Shown here: positions 1 through 34,477 of the stretch, one piece after another
Position numbering within the stretch: the stretch's first letter is position 1
Layout: every line of letters begins with the position of its first letter
Source of the DNA: Escherichia coli
GTDB taxonomy: Bacteria > Pseudomonadota > Gammaproteobacteria > Enterobacterales > Enterobacteriaceae
Direction: 5' to 3' (one strand)
Length of the DNA: 34,477 bases
Assembly (NCBI RefSeq): GCF_003334815.1
Contig: NZ_QOWO01000039.1
The notes under the pieces: model-generated
Told to the model about the DNA's origin: nothing
Databases searched by the model: none
Seen by the model: the letters and a program-made list of their open reading frames with translations, nothing else
Made by a program: the position numbers and the translations under genes

Positions 1-211
1 ATCGACGATTGCTGGAAAGGCTGGGCCATACTCCTCCGGCAGAAGCAGAAAAAGCTTATTATGCTTCCATCGGAAACGATGATCTGGCAGCCTGAGTTCA
101 CAGATAAAACACTCTCCAGGAAACCCGGGGCGGTTCAGGAGGGCATCTTTAGTTACAAGCACCCAGACTAACCCTTGCCACAATAAACAGGCATGAACAC
201 TGACTGCTATT

Positions 212-245
212 GTAAGGCATTAACGGAGTCCGTATTGACGCTTAC
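212..245. repeat. IS66-family-like palindromic terminal repeat (gtaaggcattaacgg...ccgtattgacgcttac); orientation and parent element unresolved
   Basis: Its reverse complement begins gtaagcgtcaatacgg, matching the IS66 left end at 5142 (gtaagcgtcaacgggg) and the remnant right end at 8044-8077 (taagcgtcaatacggtgctccgttgacgcttac). Near-palindromic like the 8044-8077 end. Confidence 0.45.
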
Positions 246-279
246 GCTCAAGTCGCGACTAATACAACTAAATGAATGA

Positions 280-308
280 TTAACAGCTCAGCTAAACGGA
301 GCTGTTAA
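280..308 (-). terminator. Putative terminator hairpin downstream of lutC (perfect 10-bp inverted repeat ttaacagctc/gagctgttaa, 9-nt loop)
   Basis: Inverted repeat read directly; lies about 25 nt past the lutC stop on the minus strand; the U-tract after the stem is weak. Confidence 0.3.
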
Positions 309-331
309 TCGTATATACATACTAAAATGTA

Positions 332-1027
332 TTAGCAGTCATCAATAATCAAGTAAGTTGCATGTACTGGTCCATGCACACCAACAACTTTGATCAGTTC
401 TATATCTGCAGTAGAACTTGGGCCTCCAATCAGATTGATACAGGAAGGCAGTCGTTGTCCTTCCTGAGCCATTTCATGAAGTTTTTGCGCAAGCTGAGCC
501 ACTCGGGGGAGAATAGTGCTTTTGCGTAAAACAAATAATGATGCTTCAGGCAAAAGGCTTACTGAGCGCCCACGTTCTGGTGCGGAGAATAAGACAATGC
601 CTCCTGATTCTGTCAGCCCATACTCAGCGAAAACGACACCAGTTTTTGCCTTTTCAGCAAGATGGATATTTTCATCGCCCTTCTCCGGATCCCACAGAGC
701 AGCGTCCATTTCTTTTTGTAGCAATGGCGTAATCCCTGTATCGACCAGTCGTTGATCGTTGCTGATAATGACTGGCCCGGAACCGAACTTCCAACAGATG
801 TCTAAGGCTGTTGATGGTGCGTTCTCAGGCGACACCAGAACACACTCGGCAAGCATCACTTCCGAGGCAAATTTAATAAACGCCTCACAGCGTTGGTCTG
901 ATGTCAACTCTGTTAAACGTGTCGTAGCCAGCGTATTTACAGGCTCCGGCATTGCTTCGGGAATATGTCTTACTGGTCTGCCAAGCTTTCTGGCGATCGC
1001 AACGAGAAATTCCTCTCTGTTTTCCAT
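332..1027 (-). CDS. lutC: Lactate utilisation protein C (LutC/YkgG family)
   Basis: 231-aa ORF, last gene of a tightly spaced lutA-lutB-lutC arrangement; conserved C-terminal block ...AEYGLTESGG..LFS..ERGRS.SLLPE.SLF.LRKSTI.PR... resembles E. coli YkgG as recalled from memory. Confidence 0.85.
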   Translation of the reverse strand: MENREEFLVAIARKLGRPVRHIPEAMPEPVNTLATTRLTELTSDQRCEAFIKFASEVMLAECVLVSPENAPSTALDICWKFGSGPVIISNDQRLVDTGITPLLQKEMDAALWDPEKGDENIHLAEKAKTGVVFAEYGLTESGGIVLFSAPERGRSVSLLPEASLFVLRKSTILPRVAQLAQKLHEMAQEGQRLPSCINLIGGPSSTADIELIKVVGVHGPVHATYLIIDDC

Positions 1028-1030
1028 AAA

Positions 1031-2446
1031 TTACCCCTCCTTCTTATGTCGCTTGAACCAACTACGGAAGCTTTCTCCATCAGGTGATGGCAGGTCTCTG
1101 GCTTCAGTCCATTCTTTTATCGCTCCAACACTAATCGGCGTTTTTCCTTTCCTGATGAACAGACGGGCTGTTTTGGCCCCAGCAACCATACCTACCTTCC
1201 ACAACGCCGGATGGCTGTTTATGTAATTGAATGCTCTGGTTATACGGCGTTCCGTTAATGGTGTGATTTCAGACTCTGCCATAACCTGGCGATGTTTTTG
1301 TATTAGCGTTGCCAGAGGTATTTTTACAGGACATACCCCATTGCAGGCAGTGCACAATGAGCAGGCATAGGGTAAATCCTTAAAGTCTTCATATCCACCA
1401 AGCAATGGGGAAATAACCGCACCGATTGGCCCCGGGTAGATTGAACCATAACCATGCCCACCAATCTGACGATAAGCCGGGCAGGTATTAATGCAGGCAC
1501 CGCAGCGGATACATCGCAATACATCGCTGAATTCTGAGCCGAGAATCTCTGAACGCCCATTGTCAACAATAACGAGATGGAACTCTTCCGGACCATCAAC
1601 ATGTCCTTCTTCTCTGGGGCCTGTAAGCCAGGTGTTATAACCTGTCAGTCTCGCCCCGACAGCACTCCTTGCAAGCATGGTAATCAGAACATCCACCTCC
1701 TGGAATGTCGGAGCAATACGCTCCATACCCATAACAGCAATATGTGTTTTAGGTAATGTGGTGCACATCCGTGCGTTGCCTTCGTTTGTAACAAGGCAGA
1801 CTGACCCTGTTTCTGCAACGGCAAAGTTACACCCCGTTACGCCAACTTCAGCACTCAGAAAATCTTGTCTGATTTTCTCACGGATGAACAATGTCATTGC
1901 TTCTGGAGTTTCAGGCCCGTCATACCCCAGATGTTCATGTAAAACTCTGCGGATTTGATGGCGATCTTTATGTATTGCCGGCACAACCACATGCGATGGT
2001 GGCTCATGTGCTAGCTGAAGAATATATTCCCCAAGGTCCGTTTCAATCACGGGTATCCCGGCTTTCTGAAGAACGGCATTCATGCCAATTTCCTCAGTCA
2101 CCATTGATTTGGATTTAACAACCTTCCTGGCGTTTTTTTCTTTCGCCACCTTCAGTATGTAACTGGTTGCATCCTCTCTGGTACGGGCAAAATATACATG
2201 CCCGCCATTCGCAGTAACCTTTTCGGACAATTGATACAAATAAGCATCAAGATTTTCCAGAACATGCCGACGAATCTGTTCAGCTCGTGAACGCCATTCC
2301 TCCCAGTGTCCCAGTTCATCAACCATTTTCTGTCGATTAGTCCCTATGCGCTCCTGTGCGTTAGCCACAGCTTTTCGCATGATCGGGTCCTGAATCTGAA
2401 TACGGATACGCTCTTTAAACCTGATATCACTTGTTTTCAAAGACAT
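1031..2446 (-). CDS. lutB: Lactate utilisation protein B (LutB/YkgF family), 4Fe-4S iron-sulfur protein
   Basis: 471-aa ORF with ferredoxin-type cysteine motifs CIRCGACINTCP and CSLCTACNGVCP; 3-bp gap to lutC and 10-bp gap to lutA. Confidence 0.9.
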   Translation of the reverse strand: MSLKTSDIRFKERIRIQIQDPIMRKAVANAQERIGTNRQKMVDELGHWEEWRSRAEQIRRHVLENLDAYLYQLSEKVTANGGHVYFARTREDATSYILKVAKEKNARKVVKSKSMVTEEIGMNAVLQKAGIPVIETDLGEYILQLAHEPPSHVVVPAIHKDRHQIRRVLHEHLGYDGPETPEAMTLFIREKIRQDFLSAEVGVTGCNFAVAETGSVCLVTNEGNARMCTTLPKTHIAVMGMERIAPTFQEVDVLITMLARSAVGARLTGYNTWLTGPREEGHVDGPEEFHLVIVDNGRSEILGSEFSDVLRCIRCGACINTCPAYRQIGGHGYGSIYPGPIGAVISPLLGGYEDFKDLPYACSLCTACNGVCPVKIPLATLIQKHRQVMAESEITPLTERRITRAFNYINSHPALWKVGMVAGAKTARLFIRKGKTPISVGAIKEWTEARDLPSPDGESFRSWFKRHKKEG

Positions 2447-2456
2447 TCTGTTTACC

Positions 2457-3176
2457 TCATCTGTGCATCAGGACTTCAGCAATATGCATCACTTTTACAG
2501 GATGCCCTTCACGGTTAAGCCGACCGCCGATGTTTAGCAGGCAACTGGCGTCAGCCCCGATAAGAAAATCAGGTTTAACATCCATAATATGCCCGACTTT
2601 CTCTTTCACCATTTCACCAGAGATCTCCGCCATTTTTACAGAGAATGTGCCGCCAAACCCGCAGCACGTTTCCTGAGCGTGAAACGGCAGTAGCTCAAGC
2701 CCCTGTACATTCTCAAGTAGCAAAAGCGGCTCTCTGGTTACACCCAGCTTACGGGAAAGGCTGCAGGAGGGATGGTACACAGCGCGACCATTGAGTTTTG
2801 CCCCAACATCTGTGATGCCAAGATGATTTACTATAAATGATGTCAAATCATGCAGGCGTTCAGCCACTTTTTCAGCTCGTGCCGCCCACTCAGGTTCTTC
2901 ACTGAGATAGCGAGCGTAATTTTTTATCGTGTAAGTGCATGACCCGGCAGGAGATACTACCGGCCAGTCATTCTCTTCCAGCGAAGATATGAGATTTTTC
3001 ATGCCCGGGATGGCATCACGAACATAACCGCCATTTATCGCTGGCTGACCACAACATCCCTGCTTTTCGGGGAAATGGACATTGCAACCCAATTGCTCCA
3101 GTAACAGCACACTCTTTTGTGCCATCCGGGATTTAAACGCATCACCAATGCAGGTGACGAAAAAGTTAACATTCAC
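2457..3176 (-). CDS. lutA: Lactate utilisation protein A (LutA/YkgE family), cysteine-rich Fe-S oxidoreductase subunit
   Basis: 239-aa ORF; N-terminus MNVNFFVTCIGD... and CCG-type cysteine motifs (GCCGQP, CCGFGG) typical of YkgE/LutA; first of the three lut genes. Confidence 0.9.
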   Translation of the reverse strand: MNVNFFVTCIGDAFKSRMAQKSVLLLEQLGCNVHFPEKQGCCGQPAINGGYVRDAIPGMKNLISSLEENDWPVVSPAGSCTYTIKNYARYLSEEPEWAARAEKVAERLHDLTSFIVNHLGITDVGAKLNGRAVYHPSCSLSRKLGVTREPLLLLENVQGLELLPFHAQETCCGFGGTFSVKMAEISGEMVKEKVGHIMDVKPDFLIGADASCLLNIGGRLNREGHPVKVMHIAEVLMHR

Positions 3177-3225
3177 AGAAATTTCTCCTGTTGATTAATA
3201 TTCCACGTCCTTTTGTTGTTTTTTC

Positions 3226-4782
3226 TCAGGCCATGAACAGGTGGTAGACAAGGCCTACTTTCAGTCCAAGAATAACAATATAAGCAAAGCAGTACTTCAG
3301 TGTTCCTGACATGATTACGCTGCCCTGACCATCCATACGGGTGGCTGAAACAGCGATAGCAATACTCTGAGGAGAAATCATTTTGCCGCCTGTTGCGCCA
3401 GATGTATTTGCGGCAGCCAGCCAGAGCGGGTCCACATGCAATTTTTCAGCCGCAGTAGTCTGCAATTTACCAAACAGAATGTTGGAGTTTGTGTCACTAC
3501 CAGTAACAAATGTACCAAGAGCGCCGATAACCGGAGCAATGAAGAGGTAGGCCCCACCAGTCAGATCCACAAGGCTCTGTGCCAGAGTGCCAATCAACCC
3601 ACAGACATCCATTACCGTTGCCATGGCAACAATCGCAGAAATGGCAATAATGGAGTTTTTAAGTTGTTTTACCGTGCTGACAAATACGTTTAACAGGCAT
3701 GACAGGGATGCTTTCTGTATCAAGCCGCCAATAACACTGGCAATGATAATCAGAACACCGGGGGTTGCGATCCATTCAATTTTCATCGACAGATTGCTGC
3801 CGTTACTCAGAGAGAAGGTGAGTGACGAGGCAATCTGAGACACTGCACTTTTTATCGTCGGGAACAGTGGAGAGCAAAGCAGAATGAACAGAAAGATCAG
3901 AATGTAGATTGAGCACGCACGTAACAACGCCCCACGAGAGTATGAAAGTGCGCTGGCGCTATCTGCTGAACTCTCAATAAGAAATTCAGGTTCTGTTTTT
4001 TCTTTACGGTTTTTTGCCATAAAGACTATAACGATCAGACTGACAAGACTTCCTGCGAAAGCCGGGAGCTCTGCGCCAAGATTAACAGCCACCAGATACT
4101 GAGGTATCAATGTGCTAATACCGCACATCAGGGTAATTAACCCTACGCCTCGTATAGCTTTCATACCTCCACCGATAATCGTGACGATAACGAAGGGGAG
4201 CAGAATGTTGAACAGTGCCAGCTGAAGAATAATCGTCCCGCTGAGTGTGGTTACAGGTAAATTAACTTGTTCAGCAAGCACGGAGACAGGTATACCGACT
4301 GCCCCAAACGCTGTAGGGACTGTATTAGCAACCAGTGATGCAATCGCTGCTTTTAGTGGGTTAAAGCCCAGTGCAATGAGTATACCTATGGGGATTGCTA
4401 CCGCTGTACCGTATCCGGCGGCCGCCTCAAGAAATCCGCCAAAACACCATGAGATAAGAAGAACCTGGATGCGTTTATCGTCACTAACGCTCGCCAGAAC
4501 ATTTCTCAGAATATCCATGCTTTTTGTCGCATTCATCAGGTTATAGCTGTAAATGGCAGCAAGGATGACAATCACAATCGGCCACAAACCTTTGATTGCG
4601 CCGTATACCACAGCAGATCCCATATCCATAACTGGCGTCTGCCAGAAAACCCCTCCAAGGATTAGCGTGAGCAGGAGAGTGCTAAGCACAGAATAGTGTA
4701 TGGGCATTTTGACTTTCAGAATCAAAATGATCATCGCCAGAAGGGGGGTAAGTCCCAGTAAAAAAAGCAGGTAATCGTGCAT
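3226..4782 (-). CDS. lctP: L-lactate permease (LctP family), polytopic inner-membrane transporter
   Basis: 518-aa highly hydrophobic ORF with multiple predicted transmembrane segments, directly upstream of lutABC on the same strand (49-bp gap); RBS aaggaa before the ATG. Confidence 0.8.
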   Translation of the reverse strand: MHDYLLFLLGLTPLLAMIILILKVKMPIHYSVLSTLLLTLILGGVFWQTPVMDMGSAVVYGAIKGLWPIVIVILAAIYSYNLMNATKSMDILRNVLASVSDDKRIQVLLISWCFGGFLEAAAGYGTAVAIPIGILIALGFNPLKAAIASLVANTVPTAFGAVGIPVSVLAEQVNLPVTTLSGTIILQLALFNILLPFVIVTIIGGGMKAIRGVGLITLMCGISTLIPQYLVAVNLGAELPAFAGSLVSLIVIVFMAKNRKEKTEPEFLIESSADSASALSYSRGALLRACSIYILIFLFILLCSPLFPTIKSAVSQIASSLTFSLSNGSNLSMKIEWIATPGVLIIIASVIGGLIQKASLSCLLNVFVSTVKQLKNSIIAISAIVAMATVMDVCGLIGTLAQSLVDLTGGAYLFIAPVIGALGTFVTGSDTNSNILFGKLQTTAAEKLHVDPLWLAAANTSGATGGKMISPQSIAIAVSATRMDGQGSVIMSGTLKYCFAYIVILGLKVGLVYHLFMA

Positions 4783-5360
4783 GTCATTTCCTTAAACGAA
4801 AACAAAGTCAGCATCATTACTGTGGTTATTGATAGTTTCCACGCCCTGTCGGACGAGAGTGTTTATTTATCAGGGGGAGAATGAGTATCGTCTCCAAAAT
4901 TGGGATGTTCTTATAAAGTATTTTTTAGTTTAAAAAATATAGCTGAATCGTTTCATTGTTATCTTCCATGAATAAATGTTATGAAATAATACTTTTTGGG
5001 TATTTTTTGTTTATGCGTGTAACACTTGTGTGCTATCCCGATATAACCTTAAGACTGGAGTTGCAACTGGAGCTCGTCGAAAATCAACGCCCAAATCCTC
5101 GACAAATGGAGAAAGAGAATGAGCAATATCACCAGGAATAGGTAAGCGTCAACGGGGATGAAATACGGGGATTACCGGAGTCAGAGCGTCTTGCCGTCAG
5201 GCAGCAGCGAAGCAAAGTGTTACTGACGTCACTGCATGAATGGATGGTGGAGAAGAATGGTACGCTGTCGAAAAAATGTAAGCGTCGTCTGAGTACCGTC
5301 TGGTCCCGAATCCAGGATCCTGTAACTTAAGCACCCACTTATTTTGCAGGTGGACACCTC

Positions 5361-5744
5361 ATGCGCGCTAAAGAAAGACTTCCCCGGAAACACTATTCCC
5401 CTGAATTCAAAATGGAACTGGTCAGGCTGGCTCTTGAAGAAGAAGGCAGTATTGCCGCACTGGCCCGGAAACATGACGTCAATGATAACCTGCTCTTTAA
5501 ATGGATAAGGCTCTGGCAGCGTGAAGGGCGGGTCTGTCGGCCCCGAAAAAACTCATCGTCGCTTCCTGCCCTGATACCCGTGCAGCTTCAGGCGGGCTCT
5601 TCTCTCCCAACCTTCGAACTACCATCCTGCTCTCCTCCCGCTACCTGCCACATAAAATGTCGGGGAGGAGAAATAACACTGACTCATCCCTCTGCTGAAC
5701 TCATGAGCACTGTCCTGCGCGAACTGATGCGGGGGCCTGTATGA
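5361..5744 (+). CDS. tnpA: IS66-family accessory protein OrfA (TnpA)
   Basis: 127-aa ORF, first in the IS66-type three-gene arrangement; its stop overlaps the orfB start (ATGA). Confidence 0.8.
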   Translation: MRAKERLPRKHYSPEFKMELVRLALEEEGSIAALARKHDVNDNLLFKWIRLWQREGRVCRPRKNSSSLPALIPVQLQAGSSLPTFELPSCSPPATCHIKCRGGEITLTHPSAELMSTVLRELMRGPV

Positions 5745-6088
5745 TAAATCTTCCCGCAGGCACAAAAATCTGGCTGGTTGCCGGTATCACCGATATGCGC
5801 AACGGCTTCAATGGCCTCGCCGCAAAGGTGCAGACCGCGCTGAAAGATGACCCGATGTCCGGCCACGTCTTCATCTTCCGGGGACGCAGCGGCAGTCAGG
5901 TAAAACTGCTCTGGTCCACCGGCGATGGTCTGTGCCTGCTGACAAAGCGACTAGAACGTGGTCGCTTCGCCTGGCCCTCAGCCCGCGATGGCAAAGTGTT
6001 CCTGACGCCGGCGCAACTGGCGATGCTGATGGAAGGTATCGACTGGCGACAGCCAAAGCGGTTACTGACATCCCTGACCATGTTGTAG
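5741..6088 (+). CDS. tnpB: IS66-family accessory protein OrfB (TnpB)
   Basis: 115-aa ORF translationally coupled to orfA; precedes the transposase gene. Confidence 0.8.
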   Translation: MINLPAGTKIWLVAGITDMRNGFNGLAAKVQTALKDDPMSGHVFIFRGRSGSQVKLLWSTGDGLCLLTKRLERGRFAWPSARDGKVFLTPAQLAMLMEGIDWRQPKRLLTSLTML

Positions 6089-6137
6089 CGCTCTTTATCC
6101 TGGTTGTCGCAGAATAAGCCTGGTAAAATACAGGCTT

Positions 6138-7672
6138 ATGAACGACACCTCTTCTGACGACATCCTTCTGCTGAAACAGCGCCTGGCCGAACAGGAAGCG
6201 TTGATCCACGCCCTGCAGGAAAAGCTGAGCAACCGGGAACGCGAAATAGACCATCTGCAGGCGCAACTGGATAAGCTGCGCCGGATGAACTTCGGCAGTC
6301 GTTCCGAAAAGGTATCCCGCGTATCGCGCAAATGGAAGCTGACCTGAACCTGCTGCAGCAGGAAAGCGATACGCTGACCGGCCGGGTGGATGACCCGGCA
6401 GTGCAGCGCCCGCTGCGTCAGACCCGCACCCGCAAACCGTTCCCTGAGTCACTCCCACGGGATGAGAAGCGGCTGCTGCCGACTGAGCCGTGTTGCCCGG
6501 AGTGCGGTGGTTCGCTGAGTTACCTGGGTGAGGATGCCGCCGAACAGCTGGAGCTGATGCGCAGCGCCTTCCGGGTTATCCGGACAGTCCGTGAAAAGCA
6601 TGCCTGCCGTCGGTGCGATCGCATCGTTCAGGCCCCGGCTCCTTCGCGCCCCATCGAACGGGGGATCGCCGGACCGGGGCTGCTGGCCCGAGTGCTGACC
6701 TCAAAGTATGCAGAGCACATACCGCTGTATCGCCAGTCGGAGATCTATGCCCGCCAGGGTGTAGTGTTGAGTCGTTCTGTACTGTCGGGCTGGGTGGATG
6801 CGTGTTGTCGTCTGCTGGCACCGCTGGATGAAGCCCTTCAGCACTATGTCCTGACCGACGGCAAACTCCATGCTGACGATATGCCTGTCCCGGTGCTGTT
6901 GCCGGGCAATAAGAAGACGAAGACCGGGCGCTTATGGACGTACGTTCGAGACGACCGCAACGCCGGATCAGCGCTGGCCCCCGCAGTGTGGTTCGCTTAC
7001 AGCCCGGACAGAAAAGGTATCCACCCTCAGACCCATCTTGCAGGCTTCAGTGGCGTACTGCAGGCTGATGCCTACGCCGGGTTCAACGAGCTCTACCGCG
7101 ACGGCCATATAAAGGAAGCCGCGTGCTGGGCCCATGCCCGCCGAAAAATCCACGATGTTCACGTCCGTACCCCGTCAGCCCTGACGGAGGAGGCGCTGAA
7201 ACGGATCGGCGAGCTGTATGCCATCGAGTCGGAGCTCAGAGGTAAAAGAGCAGAGGAACGGCAGGCAGTCCGGCACCAAAAAGTGCTGCCGCTGCTGGCG
7301 TCACTGGAGGGGTGGCTGCGGGAGAAACAGAAAACCCTCTCAAGGCACTCAGAACTGGCGAAGGCGTTCGGGTATGCGCTGAACCAGTGGCCGGCGCTGA
7401 CCCGCTATGCAGAAGATGGCTGGGTGGAGGTGGATAATAACATTGCCGAAAACGCCCTACGACTGGTCAGTCTGGGGAGAAAAAACTGGCTGTTCTTCGG
7501 CTCGGATCATGGTGGTGAGCGCGGTGCGTCACTGTACAGTCTTATCGGGACGTGCAAATTAAACGGCGTGGATCCGGAACGCTATCTGCATCATGTACTT
7601 GATGTCATCGCCGACTGGCCTGTGAACCGGGTGGGTGCTCTGCTCCCGTGGCGGGTTACTCTGCCTGCCTGA
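6138..7672 (+). pseudogene. tnpC: IS66-family transposase (TnpC) split by a frameshift near 6330-6347
   Basis: Track ORFs 6138..6347 (N-terminal coiled-coil/leucine-zipper-like segment) and 6332..7672 (zinc-finger-like CxxC...CxxC, catalytic core, C-terminal ...LLPWRVTLPA) overlap in different frames and together make one IS66-type transposase. Confidence 0.75.
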
Positions 7673-7713
7673 CCAGCTTCACTTCGTCAATACGGTTCTC
7701 ACTGCACGCTTAC

Positions 7714-8047
7714 GAAAAAATCCAGACTGGGCGAAGCGTTCAGCTATGTACTGAATCAGTGGGATGCCCTCTGTTATTACAGTGATGACGGTCTGGCGGA
7801 GGCGGATAATAATGCTGCGGAAAGAGCGCTTCGTGCAGTCTGTCTCGGAAAGAAAAACTTTATGTTCTTTGGCAGCGATCACGGCGGCGAGCGTGGAGCA
7901 CTGTTGTACGGGCTGATCGGCACCTGCCGTCTGAACGGTATCGATCCGGAAGCGTATCTGCGCCATATCCTGAGCGTACTGCCAGAATGGCCTTCCAACC
8001 GAGTTGATGAACTCCTGCCATGGAACGTAGTACTCACCAATAAATAA
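7714..8047 (+). pseudogene. Truncated IS66-family transposase, C-terminal ~110 codons only
   Basis: In-frame translation of 7714-8047 matches the C-terminal region of IS66 TnpC; there is no N-terminal part and no orfA/orfB upstream. Confidence 0.7.
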
Positions 8048-8077
8048 GCGTCAATACGGTGCTCCGTTGACGCTTAC
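7714..8077 (+). mobile_element. 3' remnant of a second IS66-family element: partial transposase C-terminus plus palindromic right terminal repeat
   Basis: Starts immediately after the first element's right end; encodes ...FMFFGSDHGGERGALLYGLIGTCRLNGIDPEAYLRHILSVLPEWPSNRVDELLPWNVVLTNK, diverged from the intact copy's C-terminus; ends in a repeat whose reverse complement is gtaagcgtcaacgg... Confidence 0.7.
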
Positions 8078-8125
8078 AGTTTTTTCAGAAGACGGCAAAG
8101 TAGAGATGGCTGGTTCAGGTTCAGA

Positions 8126-8270
8126 GCATGAGTTTCCCCGGTGTGACGGGCATGGCGGGGCGGATTTTGCAGATACAAAAGACGTAAAAAAACCGACTGG
8201 TGAGGCCGGCTTTTTTACTGTTACGCTACAAAGTTGATGACTCTGACCAGAAAAGAGCTGTCTATAACTG
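8126..8270. repeat. Repeat family copy A (~145 bp) with a 19-codon ORF (8128-8187, MSFPGVTGMAGRILQIQKT) and a terminator-like hairpin
   Basis: Aligned by eye to copy C over about 145 bp from catgagt...cccggt...ggcatgg.gggcggatt through the hairpin to gaaaag...tct. Confidence 0.6.
8186..8216. terminator. Bidirectional intrinsic-terminator-like hairpin (A7-ccgac-tggtgag-gccggc-T6) in repeat copy A
   Basis: GC stem flanked by an A-run on one side and a T-run on the other, so it can terminate on either strand. Confidence 0.5.
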
Positions 8271-8554
8271 ACGCTAAAAATGATAATTTGTTCTACCTGA
8301 TTAATGCAACATGCCATAAGTTTACGGGAAAGGCTGACCACCTGATATTGTTGCAAAATACGAAAGTCGTCAAAATCGCGGTGGGGAGCTTGAGGCTGTA
8401 AGCTGAAAGCGTTTGTGAAAGCCCCGGGAGATTGTTCTATCAATCAACCAAGGGCTCTACTGTAATGCCTAGACAACATTATAGTAGCCCGCTGACGTCC
8501 TCCACGCCAGAGGGAGCTTGCTACGTACAGCTTGTCGTTACTCAGAAGTAATAA

Positions 8555-8625
8555 ATGTAAAAAAACCGACTGATGAGGTCGGTTTTCTTACTGTTCCGTT
8601 ACAGAGTTGGTGGCCCTGACTGGAG
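8555..8625. repeat. Repeat family copy B (partial: hairpin plus conserved downstream segment only)
   Basis: gtaaaaaaaccgactgatgaggtcggttttcttactgttccgttacagagttggtgg matches the terminator-proximal part of copies A and C; the small-ORF part is absent. Confidence 0.5.
8559..8589. terminator. Terminator-like hairpin in repeat copy B (A7-ccgac-tgatgag-gtcgg-TTTTCTT)
   Basis: Perfect 5-bp GC-rich stem with flanking A-run and T-rich run. Confidence 0.4.
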
Positions 8626-8745
8626 GAAATCTCTTTTCAGCTAACGTTCTTATAATAGTGTTCTGTTCATTTGATAACAACCACCCTTGTAATCCGCAGG
8701 TTAGCACTGTCTGGCGACACTTCTGTCGTGATGACGGTAACCAGA

Positions 8746-8892
8746 ACATGAGTCTTCCCGGTATAACAGGCATGGTGGGGCGGATTTGCAGAAACAACAG
8801 ATGTAAAAAAACCGACTGGTGAGGTCGGCTTTTTTACTGTTCCGCTACAGAGTTGGTTGCTCTGGGCGGGAAAAGACAGTCTGTATCTAACA
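8746..8892. repeat. Repeat family copy C (~145 bp) with a 24-codon ORF (8748-8822, MSLPGITGMVGRICRNNRCKKTDW) and a terminator-like hairpin
   Basis: Same unit as copy A; the small ORF shares its first 13 codons with copy A, then diverges through a 1-nt indel. Confidence 0.6.
8805..8835. terminator. Bidirectional intrinsic-terminator-like hairpin (A7-ccgac-tggtgag-gtcgg-c-T6) in repeat copy C
   Basis: Perfect stem with A-run and T-run on either side. Confidence 0.5.
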
Positions 8893-8953
8893 TAATCAAT
8901 TCTATGCTTTGTCCCACACTATGTCAAAAATCCTGCTAATCAAAAAAGAGATC

Positions 8954-9130
8954 TCACGTTAAAAATTTGTACCCTTCTTTAACTTCCAGTGCCTGCTCCT
9001 TTGACTCAAACATCAGTCTTGTTTTCCCGGGAACACCCCATGAAATGTATTCAACATCTATCCACCATTTTCCATATTCTTCATATGGCCCGGATATTAC
9101 TTTTTTGACAAAGGCGTCTACCAGATTCAT
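8954..9130 (-). CDS. Hypothetical small protein (58 aa, MNLVDAFVKKVISGPYEEYGKWW...)
   Basis: Internal ATG of track ORF 8954..9238, preceded by aaggaaaaaaca-ATG (RBS-like); the upstream part of the track ORF has no RBS and looks non-coding. Confidence 0.4.
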   Translation of the reverse strand: MNLVDAFVKKVISGPYEEYGKWWIDVEYISWGVPGKTRLMFESKEQALEVKEGYKFLT

Positions 9131-9515
9131 TGTTTTTTCCTTTTTGTGTTGAAAATAATTAATGCCAGAGCACAGCGAAAATAATGAATGCGCTGGCTGT
9201 GATAATTGCGATTTTCTCCCATATGATATTTTTCTCATGGGGGTTTCTACGGAGATTATTTCTTCGCATTGAGATACCGGTATTCATGTTTTATCTTGGA
9301 CTTTTGTTTTGTTGTCTGTCTGGCAGGCTGTTCTGCGCCCGTTTGTGACAAGGTTAGCTTATGGGGTTAAATGGTCACGGACATCATGCGGACGGTTCCC
9401 TGTCACATGCCATCTGGTTTTTTCATTCAAATTGAGAGATATTGCTAAGTTGAGTCGCTTGCGATAGTGGACTCCTGTTTGTAAGTGAGTGCCATTGTTT
9501 ATTTCATGAAGAGGA

Positions 9516-9731
9516 TTGATTATGAGCATGCCTCCTGCGATAGCTAATACTTTCTTGTTTGAAATGATGAAGAGTAAATCAAAAGACGTTACACTTGCTG
9601 CGATCTATGCATTAGGTGAAGGCCGGTGTCAGGCGGAGAACATTACTCGTGAATTACATAGATTGAGTCAAAGTGATGATATGGAAATAAAAATTGCTGC
9701 GATTAAAGCACTTGGTCGAATTTATCGGTAA
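9516..9731 (+). CDS. Hypothetical small protein with two HEAT/PBS-lyase-like repeats
   Basis: 71-aa ORF with tandem AAIYALGEG / AAIKALGRI motifs; aagagg-like RBS upstream; the true start may be one of the nearby in-frame Met codons. Confidence 0.4.
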   Translation: MIMSMPPAIANTFLFEMMKSKSKDVTLAAIYALGEGRCQAENITRELHRLSQSDDMEIKIAAIKALGRIYR

Positions 9732-9761
9732 CGGCATAAGTTATCTGTTGTAATGAACAAA

Positions 9762-9783
9762 AGCCGGCTCATTTGAACCGGCT
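9762..9783 (-). terminator. Putative terminator hairpin just after the excA stop (agccgg-N10-ccggct, then a U-rich tract on the minus strand)
   Basis: 6-bp GC stem about 20 nt past the minus-strand excA stop, followed on that strand by uuuguucauu. Confidence 0.4.
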
Positions 9784-9802
9784 GTTATGGAGGGAGCTTA
9801 TC

Positions 9803-10465
9803 TTAAAATACTTCGGCTACAGGCATGCCTGCAATCTGCTCCCACTCCTTACGCTTTTCCTGAATCAGGCGAGGAAAGTCGACAGGGTAATCATATCCTC
9901 GACTTGCCATTGCGTGCATGGTGTTTGATGCTGTTTCTGGATGAGCACACCATGATGGAACAGGAACCATTGGCAGATTGATGTATTTCGTATGAATTTC
10001 CAGTTTTTTGTCGTCTGTTACAGTACGAGTGAAATTATGAATGTCAAAACCGATAACATCCATAATGTTGCCTGGATAGATACGGACATACAACATTGTG
10101 CCATTTTTAAGGTCAATGCCGAAATAAGCTCCCTGGGTTAAAGATAATCCCTCATACCCCTTCTCTGGAGAGTAGAAGCCTGACTCTTTTATTGTTTGTA
10201 CAACTTTTCTTATTTTTTCTCTCCTTGTTTTTGCACGTGAGTACATCCATATGCCTGGCGCAAGTAATAAGAACCAACTACCGAAAGTGACAACATAATC
10301 TTCGACCTTATTTCCGAAATAACGATCAGAACATAGCATTTCGGTAAAGCCTAATGCGCAGAACAGAAAAAAAGGTATTCCAAGAAAGAAATAAGCTTTT
10401 CTTAATACATAATAAAATAGCCACCAGGTTGGAAATCTGTCTGTTGTTTCTTTTTTAGCTTTCAT
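9803..10465 (-). CDS. excA: Inner-membrane protein at the ExcA (entry-exclusion) position of IncI-type transfer regions
   Basis: 220-aa ORF with two N-terminal hydrophobic segments, last gene of the minus-strand tra block directly after the DotA-like gene; assignment is positional. Confidence 0.45.
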
Positions 10466-10535
10466 ATAATGCCTCCCCTCGTACTATCTATTATTTTAAT
10501 GCCGATGGGGAGGTTGTGCAATATTTATATTGATA

Positions 10536-12704
10536 TTATCCTTTTATTCCGTCCTTGTCGTCACTTCCTTTTGTATTATCTTTAAGACGATCTGTTTTCA
10601 TTCCAGGAGTATGTCGGATATTGCGACTTCCTCCAATAAATATTTCTTTAACAGAATTTGCCATGCTGCCAAGCGTGTTGGCTCCATCACTTCCCCCTAG
10701 GAAGTTAATAACATGATCAGGTAGGTAGGCCTGAAGGGCAAATATGGCAGCTACAGTGGTTGTACAAATTCTGGCGTATATCAGCAAGAAACCAGCAAGA
10801 CTGAAAATACCGGTCAGCGAATTGAACTGTACGTTAACCAGGGCAGCGCCAAATAATGCATTCAGTATTGTGCCTACGGCGATGATGGCTACAGAAGCAA
10901 AGAAAAAACCAAAGACCATGATGGGCGGCCTTATCATACTATCAATTAAGTATATATAACCGTAGGCTGCCCGACTTCCTCTGTCTTCTGATGTCCCGAG
11001 ATGTGTTGCAGCCCACAGCGGCCCGGCGGTACATCCTATTAATACGCTGACTATCCAGTTCCCGATGCCTGTCATCCAGAAAATAAACGGAATGAATGGC
11101 AGGTAAATTGATAAGGAAAATCCAGCACAGAACATCAGGAACAAAAGAAAATAAACAGGTGGTGCAAGTGCTTCAAACAGCGCGGTAAGCATCGAAGCGG
11201 CACCTGTTAGTGAGTTAAAGAATTTTACAAGAATTGAATCTTTGCCACCGGCAACGACAACTCTGGCCGTTGTATATATAGTCCAGATTCCTTCTGCACT
11301 TACCATTGTTATATCTCCGATATTTTTCATTTTTATCAGAGGATTAATTTGAGCACTGGTTGTGCCTGTGCCACTTGTTTCCGTTGCAATCCTGTTAGTG
11401 AGACTAACAAGGGGGCCCATAATTTCAGACAAGGCAGATTTCGGATCTTGTGCATTTGCCATGCGTTGTTCACTGGATGATACTACTGTGCCCAGCGGTG
11501 GCGTATAGGAGGAATTCTGCAGTTGCGTCCTATAGGCACTCATGACCGCACTGAATAAGTCAGTATCACCAACTTCTCCCAGTGATGACATTGAAGTTAC
11601 AGCTGGAGCTCTGTCAGCCAGCTCTGCCAGACGCTGGTTAGCAGTGGCAAAGGTCTGATACCATGCGCCAAGCGTTACCCACCCGTAGGTTGTGAGATAA
11701 GATTTAAGAGCCTCTTTTCTGGATTGCTCTCCGTTATCAGTGGGTAGCGATTTTTGCACAGCACGTTCGTATTCGTCGGCTGCTTTCTGAATTCGTGTCT
11801 CGATATCCGGCAGTGTTCCGTTGCCAGAATTTCTTTTTTCCAGAAATGTTGTCACAAACTCACTGGCAGCGTTGTCCATGTCGCTAATCATATTATCCAT
11901 GGCTGCACGTTGTGCTGAGATAACACCGCTGTACTCGTTTTTACTGAAGGGATTAAAGAATTTTCCAATCGTCGACTGATCTGTTGTTCCGTTTCCTTCT
12001 ACTGACAGGCTGGCTGTACCACAGATACCGCTGCCATTGGATACCGTGACAGTGTAATTACCACTGGCGGTTTTAGCTGATTCTGTCATCAGTGAAGTCG
12101 AGGATTTGGCGGTCTGATTAAAATCATTTAGTCCTGCGTTAACCGCATACTTACATAGTTCCATTTCAAAAATGCCACGCGCAGCTGTTCGTGTGGATGC
12201 CTGAACTGGCTGTACAGTCATTGAATAACCATTTGCGATATTATCAGCGGCAACTTGCACCATCACATTGGCGGACCCAACCCCCATTATCGATGCGCCC
12301 CATAACATAATGAGCTGAGCGAGACTCCAGCCATTTCCGGTAGGAACGATCATCAGAAAGCCTGCGACGAAACTCAGTATGCCGACAATATCGCGCCCGA
12401 CGCTGAATACCTGTCCCTGATGCCCCGAACGCACAACATGGCGGATACTAATGAAGATACACCAGACGATAGCAAGTACGGCAATGATATTGTTGAACAC
12501 CCAGAACATGCTTCCGATCAGGGTGGGGTCGCTGGTTGACAGTGGATTGGTGACCACATCACCGAATATCGTGACCAGCGCCTGGCGGGACAGATCGTCA
12601 GGATTGGTGGCGGCAGACACAATATCCTGATAGGTCACTGAAGCCATTGCCGGCAGTGAGGATATAGCAAGGCCTGCACAGAGTGCGCGAAGTAAAATTT
12701 TCAC
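10536..12704 (-). CDS. traY: DotA/TraY-like polytopic integral membrane protein of a type IVB secretion/conjugation system
   Basis: Large ORF with signal-peptide-like N-terminus and many hydrophobic segments. Start set at the GTG at 12704 (ggag-N6-GTG giving MKILLRALCAGLAISSLPAMA); the track ORF runs up to 12773 without an RBS. Confidence 0.6.
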   Translation of the reverse strand: MKILLRALCAGLAISSLPAMASVTYQDIVSAATNPDDLSRQALVTIFGDVVTNPLSTSDPTLIGSMFWVFNNIIAVLAIVWCIFISIRHVVRSGHQGQVFSVGRDIVGILSFVAGFLMIVPTGNGWSLAQLIMLWGASIMGVGSANVMVQVAADNIANGYSMTVQPVQASTRTAARGIFEMELCKYAVNAGLNDFNQTAKSSTSLMTESAKTASGNYTVTVSNGSGICGTASLSVEGNGTTDQSTIGKFFNPFSKNEYSGVISAQRAAMDNMISDMDNAASEFVTTFLEKRNSGNGTLPDIETRIQKAADEYERAVQKSLPTDNGEQSRKEALKSYLTTYGWVTLGAWYQTFATANQRLAELADRAPAVTSMSSLGEVGDTDLFSAVMSAYRTQLQNSSYTPPLGTVVSSSEQRMANAQDPKSALSEIMGPLVSLTNRIATETSGTGTTSAQINPLIKMKNIGDITMVSAEGIWTIYTTARVVVAGGKDSILVKFFNSLTGAASMLTALFEALAPPVYFLLFLMFCAGFSLSIYLPFIPFIFWMTGIGNWIVSVLIGCTAGPLWAATHLGTSEDRGSRAAYGYIYLIDSMIRPPIMVFGFFFASVAIIAVGTILNALFGAALVNVQFNSLTGIFSLAGFLLIYARICTTTVAAIFALQAYLPDHVINFLGGSDGANTLGSMANSVKEIFIGGSRNIRHTPGMKTDRLKDNTKGSDDKDGIKG

Positions 12705-12800
12705 AGTAACTCCGGAATAGAATTGCGTATGGGCAAAGGCCACACAGGATTTAATTAAGGGGGATGGCGACATGCCAGTGGTACTGGCATCTGGACGTGA

Positions 12801-13385
12801 TCAGTATTGTTTACTGGTTACGGCAATTAATGTGGCATTGCGCCAGCCATTGCGGTAGTTCAGAAAATCACGGAAAGTCCCCTGCTCGGGTTCGCTGACT
12901 TTTCGTTCATGCAACTGCCAGAGGCGGTATGTAACTATCAGAGCTCTGGAAGCACAAAGAGCGACGCCTGACAGAATCAACACAAGAGTGCTGATGGCGC
13001 GTACCTGTGTCATCAAAGGTAATGAGGAGGCGGCAAAGAGCATACCGCTGAGGAATAAAGCGATGGCCAGCAGACTCCAGCAGCATAACCGCCATACTGT
13101 TCTGCGCCGGCGGAAACGACGATCCAGGTCGTCTACTGACATATGGCTGGCCTGCAGAGCTTCTTCCCACGAGAGGCAGAGTTGCGCCTTTTTATTATTT
13201 ACCTGACGAAATTTTTCCAGCCTGCTTTTTTGTTGCTTCAGCATATGCTGTACAGAATTCGTTATCAGGCGAGTCTCCATCAGAGGAACAAAAATGTTAA
13301 TAATCCTCCGGGTGGCTATGCGGGTTATGGATAGTGATTTTTTGACGTTTTTCGTCTGGTCTGAATTTTCCGGTAACTTATTCAT
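12801..13385 (-). CDS. Membrane protein at the TraX position of the tra block
   Basis: 194-aa ORF with C-terminal hydrophobic helices; co-directional and tightly packed with neighbours. Confidence 0.5.
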   Translation of the reverse strand: MNKLPENSDQTKNVKKSLSITRIATRRIINIFVPLMETRLITNSVQHMLKQQKSRLEKFRQVNNKKAQLCLSWEEALQASHMSVDDLDRRFRRRRTVWRLCCWSLLAIALFLSGMLFAASSLPLMTQVRAISTLVLILSGVALCASRALIVTYRLWQLHERKVSEPEQGTFRDFLNYRNGWRNATLIAVTSKQY

Positions 13386-13413
13386 TGTTTCAGTCCTGTT
13401 CTGACGTCAGCTT

Positions 13414-14616
13414 TCAACGTGCGTTTGCCTGATTGATTGTTTTCTCAAGGCTACCGAGTTGTTTTTCATAATACTGGCGGGCAGTCAGAGCCAGTTGCTG
13501 GCCAGAGATAACATTACCCTGGCGGATCTGTTCTTTCAGATCGTTCAGCTGCCAGTTCATTTGCGCAGTGATTCTTACCAGTTCACGGAGCAGGTTATCC
13601 CCCTGCATTTCCTGTAAATCCACCAGGTATGCTGTGTTGGCGTAGCGCCGGCCAGCCTCAAAAGCTTCAAACTCACGGGTACTCATATATCCCCGTGCTT
13701 TTGCTTCTGGTGAAGCCACTTGGTCGAAGTAAGCGGCCGCTGAGTCTGACTGCAGTGTTTCAGCCAGTGCTTTACGTGTGCTTTCATTAGGCGTGCTGTC
13801 AGCAATCAACGTCAGTTGGGGATTCGACGCAGAATCAATGATGCCGTTGTATTCGTTCTGGAGTCCGACGTAGGTTCGCCCACTCTGGGTATTCACTTCT
13901 CCTTTACCCAGAGCACGACCGGCAGAGGGGCGGGAAGTGTTTTTCATGTAAGCAGTCGCTGCATCTATTTGCTTCTGATCCCATGTCAGTGCCGCAGGTG
14001 TGTCCGCTGTACCTGCGCCGTGGTAAATCGAGCGTACCTGACTGTCTCCACCTGGTATTTCGCCCACAGAAGGACAAACGGCGGTTCCTCCAAAACGTGC
14101 ATATTCTGCTTCTGTACAGTAACTGGCGTGTATGGCCGCGCCATCATAAGCTTCCCGCACGGGAGAGTTTGCTGCGCTGGCCAGACGGTCGCGGATGCTA
14201 CGGTTGCTCACACCGCCACCTTTACTGAGTTTTGAGGCTGCGGATGCTGAGGCACTTTTGCTTACTGTTGCAATCCCTGATGCGGATTCACTGCAGATGG
14301 AGTCTGGCACGGTGAAGCTTTTCCGTGCCTCCTCGAGGCGCTGAGTTTCATTACTGAAAATCATCTGCTGACGTGTCGCCTGTCCGTTCTGGGCAATGAC
14401 ACTTGCCAGCTTTTCAGAGTTCTGATTGATAGCGGTACCCGTGGCTGTCTGGGTACTCAGTATGTCACTCAGCACACCTTTGATGGCCTCCATTCTGGGG
14501 ACGACCTGCTGTTCAACGGGACGGCTGGCGACGACGGTGACTGAATAAGCATGAGCCTGGTATGCCGTTCCATTCAGGATAGCTATAAGGGCTGCGAGTA
14601 ATGTTTTTCTTTGCAT
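13414..14616 (-). CDS. Secreted/periplasmic protein at the TraW position
   Basis: 400-aa ORF with N-terminal signal peptide MQRKTLLAALIAILNGTAYQAHA; overlaps the upstream gene by 34 nt. Confidence 0.5.
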   Translation of the reverse strand: MQRKTLLAALIAILNGTAYQAHAYSVTVVASRPVEQQVVPRMEAIKGVLSDILSTQTATGTAINQNSEKLASVIAQNGQATRQQMIFSNETQRLEEARKSFTVPDSICSESASGIATVSKSASASAASKLSKGGGVSNRSIRDRLASAANSPVREAYDGAAIHASYCTEAEYARFGGTAVCPSVGEIPGGDSQVRSIYHGAGTADTPAALTWDQKQIDAATAYMKNTSRPSAGRALGKGEVNTQSGRTYVGLQNEYNGIIDSASNPQLTLIADSTPNESTRKALAETLQSDSAAAYFDQVASPEAKARGYMSTREFEAFEAGRRYANTAYLVDLQEMQGDNLLRELVRITAQMNWQLNDLKEQIRQGNVISGQQLALTARQYYEKQLGSLEKTINQANAR

Positions 14617-15197
14617 TTTATTGTCTCCTGCTCGGGGTGGAGCACAAGGTCAGGAAGGCTGTCGTATTTTCTGTCTTCAGGTAGTGGGGCCAGTGGGAAA
14701 CACTGATATCGCCTGGTGATATAACCTTTCCTGTTCCGGTTATCGATGATGCTGAAAGAACGACGTCTGACGCGCCGTAAGGTGGAAGGGTCAGTATCCA
14801 TAACAGGCCAGTCACCGGCACTCAGTGCCGGCGTTCCGGGAACAGATGGCCATAACCAGGTGTCATCGGACATCAGCGAAGTCAGCGGTGAAGGGAGTAT
14901 CCACTGGATGACATGCTGAACGTCGAATGGTGCTTCATCCGGGACAGAAACCTGCCATATTGCCGTTGTTATCAGCTCATCTGTGCTGGACGGCAACAAC
15001 AGCCGCATGCCTGTAACCTTTCCCTGTGTTCTGGCATCCGAGGCGTATATCACTCTGGGATTGGGGGCCGGATGTAACCTGAAGACACGTGACGGCAGAG
15101 TGAATGAGAAACTGTCACCTTTTACCTCAAGTTTTTTAAGAAATACCTGCCCTCTGGCAGGTCTCCGGCAGCGTGGGGTGATATGAATTGTACACAT
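14583..15197 (-). CDS. Protein at the TraV position
   Basis: 204-aa ORF; its start overlaps the traU stop by 1 nt. Confidence 0.45.
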   Translation of the reverse strand: MCTIHITPRCRRPARGQVFLKKLEVKGDSFSFTLPSRVFRLHPAPNPRVIYASDARTQGKVTGMRLLLPSSTDELITTAIWQVSVPDEAPFDVQHVIQWILPSPLTSLMSDDTWLWPSVPGTPALSAGDWPVMDTDPSTLRRVRRRSFSIIDNRNRKGYITRRYQCFPLAPLPEDRKYDSLPDLVLHPEQETIKCKEKHYSQPL

Positions 15198-18100
15198 CAG
15201 AGATTGTATCCCTGTTTTCGGATGAGCTCCGAGGCCAGTTCTTCAATAACATTGTCACTGTTATGTTGGCCCGCCCGGTGCTCAATTAATGACGTTGCAG
15301 AACCTCTGGGGAAGTTTTCGGCCAGAATCTTACGTGCCCGAACTGAACCTAACTTATTTGTCAGTGTTTTACGCAGGGCACTGTCTTTTGGCGATGAGTT
15401 CAGCGCCCATAGCTCCAGTGGACCGACGGTAAATTTGAGTATTCTCGCAAGCGTGCCACTTTTTACCCTGAATACTCCCAGAACAGGAACACCACTACCA
15501 TCTGGTGCCGGGCCTTCCGGCATTTTCAGGAAGCGTTTCAGCATAAATTCAGGAACGTTGAAGTTATCCCTCAGTACGGGGATATCTTCGGGTTTGTAGC
15601 GCAGTAACCAGAGAGTATTTGCTGACTTAAGAACGCTTTCCGGGTAGTCCCTCAGATACTGCGTACTCAGAACCGTGCGGATAGCAAACTTGCGTTGCTC
15701 ACGCTCCTGGGTATCCAGATTTTCCCAGATGAAGTCAATGCCCCGGGCGTTATGCAGTTCATCATAAACTTTTGTCTTAACCTCCTGATCAAGTTGGTTA
15801 ATACGTTTAAGAGCGATTTCATGGTATTCCCGTGGAAGCTGCTTTAACACTTCATCCCTGTATTGTGGCAGGGTGAAGTCACCACCGGCGATCTGACCTG
15901 CAAGCAGGTACATGATGCCGGTTTTAAGCCTGCCTGCAGGCGTTTTGTCACCGGCAACATTATTCAGATCGACAGCGATGACCCGGGTTTCCGGGTTGAT
16001 CATAAACCGGGTATACCCGGATATCATGGGGTAGTCGTTATGTCCCTGCTCGAGCGCGCGGCGGATGTAGTCCAGCAGAAGTTCGTTTGAACCATCACGC
16101 TGAACAGTACCGAAAACATCCCTGAGACTGGTATGGCCCAGCATCGAGGACACTTCGGGAAGCTGGGGCATTGCCTGATAATGTGCCCGCTGAGCCGCCA
16201 TGATATACCCGGCATTGTGGAGCATATCCCGGACTTCGAACCAGGTTGATCTGGCCCACCAGGTTGCATCATGTTTTTCATACAGTCCCGAGTCCTGCAG
16301 TGCTGAATCCACCAGTTCTTCCGTTGAGGCGCGATAAAGTCGCGGATTATTTTCACCGTACTCTTTAAAAGCCAGCTCGATAAGCTGGTTGATAATTTGT
16401 CGGGTGTCTCCGGGGTTACAGGGTTGACCGGTACCGGTATCGACACAGAGAGCACACAGCACCGATGACATGAAATTCTTTTCCGGCGTAATAGGCTTTT
16501 TAGCGCCGTACATCACGTCAAAAAGGTTACGGGTGTATTCCGGATCATTGCTCAGAATAATACCGACAGCTTCGTCTTTTCTTTCCGGAGGAAGACTGTC
16601 GCGAATAAGCTGAACCAGTCCCTGAGCACTGTATCCCTTATCGATATAGGCAATGAAGGGCAGGTTTTTCTGAGCAGATGATATCTGTATTTCCGACAAT
16701 GTATTAATCAGAACTGATTTACCCAGTCCCGGATCGCCTGGTGCGAGTTCTGTATGTTTATTTTGTTGGGATGACGCCAGACCAACCTCAATTGCGGAAC
16801 CGTCTTCTGTATGTAACATAAGATTCCCTTTACCTCGCCAGACAGAGCCTGCCCTGTTAAGCGGGAAAAGCGAGATGGCATGTGACAACGGGGGATACAG
16901 GGGAACCGGGCCGGAGCCTCCGGATGCCGCGAGAATGGTATTCACCCAGGCGCGTCGGGGATCGCCAAATGTTGTCGTGGTGCCACATACGCCCCAGCCT
17001 TCAATGGCTGATTTCAGAATGGCCTGGTTTCGTGTGCATATTTCACGTGTTTTTCCCCACGTGGAGGCCATGATGGTCATTATGCAGACAGGTTCTTTTT
17101 CATCCGTTGCCGCCAGGGCCATAACGGATTCATACATTGGACGAACGGCAGAAATGAAGCTGCTGTAAGTCAGAAGCGTTTTCTTCAGATTAAGAGCCTT
17201 CATCCCGCCGGGCATCAGATCCATTCTGATGCGCCAGGGGACTGCGCGGGGGACGGCACGGACCAGTTCGTTAAACGTCTGCAGATTTTGCGGAGGTAAA
17301 GTAATCGATACCATTCCGTGCCAGAGTCCGCCCGCCTGAACCAGGTTGCCCTGTGTGGTCACCTGAGTGTTGAATAACTGCAAATGCAATGAAGGAGCAT
17401 GTAGTACGGATTCATCGTCAGTCCAGCGATATCCCGCTGGCTGGGCATCTTCAGGCAGGTGGGGTTGCCAGTTACGCGGTGTGCTGTGCCGTTCTGTCTG
17501 ACGACGTATTTCACGCCCGACCTCGTGTATATCCAGTAGCCGGAGAATCAGGCCATCAGATGAATGTCTCAGTGCCTGTTCCACATTATCAAGAAAAGCT
17601 TCGTGGCGGATTTTCAGTGCAGATAAGGTCCACTGCCAGGGGGATTGGGCAAAGCGTGCTTTCGGTACCCGTTCAGCCAGTCTTCTGACAAGCTCATCAT
17701 GGGCGGTGCGATCGCTGTTGCTGATAAGGTCGGGTCCACTCCAGATCGCCAGCCAGCAACGCTCCCGGACCAGCCATGGGGACAGTGTTGTGACTTTCTC
17801 ATCGACCACATCCTGTAACTGGATACCTGTATTAGCCAGTGAGCGCTTTTGTGGGGCGACCATGTCTTCGATTTCTTCTTTCCCCATGTCAGGATCACGC
17901 TCAAAAACGAAGCTGATTTTATGACCGCTGTTTTTATATGCCGTATTCAGGCTGTCACTCATGCTGGTGATCAGCGATTCCAGTGAACCTGGGCCAGTCT
18001 GGTCGGATGCTTCATCCATTTCCCTGAAAGCACCGCTGACTTCAAAGACAGAGAGATATTCTCCACGCTTTGTGGCTGCAATATAGGGCGAATTCAGCCA

Positions 18101-18241
18101 TGGGCGACGTTCACGATCCTGTCTGTCCAGACCAATTACAGTACGTAAATCGCAATACTCAACAAAACTGCTTGCGACAGAGAAACGGGATAGCGTGTTC
18201 AGACAGTCTTCGATAGTGAAGATTAAACGGTTTATGTTCAT
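15197..18241 (-). CDS. traU: DotO/IcmB-like type IVB secretion ATPase (TraU-type)
   Basis: ~1014-aa protein with Walker A-like GDPGLGKS. Start set at the ATG at 18241 (ggag upstream); the track ORF extends to a TTG at 18334. Confidence 0.7.
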   Translation of the reverse strand: MNINRLIFTIEDCLNTLSRFSVASSFVEYCDLRTVIGLDRQDRERRPWLNSPYIAATKRGEYLSVFEVSGAFREMDEASDQTGPGSLESLITSMSDSLNTAYKNSGHKISFVFERDPDMGKEEIEDMVAPQKRSLANTGIQLQDVVDEKVTTLSPWLVRERCWLAIWSGPDLISNSDRTAHDELVRRLAERVPKARFAQSPWQWTLSALKIRHEAFLDNVEQALRHSSDGLILRLLDIHEVGREIRRQTERHSTPRNWQPHLPEDAQPAGYRWTDDESVLHAPSLHLQLFNTQVTTQGNLVQAGGLWHGMVSITLPPQNLQTFNELVRAVPRAVPWRIRMDLMPGGMKALNLKKTLLTYSSFISAVRPMYESVMALAATDEKEPVCIMTIMASTWGKTREICTRNQAILKSAIEGWGVCGTTTTFGDPRRAWVNTILAASGGSGPVPLYPPLSHAISLFPLNRAGSVWRGKGNLMLHTEDGSAIEVGLASSQQNKHTELAPGDPGLGKSVLINTLSEIQISSAQKNLPFIAYIDKGYSAQGLVQLIRDSLPPERKDEAVGIILSNDPEYTRNLFDVMYGAKKPITPEKNFMSSVLCALCVDTGTGQPCNPGDTRQIINQLIELAFKEYGENNPRLYRASTEELVDSALQDSGLYEKHDATWWARSTWFEVRDMLHNAGYIMAAQRAHYQAMPQLPEVSSMLGHTSLRDVFGTVQRDGSNELLLDYIRRALEQGHNDYPMISGYTRFMINPETRVIAVDLNNVAGDKTPAGRLKTGIMYLLAGQIAGGDFTLPQYRDEVLKQLPREYHEIALKRINQLDQEVKTKVYDELHNARGIDFIWENLDTQEREQRKFAIRTVLSTQYLRDYPESVLKSANTLWLLRYKPEDIPVLRDNFNVPEFMLKRFLKMPEGPAPDGSGVPVLGVFRVKSGTLARILKFTVGPLELWALNSSPKDSALRKTLTNKLGSVRARKILAENFPRGSATSLIEHRAGQHNSDNVIEELASELIRKQGYNL

Positions 18242-18330
18242 AGGTGAGGGAACTCCGGACTTACAGGAGGGAGGTTTGTGCAGTTTGATTTTTTTAATGC
18301 CACCCCGCGCTGGAGTGGCATGAAGAAAAA

Positions 18331-19131
18331 TCAATCAACGTATTCTTTTTTGATGAATGAATCTGGTGTCAGAATCAGGGCAATCCCGTTCATTTTTTCA
18401 CGCAGGGGCGAACGACCGGAAGGTGGATAGCGACGAAAAACGTCAGCGAAATCGGCCGGGCGGAAACTGCGGAATTTATCCTCAACCGCCAGTCTGTTTT
18501 GCATCAGTGCAGAGAGCGCTTCCCGTCCCCGCCGGACCCGGAACTTATCATTACTGAAAACTTCCTGTAATGAACGACGGTTAAGGGCCACGACCGTGGA
18601 TGGATGAAGGTCGGGTAGCCACACCATAACGCCCTGTGCTGCGGCATAACCATTCAGTGAATGCCAGGCGTGGCAGAAAGCACATAAGCTGTAAGGCGGG
18701 CCGTCTTCATGAAACAGTTCCTGCTCTTTCTCTGACAACGACTCTGTACTGGTGATTTCAGCTTTCTGTACATGGCGGAGTGAAAGACGTCTGGCAGACA
18801 GACGGGCCTGCTCAAGCGCCCGTTCAGCGGCTTTTACTGCCGTGTTGTACTTTTCCTTTTCGCCGGTTGCGACTGGTTCACCACGCTTTTTTAACTTATC
18901 CAGATGTTCTGTGGCCTTATTAAGACGAACTCGTGTGTCACTGATTGTGTCGGTAAGCTGTCTGAGTGGCCATGAGTCATCCAGTCTGAAACGGTGCCTG
19001 ACGTTTTGCCGGCAGCAGATACATCGACCGGGCGTTGTTAATTCCGGTTCCGGTAACAGTGGCTCCTGTGTATGAACCACATCAATTTCTGGAAAGGGAT
19101 ACAACCACAAGTCTTTAATGCTGTGTTGCAT
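18331..19131 (-). CDS. Protein at the TraT position, with Cys clusters (CICCRQ..., CAFCHAWH)
   Basis: 266-aa ORF in the operon; possible zinc-binding cysteines. Confidence 0.45.
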   Translation of the reverse strand: MQHSIKDLWLYPFPEIDVVHTQEPLLPEPELTTPGRCICCRQNVRHRFRLDDSWPLRQLTDTISDTRVRLNKATEHLDKLKKRGEPVATGEKEKYNTAVKAAERALEQARLSARRLSLRHVQKAEITSTESLSEKEQELFHEDGPPYSLCAFCHAWHSLNGYAAAQGVMVWLPDLHPSTVVALNRRSLQEVFSNDKFRVRRGREALSALMQNRLAVEDKFRSFRPADFADVFRRYPPSGRSPLREKMNGIALILTPDSFIKKEYVD

Positions 19132-19303
19132 GAGCAGGCTCCGTACTGGTGTAACGTTTCACGGCTTCCAGAATGATGTTTGCGATTTCATCGGAACAGC
19201 ATTCTGCAAAAATGAATTCCTGATCGTCCCGACTGTCGTGGGCAATCACATTGCCGTTTTCTGTTCGTCGTAACGTTATGTGCTCCGGGCTCCAGGCAGA
19301 CAT
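19115..19303 (-). CDS. Hypothetical small acidic protein (62 aa) between the traR-position and traT-position genes
   Basis: Strong RBS (aaggagg) 6 nt before the ATG; overlaps the next gene by 17 nt. Confidence 0.45.
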   Translation of the reverse strand: MSAWSPEHITLRRTENGNVIAHDSRDDQEFIFAECCSDEIANIILEAVKRYTSTEPAHATQH

Positions 19304-19366
19304 ATGTGCCTCCTTGTATTGCCGAATAGGAAGGGCACCGGATAAATGCCAGTGCCCTGGACAAGA

Positions 19367-19771
19367 TTAGCCAATGGAAATTGAGGAAATCCCCAACTGT
19401 TTCTGGCTGCGACTCATCATTTCAGGTCCGGCGACAAGTACCGCCCCAATGACGATAGATACAATGCAACTAGCCAGTCCCATCCCCCCTTGTTTCCCAA
19501 CTTTTTTCAGGCCAATCAGGCCCCCGAGAAACAGAATTACGCCGATGAACTGCGCAATAGTCAGTGATGATGACTGTGCTGTTTTGGCACCTTGTTCGAC
19601 ATTGCGAACCATATCGGCAAGATCTCCATCGGCAAGAACGGCTTTGGGCAGCAACATCATGGGAATGAGCAGCAGGAACTTAGTCAGTTTGCTCCGGCAT
19701 GACATTACAAACAGTTGTGCGTGGATAAATGCGGCGTACAGACGGGCCGCTACGACACGAATACGTGACAT
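19367..19771 (-). CDS. Small membrane protein at the TraR position
   Basis: 134-aa ORF; strong RBS (aaggag) before the ATG at 19771; hydrophobic segments. Confidence 0.5.
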   Translation of the reverse strand: MSRIRVVAARLYAAFIHAQLFVMSCRSKLTKFLLLIPMMLLPKAVLADGDLADMVRNVEQGAKTAQSSSLTIAQFIGVILFLGGLIGLKKVGKQGGMGLASCIVSIVIGAVLVAGPEMMSRSQKQLGISSISIG

Positions 19772-19821
19772 AGTTTCTCCTTAAATGGATATATCAGTGG
19801 TTTATATGAAGGTGAAAAAAA

Positions 19822-20349
19822 TCAGAAGACGATTCCAATGCTTGCCAGCAGGGCATTGAGGACACGATCGATAAAGACCAGCAGGACGCCGGCAATAAAT
19901 TTGACGTTTCCCTTACTGACGGATTCACTGGCACTCAGTGCGGTATGTCCATCGAGTCCGGCCTTGCGCCAGATGGATATCCCGTTCATTACAAATCCAA
20001 CACCGGCCAGCTTGGCCAGCGACAGAACTGCATTTGCTGCGCCAGCAGCAGCGCCAAACGTCTGAGGTTGTACATATGCAATCGGGCCAAATGAGTCAGC
20101 CCTGAATCCCATTTGTACGCCTCCGGCGTTAATCATTGCCGGGAGTGATACGAGCATGCAGCTGGTTAACATCCCCGCAATAAATTTTCCGGGAGACATT
20201 TTTACCGGACCGGCTGAACGGGCGCGGGCAAACAGGGTAATCATGCTGATCACCCCGATGAATTCTCCCCAGGTAAACAGGAAATCCATTCCGGCACTGA
20301 AAATACTGCTGGCAAAGTTCTCAATGGCGGTCAGGGCATCCATGTTCAT
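19822..20349 (-). CDS. Polytopic membrane protein at the TraQ position
   Basis: 175-aa hydrophobic ORF; its start overlaps the traP stop. Confidence 0.5.
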   Translation of the reverse strand: MNMDALTAIENFASSIFSAGMDFLFTWGEFIGVISMITLFARARSAGPVKMSPGKFIAGMLTSCMLVSLPAMINAGGVQMGFRADSFGPIAYVQPQTFGAAAGAANAVLSLAKLAGVGFVMNGISIWRKAGLDGHTALSASESVSKGNVKFIAGVLLVFIDRVLNALLASIGIVF

Positions 20350-21053
20350 CAGCGTAACGTCCCTGCACTGGTGATGATGGTCCGGGTAGTCGGATCAATC
20401 CGCTGGATCACCACATTGCCCAGCGTCTGACCTTCTCTGACAGCCCAGGTACTACCCTGCCAGCGAATCCAGGCCATACCAGTTTCCATCGACATGATTT
20501 TCATTCCGTTAAGTACAGACGACGTTTTTTTCTTTGCTGGATGCGGTGTGGAAGAGGATTCAGTGACGCTTTTCTGTGTCATTATTCCGTTCAGGCGGCT
20601 CCGGATATCATCCAGCTGACGGCGTGTTTCCTGTGCGTATTCTTCATCCTTTTTTATAGCTTCGCCCAGCTTGTTAATGCTGTCGTGAAGCATATTCAGT
20701 GTTGCCTGAATTTTTTCATCGCGGTTATCCAGCTCTGTTTTTACATCCCGGGCAAGCTGGCTCATATCTTCTCCTGTCCGGACAGTCATAGTCTCAGTGG
20801 ACTGAACGGAAGGTGATGATTCTTGTGTGGTTTGCCAGGTCTGTACGCCAGCATCCGCATCATTAAACGGAGGCATGCCTGTTTCCGATGGCGCTCTCAG
20901 GAACAGATACCATATGGCTGCGAGCAACACGACTGCACATAGCCCCCATGTTGCTACAGATATCCCCCAGACGGAACGTTTCCAGAAGGGGGCGGGTTTC
21001 TCTTCGGGTTCACCGAAGCTGCCGGTTTCATCTATTTCTGTTTCAGGTTTCAT
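20349..21053 (-). CDS. Bitopic membrane protein at the TraP position
   Basis: 234-aa ORF with acidic N-terminus then one transmembrane helix (WGISVATWGLCAVVLLAAIWYLF); overlaps the traO stop. Confidence 0.5.
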   Translation of the reverse strand: MKPETEIDETGSFGEPEEKPAPFWKRSVWGISVATWGLCAVVLLAAIWYLFLRAPSETGMPPFNDADAGVQTWQTTQESSPSVQSTETMTVRTGEDMSQLARDVKTELDNRDEKIQATLNMLHDSINKLGEAIKKDEEYAQETRRQLDDIRSRLNGIMTQKSVTESSSTPHPAKKKTSSVLNGMKIMSMETGMAWIRWQGSTWAVREGQTLGNVVIQRIDPTTRTIITSAGTLR

Positions 21054-22342
21054 TATGGTGTCTCCGGTTGTTCATCATACCGACGTTGCATCACAGCTTT
21101 TCTTTGCTCCATGGCTGTCTGCATTCGTGCCTGCGAGCGTTGTTCCGCCTGTGATGTACGATTAACTGAAGGGGAAATGCCACTGGAAAGGGAAGATGAC
21201 CTGGCGTCGTTTGTCATTACCGGGTCAACAAACAGAATTGATACGACTTCATGCTGATACACTTCTACCTGTTTATAGGGCTCACTTTCTGCCTGGCGGG
21301 TTAATATCTGACTTCCTCTTTCCGCCATACCACCGGCAATAACGCCCGCAACAGCTTCACCACTGGGCATTCCCACGCGTCCGGTAACCGTGCCATAGTT
21401 ACCCTGAATAACCTGCGTGTTGGCATCTTTATAAAGTGTGCCAATACTGCCCACACCTCCTAACACTGACGGCAGAATGATATGTTTAAACCAGCGTGTA
21501 TTCACATTGCTGGCCACGGATGACATCAGGTTGTCTTCCCGTTGAGCATATGCATTGACCTTAAGGTCCATGCCGTTCCAGCTCATCCGGTCGAAATGGA
21601 TCTCCACGCCGTTACCCACCAGTTTGACTCCCGGACTGAACAGCGTTGCCCCTGCCCAGGGGCCAGCGGGAATGGTTGCGATAACCTTGGATGACGAGTT
21701 ATCAGAATCCACTGCAGTATCAATATATGCCGGTATACGGGTCAGAGCAGGTATCAGTTGTATCCCTTTTTCTGCTACAGGCGTGGACAGGCTGGCATTC
21801 TTTAATGCGAATTGCTGCGTACCATTCTGCCCTGTTGTTTCTGCCGGAGATTTATTCCACATAGTCGTTGCTATGGTTGGTGTACTACCGGCAGGATGCT
21901 GATCTTTTATTCTTACAATCAGCTTTTGCAGCCGCTCCATACGTTTTTCACTGGCTGCTCGATCCTCCTGTGGTGTGCCGGAAGCCTGGCGATGAGCATA
22001 GTTTTCCGGTTTTGCTGCAGGCTGTTGTTGCTTTTCCTGAGTGTCCGGAATATCAAGCCCCTGTGGAAGACTGGCAATGAACGTCTGATTATTGCGGGCT
22101 GCAGCTGCGGCCCCTCGTTCATTATCCGCTCTTAACAGTTCACGATAGTGAGGCGTTTCGGTAACGCTGCGCGTTCCGCCGCTTGCTGCACTGTTAATGT
22201 TCACGGCTGACTGCATATCGCTGTTACTCCCTGATAGTTTGGAAAACGCGATATAGCCGCCGCCAAATAAGATGATGCTGCCCAGTCCAAGCAGGGCAGC
22301 CAGTTTCTTTCCGGATTTACCGGCATCCTGTTCAGCACTCAT
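21053..22342 (-). CDS. traO: DotG/IcmE-like (VirB10-like) core-complex protein, TraO-type
   Basis: 429-aa ORF: N-terminal membrane anchor, Q/P-rich linker, C-terminal globular region; call rests on position and topology, not measured identity. Confidence 0.5.
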   Translation of the reverse strand: MSAEQDAGKSGKKLAALLGLGSIILFGGGYIAFSKLSGSNSDMQSAVNINSAASGGTRSVTETPHYRELLRADNERGAAAAARNNQTFIASLPQGLDIPDTQEKQQQPAAKPENYAHRQASGTPQEDRAASEKRMERLQKLIVRIKDQHPAGSTPTIATTMWNKSPAETTGQNGTQQFALKNASLSTPVAEKGIQLIPALTRIPAYIDTAVDSDNSSSKVIATIPAGPWAGATLFSPGVKLVGNGVEIHFDRMSWNGMDLKVNAYAQREDNLMSSVASNVNTRWFKHIILPSVLGGVGSIGTLYKDANTQVIQGNYGTVTGRVGMPSGEAVAGVIAGGMAERGSQILTRQAESEPYKQVEVYQHEVVSILFVDPVMTNDARSSSLSSGISPSVNRTSQAEQRSQARMQTAMEQRKAVMQRRYDEQPETP

Positions 22343-22344
22343 GA

Positions 22345-23328
22345 TTACTCCAGTTCTGGTGTCACGTGAATGGACTGGCCATTCACAGAGAAAGTCAGTA
22401 GTGGGGTGACGGGAAGTTTCCAGAGATGAGTTCCGTCGGCAGAGGACAAGGTCTGTTCAAATTCATCGCGCAACATCGCCCGGGAACGAACCAGAAGGTC
22501 ATCGCCGTGTTGCCAGATCGTTGTATCCGGGACATTACCTGTGAATTTCAGCCTCTTAACTGAAGGGTCCCGGGGAGGAATACCATCCAGAAATGCCTGT
22601 AATGTTGCATCATGCAGGGCGATCTTATCCGTCGGGATGGAGACAACTGGGCTGGTTGGTCCCTGCCGTGGTATTCGCAGATCCAGACGACTGTCCATTT
22701 CTTGACTGGATGACGGCGTATCTGTTTCGCCACTGGTTACGTTCAGGATGACCGGTACCGACAGACCTTTCAGGTAGACAGAAATATTTCCGGATGTCCA
22801 TGGCCGCAATGGTGTGATTGTCACCATGTTCTCGTTGTACTGCACATCAAAGAGTTTTGGTGCCGCGTTATAAGGAGGATCGGATTGTGGCCATGGTGAA
22901 CCGTTGATATCGGTAAATGTCACCACGCTCAGGTTGTTCATGGCTGTGCGAACAAGAGGAAGGCTGGCACCGGGGGACAGATTAACTGTCAGAGAGCTGA
23001 TACGGGGTACAACACTGGTGATGGGCGCATTGATGGCCCGCTCGTTATCCGCCATGAGACTGCGTAGTGAGCGAATCTCATCGGCGGAGAGCTCAGAATC
23101 AAGCCTTGCCGCATCCTGTACCAGCGGGCTGGCCTGCCCGGGGGCAGGCAGCTCACCTTTTACCAGTGTTGCCGGAACACCTCCGGTGTTTTGGGAGGCG
23201 TTCTGAACGTGATCGCTGGCAGAATTTGTCGTTTGTGGTGTGCGTGCGTTCTGCCATCCTGCGTTATCTGCAGACGTGGCGGCGCTGCACACCAGGAGCA
23301 GTGTGCTCAGTAAATAACGTGATTGCAT
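22345..23328 (-). CDS. traN: DotH/IcmK-like periplasmic/outer-membrane core protein, TraN-type
   Basis: 327-aa ORF with signal peptide MQSRYLLSTLLLVCSAATSA; positional. Confidence 0.5.
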   Translation of the reverse strand: MQSRYLLSTLLLVCSAATSADNAGWQNARTPQTTNSASDHVQNASQNTGGVPATLVKGELPAPGQASPLVQDAARLDSELSADEIRSLRSLMADNERAINAPITSVVPRISSLTVNLSPGASLPLVRTAMNNLSVVTFTDINGSPWPQSDPPYNAAPKLFDVQYNENMVTITPLRPWTSGNISVYLKGLSVPVILNVTSGETDTPSSSQEMDSRLDLRIPRQGPTSPVVSIPTDKIALHDATLQAFLDGIPPRDPSVKRLKFTGNVPDTTIWQHGDDLLVRSRAMLRDEFEQTLSSADGTHLWKLPVTPLLTFSVNGQSIHVTPELE

Positions 23329-23338
23329 ATTACTTATC

Positions 23339-24031
23339 TCAGGAGTTCGGTCCGGCGTTACGGGAGATCATCTGCCGGATTTCCATACCGGATGGTTTCA
23401 GTCTGGGGTCAACACGCTGGATGGTGATTTCGAAAACAAAAGACTGTTCTGGCTTGCTGGTTGTCTGGCCGACCAGACGCATACGGACAGGATACTGGAA
23501 TGTCCAGAACCATACGCCGTCGGACATTTGTCCCTGTCGTACCAGAACGCCAGCACCTGTCGTGGCGGTCAGATTCATCTTCTCTTTCTTGATCGTCTCC
23601 AGAATGTTAGATGCCTGTAATGCATTCACATATCCGACAAAACCTTCGTCAGAAAAACGCGGAGACAGGGAGGAGATCTGTGAACGATAGTGCACAAAAT
23701 CCAGGTTGAATGCGGTCGCCAGTGCCTGGCTGCCAAAGGCCATTGCATCATTCTGACTCCATGCTGGCTGACTTGTTGGTGCCAGCCTGACCAGACGACC
23801 ATTGTCTGTAGCGAAATATTCGCGCTCCACATTCGTTGAGTGCCAGTACTGAATGGCGTTACCAGTAATACTGATAAGAAGACATGTGCCCGTACATAAA
23901 AGCGCTTTTATCAGCGCAGGGACATTATTTGCCCGCTGTTCTGACTGCTTCATAGCCCTGATTGTGCTCTTCAGTATTTCCGGGTCAGGTGCCGGATGTG
24001 ATGGCGAGGATGGCTCGGTATTTTCGGTCAT
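23339..24031 (-). CDS. traM: DotI/IcmL-like membrane protein, TraM-type
   Basis: 230-aa ORF with one transmembrane segment (LLCTGTCLLISITGNAIQYW); positional. Confidence 0.5.
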   Translation of the reverse strand: MTENTEPSSPSHPAPDPEILKSTIRAMKQSEQRANNVPALIKALLCTGTCLLISITGNAIQYWHSTNVEREYFATDNGRLVRLAPTSQPAWSQNDAMAFGSQALATAFNLDFVHYRSQISSLSPRFSDEGFVGYVNALQASNILETIKKEKMNLTATTGAGVLVRQGQMSDGVWFWTFQYPVRMRLVGQTTSKPEQSFVFEITIQRVDPRLKPSGMEIRQMISRNAGPNS

Positions 24032-24375
24032 AGGTTGTAGTCCTTCCAGGGATCAATATTCCCCGGCAGCTTTTCATTCACCTTGTCCACGACCGCGTCG
24101 CAGACCTGGTTTTCCAGCTGCGACAGAATGTCGTCAAGGCTGGGGAACTGGGGGAGGTTTATGCTGATTTTTTTGATTCGTGACAGACAGGACTGCAGGG
24201 ATGAGGAAACATCGTTTTCACGTTGTGACCATGCATCCGCAGCTGCACGTGCTCGCTCATATCCTGTATTACTACCGGCCTGTGCCGCGCTACCCGCACG
24301 ACAGGTTGCAGCACTTGCCGTGGATGAAATCAGGATAAGGCCGAGCACGGCAACCAGAGACTTATGCATGTTCAT
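24028..24375 (-). CDS. Small secreted protein at the TraL position
   Basis: 115-aa ORF with signal peptide MNMHKSLVAVLGLILISSTASA; overlaps traM by 4 nt. Confidence 0.5.
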   Translation of the reverse strand: MNMHKSLVAVLGLILISSTASAATCRAGSAAQAGSNTGYERARAAADAWSQRENDVSSSLQSCLSRIKKISINLPQFPSLDDILSQLENQVCDAVVDKVNEKLPGNIDPWKDYNL

Positions 24376-24392
24376 ATGGCTTCCTTACCGGC

Positions 24393-27300
24393 TCATCGGC
24401 CGGGGCTGTGGGAGAGATCCTGATGCAGAGTTTTTTCCTGCCTGTCCTCCGGCTTTTGGCTGTTGGACCACTGCTGCCATGACTGCTCGAAGCCCAGGTT
24501 CCGGTACAACGCATCAGGTTGTTTTTCCGGCGTGTAGACAGCAGCAAAAAGCGGTTCTTCCCGGGTTTTCAGATGAAACTGCATAAGCTCCGGTGCAGGG
24601 CGATTCGTGCTGTCAGCATCGTGGTTTACCGCTTCACCATAACCTGCAAAGCGTAAACCTTTGTCGGTCAGCGCATTGATAACCAGCTGACTGTTGTCGG
24701 CTGATGGGGTGGCCAGTGCCGGATACAATGTGCCGTTCAGCCGGACCACACCCTGCAGATGTTCATCGGCACTCTGGACAAGTAGCAGGTTGAGTTCACG
24801 CGTATCCTTATCCACTGATCCCAGAACAGGTGTCAGCTTGTCAGGGGCTGCGCTGGTTATTTCTGTTACCTGATTTGCGTTCTGTGGCGCGGAGACCGGA
24901 TGTCGGTCTTCACCGATAAACAGATGTGAGCCGACGTTTTCTGGCATACGTAACGCTTTCATCTCTTCGGGCCACCCCTGGCTGATTTGCGCAGCCACTT
25001 TCATAAAGGTTTCGACCGGAATCGCCTGAATACGCTGACCTTTATCCGGATTATCATGTGATACCGAGATCCCGTTGGTAACTGACTCCATGGACCACTT
25101 ATTCCGGAAACGTGCTTTTTGCTCTCCCGGGAGGATGAATTGTTCGCGGTTCTGAAGTGTCAGTGTCACCACGTCACCTTTCTGATGGTTTTTGACCAGA
25201 CTTTCCAGTTGTTCCCCCCAGTAGAGTTTGCTGCCACTGCGGTTTTTAAGCTCAACAAAGAAACTCTCTCCTTTGCCGGGTGCATATTCAGCACGACCAA
25301 AATTGTGCAGTACGGCAGTCACGCTCTCTCCCGGGCGAAGTTTTCCTGGTGGTTCTTCGTCTGGTGCCACATCTGCCGTTTTGCCTGGTTCAGCCGGTGA
25401 TGGTGCAGAGGCGGTGCTGACGGTTGATGCTTCAGGGGCTACTGGGGACGCCGGGGATTGTGTGGCTTCTTTTTCCTGAACGGGGTCAGGGACAGCCGGT
25501 TGTTCTGGGGTATTCCGGTTAAGTTCCGGTGTTGGCTGATGGGTGACAACTGCATCCTTACTGACAGCCATTTCCTTGCGTAATTTTTCTAGTTCAGCCC
25601 GTTGATCTGGCAATTTCATCCGGACATCGATGTTGTGCTCGATAATCAACTGCATTGCTTTTTGCTTAAAGGCATCACTGCCCGTCAGCTCTATGACGCC
25701 CCCATAAAATTTGGTGGCCACAGCAAGTGCGGCCAGAACGCTGCGATCGTCATTGCTGGCACCGTTGACCATTTCCAGCCGGTTTACCCGGTCAATGAAG
25801 GCAGGTTTGCCATCCAGTTTGTACAGGACGGTTCTGTCTGCTCGTTTTTCCCAGTCAAGCTCTTTAAGAATTTCGTCCATGTTGAGCGATATCGGTGCAT
25901 CAGAACGTTCCGGGGCGTAGACAATACTGTCAGGTATCGGTGGAGTCGTCGTGGTTTCCGCTGAGGGCGTGGGATCACTGTTCTCATGCGCCTGTGAATC
26001 CGTTTTTTTACGCGTAAAAAGGCCACGCGCTTTGTCGAGAAACGATGAAGTATTATCAGAAGGTGATGTGCTCTGAACAGGTTGCTGCGGAGTGGGTTCA
26101 TCCCGGACAGCCGGTTCTATAGTGGCTGTTGTGGCCTGAAGTTCTGACTCATCTGCCTGAACGGGGCCTGTGTCCGGTTGCGACGGCATATCACTGTTTT
26201 CCTGCAGATGCTCAGGATTTTCATTGTTCATCAGCTCCTGATATGCGCTGTAGTCTTCGTATTCTTCAGGGCCATCTGACTCAGGAAGGAACGGCTCTGG
26301 CTGAAGGGGAATGTCTTCAGTTACATGGCTGACCGCCTCTTCCCGGGGAGTATCCGGGGATATTCCGGTGCTTTGTTTGTCATCAGGCTCCGTCATCACG
26401 GTCATTTCCTCTTTGACTGCATCAGGGGAAGGTGATGGTTCGGCTGATTCATTCATGGTTTCAGATGAGGGGCTGTCTTCAGGGGCGGCGGGGGCAGCAG
26501 CAGGGGCCGGTATTTCTGGTGAAGTGCCGGACTCCTGTTGTAACTCGTTTTTTTCCGGTTGTGACAGTTCGGCTTCAAATTCACGCCAGTCTTTATCTGT
26601 GGCCACAGAGACAACTTTTTCCGGAGGTTCCGCCGGATGAGCGGGTTCATCAGGGGCAGACGCCGTTGTACTTTCCGGGGATGCCGGTGATTCTGCAGGG
26701 GAGTCCTGAACTACAGAGCTTTCCGTTTGCGCCTGAACGTTATCAGGGTGCCGCTCATCTTTGCCGTTATTTTCAGTGGCGTGACTGGTAAATGACAGTG
26801 TTTCATCAGCAATGTTACTGCTGGAAGCAGTTGGTTGTTCCTGCTGCGTGGCGGACGGCAGAGAAGGTCCCTGGTCATGGCTGTGCCCTGTATCGGGTGA
26901 TGTTTCAGGATATTCTGTCGGAGTCATGGTTTTTTCCTCAGTGTGGACCGGTGTAAAAACGAGGTTGCCGATCACCAGTGCCTCCCGGATTTCCGGGGTG
27001 TTACTGTTGGGGGTGGAAACCCCGATATGTTCTAACTGGGCGTTGATGACATGCTGAAAAGCGGCCCGTCCCCGGCTGGCGTCCAGGTCATTGAAATCGG
27101 TCAGTCCCTGCGATTTTTCGGCATCGGTGAACGCAGGAAAGATGACCGATCCTCCTGTCAGTTCTGCGGCTTTTGTTGCACTGACGATACCTTTGTTAAC
27201 CTGGCGTGCATGATCGTTGTCGGCACAGAAGATAAAGGGGCTTTGCTTCCATTTTTGCCGGGCATCTTCGGCCACGGCAATCATGTTGCCCGCATCCACT

Positions 27301-28160
27301 GTCATCAGCACCGGAAGGCCGGTGGCTTCGTGCAGGGAGGCGGCAGTGGCATAGCCCTCGGCAAACAGCACCGGCTGGCCGTTGCGCGGTGTACCCAGCG
27401 CAAACCAGTTACCGGTTTTCTCGGAATCTTTCAGGATGCGGGCATCCTTCCCGCCGGTGACCGGAATGCGCTGATAGGAGCGTATTGCGCCGTTACGGTT
27501 GCGGAAAGGAATAACGAGCTCATTTTTGTCGTTTATTCGCACCCCCGGCGCAGCCTGAATGCCTTTCCGGGTCAGGTATTCATGTGCCGTGGCCTGCGGC
27601 CATTTGTTGACATAGCGGCGGGCATAAGCAGCCTGTCGGTTGTACTGTGCTTTCAGTTCCCGCTCAGCGTCCTCCCTGCGTTGCAGCGAATGCGCTTTCA
27701 GGTGAAGCCTTGCGCGGGGATCTGTCTGCTCTCCGCCGGAGAAGGTCCAGTTGACCGGCGAATCATCCGCGCTGCGATAATCCCTGTACCAGCCGGCAGG
27801 TCTGCCGTCCAGGAAGCCGCGATATGCGCCACTTTTTTGCCCGTTTTTGTCATCGGTGGTCGGAACCCGGTGGATTTTACCGTCCATGGCCGGCAGTTCT
27901 TTCAGAACCAGTCCGGCATTTTCCAGTACCTGGGCAAACTCGGTGACCGGATCACTGCCGTTCATGGAGACTTCCTGCGGTCGGGGCAGCCAGCGGTCCA
28001 GCATGGACAGGTCCGCCCCCGGGCGGGCAAACCAGAGTTTGTGCTCTTTATCCCAGAGGACGGGCGTGTGCCCGTTCATCGGGGGATGTGCTTTTTTGAG
28101 ATCTTCTATTTCATCTGCAGGCACGGCAAGCCAGGTGCGGTAGCGGGATACAGACGGCAT
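24393..28160 (-). CDS. sogL: Sog-like conjugative DNA primase (N-terminal primase/Toprim-like domain, long acidic P/E/S/T-rich linker, large C-terminal domain)
   Basis: Start set at the ATG at 28160 (aggag RBS), giving about 1255 aa; the track ORF extends to a GTG at 28196. About 350 aa of low-complexity acidic linker in the middle. Confidence 0.7.
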   Translation of the reverse strand: MPSVSRYRTWLAVPADEIEDLKKAHPPMNGHTPVLWDKEHKLWFARPGADLSMLDRWLPRPQEVSMNGSDPVTEFAQVLENAGLVLKELPAMDGKIHRVPTTDDKNGQKSGAYRGFLDGRPAGWYRDYRSADDSPVNWTFSGGEQTDPRARLHLKAHSLQRREDAERELKAQYNRQAAYARRYVNKWPQATAHEYLTRKGIQAAPGVRINDKNELVIPFRNRNGAIRSYQRIPVTGGKDARILKDSEKTGNWFALGTPRNGQPVLFAEGYATAASLHEATGLPVLMTVDAGNMIAVAEDARQKWKQSPFIFCADNDHARQVNKGIVSATKAAELTGGSVIFPAFTDAEKSQGLTDFNDLDASRGRAAFQHVINAQLEHIGVSTPNSNTPEIREALVIGNLVFTPVHTEEKTMTPTEYPETSPDTGHSHDQGPSLPSATQQEQPTASSSNIADETLSFTSHATENNGKDERHPDNVQAQTESSVVQDSPAESPASPESTTASAPDEPAHPAEPPEKVVSVATDKDWREFEAELSQPEKNELQQESGTSPEIPAPAAAPAAPEDSPSSETMNESAEPSPSPDAVKEEMTVMTEPDDKQSTGISPDTPREEAVSHVTEDIPLQPEPFLPESDGPEEYEDYSAYQELMNNENPEHLQENSDMPSQPDTGPVQADESELQATTATIEPAVRDEPTPQQPVQSTSPSDNTSSFLDKARGLFTRKKTDSQAHENSDPTPSAETTTTPPIPDSIVYAPERSDAPISLNMDEILKELDWEKRADRTVLYKLDGKPAFIDRVNRLEMVNGASNDDRSVLAALAVATKFYGGVIELTGSDAFKQKAMQLIIEHNIDVRMKLPDQRAELEKLRKEMAVSKDAVVTHQPTPELNRNTPEQPAVPDPVQEKEATQSPASPVAPEASTVSTASAPSPAEPGKTADVAPDEEPPGKLRPGESVTAVLHNFGRAEYAPGKGESFFVELKNRSGSKLYWGEQLESLVKNHQKGDVVTLTLQNREQFILPGEQKARFRNKWSMESVTNGISVSHDNPDKGQRIQAIPVETFMKVAAQISQGWPEEMKALRMPENVGSHLFIGEDRHPVSAPQNANQVTEITSAAPDKLTPVLGSVDKDTRELNLLLVQSADEHLQGVVRLNGTLYPALATPSADNSQLVINALTDKGLRFAGYGEAVNHDADSTNRPAPELMQFHLKTREEPLFAAVYTPEKQPDALYRNLGFEQSWQQWSNSQKPEDRQEKTLHQDLSHSPGR

Positions 28161-28185
28161 GAGTGCTTCTCCTGAAAAAAGACGG

Positions 28186-28215
28186 AAAAAAACCACCGCC
28201 GGAAGCCGGGGGTGG
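28186..28215 (-). terminator. Intrinsic terminator between nuc and sogL (GC-rich 9-10 bp stem, 4-nt loop, U7 tract on the minus strand)
   Basis: Minus-strand RNA ccacccccg-gcuu-ccggcggugg-uuuuuuu, read directly; ends about 25 nt upstream of the sogL start. Confidence 0.6.
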
Positions 28216-28249
28216 CTGGGGGGATAGAAAATCGGGGGAGAAATGTTTG

Positions 28250-28801
28250 TCAGGGTCTCCAGTCTGTACCCTTATTCCAGCGATCCTGCCAGTGTTCAAG
28301 ATATTGTGCGGCTACATCCGGCATATTCTTAAGCACAACGACATTCTCTGAATTCTTGCGTGCAGCAGCACGAGAGAAGTTATAGGAGCCGGTTTCAACC
28401 GTGTTTCCGTCAACAATGATGACTTTGTCGTGATGGATGGGGAAGGCATCTACAGTCCGGAGAGGAATGTCCAGCAGGTTGATATATTTCATCGCTTCCT
28501 GACTTGCCCGGTTCGTATTCCCCTTGTCATCAACAACAATACGGACGTCCACTCCGCGTTTTTTCGCTTTTGCCAGCGCATGCATTACATCCGGGTCGGT
28601 GAAGGAATATGCCATCATCCTGATGGAGCTTTCCGCACTGTTGATTGTGTCAAGCACCAGAGCGGATGCGCTTCCTTCAGGAGAAAAGCCGACCTTCACG
28701 GATGGCGTGTCGATCATTGCAAACGATGGTGTCGTGAACAGTAACGGGCATGCCAGTAGCGATACCCGGAGCAGAGTAACGATAGTTTTTTTACCTGACA
28801 T
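28250..28801 (-). CDS. nuc: Phospholipase-D-superfamily endonuclease (Nuc-like), secreted
   Basis: HKD motif (IHHDKVIIVDGNTVETGSYNFS); signal peptide MSGKKTIVTLLRVSLLACPLLFTTPSFA from the internal ATG at 28801 (ggag RBS); the upstream part of track ORF 28250..29161 is judged non-coding. Confidence 0.75.
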   Translation of the reverse strand: MSGKKTIVTLLRVSLLACPLLFTTPSFAMIDTPSVKVGFSPEGSASALVLDTINSAESSIRMMAYSFTDPDVMHALAKAKKRGVDVRIVVDDKGNTNRASQEAMKYINLLDIPLRTVDAFPIHHDKVIIVDGNTVETGSYNFSRAAARKNSENVVVLKNMPDVAAQYLEHWQDRWNKGTDWRP

Positions 28802-28815
28802 AAAGACTCCAGAAT

Positions 28816-29106
28816 TTAATCGAGGCCAGTCCAGTCTCGTGGTGATTCCGTATGGTGGCGATACCACCATGGACGACCGGAGGCGATGGCCCCTCTCAGA
28901 ATGCTGTAAATGCGAGTACAGATCGTCCTGACAGTCCAGCCTGAACGGTCGAGAATAACGAAAAATAAAATGATGCCGGTGCAAATCCAGAAGGTTGTTT
29001 TGGAGGGAAAGGGGCATATAAACAGATAAATCATGGTGAACGGCAGAGGTACGCCCTGGATGTTGACTGGCGGTGTTGCATATCGCCAGAAACCTTCTCT
29101 TTTCAT
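28816..29106 (-). CDS. Small membrane protein at the TraK position (IcmT-like?)
   Basis: 96-aa hydrophobic ORF whose ATG overlaps the traJ stop (ATGA coupling). Confidence 0.5.
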   Translation of the reverse strand: MKREGFWRYATPPVNIQGVPLPFTMIYLFICPFPSKTTFWICTGIILFFVILDRSGWTVRTICTRIYSILRGAIASGRPWWYRHHTESPRDWTGLD

Positions 29107-30251
29107 GACCGTAACTCCCCTGGCGGGATAAAAAGAATCGCTTCTCTTCGGTCAACTTCATTCCGGATATACATTTCCAGAATCTGGTCCCGGATACGGC
29201 GCTTCTCCTGCCGGATTATGGCATCAATGTGATGCCCCCACTCTGCATGTGGCATTCCGGAAAGATTGTCGCGAAGCTCATCGTTAATGACGATATATTC
29301 CCGGACGGCTTTACGACCACCGTCATTTGTTCTGACCAGAACCTGAACCAGAATGAACTGCAACAGTGACAGGACAGCCCAGGCCATCGAATCCCTGATG
29401 ACAGGGGGAAACAGCCCAAGAAGACGTGCCAGCGTTTCACCAGGAGATTTCGTATGCATGGTGCTCAGGCAGTAATGTCCGGTGTTGCCTGCCTGTACCG
29501 CTGCGTCGGCGGTTTCGTTATCCCTGATCTCACCAACACCGATAATTTCGGGATTACGTCGTACAGCAGAACGCAGTCCGGCAGCAAAACTGACCACATC
29601 ACGCCCGATTTCTGCCTGATGCGGTGGGAGCAGATCGTTTTCATTTCCCAGGATATATTCCACCGGGTCTTCATATGTCACGATTTTGGCGTCGGGGAAA
29701 TTGTCCATAATGTAACGGTACAGTGCTGAACACAGCGTTGATTTTCCTGACCCGGTTTCACCACATACAAATCCCAGACCGCTTTTGCAGACCATTGCTT
29801 CAAGCAGGTCTGGTTCAATGTTCATGGAGAGAATGTCCGGTATTTCTGTCGGGATGACACGCATGGTTATTGAGATTGCTTTCTCCTCCGCACCAGATGT
29901 GCCCTGAATGAGGTGAGAGCGTAACCGGATGCGTTCTCCGCGTTTAAGACCATAGCGCCCGGATGCATCCCCGTTAATCTGTATCGTCCTGTCAACCGGA
30001 TTGCCTGCCAGAACGCGGGGAATGACTTCCCGACCGAACAGTTCATCAATCAGGGAGGACATGAGTGTGGTTGGTAACGTTGCACTGGAACAACGCACCC
30101 GTCGGCCAAAGCGACTGACAGATACAGGTGACCCGCCGGTCAGATCCACATCACTGACTTTATGTGCGGCACACCAGACAAAGAAATGCCGTAGTTCATC
30201 TGCAGTGAAACGCTGAAACGGAAAAAGACCAAACTCATCAGGAATATTCAT
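29103..30251 (-). CDS. traJ: DotB/PilT-family secretion ATPase (TraJ-type)
   Basis: 382-aa ORF with Walker A GETGSGKST and downstream acidic/His-box-like motifs typical of PilT/VirB11-like ATPases. Confidence 0.75.
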   Translation of the reverse strand: MNIPDEFGLFPFQRFTADELRHFFVWCAAHKVSDVDLTGGSPVSVSRFGRRVRCSSATLPTTLMSSLIDELFGREVIPRVLAGNPVDRTIQINGDASGRYGLKRGERIRLRSHLIQGTSGAEEKAISITMRVIPTEIPDILSMNIEPDLLEAMVCKSGLGFVCGETGSGKSTLCSALYRYIMDNFPDAKIVTYEDPVEYILGNENDLLPPHQAEIGRDVVSFAAGLRSAVRRNPEIIGVGEIRDNETADAAVQAGNTGHYCLSTMHTKSPGETLARLLGLFPPVIRDSMAWAVLSLLQFILVQVLVRTNDGGRKAVREYIVINDELRDNLSGMPHAEWGHHIDAIIRQEKRRIRDQILEMYIRNEVDRREAILFIPPGELRS

Positions 30252-31066
30252 CGGGAGCCTCCTTCAGTGCCTATAAGCGGACGCCAGTGAGATTTCTGAA
30301 GATTGAATTCCGCATGATTTTTAAGGCGACGAACACGATCTCCAGTGACCAGTTTTTTCCCGTCACCTGTAACGGTTTGCATTTGATCAGAAACATCCGG
30401 ACGGGTGATCATGCCCTGACGCCAGAGAAGTGAGTACAGCATCATGCCCCGGTAATCACGGGTGAGGGTTTTCTGGTTGGCTTCAAGCGTCAGGTCGGCG
30501 TTTTGTCTTCCTTCCTGCCATCCCTGCCGTAATGCGGTTTCCCACACTTTTCGTTGCACGCTGTCTTCTGGAACGACGCTGCCTTCTGTACCCGGAGTGG
30601 CTGTTGTTGAAAGCCCCCGGAGAAGCCAGTCACGCCAGCCCGGTGGATTGCTGACAAAGCGTTCAGGGCGAATGATGGTCCAGACCCGGGAAGAGGTCCG
30701 GATTTGATCTGGCGTGATATGAGCTACGTCCTGTGCTTCATCAATAACCGGTGGTAGCCAGCCTTCCGGGCTAATCAGTGGCCGGAAATCGTATAAGGCA
30801 TTAAGTGTGCTTTCCCGGGCGTTGAGTGCCTGAATCAGCTCCCATGAACGCTGAGCCTTGCCACCACGAAATCCAAGCGTTTTACCTGCGTCGGTCAGCA
30901 TTTTCCAGCGTGTTTCTGACAGACTATCCGGCTTTTCACTTCGTGGTTTAAGCCATGCATTAATGTCAGGTGGTGGCGTATTGACACCACCTGGCGAGAT
31001 GGTAGGGGAAGAAGAACAACCAGTAAGCAGTATTACTGGCAAAATGAGAGAGGTGAGTGCTTTCAT
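30248..31066 (-). CDS. traI: DotC-like outer-membrane lipoprotein (TraI-type)
   Basis: 272-aa ORF with lipobox (LLTGC); overlaps traH by 4 nt. Confidence 0.55.
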   Translation of the reverse strand: MKALTSLILPVILLTGCSSSPTISPGGVNTPPPDINAWLKPRSEKPDSLSETRWKMLTDAGKTLGFRGGKAQRSWELIQALNARESTLNALYDFRPLISPEGWLPPVIDEAQDVAHITPDQIRTSSRVWTIIRPERFVSNPPGWRDWLLRGLSTTATPGTEGSVVPEDSVQRKVWETALRQGWQEGRQNADLTLEANQKTLTRDYRGMMLYSLLWRQGMITRPDVSDQMQTVTGDGKKLVTGDRVRRLKNHAEFNLQKSHWRPLIGTEGGSR

Positions 31067-31521
31067 TTTTTCCGGTTCTCCGGCTGCATGAAGCTGACCT
31101 GTAACAAGCCCGGATATTGATGGATTGTTGCTCTCCAGGCTGTCTGGGCTTCAATAAGTCTCAACGTATTGGAAAACGTCATATCCCGGACGTGAAGGTT
31201 GACTGGTAACGGCAGGCGGACACCATTGTAGTTAAACTGCATCCCCCTGACTCTGGCCAGTTCGTTCAGTAATTCAATTGCATCACCTTCCCAGTCAAAG
31301 GAAAGGCGATCGCTGTTAGCTGTCAGAAGATGAGACCCCGTTGAAACCGGAAGTTGGCCGGAAAACACACCTTTGTCCCATAATGTGTACTGAGTGTGCC
31401 GGGTAACCGCCACATCAGAGGCAGCACCGTAGTTACGCGGAACAGGAGTATGCTGAGAAGGGGAGTTGCAGCCAGCCAGAAAAAGGGCGGCAAGACACCC
31501 CGCAGGTATAATACGGTTCAT
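31063..31521 (-). CDS. traH: DotD-like lipoprotein (TraH-type)
   Basis: 152-aa ORF with lipobox (LFLAGC); about 395 bp of non-coding DNA upstream, probably holding the operon promoter. Confidence 0.55.
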   Translation of the reverse strand: MNRIIPAGCLAALFLAGCNSPSQHTPVPRNYGAASDVAVTRHTQYTLWDKGVFSGQLPVSTGSHLLTANSDRLSFDWEGDAIELLNELARVRGMQFNYNGVRLPLPVNLHVRDMTFSNTLRLIEAQTAWRATIHQYPGLLQVSFMQPENRKK

Positions 31522-31915
31522 AATAATTCCTGAGCAGTTAAATCAGAATGGGATATACCGGTGCTCCGGTACAGACAGGATGATGTTTGTTTCCGGCTAT
31601 ACTTGCGTTACCGGAAATAAATGCCAGTGTGGCCAGGTAAATAGCCTCATAGTTTACTGAAGGTGATTATTCCTGATACTGGCTGGTTGATGTGTCGTCA
31701 GACATAAAACGAATATGAGCGTAATCTTTAACGCTCCGCGCCGAATCGATCCATGATGGATGACTCGACGATTTATGAATCGAACGTACCGGCGCTTGTC
31801 CCTGAAACAGTTCCCGGCCCTCGTCCGGATAACCTGCAATTCAGACAGGCACATGTGCCCGTACACTCTTGTATCTTACTGAGTATATCAGAATTTATGT
31901 AAATTCAAATATCCT

Positions 31916-32500
31916 CTATGCCTCTTTGTTGTATTTTCCGTCAAGTATGAGCCGGGTACCATCGTAATGCATGATCAGGGCATCAAGGTACGCCGGTTTG
32001 AATTTCTTGCCGAGCCTATCTCTGGCCAGAAATGATAAACAATGATTATGTGTCATTATTACTATGTTCCTTTTATGAGATTCTCTTGCGATTGATTCAA
32101 GCGTCTTATAAAGATCATTATTGCAGTCTGATAAACTGTCCATAACGACGGGTTCTTTACCGGAGAAGAATTTTGCAGTTTGTATGGTTCTTACCGCATT
32201 GCTGGAGTAAATATCATATTCACTGAAGATTGTTGCGAACTTAATACCTTCCTGCTGTGCTTTCTCTGTACCGGTAATAGTGATTCCGCTTTTATCCGAA
32301 TAGCATGGCATATCTGAACGGTCGCAACGTTCTCCATGGCGGAAAAGGAAAATAACGGTGTTATCAGCATTAATTTCTTTTGCCTGTTCCAGGGTGATAT
32401 CGGGAAGCGAGCTTTTTGCTTTTGTCACTGCCGCTACCAGGAAAACAGAAAATAAAAGAATGAATGCTGTTTTTGAATAAGAAGAACGTGGTTTCATCAT
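31916..32500 (-). CDS. Periplasmic histidine-phosphatase-superfamily protein, Ais/PmrG-like
   Basis: 194-aa ORF with signal peptide and the RHG catalytic motif (FRHGERCDRS), later THNHC; size and layout resemble Ais-type small periplasmic phosphatases. Confidence 0.65.
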   Translation of the reverse strand: MMKPRSSYSKTAFILLFSVFLVAAVTKAKSSLPDITLEQAKEINADNTVIFLFRHGERCDRSDMPCYSDKSGITITGTEKAQQEGIKFATIFSEYDIYSSNAVRTIQTAKFFSGKEPVVMDSLSDCNNDLYKTLESIARESHKRNIVIMTHNHCLSFLARDRLGKKFKPAYLDALIMHYDGTRLILDGKYNKEA

Positions 32501-32525
32501 GTTATTTAAACTGAATATAAAAATA

Positions 32526-32547
32526 CCCCCGGGTTTAGTGCCGGGGG
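32526..32547 (-). terminator. Intrinsic terminator after the outer-membrane-barrel gene (stem cccccgg/ccggggg, then a U-rich tail on the minus strand)
   Basis: 7-bp GC stem followed on the minus strand by uauuuuuauauu; lies between the 32560 stop and the 32500 start. Confidence 0.55.
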
Positions 32548-32559
32548 CGGGGACAGTAA

Positions 32560-33762
32560 TCAGAAAGTGAACTGAAGTTGTGCCATTGCACCGTAATCGT
32601 GGTCAGTTCCTACCAGGCCGGAAACATCGATATGTACGACGTCAAATGGAGAGATACCAACGCCAGCGGTGAAGGCGCTTCCGGAGTCTGATGCCATGTT
32701 CTGACGATAACCGGCACGCAATTGCGCCCATTTCCATGCGTTAAATTCAGCACCAACACTTGCAAACTGACGTTTGCTGTCAGAAGTGAAGCCACTGGCA
32801 GGAGTCAGATCAACGTCAAGAGCAGTGGTAAACAGGTCATTATGCCAGGATACACCGGCGGTTGCCTGTGGACGAACTTTGAAGGTTTCTTTAAAGCCAT
32901 TGACGACTTTAGTATCAATACTGCGTGGAATGATGTTCTGGGCAACAAGACCGACAGTCCAGTTGTCATTCAGGTCTGTATAAGCACCAATATCGGCGTT
33001 GAATCCGTTTTTCGTGTTGTGGTACTTGTCACCGTCAAAATCGTCTTTGTCGTAATCACGAACCGTTACGTTGTAGTTAAACAGGTCCACACGCTGATAT
33101 TTTGGTGTGACGCCAAGAGACCATTTTTGTCCGGCCGTTTCCAGTTCTTTGGCAAATGAAATTCCGACGTCGGTAATTACAGCTGCACGCCCGAATGCGC
33201 GTGAGGTCAGGGCATTCTTATCGACGTCGGTAATTGTTCCATTGGCAACTTTGTCCAGATAATCCAGGTCTGCATCGTTTACTTTTCCGTTTACGCTGAC
33301 TGTTCCGTAAGACTTGACCATAAGGGCAAACGGCAGAGTGTCATTTGCCATGGCTGCTACAGCTGATGCACCTACCTGAGCATCTGCATTGATATTGCGG
33401 AATTCCTGCAGACGATGTTTAAGATTTGCCGCTGCCTGTTGTACGCCATGCTGGTTATCTACAGCACTGTCAAACAAATCCCAGTCATCTTTAACATCAT
33501 CAGCTTTATTTGATACATCATCAGGATCAGCAACTTGTGCCCCAACAGACGGCAGAAGAAGGCTGAAATCATCATTGCTGTTGTGCTTTGTCAGTAAAGC
33601 CGGGTTTGCCAGAGGTGCCACACCATAATGGGAAGATGCTACCCCGGTGCCACCCATTGCATCGTTACGCGCTTCAAAATATGACGTCGCTGCTGCAGCG
33701 TTAAAGGAAAATAATACAGCAGATGCAATGATGGTGCGGGTAATATGATTTTTCTTCATCAT
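32560..33762 (-). CDS. Outer-membrane beta-barrel protein (signal peptide, C-terminal ...LQFTF)
   Basis: 400-aa ORF with signal peptide MMKKNHITRTIIASAVLFSFNAAAA, many alternating hydrophobic/polar strands and a terminal Phe; sits where traF would be in IncI naming but is not verified. Confidence 0.55.
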   Translation of the reverse strand: MMKKNHITRTIIASAVLFSFNAAAATSYFEARNDAMGGTGVASSHYGVAPLANPALLTKHNSNDDFSLLLPSVGAQVADPDDVSNKADDVKDDWDLFDSAVDNQHGVQQAAANLKHRLQEFRNINADAQVGASAVAAMANDTLPFALMVKSYGTVSVNGKVNDADLDYLDKVANGTITDVDKNALTSRAFGRAAVITDVGISFAKELETAGQKWSLGVTPKYQRVDLFNYNVTVRDYDKDDFDGDKYHNTKNGFNADIGAYTDLNDNWTVGLVAQNIIPRSIDTKVVNGFKETFKVRPQATAGVSWHNDLFTTALDVDLTPASGFTSDSKRQFASVGAEFNAWKWAQLRAGYRQNMASDSGSAFTAGVGISPFDVVHIDVSGLVGTDHDYGAMAQLQFTF

Positions 33763-33847
33763 TTAATTTCCTGTTTATCAGAATTTAGACAAAACAACGC
33801 TATGACACGGATGTGCCGTAAATTTTTACTTTGGTACTATCTGGTAT

Positions 33848-34414
33848 TTACCAGGGTAATAAAGACGTATTAAATAAGCTAACAGGTAGTATTTGCCCTG
33901 TAATAAGGTTTCCGGCAAGGCCAGGTCTCAACGTAACGCGTCGCAAAGACATTGTTGTATTCTGCCTGGTTGTATATTCAGTTAACCATTTTCTTTTTTC
34001 ATCGTTCAGAAGTGTTGGTGATAATGATAGTGCCGGATATATTACAGAGCCATTTATTTCTTTTTCCTGTCTCAATATTACCCCGCAATATTCTCTTTTC
34101 GTGTTTCCTGCGAAGGGGAAACTATGCCAGAAAATAACTTCAGTGTTGCTGCTATCATTAATAAGCATTCTGAAATTATGAGCAGTATCTGGCCATTCAC
34201 CGGACAACGCTATCGGATAGTTTTCATGGCCATTCAGCCAGTCCGGATTGAGATTAAAACATTCAGCAAGATGTTCGAGAGCGTCAACTGAAAGATAGTC
34301 TGCAAGTCTGGCCGGGTCCTGTATTACCGTGGAGCGGATATTCCATGGCGACAGCAATGTTGCCAGTAATGGCGCATTTATATCATGCGACAGCATGATG
34401 GGTAATGACTCCAA
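33848..34414 (-). CDS. Hypothetical protein upstream of the tra block; start uncertain (TTG at 34414 or internal ATG)
   Basis: 188-aa track ORF on the same strand as the tra genes; no recognisable motif. Confidence 0.3.
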   Translation of the reverse strand: MESLPIMLSHDINAPLLATLLSPWNIRSTVIQDPARLADYLSVDALEHLAECFNLNPDWLNGHENYPIALSGEWPDTAHNFRMLINDSSNTEVIFWHSFPFAGNTKREYCGVILRQEKEINGSVIYPALSLSPTLLNDEKRKWLTEYTTRQNTTMSLRRVTLRPGLAGNLITGQILPVSLFNTSLLPW

Positions 34415-34477
34415 CTTATTGATAGTGTTTTATGTTCAGATAATGCCCGATGACTTTGTCATGCAGCTCCACCGATT

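Follow-up and report, generated by a model that had tools for sequence, protein, structure and literature searches.

How the conjugation genes behind an apparently strong intrinsic terminator come to be transcribed is the question raised by the 89-nt gap between nuc and sogL on an Escherichia coli plasmid. The gap lies in the window, by which we mean the whole stretch of DNA that was analyzed (34,477 nt; contig NZ_QOWO01000039.1). A preliminary description of the locus had placed a strong intrinsic terminator about 25 nt ahead of the sogL start codon and had offered two explanations for sogL expression, namely partial read-through acting as attenuator-like control of primase dosage, or a promoter overlapping the hairpin.

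The window represents an IncI1/Iγ plasmid. It matches E. coli plasmid NZ_CP024481.1, whose replicon is IncIγ/K1 and whose transfer system is MPF_I, at 100% identity; ColIb-P9 shows 98% identity to the window. Every transfer gene of the window is carried on the minus strand, in the order traE, traF, traG, a 394-nt gap, traH, traI, traJ, traK, nuc, the 89-nt gap, sogL/S, traL, traM to traY, and excA. The gene names nuc and sogL used in the preliminary description agreed with the PGAP annotation of the 100% identical plasmid, and the predicted SogL length of 1255 aa is the published one (PMC6112013). Behind the nuc–sog hairpin lie 18.4 kb consisting of sog, traL to traY, and excA (about 20 genes), and these tightly packed genes are mostly transfer-essential in pESBL and R64 (PMC4288162). 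At the left end of the window (332-6088), L-lactate permease and lutABC-type lactate-utilisation genes are located beside IS66-family sequences, an unusual cargo for an IncI plasmid. Coordinates of the features are compiled in Table 1.

Table 1. Features of the nuc–sogL region and of the surrounding transfer array, in coordinates of the window
Feature	Position	Strand	Remarks
Second internal terminator-like hairpin, GCCCCCGG-CACTAAAC-CCGGGGGU, then AUUUUUAUAUU	Hairpin 32525-32548; with tract 32548-32519	-	-16.9 kcal/mol; in the 59-nt traF-traG gap
Best upstream candidate σ70 promoter (predicted), TTGAAT-15-TGaTATACT	31882-31908	-	PWM score 11.4, exceeded by only one other minus-strand site; traG-traH gap, 3.7 kb upstream of sog
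traK	28816-29106	-	PGAP annotation of the 100% identical plasmid
nuc	28250-28801	-	Phospholipase-D (PLD)-family EDTA-resistant nuclease, upstream of sogL; PGAP annotation of the 100% identical plasmid
nuc stop codon TGA	28252-28250	-	
nuc–sogL gap	28161-28249	-	89 nt
Spacer from nuc stop codon to hairpin, CAAACATTTCTCCCCCGATTTTCTATCCCCCCAG	28216-28249	-	34 nt, C-rich, G-poor; C-run lengths and one A/G site differ between plasmids
Terminator hairpin, CCACCcCCGG-CUU-CCGGcGGUGG	28193-28215	-	-14.2 kcal/mol
U7 tract, flush with the stem	28186-28192	-	6-8 U in all 18 variants
sogL leader, CCGTCTTTTTTCAGGAGAAGCACTC	28161-28185	-	25 nt; T6 run at 28180-28175; Shine-Dalgarno GGAG at 28172-28169
sogL/sogS primase gene	24393-28160	-	1255 aa; ATG at 28160; matches PGAP
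traL	24028-24375	-	17 nt after sog
excA	9803-10465	-	PGAP annotation of the 100% identical plasmid
Post-excA terminator, GCCGGTTCAAATGAGCCGGC + TTTTGTTC	9763-9782	-	-14.0 kcal/mol; probably where the transfer array ends

On the minus strand, the sequence from the nuc TGA to sogL reads CAAACATTTCTCCCCCGATTTTCTATCCCCCCAG CCACCcCCGG CTT CCGGcGGTGG TTTTTTT CCGTCTTTTTTCAGGAGAAGCACTC ATG, and the succession reported earlier, from the end of nuc through a GC-rich hairpin and a U7 tract to the sogL ribosome-binding site and ATG, was confirmed in every detail. Positions 28215-28206 pair with 28202-28193 through nine Watson-Crick pairs, eight of which are G-C, with one C·C mismatch at 28210/28198 and a CUU loop at 28205-28203. 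The distance from the last U of the tract to the sogL ATG is 25 nt, and the GGAG motif stands 8 nt ahead of this ATG. The hairpin is non-coding, begins 34 nt past the nuc TGA, and is in the sense orientation on the strand shared with all tra genes. Its stem, loop, and U run fall within the ranges that define intrinsic terminators at the sequence level (a G+C-rich stem of about 5-14 bp, a loop of 3-8 nt, and a U run within 0-2 nt of the stem). The U tract is 3' of the stem in the tra-sense direction only; since this site has neither a plus-strand U tract nor a plus-strand gene, a bidirectional terminator and a terminator of an antisense gene were ruled out.

The same anatomy could be read as that of an mRNA processing or stability element, in which endonucleolytic cleavage within the U-rich single-stranded stretch would leave the hairpin to shield the 3' end of the traH-nuc message, with half-lives differing between the two halves of the mRNA. 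A stable hairpin followed by 25 nt of U-rich, unstructured RNA is of the kind favoured by RNase E, and intercistronic stem-loops in such a role are well known in other operons. However, a U7 tract flush with the stem is the signature of intrinsic termination, and a protective 3' hairpin needs none; we regard a processing element as highly unlikely.

Without the U tract, the nuc–sog hairpin had a folding energy of -14.2 kcal/mol, comparable to those of the terminator behind excA (-14.0 kcal/mol) and of the trp attenuator (-12.0 kcal/mol). When 181 nt around the site were folded, the stem pairs each had a probability of about 0.85, and the fold of the 121-nt region had a z score of -2.6 relative to shuffled sequences. 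We estimated the chance expectation by scanning 80 dinucleotide shuffles of the whole 34.5-kb strand for single hairpins of -15 kcal/mol or below followed at once by at least six T in eight positions. The shuffled strands contained 0.54 such sites on average, corresponding to about 0.0014 expected for this 89-nt gap and strand. The real tra-sense strand contained three, a count reached in only one of the 80 shuffles, and the opposite strand contained none. All three are intergenic, being located between traF and traG (32548-32525), between nuc and sog, and behind excA (9782-9763). The anatomy, the folding energy, and the chance estimate thus bear out the claim of a strong intrinsic terminator about 25 nt ahead of the sogL ATG, and the nuc–sog element is best read, on its sequence, as a genuine Rho-independent terminator within a long co-directional transfer array.

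A terminator at this position raises the matter of where transcripts of sog begin. A consensus scan of the minus strand between 26500 and 30000 found no σ70-like promoter. In a PWM scan of 29200-28150, the highest score was 8.7, for a site within traK, and scores from nuc to sogL were at most 7.4, which is at background level: the 99.9th percentile of strand positions is 6.3, and a handful of such scores per kilobase are expected by chance. The 25 nt past the U tract contained no -10-like hexamer. A promoter overlapping the hairpin or located 3' of it was rejected, both scans being at background, and a σ54-type site (TGGCAG-N5-CTGG, about 28291-28276) picked out by eye was rejected for want of the -12 GC. 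Of the two explanations in the preliminary description, the scans therefore left the overlapping promoter without a candidate (at most 7.4, versus 11.4 before traH), and read-through fitted better. Searches for RNA-seq, Term-seq, or promoter mapping of the region returned none in the searchable literature, which misses the 1993 R64 traABCD paper.

The best upstream candidate promoter, in the gap between traG and traH, would give a leader of roughly 360 nt containing a perfect palindrome, TACCGG-AGCA-CCGGTA (31571-31556), and a second CCGGTA. This palindrome is a possible regulatory or loading site.

The hairpin might alternatively mark an operon boundary, ending a traH-nuc unit, with sog to excA transcribed from a non-consensus promoter (for example one dependent on TraC, TraB, or another activator) in the 3' end of nuc or over the hairpin. 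In accordance with this idea, the nuc–sog terminator appears equal in strength to the terminator closing the array behind excA, activator-dependent promoters are often poor in consensus scans, and a weak match, CTGACA-16/18-TTTTCT/TTCTAT, is present just upstream of the hairpin (PWM 5.8-6.5). Insertions in nuc also left transfer unimpaired in a TnSeq study, in which nuc was neutral and hence dispensable for transfer (PMC4288162). In the same TnSeq, however, insertions in the 5' quarter of sogL were tolerated, upstream of the essential sogS and traL-traY (PMC4288162), and the transposon is therefore not strongly polar. We dropped the nuc result both as a polarity test and as promoter evidence, since a non-polar transposon cannot discriminate between the models. 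Furthermore, any start upstream of 28215 would still face the terminator, the 25 nt past the U tract cannot hold a promoter, and the scan scores between traK and sogL stand against 11.4 before traH. Plasmids of the L005 and L011 types keep the hairpin, the leader, and sog under unrelated upstream sequence without nuc; because the sequence upstream of the hairpin differs in such plasmids, a promoter inside nuc is no general solution. We consider an operon boundary at this site to be unlikely.

Because no promoter is recognisable and transcripts starting upstream meet the terminator, transcription through the hairpin would be required for sog and the genes behind it, and because these 18.4 kb of genes are needed, the terminator must be leaky or be made leaky. 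We place slightly better than an even chance on a functional terminator with sog expressed by read-through. According to this model, the most probable origin of the transcripts would be ahead of traH, about 3.7 kb from the nuc–sog junction. They would run through traH, traI, traJ, traK, and nuc, and a share of them would stop within the U7 tract (28192-28186). Polymerases passing this point would then express sogL/sogS and the roughly 20 genes from traL to traY and excA. Such read-through may reflect the terminator's own leakiness, the stem being weakened by the C·C mismatch, or may be raised by TraB. From the features described here we infer termination in vivo, the dependence of sog on read-through, and any role of TraB. 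The Sog proteins are reportedly made and transferred in quantity, which sits uneasily with a strong terminator ahead of their gene.

A known system offers a parallel to this arrangement. In the rpoD/dnaG operon, as outlined in a passage of PMC13374519 that cites Burton et al. 1983, an intrinsic terminator lies directly ahead of the DNA primase gene, and primase and the downstream genes are expressed from read-through. The likeness consists in a terminator inside an operon, right before a primase gene. The genes and sequences, however, are unrelated; DnaG is of very low copy, whereas Sog is reportedly abundant and transferred; and rpoD has internal promoters, none of which is apparent at the nuc–sog junction, where IncI1 adds 18 kb of secretion-system genes behind the primase gene.

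The suggestion that the terminator controls primase dosage was unsupported as stated. All genes from sog to excA are behind the terminator, and attenuation would therefore affect the whole mostly transfer-essential 18.4 kb and not primase alone. Primase control of this kind is also not general, because relatives with orthologous primases have no terminator at that position. We found no mutually exclusive antiterminator structure, as the C-rich upstream spacer cannot pair with the C-rich 5' arm. The sole competitor of the stem was a long-range helix of 5 bp formed with nuc codons (28322-28318). L005-type plasmids, having no nuc, lack this helix, and blocking the 3' arm of the hairpin cost 11.7 kcal/mol. 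No leader peptide was found over the structure; 34 nt separate the nuc stop codon from the stem, a distance at which a terminating ribosome could not mask the hairpin. Between 27900 and 28500, no Rfam family matched at E <=1 except for a spurious snoRNA match. A classical attenuator, which would show an antiterminator structure, a leader peptide, or an Rfam family, was accordingly rejected.

Terminators of similar appearance occur at other junctions of the array. The traF–traG hairpin site ends about 18 nt ahead of the traG ATG (32500) and is identical in ColIb-P9. Its layout is that of the nuc–sog junction, and traG has no obvious Shine-Dalgarno sequence. In ColIb-P9 (L014, NC_002122.1), a perfect intrinsic terminator, CCCGGCCTTCAGGCCGGG followed by T6, is present on the minus strand at 15429-15412, starting 10 nt past the traB stop codon and ahead of traC. 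Its placement resembles the order of prfaH, stem-loop, and virB1 on IncX3 plasmids, and traC is likewise essential.

The gene for TraB (WP_001306770.1) lies outside the window; in the 100% identical plasmid it is among the first genes of the co-directional array, which runs traA-traB-traC-pil-traE…excA. PGAP annotates TraB as a NusG-family protein, and it matches the RfaH profile TIGR01955 with E = 4.5e-11, below the equivalog cut-off, which indicates a paralog. TraB is required for IncI transfer and pil transcription and has been described as an essential positive regulator (PMC5013300, PMC5801416). Plasmid NusG paralogs in general have been proposed as antiterminators of tra operons (PMC7593976).

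The nearest plasmid analogue is the PrfaH system of IncX3, in which a stem-loop termination signal just upstream of the virB1 start limits T4SS expression unless PrfaH is present (PMC11880322). Mutations that break this stem-loop raise expression and abolish the effect of PrfaH, and the same paper names IncI1 TraB as a PrfaH homolog (PMC11880322). Both plasmids encode a NusG/RfaH paralog at the head of their transfer genes. The two cases differ in that the IncX3 system was tested by reporter and mutation, whereas the IncI1 arrangement is predicted from sequence. For PrfaH, the site is a hairpin resembling ops within the 5' UTR of prfaH itself; in IncI1, no canonical ops was found in the window or in the traABC-pil region, and the nuc–sog terminator is many kilobases from traB. 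The very long tra operon of the F plasmid likewise needs a NusG-family elongation factor for distal expression (PMC7593976); F uses host RfaH and canonical ops, chiefly against Rho-dependent polarity, whereas IncI1 has its own paralog and discrete intrinsic terminators.

When we searched for the canonical ops GGCGGTAGnnTG with at most one mismatch, the window contained one match, on the wrong strand (1.6 expected), and the traABC-pil region contained none. The 3' arm of the nuc–sog hairpin reads GGCGGTGG on the non-template strand (28200-28193), matching the RfaH ops core GGCGGTAG at seven of eight positions; by our estimate, chance alone would yield roughly 26 one-mismatch matches of this kind in the window. 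This motif could, speculatively, help to load or retain TraB at the gate, and we treat it only as a lead. RfaH-type factors act mainly on pausing and Rho-dependent termination, which, like the negative search for canonical ops, counts against a role of TraB.

Assisted read-through is plausible because the plasmid encodes TraB and the IncX3 PrfaH system provides a precedent. Granting a functional terminator, a specific dependence of its read-through on TraB may be entertained tentatively, as something that our analysis makes conceivable and still improbable. The pattern of terminators at traB–traC, traF–traG, and nuc–sog fits factor-conditional distal expression. With similar reserve, we suggest that these terminators might serve as checkpoints making distal expression conditional on TraB, among which the nuc–sog terminator would gate the 18-kb secretion core together with Sog; this remains an outside chance that we would not put far from the preceding one.

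The element is of an ordinary kind, found in a slightly awkward place on a well-sequenced plasmid family. IncI1 plasmids rank among the main vehicles of ESBL and AmpC resistance genes, and TraB and TraC have been called essential positive regulators without a mechanism. A terminator before the core of the conjugation machine, combined with an RfaH-like factor, provides a simple experimental handle on TraB. If read-through depends on TraB, the term "positive regulator" could give way to antitermination with a defined mechanism, and the IncX3 PrfaH finding of 2025 would then reach the largest NusG-carrying plasmid group. If read-through is passive, the element is an internal attenuator that sets the ratio of traH-nuc to sog-excA expression, relevant only to quantitative models of transfer cost.

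A 136-nt stretch spanning the gap was found in 1,354 plasmid records; identity was >=99% in 893 of these, and only about 22 showed partial coverage. The element is thus nearly invariant across about 1,350 plasmids, though their overall divergence is low. No description of it turned up in the searchable literature, which misses the older ColIb-P9 and R64 papers, and an earlier mention there is possible.

For comparison of variants, we used 49 loci (11 from plasmids and 38 from metagenome contigs), which comprised 18 distinct sequences. The 25-nt sogL leader was identical in all 11 I1-type plasmid loci, which were fetched without selecting on the leader; a 31-nt leader sequence served as the query for the metagenome loci, which are consequently uninformative on leader conservation. 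Changes among the 49 loci affected the first loop base (C or U), the A/G site of the spacer, the lengths of C runs, and the length of the U tract (6-8). The 3' arm of the hairpin was unchanged except for one GGT duplication. One sublineage, recognisable also from GGAAACCC near the nuc stop codon, has lost an A-U pair of the stem through A28213C in the 5' arm. This substitution occurs alone in L036, together with a deletion in L008 (-9.5 kcal/mol), and together with the GGT duplication of the 3' arm in L010, where the duplication partly restores the stem (-13.3 kcal/mol). Some of the differences in this sublineage may be homopolymer sequencing errors. By inspection, no compensatory pair changes were seen among the 49 loci and 18 variants, whose sequences are too similar to support an argument from covariation. 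The lack of such pairs and the weakened stems of the A28213C sublineage count against the favoured reading.

Outside the I1 lineage, the junction is organized differently. IncK2/Z plasmids lack nuc and have a 63-nt gap between traK and sog; plasmids of the pOP-I type (Enterobacter and Citrobacter) have a 71-nt gap before the primase gene; and in IncL (pOXA-48 type), a Klebsiella MPF_I plasmid, and a Yersinia ruckeri plasmid the gaps between traK and primase are only 15-24 nt. Neither a hairpin nor a U tract was present in these gaps (15-71 nt) of the IncK2/Z, pOP-I-type, IncL/M, Klebsiella, and Yersinia MPF_I plasmids. These lineages were sampled via the plasmid collection; a broad search for primase relatives in genome contigs gave three loci, all of the pOP-I type. 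On this comparison, traK ancestrally abutted the primase gene within one transcription unit, and the strong terminator is specific to the I1 lineage. Because sister lineages do without the element, any regulatory role must be dispensable or lineage-specific.

Traces of recombination were evident at the hairpin itself. In L005- and L011-type plasmids, which keep the hairpin, leader, and sog without nuc, the traH-traK backbone is 68-81% identical to that of the window. A 1.36-kb block corresponding to 28216-26857 is 93-97% identical to the window and located at 3001-4365 of L005 and 1501-2861 of L011. Its left breakpoint coincides with the 5' edge of the hairpin (28216/28211), and its right breakpoint, 26857, falls about 70 nt beyond the start of sogS, a start deduced from the lengths published for SogL and SogS. 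Since the hairpin, the leader, and the primase domain recombine together, the hairpin is linked to sog and not to nuc. From the sequences, the transfer-dispensable primase domain seems to be exchanged as a cassette.

These comparisons bear on whether the terminator is an evolutionary passenger, that is, whether it came with an imported module (either nuc as a cassette or the exchangeable segment comprising hairpin, leader, and primase domain) and has been tolerated as leaky, with no selected regulatory function. Its absence from every other MPF_I lineage examined would be expected of such an element, as would the existence of weaker-stem variants and the movement of the 1.36-kb block from the hairpin to 26857 into a different backbone without nuc. 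IncN plasmids (pKM101/pEcNDM1 type) further resemble IncI1 in carrying a PLD-family nuc homolog (about 67% nucleotide identity) followed by a terminator. There, nuc is the terminal gene, with its own terminator, CCGCCGAAAGGCGG then T8 (U8 in the transcript), right after the stop codon, and the next gene is convergent. Termination is thus unproblematic in IncN, whereas essential genes follow in IncI1. The IncN and IncI1 nuc terminators are, however, not alignable, and homology between them was rejected. The recombinants, moreover, show the hairpin moving with sog and not with nuc. The near-invariance of the element also speaks against a passenger, although the plasmids have diverged little, and two more canonical terminators in similar positions within the array, at traF–traG and traB–traC, suggest a pattern over an accident. 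We judge a passenger origin to be rather unlikely.

The Salmonella lineage L020 (NZ_CP030218.1), with 79% nucleotide identity over traK-nuc, is the remaining relative considered here, and its 280-nt spacer between nuc and sog, non-homologous to that of the window, is again of the sort that an imported module would leave. This spacer (915-1194 of the locus) contains an apparent unannotated ORF of about 41 codons (MFLTDTAPNIDAHCF...), and its last part, just ahead of the Shine-Dalgarno sequence, consists of a branched hairpin with T5 behind it.

Follow-up and report, generated by a model that had tools for sequence, protein, structure and literature searches.

Two reading frames compete for one segment of the 34,477-nt stretch of Escherichia coli DNA analysed here (the window). 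A 303-aa ORF with an ATG start (28250–29161, minus strand) fully contains a 96-aa ORF (28816–29106, minus strand) that is read in a different frame, and the question is which of these frames constitute genes. The first-pass annotation had taken the 303-aa ORF to be a 183-aa nuclease gene plus an overlapping gene in another frame at the position of traK. The homologues, the polymorphisms and the RefSeq coordinates agree with this division, and we consider it almost certain that the stretch consists of two separate, already described IncI1-type transfer-operon genes, traK and nuc, and that the 303-aa ORF is artefactual.

Genomic context

The window is the transfer region of an IncI1/I-gamma plasmid. 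It matches the E. coli plasmid NZ_CP024481.1 except for 4 SNPs and, at its two ends, about 140 and about 80 bases. On the minus strand, traJ (29103–30251), an ORF for a 382-aa DotB/VirB11-like transfer ATPase that RefSeq annotates with the same coordinates as "plasmid transfer ATPase TraJ", is followed by the 96-aa gene traK (28816–29106), a 14-nt spacer, and nuc (28250–28801), which encodes a 183-aa PLD-family nuclease. The wider gene order is traH-traI-traJ-traK, inside a type IVB (MPF_I) transfer operon. The next gene downstream of nuc is sogL (24393–28160, minus strand, RefSeq coordinates), which encodes a plasmid DNA primase of 1255 aa from an ATG at 28160 and is named SogL in LC567073.1.

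Past the nuc stop codon, and ahead of the sogL ATG, lies a G+C-rich hairpin (28217–28191) followed by U7 (28190–28184), with an RNA folding energy of −24.7 kcal/mol (z = −2.8). By its likeness to such elements, this minus-strand feature (28184–28217) is a putative intrinsic terminator. A poor hairpin at 28197–28181, proposed by a simple terminator scan, was discarded in favour of the better one given by RNA folding.

The start and product of nuc

Sequence features of the ribosome-binding site and signal peptide that the first-pass annotation had placed at the internal Met (28801) were both found there. The 14-nt spacer that separates the traK stop codon from nuc contains a Shine-Dalgarno-like GGAG (28807–28810, minus strand), placed 5 nt ahead of the nuc ATG; its predicted anti-Shine-Dalgarno pairing energy of −5.9 kcal/mol was more favourable than at any other in-frame start candidate within the long ORF. 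The 183-aa product begins with KK and a hydrophobic core (15-residue Kyte-Doolittle maximum of 2.16) followed by P-S-F-A, and a 28-residue Sec signal peptide, MSGKKTIVTLLRVSLLACPLLFTTPSFA (28718–28801, minus strand), is predicted from hydropathy and from comparison with the leader of Nuc from the IncN plasmid pKM101 (PDB 1BYR/1BYS). The pKM101 leader ends with PAFA, and the crystallised 155-aa chain starts directly after it; the window leader likewise carries P-x-F-A, although it has 28 residues and that of pKM101 has 22. Cleavage after SFA would yield a mature protein with MIDTPS at its N-terminus and a computed length of 155 aa, as in pKM101.

The nuclease matched PLDc_2 with an E value of 5.2e-27 (model positions 2–132 of 132). 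A motif search located the catalytic HKD motif, HDKVIIVD, at residues 124–131 of the 183-aa protein (28409–28432, minus strand), and GSYN follows at residue 138; a single HKD motif and GSxN are likewise common to pKM101 Nuc. Residues 3–152 of the 155 residues of 1BYR, which is mature pKM101 Nuc, aligned to residues 33–182 of the 183-aa protein (E 2.7e-62), equivalent to residues 153–302 of the long ORF, and identity to the 177-aa Nuc precursor of IncN plasmids was 61% over the whole protein. The alignment of Nuc homologues shows no variation at K246, D251, G258, S259 and N261 (long-ORF numbering) and almost none at H244. In thirteen homologues (39–61% identity, 175–196 aa), the first residue falls no more than about three alignment columns from Met121 of the long ORF, and all 13 carry a hydrophobic leader. 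The 183-aa product thus has the predicted form of a short precursor (about 170–190 aa) with a signal peptide and without an extra N-terminal domain.

pKM101 Nuc is reportedly a metal-independent endonuclease, a homodimer forming one active site. The mature 155-aa protein of the window may act in the same way, as a dimeric, metal-independent (EDTA-resistant) enzyme with one HKD motif per subunit. Its translation would start at the ATG at 28801, 14 nt past the traK stop codon and 5 nt downstream of GGAG, and the signal peptide would most likely direct export via Sec to the periplasm. Besides pKM101 Nuc, the nearest known counterpart is the nuc ("EDTA-resistant nuclease") gene of the IncI1 plasmids R64, ColIb-P9 and pESBL; the same 552-bp gene is found 14 nt after traK in pESBL.

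More distant likenesses were detected to Helicobacter pylori NucT and to Zucchini/MitoPLD, which, like the window protein, belong to the PLDc_2 fold family and have one HKD motif (NucT structure 6EHI, E 2e-8; best NucT model, E 1e-13; mouse Zucchini structure 4GGJ, E 3e-9). All scores for NucT equivalogs were far under their cut-offs (50.8 vs 297 bits), and the window protein does not belong to those groups. NucT prefers single-stranded substrates (PMC5714352).

The 96-aa frame and the IcmT/TraK family

The traK ATG (29106–29104) shares bases with the traJ TGA (29105–29103), and the resulting ATGA (29103–29106, minus strand) is a stop/start overlap of the layout typical of translational coupling. 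A Shine-Dalgarno-like GGGGAG (29115–29120, minus strand) lies 8 nt upstream of the traK ATG and forms an anti-Shine-Dalgarno duplex of −7.8 kcal/mol. The reference for these energies was the set of all 666 minus-strand ATGs of the window (mean −2.8 kcal/mol), about 5% of which reached −7 and about 3.5% reached −8 kcal/mol. Both the overlap and GGGGAG are present as expected from the first-pass claim that the 96-aa frame is coupled to traJ; the coupling itself is what they suggest, and most likely the ribosomes that finish traJ go on to translate traK, by way of the ATGA overlap and the GGGGAG belonging to traK itself.

The 96-aa ORF lies within the upstream 120 codons of the long ORF at the coordinates expected and is hydrophobic, as had been claimed. 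Two hydrophobic segments were detected, at about residues 19–33 and 36–59 (15-residue hydropathy windows of at least 1.6, maximum 2.53), and judged by hydropathy they are probably membrane-spanning. The comparison with IcmT/TraK-like proteins that the first-pass annotation had proposed gave a match to the NF038220 IcmT_TraK profile over positions 1–79 of 81 (E 8.1e-10), with a score of 38.7 bits that is 1.3 bits under the NCBI curated cut-off of 40 bits; the TraK orthologues of IncK2/Z plasmids, 71% identical to the window TraK, scored 40.1 and 42.3 bits. Searches of Pfam and, by sequence, of solved structures with the 96-aa protein returned no match.

Size and hydrophobic segments fit the IcmT/TraK family (about 85–100 aa with two membrane-spanning segments, on the basis of hydropathy), as does the position of the gene, which comes immediately after that for the DotB/TraJ ATPase within a type IVB (MPF_I) operon. 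The features shared with R64/ColIb-P9 TraK and Legionella pneumophila Dot/Icm IcmT (NF038220) are the small size, the two hydrophobic segments, the location after the DotB-like ATPase gene traJ and the full-length profile alignment; the window protein differs in its score, just below the cut-off. In the literature, R64 TraK is treated as an IcmT homologue, 2 transmembrane segments are given for pCTX-M3 TraK, and no biochemical role has been assigned to IcmT/TraK (PMC6112013). We take TraK to be part of the type IVB conjugation apparatus. By transposon sequencing of the IncI1 plasmid pESBL, TraK (291 bp), which lies 14 nt upstream of Nuc, was required for transfer, with 0.97 of TraK scored required, and Nuc (552 bp) was dispensable (PMC4288162).

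The open frame upstream of nuc

Upstream of the nuc ATG, the nuc frame remains open for 120 codons (28802–29161, minus strand), covering the whole of traK and the 3′-terminal 59 bases of traJ. This non-coding "shadow" of the nuc frame specifies no hydrophobic segment by hydropathy and gave no family match in the profile search, and residues 1–165 of the long ORF were without a Pfam match. With the extension alone as the query, 10 small clusters were retrieved among 5.8 billion, and all seven sequences that were read proved to be frameshifted, chimaeric or truncated. Among the best 150 of 13,633 homologues, every diverged match aligned from residue 123 or later, and the only matches reaching upstream of that residue were three near-identical plasmid fragments, two of them frameshifted or chimaeric ORFs and the third an 86-aa partial product. 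The first-pass annotation had made its division depend on the starts of the Nuc homologues; 1BYR and the diverged homologues match only from about residue 121 onward, and a conserved N-terminal extension of about 120 aa was looked for and seen in none of the homologues compared.

Open runs of 120 codons or more whose terminal stop codon is not that of an annotated gene number 24 in the window, so the long open stretch is statistically unremarkable. The pairing energy at the ATG at 29161 (−3.3 kcal/mol) is near the mean of the minus-strand ATGs. We also calculated codon-usage log-odds with ten long window genes as the training set; on this scale known genes scored +0.31 bits per codon in frame and −0.55 off frame. 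Over the overlap, the traK frame scored +0.06 and the long frame −0.09, and codon usage was dropped as evidence for either frame since the score fails to separate the two cleanly.

Polymorphisms were compared among 8 close relatives that are 97.8–100% identical, with only 10 variable sites in the overlap. Read in the traK frame, seven of the changes are synonymous and three non-synonymous, and 7 of the 10 fall at traK third codon positions (binomial P = 0.02); read in the long frame, one is synonymous and nine are non-synonymous. The traK frame shows a pattern of purifying selection, with substitutions mostly synonymous and at third positions.

In IncK2/Z plasmids the gene order is traJ-traK-sogL, without nuc in between. 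Their traJ and traK also overlap by a 4-nt ATGA (traJ ends at 2533 and traK starts at 2530), and the frame equivalent to the long ORF contains stops and has no start. TraK protein identity to the window is 71% at a DNA identity of only about 69%. IncN plasmids carry the 177-aa nuc directly after virB11 and lack traK; their nuc is thus placed in a type IVA (MPF_T) operon, whereas the window has nuc behind traK, as part of a type IVB (MPF_I) operon. traK and nuc therefore occur independently of each other in other plasmids. All IncI1/I-gamma plasmids sampled have the nuc frame open over traK for 120 codons, and in this respect, a chance property of the plasmid lineage, the window nuc differs from that of pKM101. 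We conclude that the 303-aa ORF is an artefact of the nuc frame, in which the 120 codons before the real start include no stop codon, and that the long frame is open over traK by chance.

Alternative readings of the overlap

One could envisage that traK and nuc are both real and that the long frame additionally undergoes low-level translation, giving a cytoplasmic Nuc isoform with its signal peptide buried. The frame is indeed open, nine possible changes that would create a stop in it while remaining silent in traK are absent from the 8 compared sequences, and the codon score is intermediate. However, the diversity sampled, with its 10 variable sites, is so small that a lack of stops is uninformative, the substitution pattern reveals no constraint on the long frame, the ATG at 29161 has no ribosome-binding site, and off-frame runs of this length are common in the window. 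We regard this dual coding as very improbable. That occasional translation from the ATG at 29161, yielding a cytoplasmic, signal-masked Nuc isoform, amounts to a true overlapping gene deserves less credence still, and nothing that we found supports it.

It is equally hard to credit that the 303-aa ORF is a real nuclease gene with a 120-aa N-terminal domain and the 96-aa ORF a spurious overlapping frame. The long ORF is the longest ORF and has an ATG start, one GenBank submitter annotated it (ARX61781.1), and by codon score it looks less off-frame in the overlap than such frames typically do; it is also open in 8 of 8 close relatives, an observation of little weight given that all are 97.8–100% identical. 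Against this, the extension is without a homologue and the diverged Nuc homologues all begin at Met121. In Sec targeting, an internal signal peptide behind 120 extra residues would not work. In addition, the start at 29161 lacks a Shine-Dalgarno sequence and sits inside traJ, nine of the ten polymorphisms would be non-synonymous, and IncK2/Z plasmids retain the traK frame without any nuc. Finally, insertions in the traK stretch of pESBL abolish transfer, whereas nuc insertions are neutral (PMC4288162).

That the 96-aa ORF is unexpressed and its 291 bp serve only as an untranslated leader of nuc and sogL, or in their regulation, could be argued from the records that leave it unannotated and from the frequent RefSeq name "hypothetical protein", but this has next to no chance of being right in view of the full-length IcmT/TraK profile match, the protein identity to IncK2/Z TraK at a lower DNA identity, the third-position bias of substitutions, the conserved ATGA coupling layout and Shine-Dalgarno sequence, and the requirement of TraK for pESBL transfer even though the downstream nuc is dispensable (PMC4288162).

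Annotation of traK and nuc in public records

The assignment of the stretch to traK and nuc is the one found in public databases. RefSeq and GenBank records that are 99.9–100% identical to the stretch annotate 28816–29106 and 28250–28801, and the 183-aa and 96-aa products are each recorded from at least 1000 contigs. For the exact 303-aa product the entries amount to one GenBank accession, ARX61781.1 (labelled "TraK"), together with its UniRef entry, and the contig collection held no gene call with exactly this product. The expectation that automated callers would probably pick the long ORF was thus only weakly borne out, one accession giving that product; traK is missing from a few records. 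The commoner fault is that traK is left out, as in LC567073.1, where nuc is named as such, and in the original pESBL annotation, or that it is called "hypothetical protein"; the product name "EDTA-resistant nuclease" is used in LC567073.1 and for pESBL. The score under the 40-bit cut-off accounts for the RefSeq names "hypothetical protein" or "conjugal transfer protein", and the IncK2/Z orthologue that scores 42.3 bits is named icmT.

The gene structure of traK and nuc was already known and is so annotated, and the result contains no new biology; its importance is limited to annotation hygiene. traK is easily lost because the gene is short, a longer open frame runs across it, and its score falls just short of the NCBIfam cut-off. 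It is nevertheless a small gene needed for the transfer of IncI1 resistance plasmids, and counts and comparisons of IncI transfer genes should add traK by homology, as the pESBL study did (PMC4288162).

Gene layout and start sites

The first-pass annotation, a model's reading of the sequence, had called the 303-aa ORF at 28250-29161 an annotation trap, consisting of a 183-aa nuclease gene and an overlapping traK-position gene in another frame. The ORF listing and a reading of the bases located each of these elements at the positions it had given. On the minus strand we find the 303-aa ATG ORF (the long ORF, 28250-29161), a 96-aa ATG ORF in a different frame (traK, 28816-29106) and a 382-aa ORF (traJ, 29103-30251). 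The traK start at 29106 overlaps the traJ stop codon in an ATGA sequence and has GGGGAG 8 nt to its 5' side, and its stop codon is the TAA at 28818-28816. The ATG at 28801, which is codon 121 of the long ORF (Met121) and the start of the nuclease gene nuc (28250-28801), lies 14 bases past the traK stop with GGAG 5 nt upstream; the long-ORF start, ATG 29161, lies within traJ. Predicted anti-Shine-Dalgarno pairing was -7.8 kcal/mol at 29106, -5.9 at 28801 and -3.3 at 29161, against a mean of -2.8 kcal/mol over all 666 minus-strand ATGs. Counting only runs that terminate elsewhere than at the stop of an annotated gene, the window has 24 stop-free stretches of 120 codons or more, so that the 120-codon open stretch preceding Met121 (the extension, 28802-29161) is nothing special here.

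The nuclease and the upstream extension

Alignment with Nuc homologues, proposed earlier as a check, favoured the shorter gene. The crystallised mature pKM101 Nuc (1BYR, 155 aa) aligned with long-ORF residues 153-302 (E 2.7e-62); Pfam PLDc_2 matched residues 170-295 (E 5e-27), and no Pfam match was obtained with residues 1-165. Searching 1.84 billion representative proteins, we obtained 13,633 homologues. Within the 150 best of them, which are typically 170-220 aa long, all matches to diverged homologues start at query residue 123 or later, and only three (the public predicted proteins P0047, P0052 and P0055) reach upstream. Of the three, P0052 is a partial 'phospholipase D family protein' of 86 aa with 88% identity across one third of the extension; the other two are ORFs, frameshifted or chimaeric, on near-identical fragments of plasmids. 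In an alignment of 12 homologues (39-61% identity) together with the 177-aa IncN precursor, all 13 proteins began no more than about 3 columns from Met121 and had a hydrophobic leader. The nuc leader, MSGKKTIVTLLRVSLLACPLLFTTPSFA, has an ending that resembles that of the 22-residue pKM101 leader (…PAFA), right after which the crystallised chain starts; if cleavage takes place behind SFA, the mature protein would be 155 aa long, equal to that of pKM101. A motif search found both the catalytic HDKVIIVD motif and GSYN in the nuc product.

The extension alone had no match in NCBIfam and retrieved 10 small clusters from 5.8 billion clustered proteins; the sequences read from these clusters (7 of 7) were frameshifted, chimaeric or truncated products. 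An A7 run (28786-28792, minus strand) lies just past the nuc start, in codons 4-6 (MSGKKT). P0046, P0047, P0049 and P0050 switch frame exactly at this run or inside traK, most likely through homopolymer sequencing errors in assemblies, and it is because of such switches that the databases contain any 'homologues' of the extension. Nuc homologues with a conserved extension of about 120 aa, which would have spoken against two genes, were found neither among the best 150 of the 13,633 homologues nor in the 5.8 billion clustered proteins.

The overlapping gene is traK

The 96-aa product aligned nearly full-length with NCBIfam NF038220, the IcmT/TraK family suggested by the first-pass annotation (positions 1-79 of 81, E 8e-10), but its 38.7 bits fall below the curated cut-off of 40 bits, which is why RefSeq names it 'hypothetical protein'. 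Copies of the IncK2/Z orthologue score 40.1 and 42.3 bits, the latter being annotated icmT; orthologues of a single group fall on either side of the curated threshold. TraK has two hydrophobic segments (residues 19-33 and 36-59). Published work regards TraK of R64 and of pCTX-M3 as homologous to IcmT, with a biochemical function yet to be established (PMC6112013).

To compare the frames, we used eight IncI-type sequences (97.8-100% identity), which contain 10 variable sites within the stretch covered by both. The changes are 7 synonymous and 3 non-synonymous in the traK frame, and 1 synonymous and 9 non-synonymous in the long frame; 7 of the 10 fall at traK third codon positions (binomial P = 0.02). 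The nuc gene proper carries 8 synonymous and 3 non-synonymous changes. A codon-usage score did not separate the traK frame from the long frame and was left out of the evidence.

The IncK2/Z plasmids encode a 96-aa TraK orthologue (71% identical as protein, about 69% as DNA) with the same ATGA overlap with traJ, whereas the frame equivalent to the long ORF contains stops and has no start codon; nuc is absent, and sogL follows traK after 63 nt. In IncN plasmids nuc comes directly after virB11 without traK, unlike the window, where it follows traK, and in pCTX-M3 it lies away from the tra region (PMC6112013). The occurrence of traK without nuc (IncK2/Z) and of nuc without traK (IncN) indicates that the two genes occur independently. 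The layout in the window is that of pESBL (IncI1), in which transposon-insertion sequencing covered a 552-bp Nuc gene with a 291-bp TraK gene 14 nt upstream; the neutral score of Nuc was 1.00, and the share of TraK classed as required for transfer was 0.97 (PMC4288162). The pESBL traK originally had no locus tag and was 'added based on identity to the R64 counterparts' (PMC4288162).

Public annotation of the locus

The 1.2 kb around the locus matched 1369 plasmid records (1122 at 99% identity or more), mostly from Escherichia and Salmonella and nearly all conjugative. RefSeq and GenBank PGAP annotations place a 291-bp gene at 28816-29106 ('hypothetical protein' or 'conjugal transfer protein') and a 552-bp gene, named 'phospholipase D family protein', at 28250-28801; wherever a sampled full-length match had PGAP-style product names, both genes were listed. 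In LC567073.1 the 552-bp gene is 'nuc: EDTA-resistant nuclease', followed by sogL, and traK is absent from the gene table. The expectation that automated callers would probably choose the long ORF and miss the small gene held only weakly. The trap exists, since the exact 303-aa product was deposited as ARX61781.1 ('conjugal transfer protein TraK' in GenBank, 'phospholipase D' in its UniRef entry), but it rarely catches current callers: this is the sole GenBank accession, the product look-up found no 303-aa call in the contig collection, and the exact 183-aa and 96-aa products each came from at least 1000 contigs. The more frequent problem is that traK is omitted or uninformatively named. In the clustering at 90% identity, the 303-aa product is grouped with TraJ (382 aa), which supplies the representative and every other listed member. 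The two share no reading frame, so this grouping resembles an artefact of clustering, to which frameshifted fusion products may have provided the bridge.

Plasmid context and other features of the window

The entire window aligns with E. coli plasmid NZ_CP024481.1 (IncI-gamma/K1 replicon, MPF_I) with 4 internal SNPs (14264, 20153, 27371 and 30751), except that the first 137 bases (1-137) and the last 77 (34401-34477) are unrelated, so the window derives from a distinct, though very similar, replicon or from a rearranged context. The minus-strand genes form an IncI1-type transfer operon: traE-traF-(traG)-traH-traI-traJ, the traK/nuc region, sogL, traL-traY and excA.

In the middle of this operon, in the interval that separates the end of nuc (stop codon, 28250) from the ATG of sogL (28160), a G+C-rich hairpin of 11 pairs with one bulge precedes U7 (28184-28217, minus strand; -24.7 kcal/mol, z = -2.8) and looks like a putative intrinsic terminator or attenuator. 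The mechanical ORF list starts sogL (minus strand) at GTG 28196 (1267 aa) and the records at ATG 28160 (1255 aa), which has AGGAG just 5'; this is a second case of the longest ORF overshooting the real start. An in-frame internal sogL product, SogS, is listed for pESBL (PMC4288162).

Rfam matches above the gathering score to a sok antitoxin RNA (8384-8525, plus strand, 67.5 bits) and two AgrB antisense RNAs (8557-8644 and 8803-8890, minus strand, 59.4 and 50.7 bits) suggest that the stretch from the IS66 element to excA contains candidate type I toxin-antitoxin modules. The matching record's gene table, in which RNA genes are not listed, has nearby only one 'hypothetical protein' (8954-9130). 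A lactate-utilisation cluster (332-4782, minus strand), comprising lutC, lutB, an L-lactate permease gene and, in the place of lutA, a gene for an (Fe-S)-binding protein, adjoins IS66-family ORFs (5361-7672, plus strand) beside the transfer region and is metabolic cargo on an IncI-type plasmid. The PLSDB gene table lists only tnpB of the IS genes.

Probable expression and function of traK and nuc

The observed gene boundaries, homologies and frame conservation describe a 183-aa nuclease gene and an overlapping traK-position gene, and this gene structure is supported. Having finished traJ, ribosomes would most likely start again on traK at its overlapping ATG, and TraK is predicted to enter the inner membrane as part of the type IVB mating machine. 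The nuc gene would be translated from its own GGAG/ATG, and the precursor is likely Sec-exported and then cleaved. The mature 155-aa Nuc would be a periplasmic, metal-independent HKD nuclease not needed for transfer. From sequence features and by analogy with pKM101 Nuc we infer coupling, export, the site of cleavage, activity and membrane topology; the properties of pKM101 Nuc were reportedly described by Pohlman et al. in 1993 and Stuckey and Dixon in 1999. The traK and nuc genes of this plasmid are of the R64/ColIb-P9 type, and their biology is already known.

Follow-up and report, generated by a model that had tools for sequence, protein, structure and literature searches.

An Ais-like histidine phosphatase gene between traF and traH is traG of the IncI1 backbone and probably serves as an accessory gene acting on the envelope

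The window analysed here, a whole stretch of 34,477 nucleotides from Escherichia coli (contig NZ_QOWO01000039.1 of assembly GCF_003334815.1), carries within its conjugation block an open reading frame that is traG of plasmid R64, a long-known and non-essential gene of the IncI1/I-gamma backbone. We consider it quite probable that traG is accessory, occupies a slot of variable content between traF and traH, and encodes an exported Ais-like phosphatase that acts on the envelope and does not belong to the structure of the type IVB secretion system (T4BSS). The gene and its two neighbours are placed as follows.

31916..32500, minus strand: traG, coding sequence of 194 amino acids with an ATG start (Ais family, predicted export; R64 TraG, WP_000977522.1)
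32560..33762, minus strand: traF, the upstream neighbour, encoding a 400-amino-acid outer-membrane barrel (PF13729 TraF_2; weak PorV/PorQ similarity)
31063..31521, minus strand: traH, the downstream neighbour, encoding a DotD-family lipoprotein

A sequence-only reading of this DNA had described a small secreted phosphatase gene at 31916-32500, between a barrel gene and traH, with a terminator upstream and about 395 bp of non-coding DNA downstream. This layout proved accurate: traF lies upstream across a gap of 59 nt that holds a terminator-like hairpin (32548..32525), and traH lies downstream across a gap of 394 nt. Beyond traH come a DotC-like traI and the traJ ATPase gene, so that the minus-strand order is traF, traG, traH, traI, traJ. 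The GC content of traG is 40.3%, as against 47.3% for traF, 51.2% for traH and 49.7% for the whole window.

The 2.5-kb region around traG is 100% identical at the DNA level to IncI1/I-gamma plasmids, and 1,369 PLSDB records match it at 99% identity or more. In the record that best matches the window (NZ_CP024481.1), WP_000977522.1 is annotated as a 'histidine phosphatase family protein' and lies between TraF and TraH, and the IncI1 prototype R64 (NC_005014) encodes the identical protein at the traF-traH position. We found no difference between the TraG of R64 and that of the window; the same protein in the same slot, with the same gaps on either side, is also that of ColIb-P9 and pESBL. Whether canonical IncI backbones carry an equivalent had been left undecided by the sequence-only reading; on checking, R64 and about 1,370 PLSDB plasmids carry it. 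Depositors have labelled the gene 'traG: histidine phosphatase domain protein' or 'IncI1 plasmid conjugative protein TraG predicted phosphatase', and it is named traG in records LC567090, LC567094 and LT985289. The identification itself therefore adds nothing new, as the protein is already annotated as a histidine phosphatase or an LPS core heptose(II)-phosphate phosphatase on more than 1,000 plasmids. A search of the openly searchable literature found no biochemical or genetic work on the function or substrate of TraG.

The assignment to a family rests on profile searches, alignment and fold prediction, and the residues that matter to it are encoded at the following positions.

32417..32500, minus strand: predicted Sec signal peptide, traG codons 1-28 (hydropathy and inspection)
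32333..32341, minus strand: RHG motif, codons R54-H55-G56, with the catalytic histidine (sequence reading and 72-member alignment)
32039..32053, minus strand: codons T150-H151-N152-H153-C154, in which H151 is the second conserved active-site histidine (sequence and alignment)

A search with NCBIfam profile models, which the earlier reading had proposed as a check, placed TraG in the Ais subfamily far above threshold: NF011945 (PRK15416, the LPS core heptose(II)-phosphate phosphatase subfamily) scored 295.1 bits (E=2e-88; cut-off 142), in an alignment that spans TraG residues 1-192 and model positions 4-200 of 201. By the PmrG equivalog model NF052369, TraG scored 123.7 bits and missed the cut-off of 170, and its match to the Pfam family His_Phos_1 (PF00300) was weak (E=3.5e-4). 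Identity to E. coli K-12 Ais is 43% over 164 amino acids. The family is small, with 131 cluster representatives at E<=1e-3 among 1.84 billion. None of the PADLOC defence models matched TraG, TraF or TraE.

A sequence search of the PDB with TraG gave no match at E<=1, and the fold was assessed by prediction and Foldseek instead of by PDB sequence relatives. An AlphaFold model built from the alignment of 72 homologues reached a pLDDT of 94.9 and a pTM of 0.85, and all 50 of the 50 PDB matches listed by Foldseek are, or contain, branch-1 histidine phosphatase domains, with E values down to 4e-8; RosC, phosphoserine phosphatase, SixA and PGAM5 are among these neighbours. In the 72-homologue alignment H55, C59, C66, G72, R104 and C126 are invariant, and R54, E57, R58, D60, T150, H151 and C154 nearly so. 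The phosphate-pocket residues identified by alignment are likewise kept, R58 and R104 being conserved and H151 nearly invariant. The catalytic histidine is thus present, and the alignment shows a putative catalytic core (R54, H55, R58, R104, H151) that is intact. At its N-terminus TraG reads like a Sec signal, with basic residues at K3, R5 and K10, a hydrophobic core of 15 residues (11-25) and then TKA|KSS, as judged by hydropathy and inspection. The mature protein has four cysteines (59, 66, 126 and 154), conserved across the family, which would fit disulfides formed in the periplasm. TraG is therefore a member of the branch-1 histidine phosphatase superfamily and of its Ais subfamily NF011945, and is not a PmrG equivalog by the NCBI threshold. 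The earlier description of the protein as an Ais/PmrG-like histidine phosphatase is upheld by the profile score, the identity to Ais and the fold matches, with export being predicted.

TraG resembles Ais (E. coli b2252) and PmrG (Salmonella) in subfamily, in size, in its predicted export signal, in the RHGERCDRS and THNHC motifs and in the four cysteines, with the 43% identity holding over the mature domain. It differs from them in setting and in relatedness: traG is plasmid-borne inside a tra block, whereas K-12 ais is chromosomal and lies beside arnB of arnBCADTEF, and unlike PmrG it has no PmrA box, falls below the equivalog cut-off and belongs to a separate clade. Salmonella PmrG dephosphorylates heptose II of the LPS core (Nishino 2006, as cited in PMC8129183). 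Because TraG falls below that cut-off and in a separate clade, carrying this substrate over from PmrG by homology is uncertain. A different periplasmic substrate, such as a phosphate of lipid A, some other phosphate or pyrophosphoethanolamine of the core, or a protein or sugar that carries phosphate, is in our judgement rather unlikely as an alternative to heptose(II) phosphate. The missed cut-off, the modest identity to Ais and the grouping of TraG in a distinct clade with a paralogue from an E. coli island (100% bootstrap) speak for it, as does the notorious substrate diversity of histidine phosphatases, to which the Foldseek neighbours of TraG bear witness. However, the only characterised member of the family acts on heptose(II) phosphate, as far as the account in PMC8129183 goes, and TraG retains all of the family-invariant residues, including the four cysteines. 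We keep heptose(II) phosphate as the most probable substrate, by analogy with Salmonella PmrG. In E. coli, deletion of pmrG alone gave no polymyxin phenotype in a PmrA-constitutive strain (PMC8129183), so that any phenotype of TraG may be subtle.

The region upstream of traG contains one feature that bears on its expression.

32515..32548 (stem 32548..32525), minus strand: intrinsic-terminator-like hairpin with a T-run, directly after the traF stop codon

The hairpin has an 8-bp stem with 7 G-C pairs, followed by ATTTTTATAT, with 24 nt between the end of the stem and the traG ATG. Two IncK2/Z plasmids without traG (L003 and L004) likewise have such a hairpin after traF; the hairpin is therefore the traF terminator and not a feature of a traG unit. 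No sigma-70-like promoter was found between the terminator and the traG ATG, and no Shine-Dalgarno sequence was seen upstream of this ATG. For traH, an AGGA Shine-Dalgarno sequence is found at the 3' end of the traG-traH spacer. A search for PmrA boxes found no box-like site near traG, and only chance-level matches elsewhere in the window. The suggestion that traG may be its own transcription unit is consequently not supported, since the 24-nt interval between terminator and ATG holds no promoter and the hairpin belongs to traF. Because there is no PmrA box and the gene stands behind the traF terminator, we propose a low, PmrAB-independent level of TraG, which probably comes from low-level read-through from traE-traF.

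Mutants of R64 in traE, traF or traG reportedly still transfer. The transposon-insertion sequencing (TnSeq) of pESBL has an entry for TraG whose gene length and gaps are those of the window (Yamaichi et al., PMC4288162, Table 2), and it was scored there as non-essential 0.79, maintenance 0.21 and required for transfer 0.00, in matings with one recipient and on solid medium only; TraE and TraF were likewise non-essential (PMC4288162). TraG is thus not a core component of the Dot/Icm-like T4BSS, since it is missing from some I-type systems and is dispensable for transfer. The sequence-only reading had named, as an outcome that would speak against it, a conserved and named Tra component of all IncI-type systems. 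The name does exist, traG; universality does not hold, since the IncK2/Z plasmids examined are without the gene, and transfer does not require it.

The distribution of traG follows that of the IncI1 backbone. In PLSDB, TraG at 80% identity or more is found in 1,373 plasmids, as against 1,368 for IncI1-type TraF at 95% or more, and of 1,441 plasmid matches 1,392 span 80% or more of TraG (more than 96% full length); some truncated or frameshifted traG variants are present in databases. About 500 plasmids encode a TraF that is 60-80% identical, whereas TraG matches below 60% identity amount to only 68 records in total, and traG was absent in every example of this TraF class that we opened. In the IncK2/Z plasmids L003, L004 and L017, traF is followed by traH after 103-358 nt with traG missing. 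An Enterobacter plasmid has an unrelated 138-aa open reading frame in the slot. In a Salmonella serovar Hadar plasmid, which encodes a TraF of 86% identity, traF and traH are 517 nt apart with no traG between them, and no traE is annotated. Across L003, L004, L006, L016 and L017 the junction varies from an empty 103-nt gap, through spacers of 358-517 nt with small hypothetical open reading frames, to the 138-aa open reading frame. Beyond this slot, Ais paralogues are also seen on IncF plasmids and within chromosomal islands.

These observations bear on the possibility that traG is host-benefit cargo with no tie to conjugation: a gene that merely occupies a permissive intergenic slot and supplies an extra, PmrAB-independent Ais-like enzyme, with an effect on how well the host tolerates Fe(III)/Al(III), cationic peptides, bile or phage. 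We regard this explanation as doubtful. It would account for the variability of the slot in relatives, for a GC content below the 47-52% of the neighbours, for the related paralogues in non-conjugative islands and on IncF plasmids and for the dispensability of traG in transfer (PMC4288162), and it would sit well with a role of PmrG in metal resistance (as cited in PMC8129183). Yet IncI1 cargo genes normally cluster in the accessory region and not inside the tra block, and the retention of traG at high identity in essentially all IncI1 backbones, as the near-equal counts of TraG and TraF indicate, is unusual for cargo.

Comparison with a second allele delimits a segment that has been exchanged in this part of the plasmid.

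31500..32604, no strand assigned: variable segment of about 1.1 kb (the last ~45 nt of traF, the terminator, traG and the spacer), from comparison with the L008 allele
31522..31915, minus strand: traG-traH spacer of 394 nt, part of the same divergent, recombining segment as traG

L008 has an IncI1 backbone in which TraF is 99%, TraH 97%, and TraI and TraJ 100% identical to those of the window, whereas TraG is only 72% identical. Identity at the DNA level falls from 99-100% to about 75% at window position ~32604 and returns to 92-98% at ~31500; within the segment it is about 25-83% per 100-nt block, compared with 92-100% in most flanking blocks. These sharp breakpoints indicate that a segment of about 1.1 kb, comprising the traF end, the terminator, traG and the spacer, was exchanged by recombination. 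A search for repeats flanking traG, as the marks of a transposon or cassette, yielded nothing convincing.

Between the window and L008 alleles of traG, dS is about 1.06 and dN/dS 0.15, and between diverged alleles dN/dS ranges from 0.15 to 0.21, which shows that TraG is maintained under purifying selection in both the window and the L008 alleles. That traG could be a decaying relic without function is scarcely credible. The gene is dispensable in TnSeq (PMC4288162), has no Shine-Dalgarno sequence, stands behind a strong terminator and has truncated or frameshifted variants in databases; but a dN/dS near 0.15 where synonymous divergence is about 1, the intactness of all catalytic and structural residues and the full length of more than 96% of plasmid copies are at odds with decay, and we reject this reading because of the selection data. 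The P0005 allele (L019) has a dN/dS of 1.5, which we do not take as positive selection: its changes are homopolymer-like and likely reflect an assembly error.

A second I-type lineage carries in the same traF-traH slot an Ais-family gene whose product is 39% identical to TraG (L013, P0040 and P0044). It is represented by CP057134.1, a 139-kb contig, and an element integrated in the chromosome CP007392.1. Its neighbours compare with those of the window at 86% for TraF, 68% for TraH and 56% for TraJ, and its Ais-like gene differs from traG in GC content (52% versus 40%), in clade and in being rare, with 3 PLSDB records. The CP007392.1 locus (L021, 4962246-4970824) comprises a traE-traF-ais-like segment and pil genes within a 5.05-Mb E. 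coli chromosome record, which suggests that an I-type element has integrated there or been rearranged; in its Ais-like gene (P0044) a stretch of local divergence may reflect a frameshift. In a contig of GCA_036611895.1 (L018, 2817-3587), the 3' end of traF, the terminator and traG recur together at 87% identity next to type II secretion genes. We considered this 87% allele (P0004) as an independent origin and rejected it, since it is a rearranged fragment cut exactly at the traG stop codon by an IS481-family element.

In a neighbour-joining tree, the TraG of R64, the 72% allele and an E. coli island paralogue outside any tra block (P0020) group together with 100% bootstrap. P0020 is the nearest relative of TraG outside tra loci, at 60% identity, and lies among AraC-type regulators, CaiF/GrlA and an autotransporter; it differs from TraG in having no linkage to conjugation genes. 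The Ais genes of the second lineage form a separate clade, the TraG clade is separate from chromosomal Ais/PmrG, and deep nodes are unsupported. This topology favours, and does not settle, cassette exchange or independent capture over simple co-divergence for the Ais genes of the slot. The variability of the slot and the replacement of the allele are minor new observations.

The spacer downstream of traG was also analysed. None of the plasmid records listed among its 1,410 matches annotates anything in it, and ColIb-P9 (NC_002122.1) has an identical spacer. It contains a perfect 12-nt palindrome, GGCACATGTGCC, at 31848-31859. The spacer folds better than its shuffles (z about -4.0), yet we do not take this as a mark of structured RNA, because 2 of 24 same-strand control windows were more extreme; these were two 394-nt coding windows at 23000-24393 (minus strand) in the traM/traL/sogL region, with folding z values of -6.2 and -5.0. 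An Rfam search of 31300-32700 gave only a chance-level match, at 15.8 bits against a gathering score of 50. Elsewhere in the window, traX (194 aa) and traW (400 aa), at 12801-14616 on the minus strand, were considered as a duplication of traG and traF; there is no similarity, and the equal lengths are a coincidence. Next to the tra block, beyond excA (9803-10465), positions 332-7672 hold cargo: a minus-strand lactate-utilisation cluster of a LutB-family gene (1031-2446), a GlpC/LdhH-C-terminal-like gene (2457-3176) and an LctP permease gene (3226-4782), and beside it an IS66 element with tnpA (5361-5744), tnpB (5741-6088) and a transposase gene (6332-7672).

In the mechanism that we propose for TraG as an accessory, envelope-acting enzyme, the protein would be exported through Sec, as its predicted signal suggests, in the plasmid-bearing cell, where H55 would serve as the nucleophile in dephosphorylating a component of the envelope; heptose(II) phosphate in the LPS inner core is the most probable target. 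Produced at low level by read-through from traE-traF, TraG would not depend on the host PmrAB regulon, and donor cells would come to carry an LPS core with less negative charge. Its role would be to modulate fitness or mating and not to build the type IVB secretion machine.

One version of such a role is mating-partner recognition, in which an LPS inner core edited by TraG in the donor directs PilV thin pili or the T4BSS towards recipients and away from sibling donors, or in which the edit eases assembly of the pilus or secretion machine through the outer membrane, with alleles swapped to match host LPS. The tight linkage of traG to tra genes in about 1,370 IncI1 plasmids, the occurrence of two separate Ais-family clades in the same slot of two I-type lineages, the allele replacement with its sharp breakpoints and the outer-membrane barrel encoded by neighbouring traF are all in keeping with it, and the LPS core structures that I-type PilV adhesins recognise do include a Hep-Hep-4-phosphate epitope (PMC10654706). 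On balance we hold it improbable: the TnSeq score for a transfer requirement is 0.00 (PMC4288162), traG is missing from IncK2/Z plasmids whose pil/shufflon and tra genes are laid out in the same way, and recognition by TP114 PilVA' needs no Hep II phosphate added by WaaY (PMC10654706).

A bolder and quite speculative extension of the accessory-gene reading is that in I-type conjugative plasmids the junction of traF and traH is dedicated to the exchange of Ais-family LPS-core phosphatases (the R64 type, the 72% variant and the 39% L013 type), which would be swapped by recombination to match or reshape the donor LPS inner core. If this were true, the exchange would tune recognition by PilV and the thin pilus, donor self-exclusion, or susceptibility to phage or cationic peptides, and it would amount to plasmid-encoded envelope editing that is coupled to conjugation and invisible in laboratory K-12 agar matings.

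The remaining interest of traG is that it encodes an enzyme that is conserved and under purifying selection, yet dispensable for transfer. As a plasmid-borne, PmrAB-independent modifier of the LPS core, TraG could alter the mating specificity of donor cells, their susceptibility to phage and their tolerance of metals and cationic peptides.

Follow-up and report, generated by a model that had tools for sequence, protein, structure and literature searches.

[quoted passage not shown] 2000, cited in PMC6112013 and PMC4288162), and according to the account of that work given in PMC6112013, R64 is transferred without traEFG. When the IncI1 plasmid pESBL was analysed by TnSeq during transfer to Escherichia coli K-12 on solid medium, TraF, TraE and TraG were non-essential, with values of 1.00, 0.93 and 0.79, respectively, and the general conjugation cluster was found to run from traH to trbC (PMC4288162). 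The IncM plasmid pCTX-M3 carries an MPF_I T4BSS without traEFG (PMC6112013). At high cefotaxime, traF mRNA rose 30- to 80-fold with traL, traI, traM and pilS (PMC5712592), and this co-induction with other tra genes places traF in the transfer regulon. The TraF of the F plasmid, a periplasmic thioredoxin-like pilus-assembly protein, has only its name in common with IncI TraF; its MPF_I homologue is TrbB, and the MPF_I profiles of the study concerned include none for IncI TraF (PMC4027160). The Pfam TraF_2 description and labels such as 'F pilus assembly', which was the original pESBL annotation (PMC4288162 Table 2), are therefore name-transfer errors. The original R64 paper and an IncI1 review (PMC8139525) aside, we found no assignment of function or fold in the literature on IncI TraF.

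The gene and its dispensability have thus already been published, and the barrel nature of the protein is implicit in its database classification. What is added here is the placement of TraF in the FadL/PorV fold with a hatch motif, corrected names, a traE-traF module that the IncI plasmids share with ICE-like elements, and a related chromosomal group located between zur and dusA. We hold the statements on identity and fold with very high confidence.

Identity and organization of the traF locus

We analysed a window of 34,477 nucleotides of E. coli DNA (assembly GCF_003334815.1, contig NZ_QOWO01000039.1), in which a first-pass annotation, made from the sequence alone, had marked positions 32560-33762 as the gene of an outer-membrane beta-barrel protein. 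These positions agreed exactly with the ORF list and enclose an intact ORF including its stop codon; the annotation gave no strand, and the ORF lies on the minus strand. We found that the ORF is traF of an IncI1-type conjugative plasmid, a gene named long ago, and this identity with R64 traF had been missed. The protein was 100% identical over 400 aa to WP_061348425.1 ('conjugal transfer protein TraF'; NZ_CP024481, NZ_LT985321). Window positions 31500-34400 showed 100% identity to E. coli and Salmonella plasmids of the IncI1/IncI-gamma type, where the annotated order is traE, traF, a histidine-phosphatase gene (R64 traG), traH, traI and traJ, and the order traE-traF-traG-traH beside a pil/shufflon module was seen in both NZ_CP024481 and NZ_LT985321. 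The TraF proteins of IncI1 and IncI-gamma plasmids share with the window copy the length of 400 aa, 99-100% identity and the location between traE and traG/traH. As far as the papers citing it describe R64/ColIb-P9 TraF, it is the same gene with no difference in the protein, whereas the upstream traE is cut by IS1 in the window.

Pfam TraF_2 (PF13729) matched residues 50-318 over the whole model (positions 1-264 of 264; E 8.6e-73, 245 bits), and an exhaustive search returned homologues in 1,262 clusters at 50% identity, which together exclude a chance ORF. Homologues were present in 1,936 PLSDB plasmid records, among which 1,786 are typed as conjugative; 990 of 5,426 complete E. coli genomes (~18%) also carry one, nearly always on a plasmid. 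The features of the locus are given below in window coordinates.

34401..34477, no strand assigned: IS1 end that interrupts traE; an IS1A transposase is annotated beside the same junction in NZ_LT985321
33848..34400, minus strand: traE 3' remnant, the conserved upstream partner gene of traF, truncated in the window
33769..33772, minus strand: Shine-Dalgarno-like AGGA, 6 nt 5' of the traF ATG, read from the sequence
32560..33762, minus strand: traF coding sequence, 400 codons plus stop, ATG start; IncI-type TraF, Pfam TraF_2
33688..33762, minus strand: predicted signal peptide, residues 1-25, from the hydrophobicity profile and the sequence; cleavage after AAA placed by eye
33568..33687, minus strand: N-terminal hatch-like segment, residues 26-65, three short helices by DSSP, pLDDT ~97
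33598..33606, minus strand: codons AAC CCG GCT; the encoded N53-P54-A55 do not vary across the family and make up the 'NPA' motif of FadL-type hatches
32563..33567, minus strand: predicted 14-stranded beta-barrel, residues 66-400, including loops L1 (residues 79-124, acidic, helical), L2 (161-187) and L3 (234-247)
32563..32592, minus strand: last strand, ...AMAQLQFTF, with an aromatic final residue and alternating hydrophobics
32515..32548, minus strand: terminator-like hairpin and U-run, 12 nt 3' of the traF stop
31916..32500, minus strand: traG, the 3' neighbour of traF, histidine-phosphatase family, LPS core heptose(II)-phosphate phosphatase type

The IS1/traE junction lies at 34400/34401: alignments to intact plasmids end at window position 34400, and the final 77 bases of the window are the IS1 end, with a terminal repeat, GGTAATGACTCC..., that we take to be that of IS1. 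This insertion cuts traF off from the promoters upstream. An intact traE encodes 274 aa (locus L001). The first-pass annotation had put the gene at the head of the transfer block; this is roughly right, although traF is the second gene of the traE-traY row and the block required for transfer begins only at traH (PMC4288162). It had also credited traF with its own terminator, of which the structure could be confirmed while the function stays putative. The GC-rich hairpin has an 8-bp stem with 7 GC pairs (32548..32525, minus strand), followed by AUUUUUAUAU, and its folding energy was -16.9 kcal/mol with a modest z-score of -1.98. A GC-rich hairpin of other sequence occupies the same place 3' of traF in three diverged alleles (L003, L006 and L011). 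Since traG starts only 59 nt past the traF stop, termination at this putative site may be partial. TraG matched NCBIfam NF011945 with E 2.2e-88 and 295 bits, the cutoff being 142. It is an IncI1-specific companion and not a member of every traF locus: it is missing from L003-L005, and the TraG of an IncK2/Z plasmid (L097) was only 38% identical to that of the window.

TraF is predicted to be a 14-stranded outer-membrane barrel

The N-terminus of TraF, MMKKNHITRTIIASAVLFSFNAAAA followed by TSY, bears out the signal peptide reported in the first-pass annotation, with a basic N-region, a single hydrophobic stretch (the sole hydrophobic 19-mer of the protein, at residue 11, KD 1.49) and an A-A-A motif of the A-x-A type before the cut; the predicted cleavage after AAA is our own reading of the sequence, with no signal-peptide predictor behind it. 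The C-terminal Phe, also reported earlier, was present (...AQLQFTF), the family consensus ends in ...QLxFTF, and the protein has no cysteine. This C-terminal signature presumably serves as the BAM beta-signal, as is general for outer-membrane proteins.

An alignment of 87 sequences, built from a representative search, was used for AlphaFold2 modelling of TraF. In the resulting model (pLDDT 91.3, pTM 0.85) residues 1-25 are disordered (pLDDT <50), residues 26-65 form three short helices, and 14 long strands follow, in line with the many amphipathic strands noted in the first pass. A helical hairpin (residues 83-121) separates strands 1 and 2, and a helix (163-173) separates strands 3 and 4. Foldseek gave TodX, TbuX and FadL as the best matches of the model. 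The model thus has the 14-stranded barrel of the FadL superfamily and strongly supports the prediction that TraF is a monomer-sized barrel of the FadL/TodX/PorV/BamG superfamily. The earlier outer-membrane barrel call, against which failure to predict a barrel would have counted, was in this way upheld, and it can be narrowed to the 14-stranded barrels of the FadL/PorV/BamG superfamily. The nearest AlphaFold database structures were all uncharacterised 'TraF'-labelled proteins, mostly from marine Gammaproteobacteria, followed by PorV/PorQ, DUF5723 and FadL-type entries.

At the sequence level the relationships were more distant. A direct search of PDB chains with TraF gave no match, and the family profile gave only marginal matches confined to the N-terminal region: it reached PorV with E 6.6e-4 and CymD, TbuX and TodX with E 0.002-0.04, the alignments spanning residues 24-74. 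N53-P54-A55, invariant in the TraF family (alignments A1 and A2), was aligned with the NPA of PorV, suggesting that residues 26-65 form a hatch-like segment, which may lie within the lumen. Pfam Toluene_X (PF03349) did not match TraF even at E<=10, and hhalign of the A1 profile with E. coli FadL showed no similarity (probability 2.8%), so that TraF falls outside FadL/Toluene_X as a sequence family. The NCBIfam PorV/PorQ model PorV_fam matched with E 8.4e-15, its 55.2 bits lying below the cutoff of 90; T9SS_OM_PorV (25.9 bits, cutoff 250) and PorP_fam (15.8 bits, cutoff 90.55) were likewise below cutoff, and Pfam PorP/SprF gave E 2.4e-5. Because Toluene_X and FadL were not matched and the PorV and PorP matches were below cutoff, we regard TraF_2 as its own sequence family inside the FadL/PorV fold superfamily; TraF as FadL or PorV proper was ruled out at the sequence level by the same results.

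The FadL/Toluene_X family carries long-chain fatty acids or hydrocarbons by way of a lateral opening formed at a kink in strand S3. The FadL, TodX and TbuX channels (PDB 1t16, 3brz and 3bry) are 12-18% identical to TraF and have a hydrophobic groove, which in FadL captures the ligand, whereas the long loops L1 and L2 of TraF are acidic; unlike them, TraF has no link to genes for fatty-acid or hydrocarbon degradation. PorV (PDB 6h3i_F) is a T9SS substrate shuttle, but the scores of TraF for PorV models were below cutoff. A T9SS is not known from Enterobacterales, and neither the window nor the related loci showed a T9SS gene; naming TraF a T9SS protein is a mis-annotation. BamG of Bacteroidota BAM complexes (PDB 9hj3_F, 9hjm_F and 9n2d_B) belongs to the same fold superfamily and differs from TraF in phylum and context (for NCBIfam BamG, E 0.0022 and 17 bits, where the cutoff is 250). 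Homology to F-plasmid TraF was ruled out by the beta-barrel fold and by TrbB being the MPF_I homologue of that protein (PMC4027160).

Genomic context and distribution of TraF and TraE

Related loci were scanned with one genome per species. IncI-complex plasmids kept the order rci-traE-traF-(traG)-traH, with one lineage lacking traG. This fixed traE-traF-traG/traH position settles the question of synteny raised in the first-pass annotation, which had left room for unrelated cargo: the gene does not wander freely among these plasmids. Where TraF identity was at least ~47%, a traE-like gene usually lay directly 5', giving 15 mobile-element loci in total. These comprise IncI-like plasmids (L003-5 and L011-12) and ICE-like loci. 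Three of the latter (L006, L018 and L079) carry a type IVb pilus, shufflon and rci together with a coupling-protein-type gene (TraG-D_C) and DUF2859; in four others (L016, L017, L020 and L025) a tyrosine recombinase adjoins a large unassigned ORF. No IncI T4BSS gene was found in any ICE-like traE-traF locus, and several have traE-traF without pil genes within 10 kb. The IncI2 plasmid R721, with a thin pilus, shufflon, rci and a VirB-type T4SS, has neither TraF nor TraE. An obligatory tie of traF to the thin pilus and shufflon was ruled out by R721 and the pil-less ICE-like loci.

A second group of about 55-59 loci from as many species, with 39-50% identity, occupies a fixed chromosomal slot, plsB-lexA-dinF-zur-[gene]-dusA-qor-dnaB-tyrB, in Erwinia, Pantoea, Mixta, Buttiauxella, Kluyvera and Atlantibacter. 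In these zur-dusA loci traE and transfer genes were absent, and a Zur-box-like motif stood beside the zur start in only ~25 of 59. More distant members adjoin flagellar genes, citrate synthase, a two-component system or housekeeping genes. Collectively, TraF belongs to a family of widespread chromosomal outer-membrane proteins, and conjugative elements from at least two T4SS classes have acquired one branch of this family, which is paired with TraE.

The cytoplasmic protein TraE carries no signal peptide. Searches of Pfam, NCBIfam and PDB gave no match for it beyond a faint one to RelB (ribbon-helix-helix) in 2 of 11 members, and TraE is a candidate for DNA binding. That TraF travels with TraE as a pair on mobile elements is strongly supported, and the pairing is specific to such elements, since the chromosomal branch lacks TraE.

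Conservation and surface charge

Among 107 close TraF alleles, identity to the query was highest in the hatch-like segment (0.87), intermediate in the strands (0.81) and lowest in the predicted extracellular loops (0.67), which were more variable (p 1.4e-7). The ranking was alike family-wide, where the hatch-like segment, at 0.52, was again the most conserved part. The hatch and the lumen-facing strands were the most conserved and the loops the most variable, a pattern compatible with conservation of the gating core and diversification of the surface. Loops L1, L2 and L3 were consistently acidic (median net charge -8, -4 and -5), and the mature protein has a net charge of about -29.

Of the six genes traE-traJ, traF had the lowest pN in comparison with an IncK2/Z plasmid (0.075) and one of the lowest in comparison with another IncI-complex lineage (L003; 0.163); dN/dS was ~0.04-0.09, values that are rough upper bounds only, as dS was saturated. 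In the IncK2/Z comparison TraF was 86% identical, compared with 38-65% for TraE, TraG, TraH, TraI and TraJ. These comparisons indicate that traF is under strong purifying selection, and TraF exceeds several essential transfer genes in conservation. Rapid evolution of TraF as a surface protein under diversifying selection was ruled out, as its 74% identity lies within the 53-80% of its neighbours and, in the IncK2/Z comparison, none of the other five genes is conserved as well. The low pN, the occurrence in 1,936 plasmid records and 990 of 5,426 genomes and the co-induction with tra genes (PMC5712592) together argue that traF is functional.

Possible functions of TraF

TraF matched no Dot/Icm family model, while its neighbour TraH matched DotD; neither homology to Dot/Icm-type T4BSS components nor a requirement in transfer was thus found for TraF. 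That TraF lies outside the IncI T4BSS and that DNA transfer does not need it is strongly supported.

We give an even chance to the reading that TraF is an accessory, hatch-gated passive surface channel or binding barrel on conjugative elements. That TraF is exported by way of a cleavable signal peptide, has the sequence features of outer-membrane proteins and, in the confident model, forms the 14-stranded barrel with the conserved N-P-A hatch-like segment at its N-terminus, its long, acidic and partly helical loops lying on the predicted extracellular side, is strongly supported. On the channel or binding reading, a putative small amphipathic or cationic ligand would reach or cross the outer membrane through TraF, as in its fold relatives, and TraF would serve an envelope or fitness function in element-bearing cells instead of building the mating channel. 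A channel or binding function is suggested because the hatch and barrel interior are conserved rather than the loops, and because relatives sit in plain chromosomal contexts without a partner machine. The zur-dusA slot and the unrelated neighbours of distant members further point to a function independent of conjugation. The acidic, not hydrophobic, loops disfavour a plain fatty-acid channel and point instead to a cationic or amphipathic ligand, or else to a basic protein partner. Against a channel, the best sequence-level neighbours of TraF, PorV and PorP, bind proteins rather than small ligands, a sequence-level link to FadL is absent, and the position beside transfer genes together with co-induction would also fit a role in conjugation that laboratory matings do not reveal.

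The main rival is a docking barrel resembling PorV or BamG, in which TraF would bind an envelope protein by its loops or barrel seam. The partner could, for example, be a component of the thin type IVb pilus, belong to the T4SS outer-membrane complex or lie on the surface of the recipient, and TraF would aid mating outside standard crosses. Here the sequence-level support is better, the closest models being PorV/PorQ (NCBIfam, 8.4e-15) and PorP/SprF (Pfam, 2.4e-5), although the PorV_fam score of 55 stays below the curated cutoff of 90; and BamG shows the same fold as the subunit of a protein machine. Docking would explain the conserved location of traF, between pil/shufflon and transfer genes in IncI-complex plasmids and in L006, L018 and L079, and its co-regulation, its mRNA rising with traL, traM and pilS (PMC5712592), and variable surface loops would suit partner- or host-specific contacts. 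The presence/absence pattern and the genetics weaken it, however: R721 has a thin pilus, shufflon and T4SS without TraF or TraE, pCTX-M3 has a T4BSS without TraF, neither conjugation nor pilus genes adjoin the chromosomal and distant homologues, traEFG is dispensable for R64 transfer in the account given by PMC6112013, and TraF was dispensable in the pESBL screen on solid medium (PMC4288162). Overall we consider docking possible but rather unlikely.

We regard as improbable that TraF admits a hydrophobic or cationic environmental signal to which TraE responds by tuning pilus and transfer genes. The traE-like gene lies directly 5' of traF in the 15 mobile-element loci, which are of two unrelated element types, the chromosomal branch without TraE makes the pairing specific to mobile elements, and the lack of a signal peptide and the faint RelB match in 2 of 11 members would suit a cytoplasmic responder. 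But TraE has no significant family or structure match, its DNA binding being a reading of sequence, neither traE nor traF affects transfer in the published screens, and in the window IS1 has destroyed traE but left traF intact; nor does adjacency alone demonstrate a functional link. In a bolder form, which we think quite improbable, TraE and TraF would be a portable sensing module common to IncI plasmids and MPF_G-type ICEs, the acidic-crowned barrel admitting a cue such as a host lipid, bile component, polyamine or metal and TraE adjusting pilus and transfer expression. If true, it would account for the strong conservation of the pair in nature despite its silence in laboratory matings.

Little credence can be given to a surface decoy, receptor or exclusion factor, in which the acidic loops would alter binding of thin pili from other donors, phages, colicins or cationic peptides to the donor surface. 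The loops are variable and strongly acidic, FadL is annotated as the phage T2 receptor, and the enzyme encoded by the neighbouring traG, of the LPS-core phosphatase type, would remodel the donor surface as well. However, TraF is among the best conserved proteins and has diverged no further than its neighbours, so that an arms race is not apparent; ExcA, located in the window at 9803-10465, is the protein to which IncI exclusion is already attributed; and PADLOC defence models matched none of TraF, TraG and TraE.

The first option of the first-pass annotation, a structural outer-membrane component of the IncI T4BSS, is suggested by the position at the start of the traE-traY row and the database name 'conjugal transfer protein' and is highly improbable, being in our view refuted by published genetics (dispensability of traEFG in R64 as cited in PMC6112013, and of TraF in pESBL, PMC4288162) and opposed by the absence of TraF from IncM plasmids of the same T4BSS class such as pCTX-M3 (PMC6112013), by the missing Dot/Icm match, and by the presence of traE-traF in ICE-like loci without IncI-type T4BSS genes and of TraF homologues in plain chromosomal contexts.

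Significance for IncI-complex plasmids

The understanding of the T4BSS itself is unchanged by these results. Database names of TraF, 'F pilus assembly' and 'T9SS PorP/SprF', are misleading, and the placement in the FadL/PorV fold, the accessory traE-traF module and the Erwiniaceae core-chromosome relative define a narrower set of experiments. IncI-complex plasmids rank among the main vehicles of ESBL and AmpC resistance genes in E. coli and Salmonella, and TraF would be an extra surface-exposed barrel in the outer membrane of every carrier cell. The finding is otherwise an ordinary one; it draws interest because very common resistance plasmids encode a strongly conserved but unexplained surface protein, a possible surface marker or target on plasmid-bearing cells.

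Conservation of traF and its local context

The IncK2/Z plasmid NZ_CP134667 was compared gene by gene with the IncI-type locus L001. TraF was 86% identical between the two, whereas the flanking TraE, TraG, TraH, TraI and TraJ were only 38–65% identical, indicating either unusually strong constraint on a 'dispensable' gene or recombinational exchange of the traF segment. The features on either side of traF in the window, together with the equivalent hairpins in three other alleles, were as follows:

31916-32500, (-), traG, a histidine phosphatase with a signal peptide
32505-32562, hairpin following traF
33848-34477, traE, its 5' end cut off by an IS1 copy
L003:9201-9270 (IncI-like plasmid), hairpin following traF
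L006:9195-9265 (ICE-like locus), hairpin following traF
L011:4014-4090 (IncI-like plasmid), hairpin following traF

Upstream, the IS1 terminal repeat begins at 34401, and the truncation has removed about 91 N-terminal codons of traE. The insertion separates traF from any promoter upstream of traE. Downstream, all four alleles, which share only 67–74% identity, have a GC-rich hairpin that lies 10–14 nt beyond the stop codon of traF. The stem sequences were not alike among the four, and a clear U-run followed the hairpin in the window copy only. Together these observations suggest an RNA 3'-end or stability element conserved by position.

The adjacent traG product matched the model for LPS core heptose(II)-phosphate phosphatase (NF011945) at 2.2e-88, well above the cutoff. 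Because the PilV adhesins of IncI thin pili bind recipient LPS (PMC7690428), TraG, read from its sequence as a donor-side LPS-core phosphatase, could change self-recognition. According to two studies (PMC6112013, which cites Komano et al., and PMC4288162), traG is dispensable for transfer. It was also missing from one IncI-complex lineage, and in the IncK2/Z plasmid its product was the one with only 38% identity.

Metabolic cargo at the opposite end of the window

At the end of the window away from traF we observed a block of metabolic cargo:

332-7672, metabolic cargo, comprising a lactate-utilisation cluster on (-) (lutB, a lutA-like gene, an unassigned 231-aa ORF and an LctP-family permease) and, adjoining it, a complete IS66-family element on (+) (tnpA, tnpB and transposase)
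9803-10465, excA, beyond the IS66-family element

The lutB product matched TIGR00273 at 7.7e-218. Such lactate-utilisation/IS66 cargo appears unusual on an IncI backbone.

Database names and chromosomal relatives of TraF

TraF alleles that are identical or nearly so were found to bear several database names, namely 'conjugal transfer protein TraF', 'type IX secretion system membrane protein PorP/SprF', 'opacity protein-like surface antigen' and 'F pilus assembly'. The type IX secretion and F-pilus names found no support in the tests of this analysis.

Third among the AFDB matches was an 828-aa entry from the fungus Beauveria bassiana (A0A0A2VXJ2; 38% identity to TraF), labelled 'tRNA-dihydrouridine synthase A'. 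The entry has the appearance of a TraF-like gene and dusA joined in one gene call, matching the bacterial synteny of Erwiniaceae, and is probably bacterial contamination in the fungal assembly.

In the chromosomal loci, zur and the TraF-like gene are divergently oriented, and in approximately 25 of 59 loci their intergenic region carried a Zur-box-like motif, TGTTATnnTATCACA, some 20 nt away from the start of zur. Taken with the acidic loops, this arrangement gives a hint that the chromosomal TraF-like branch may have a function involving metals.
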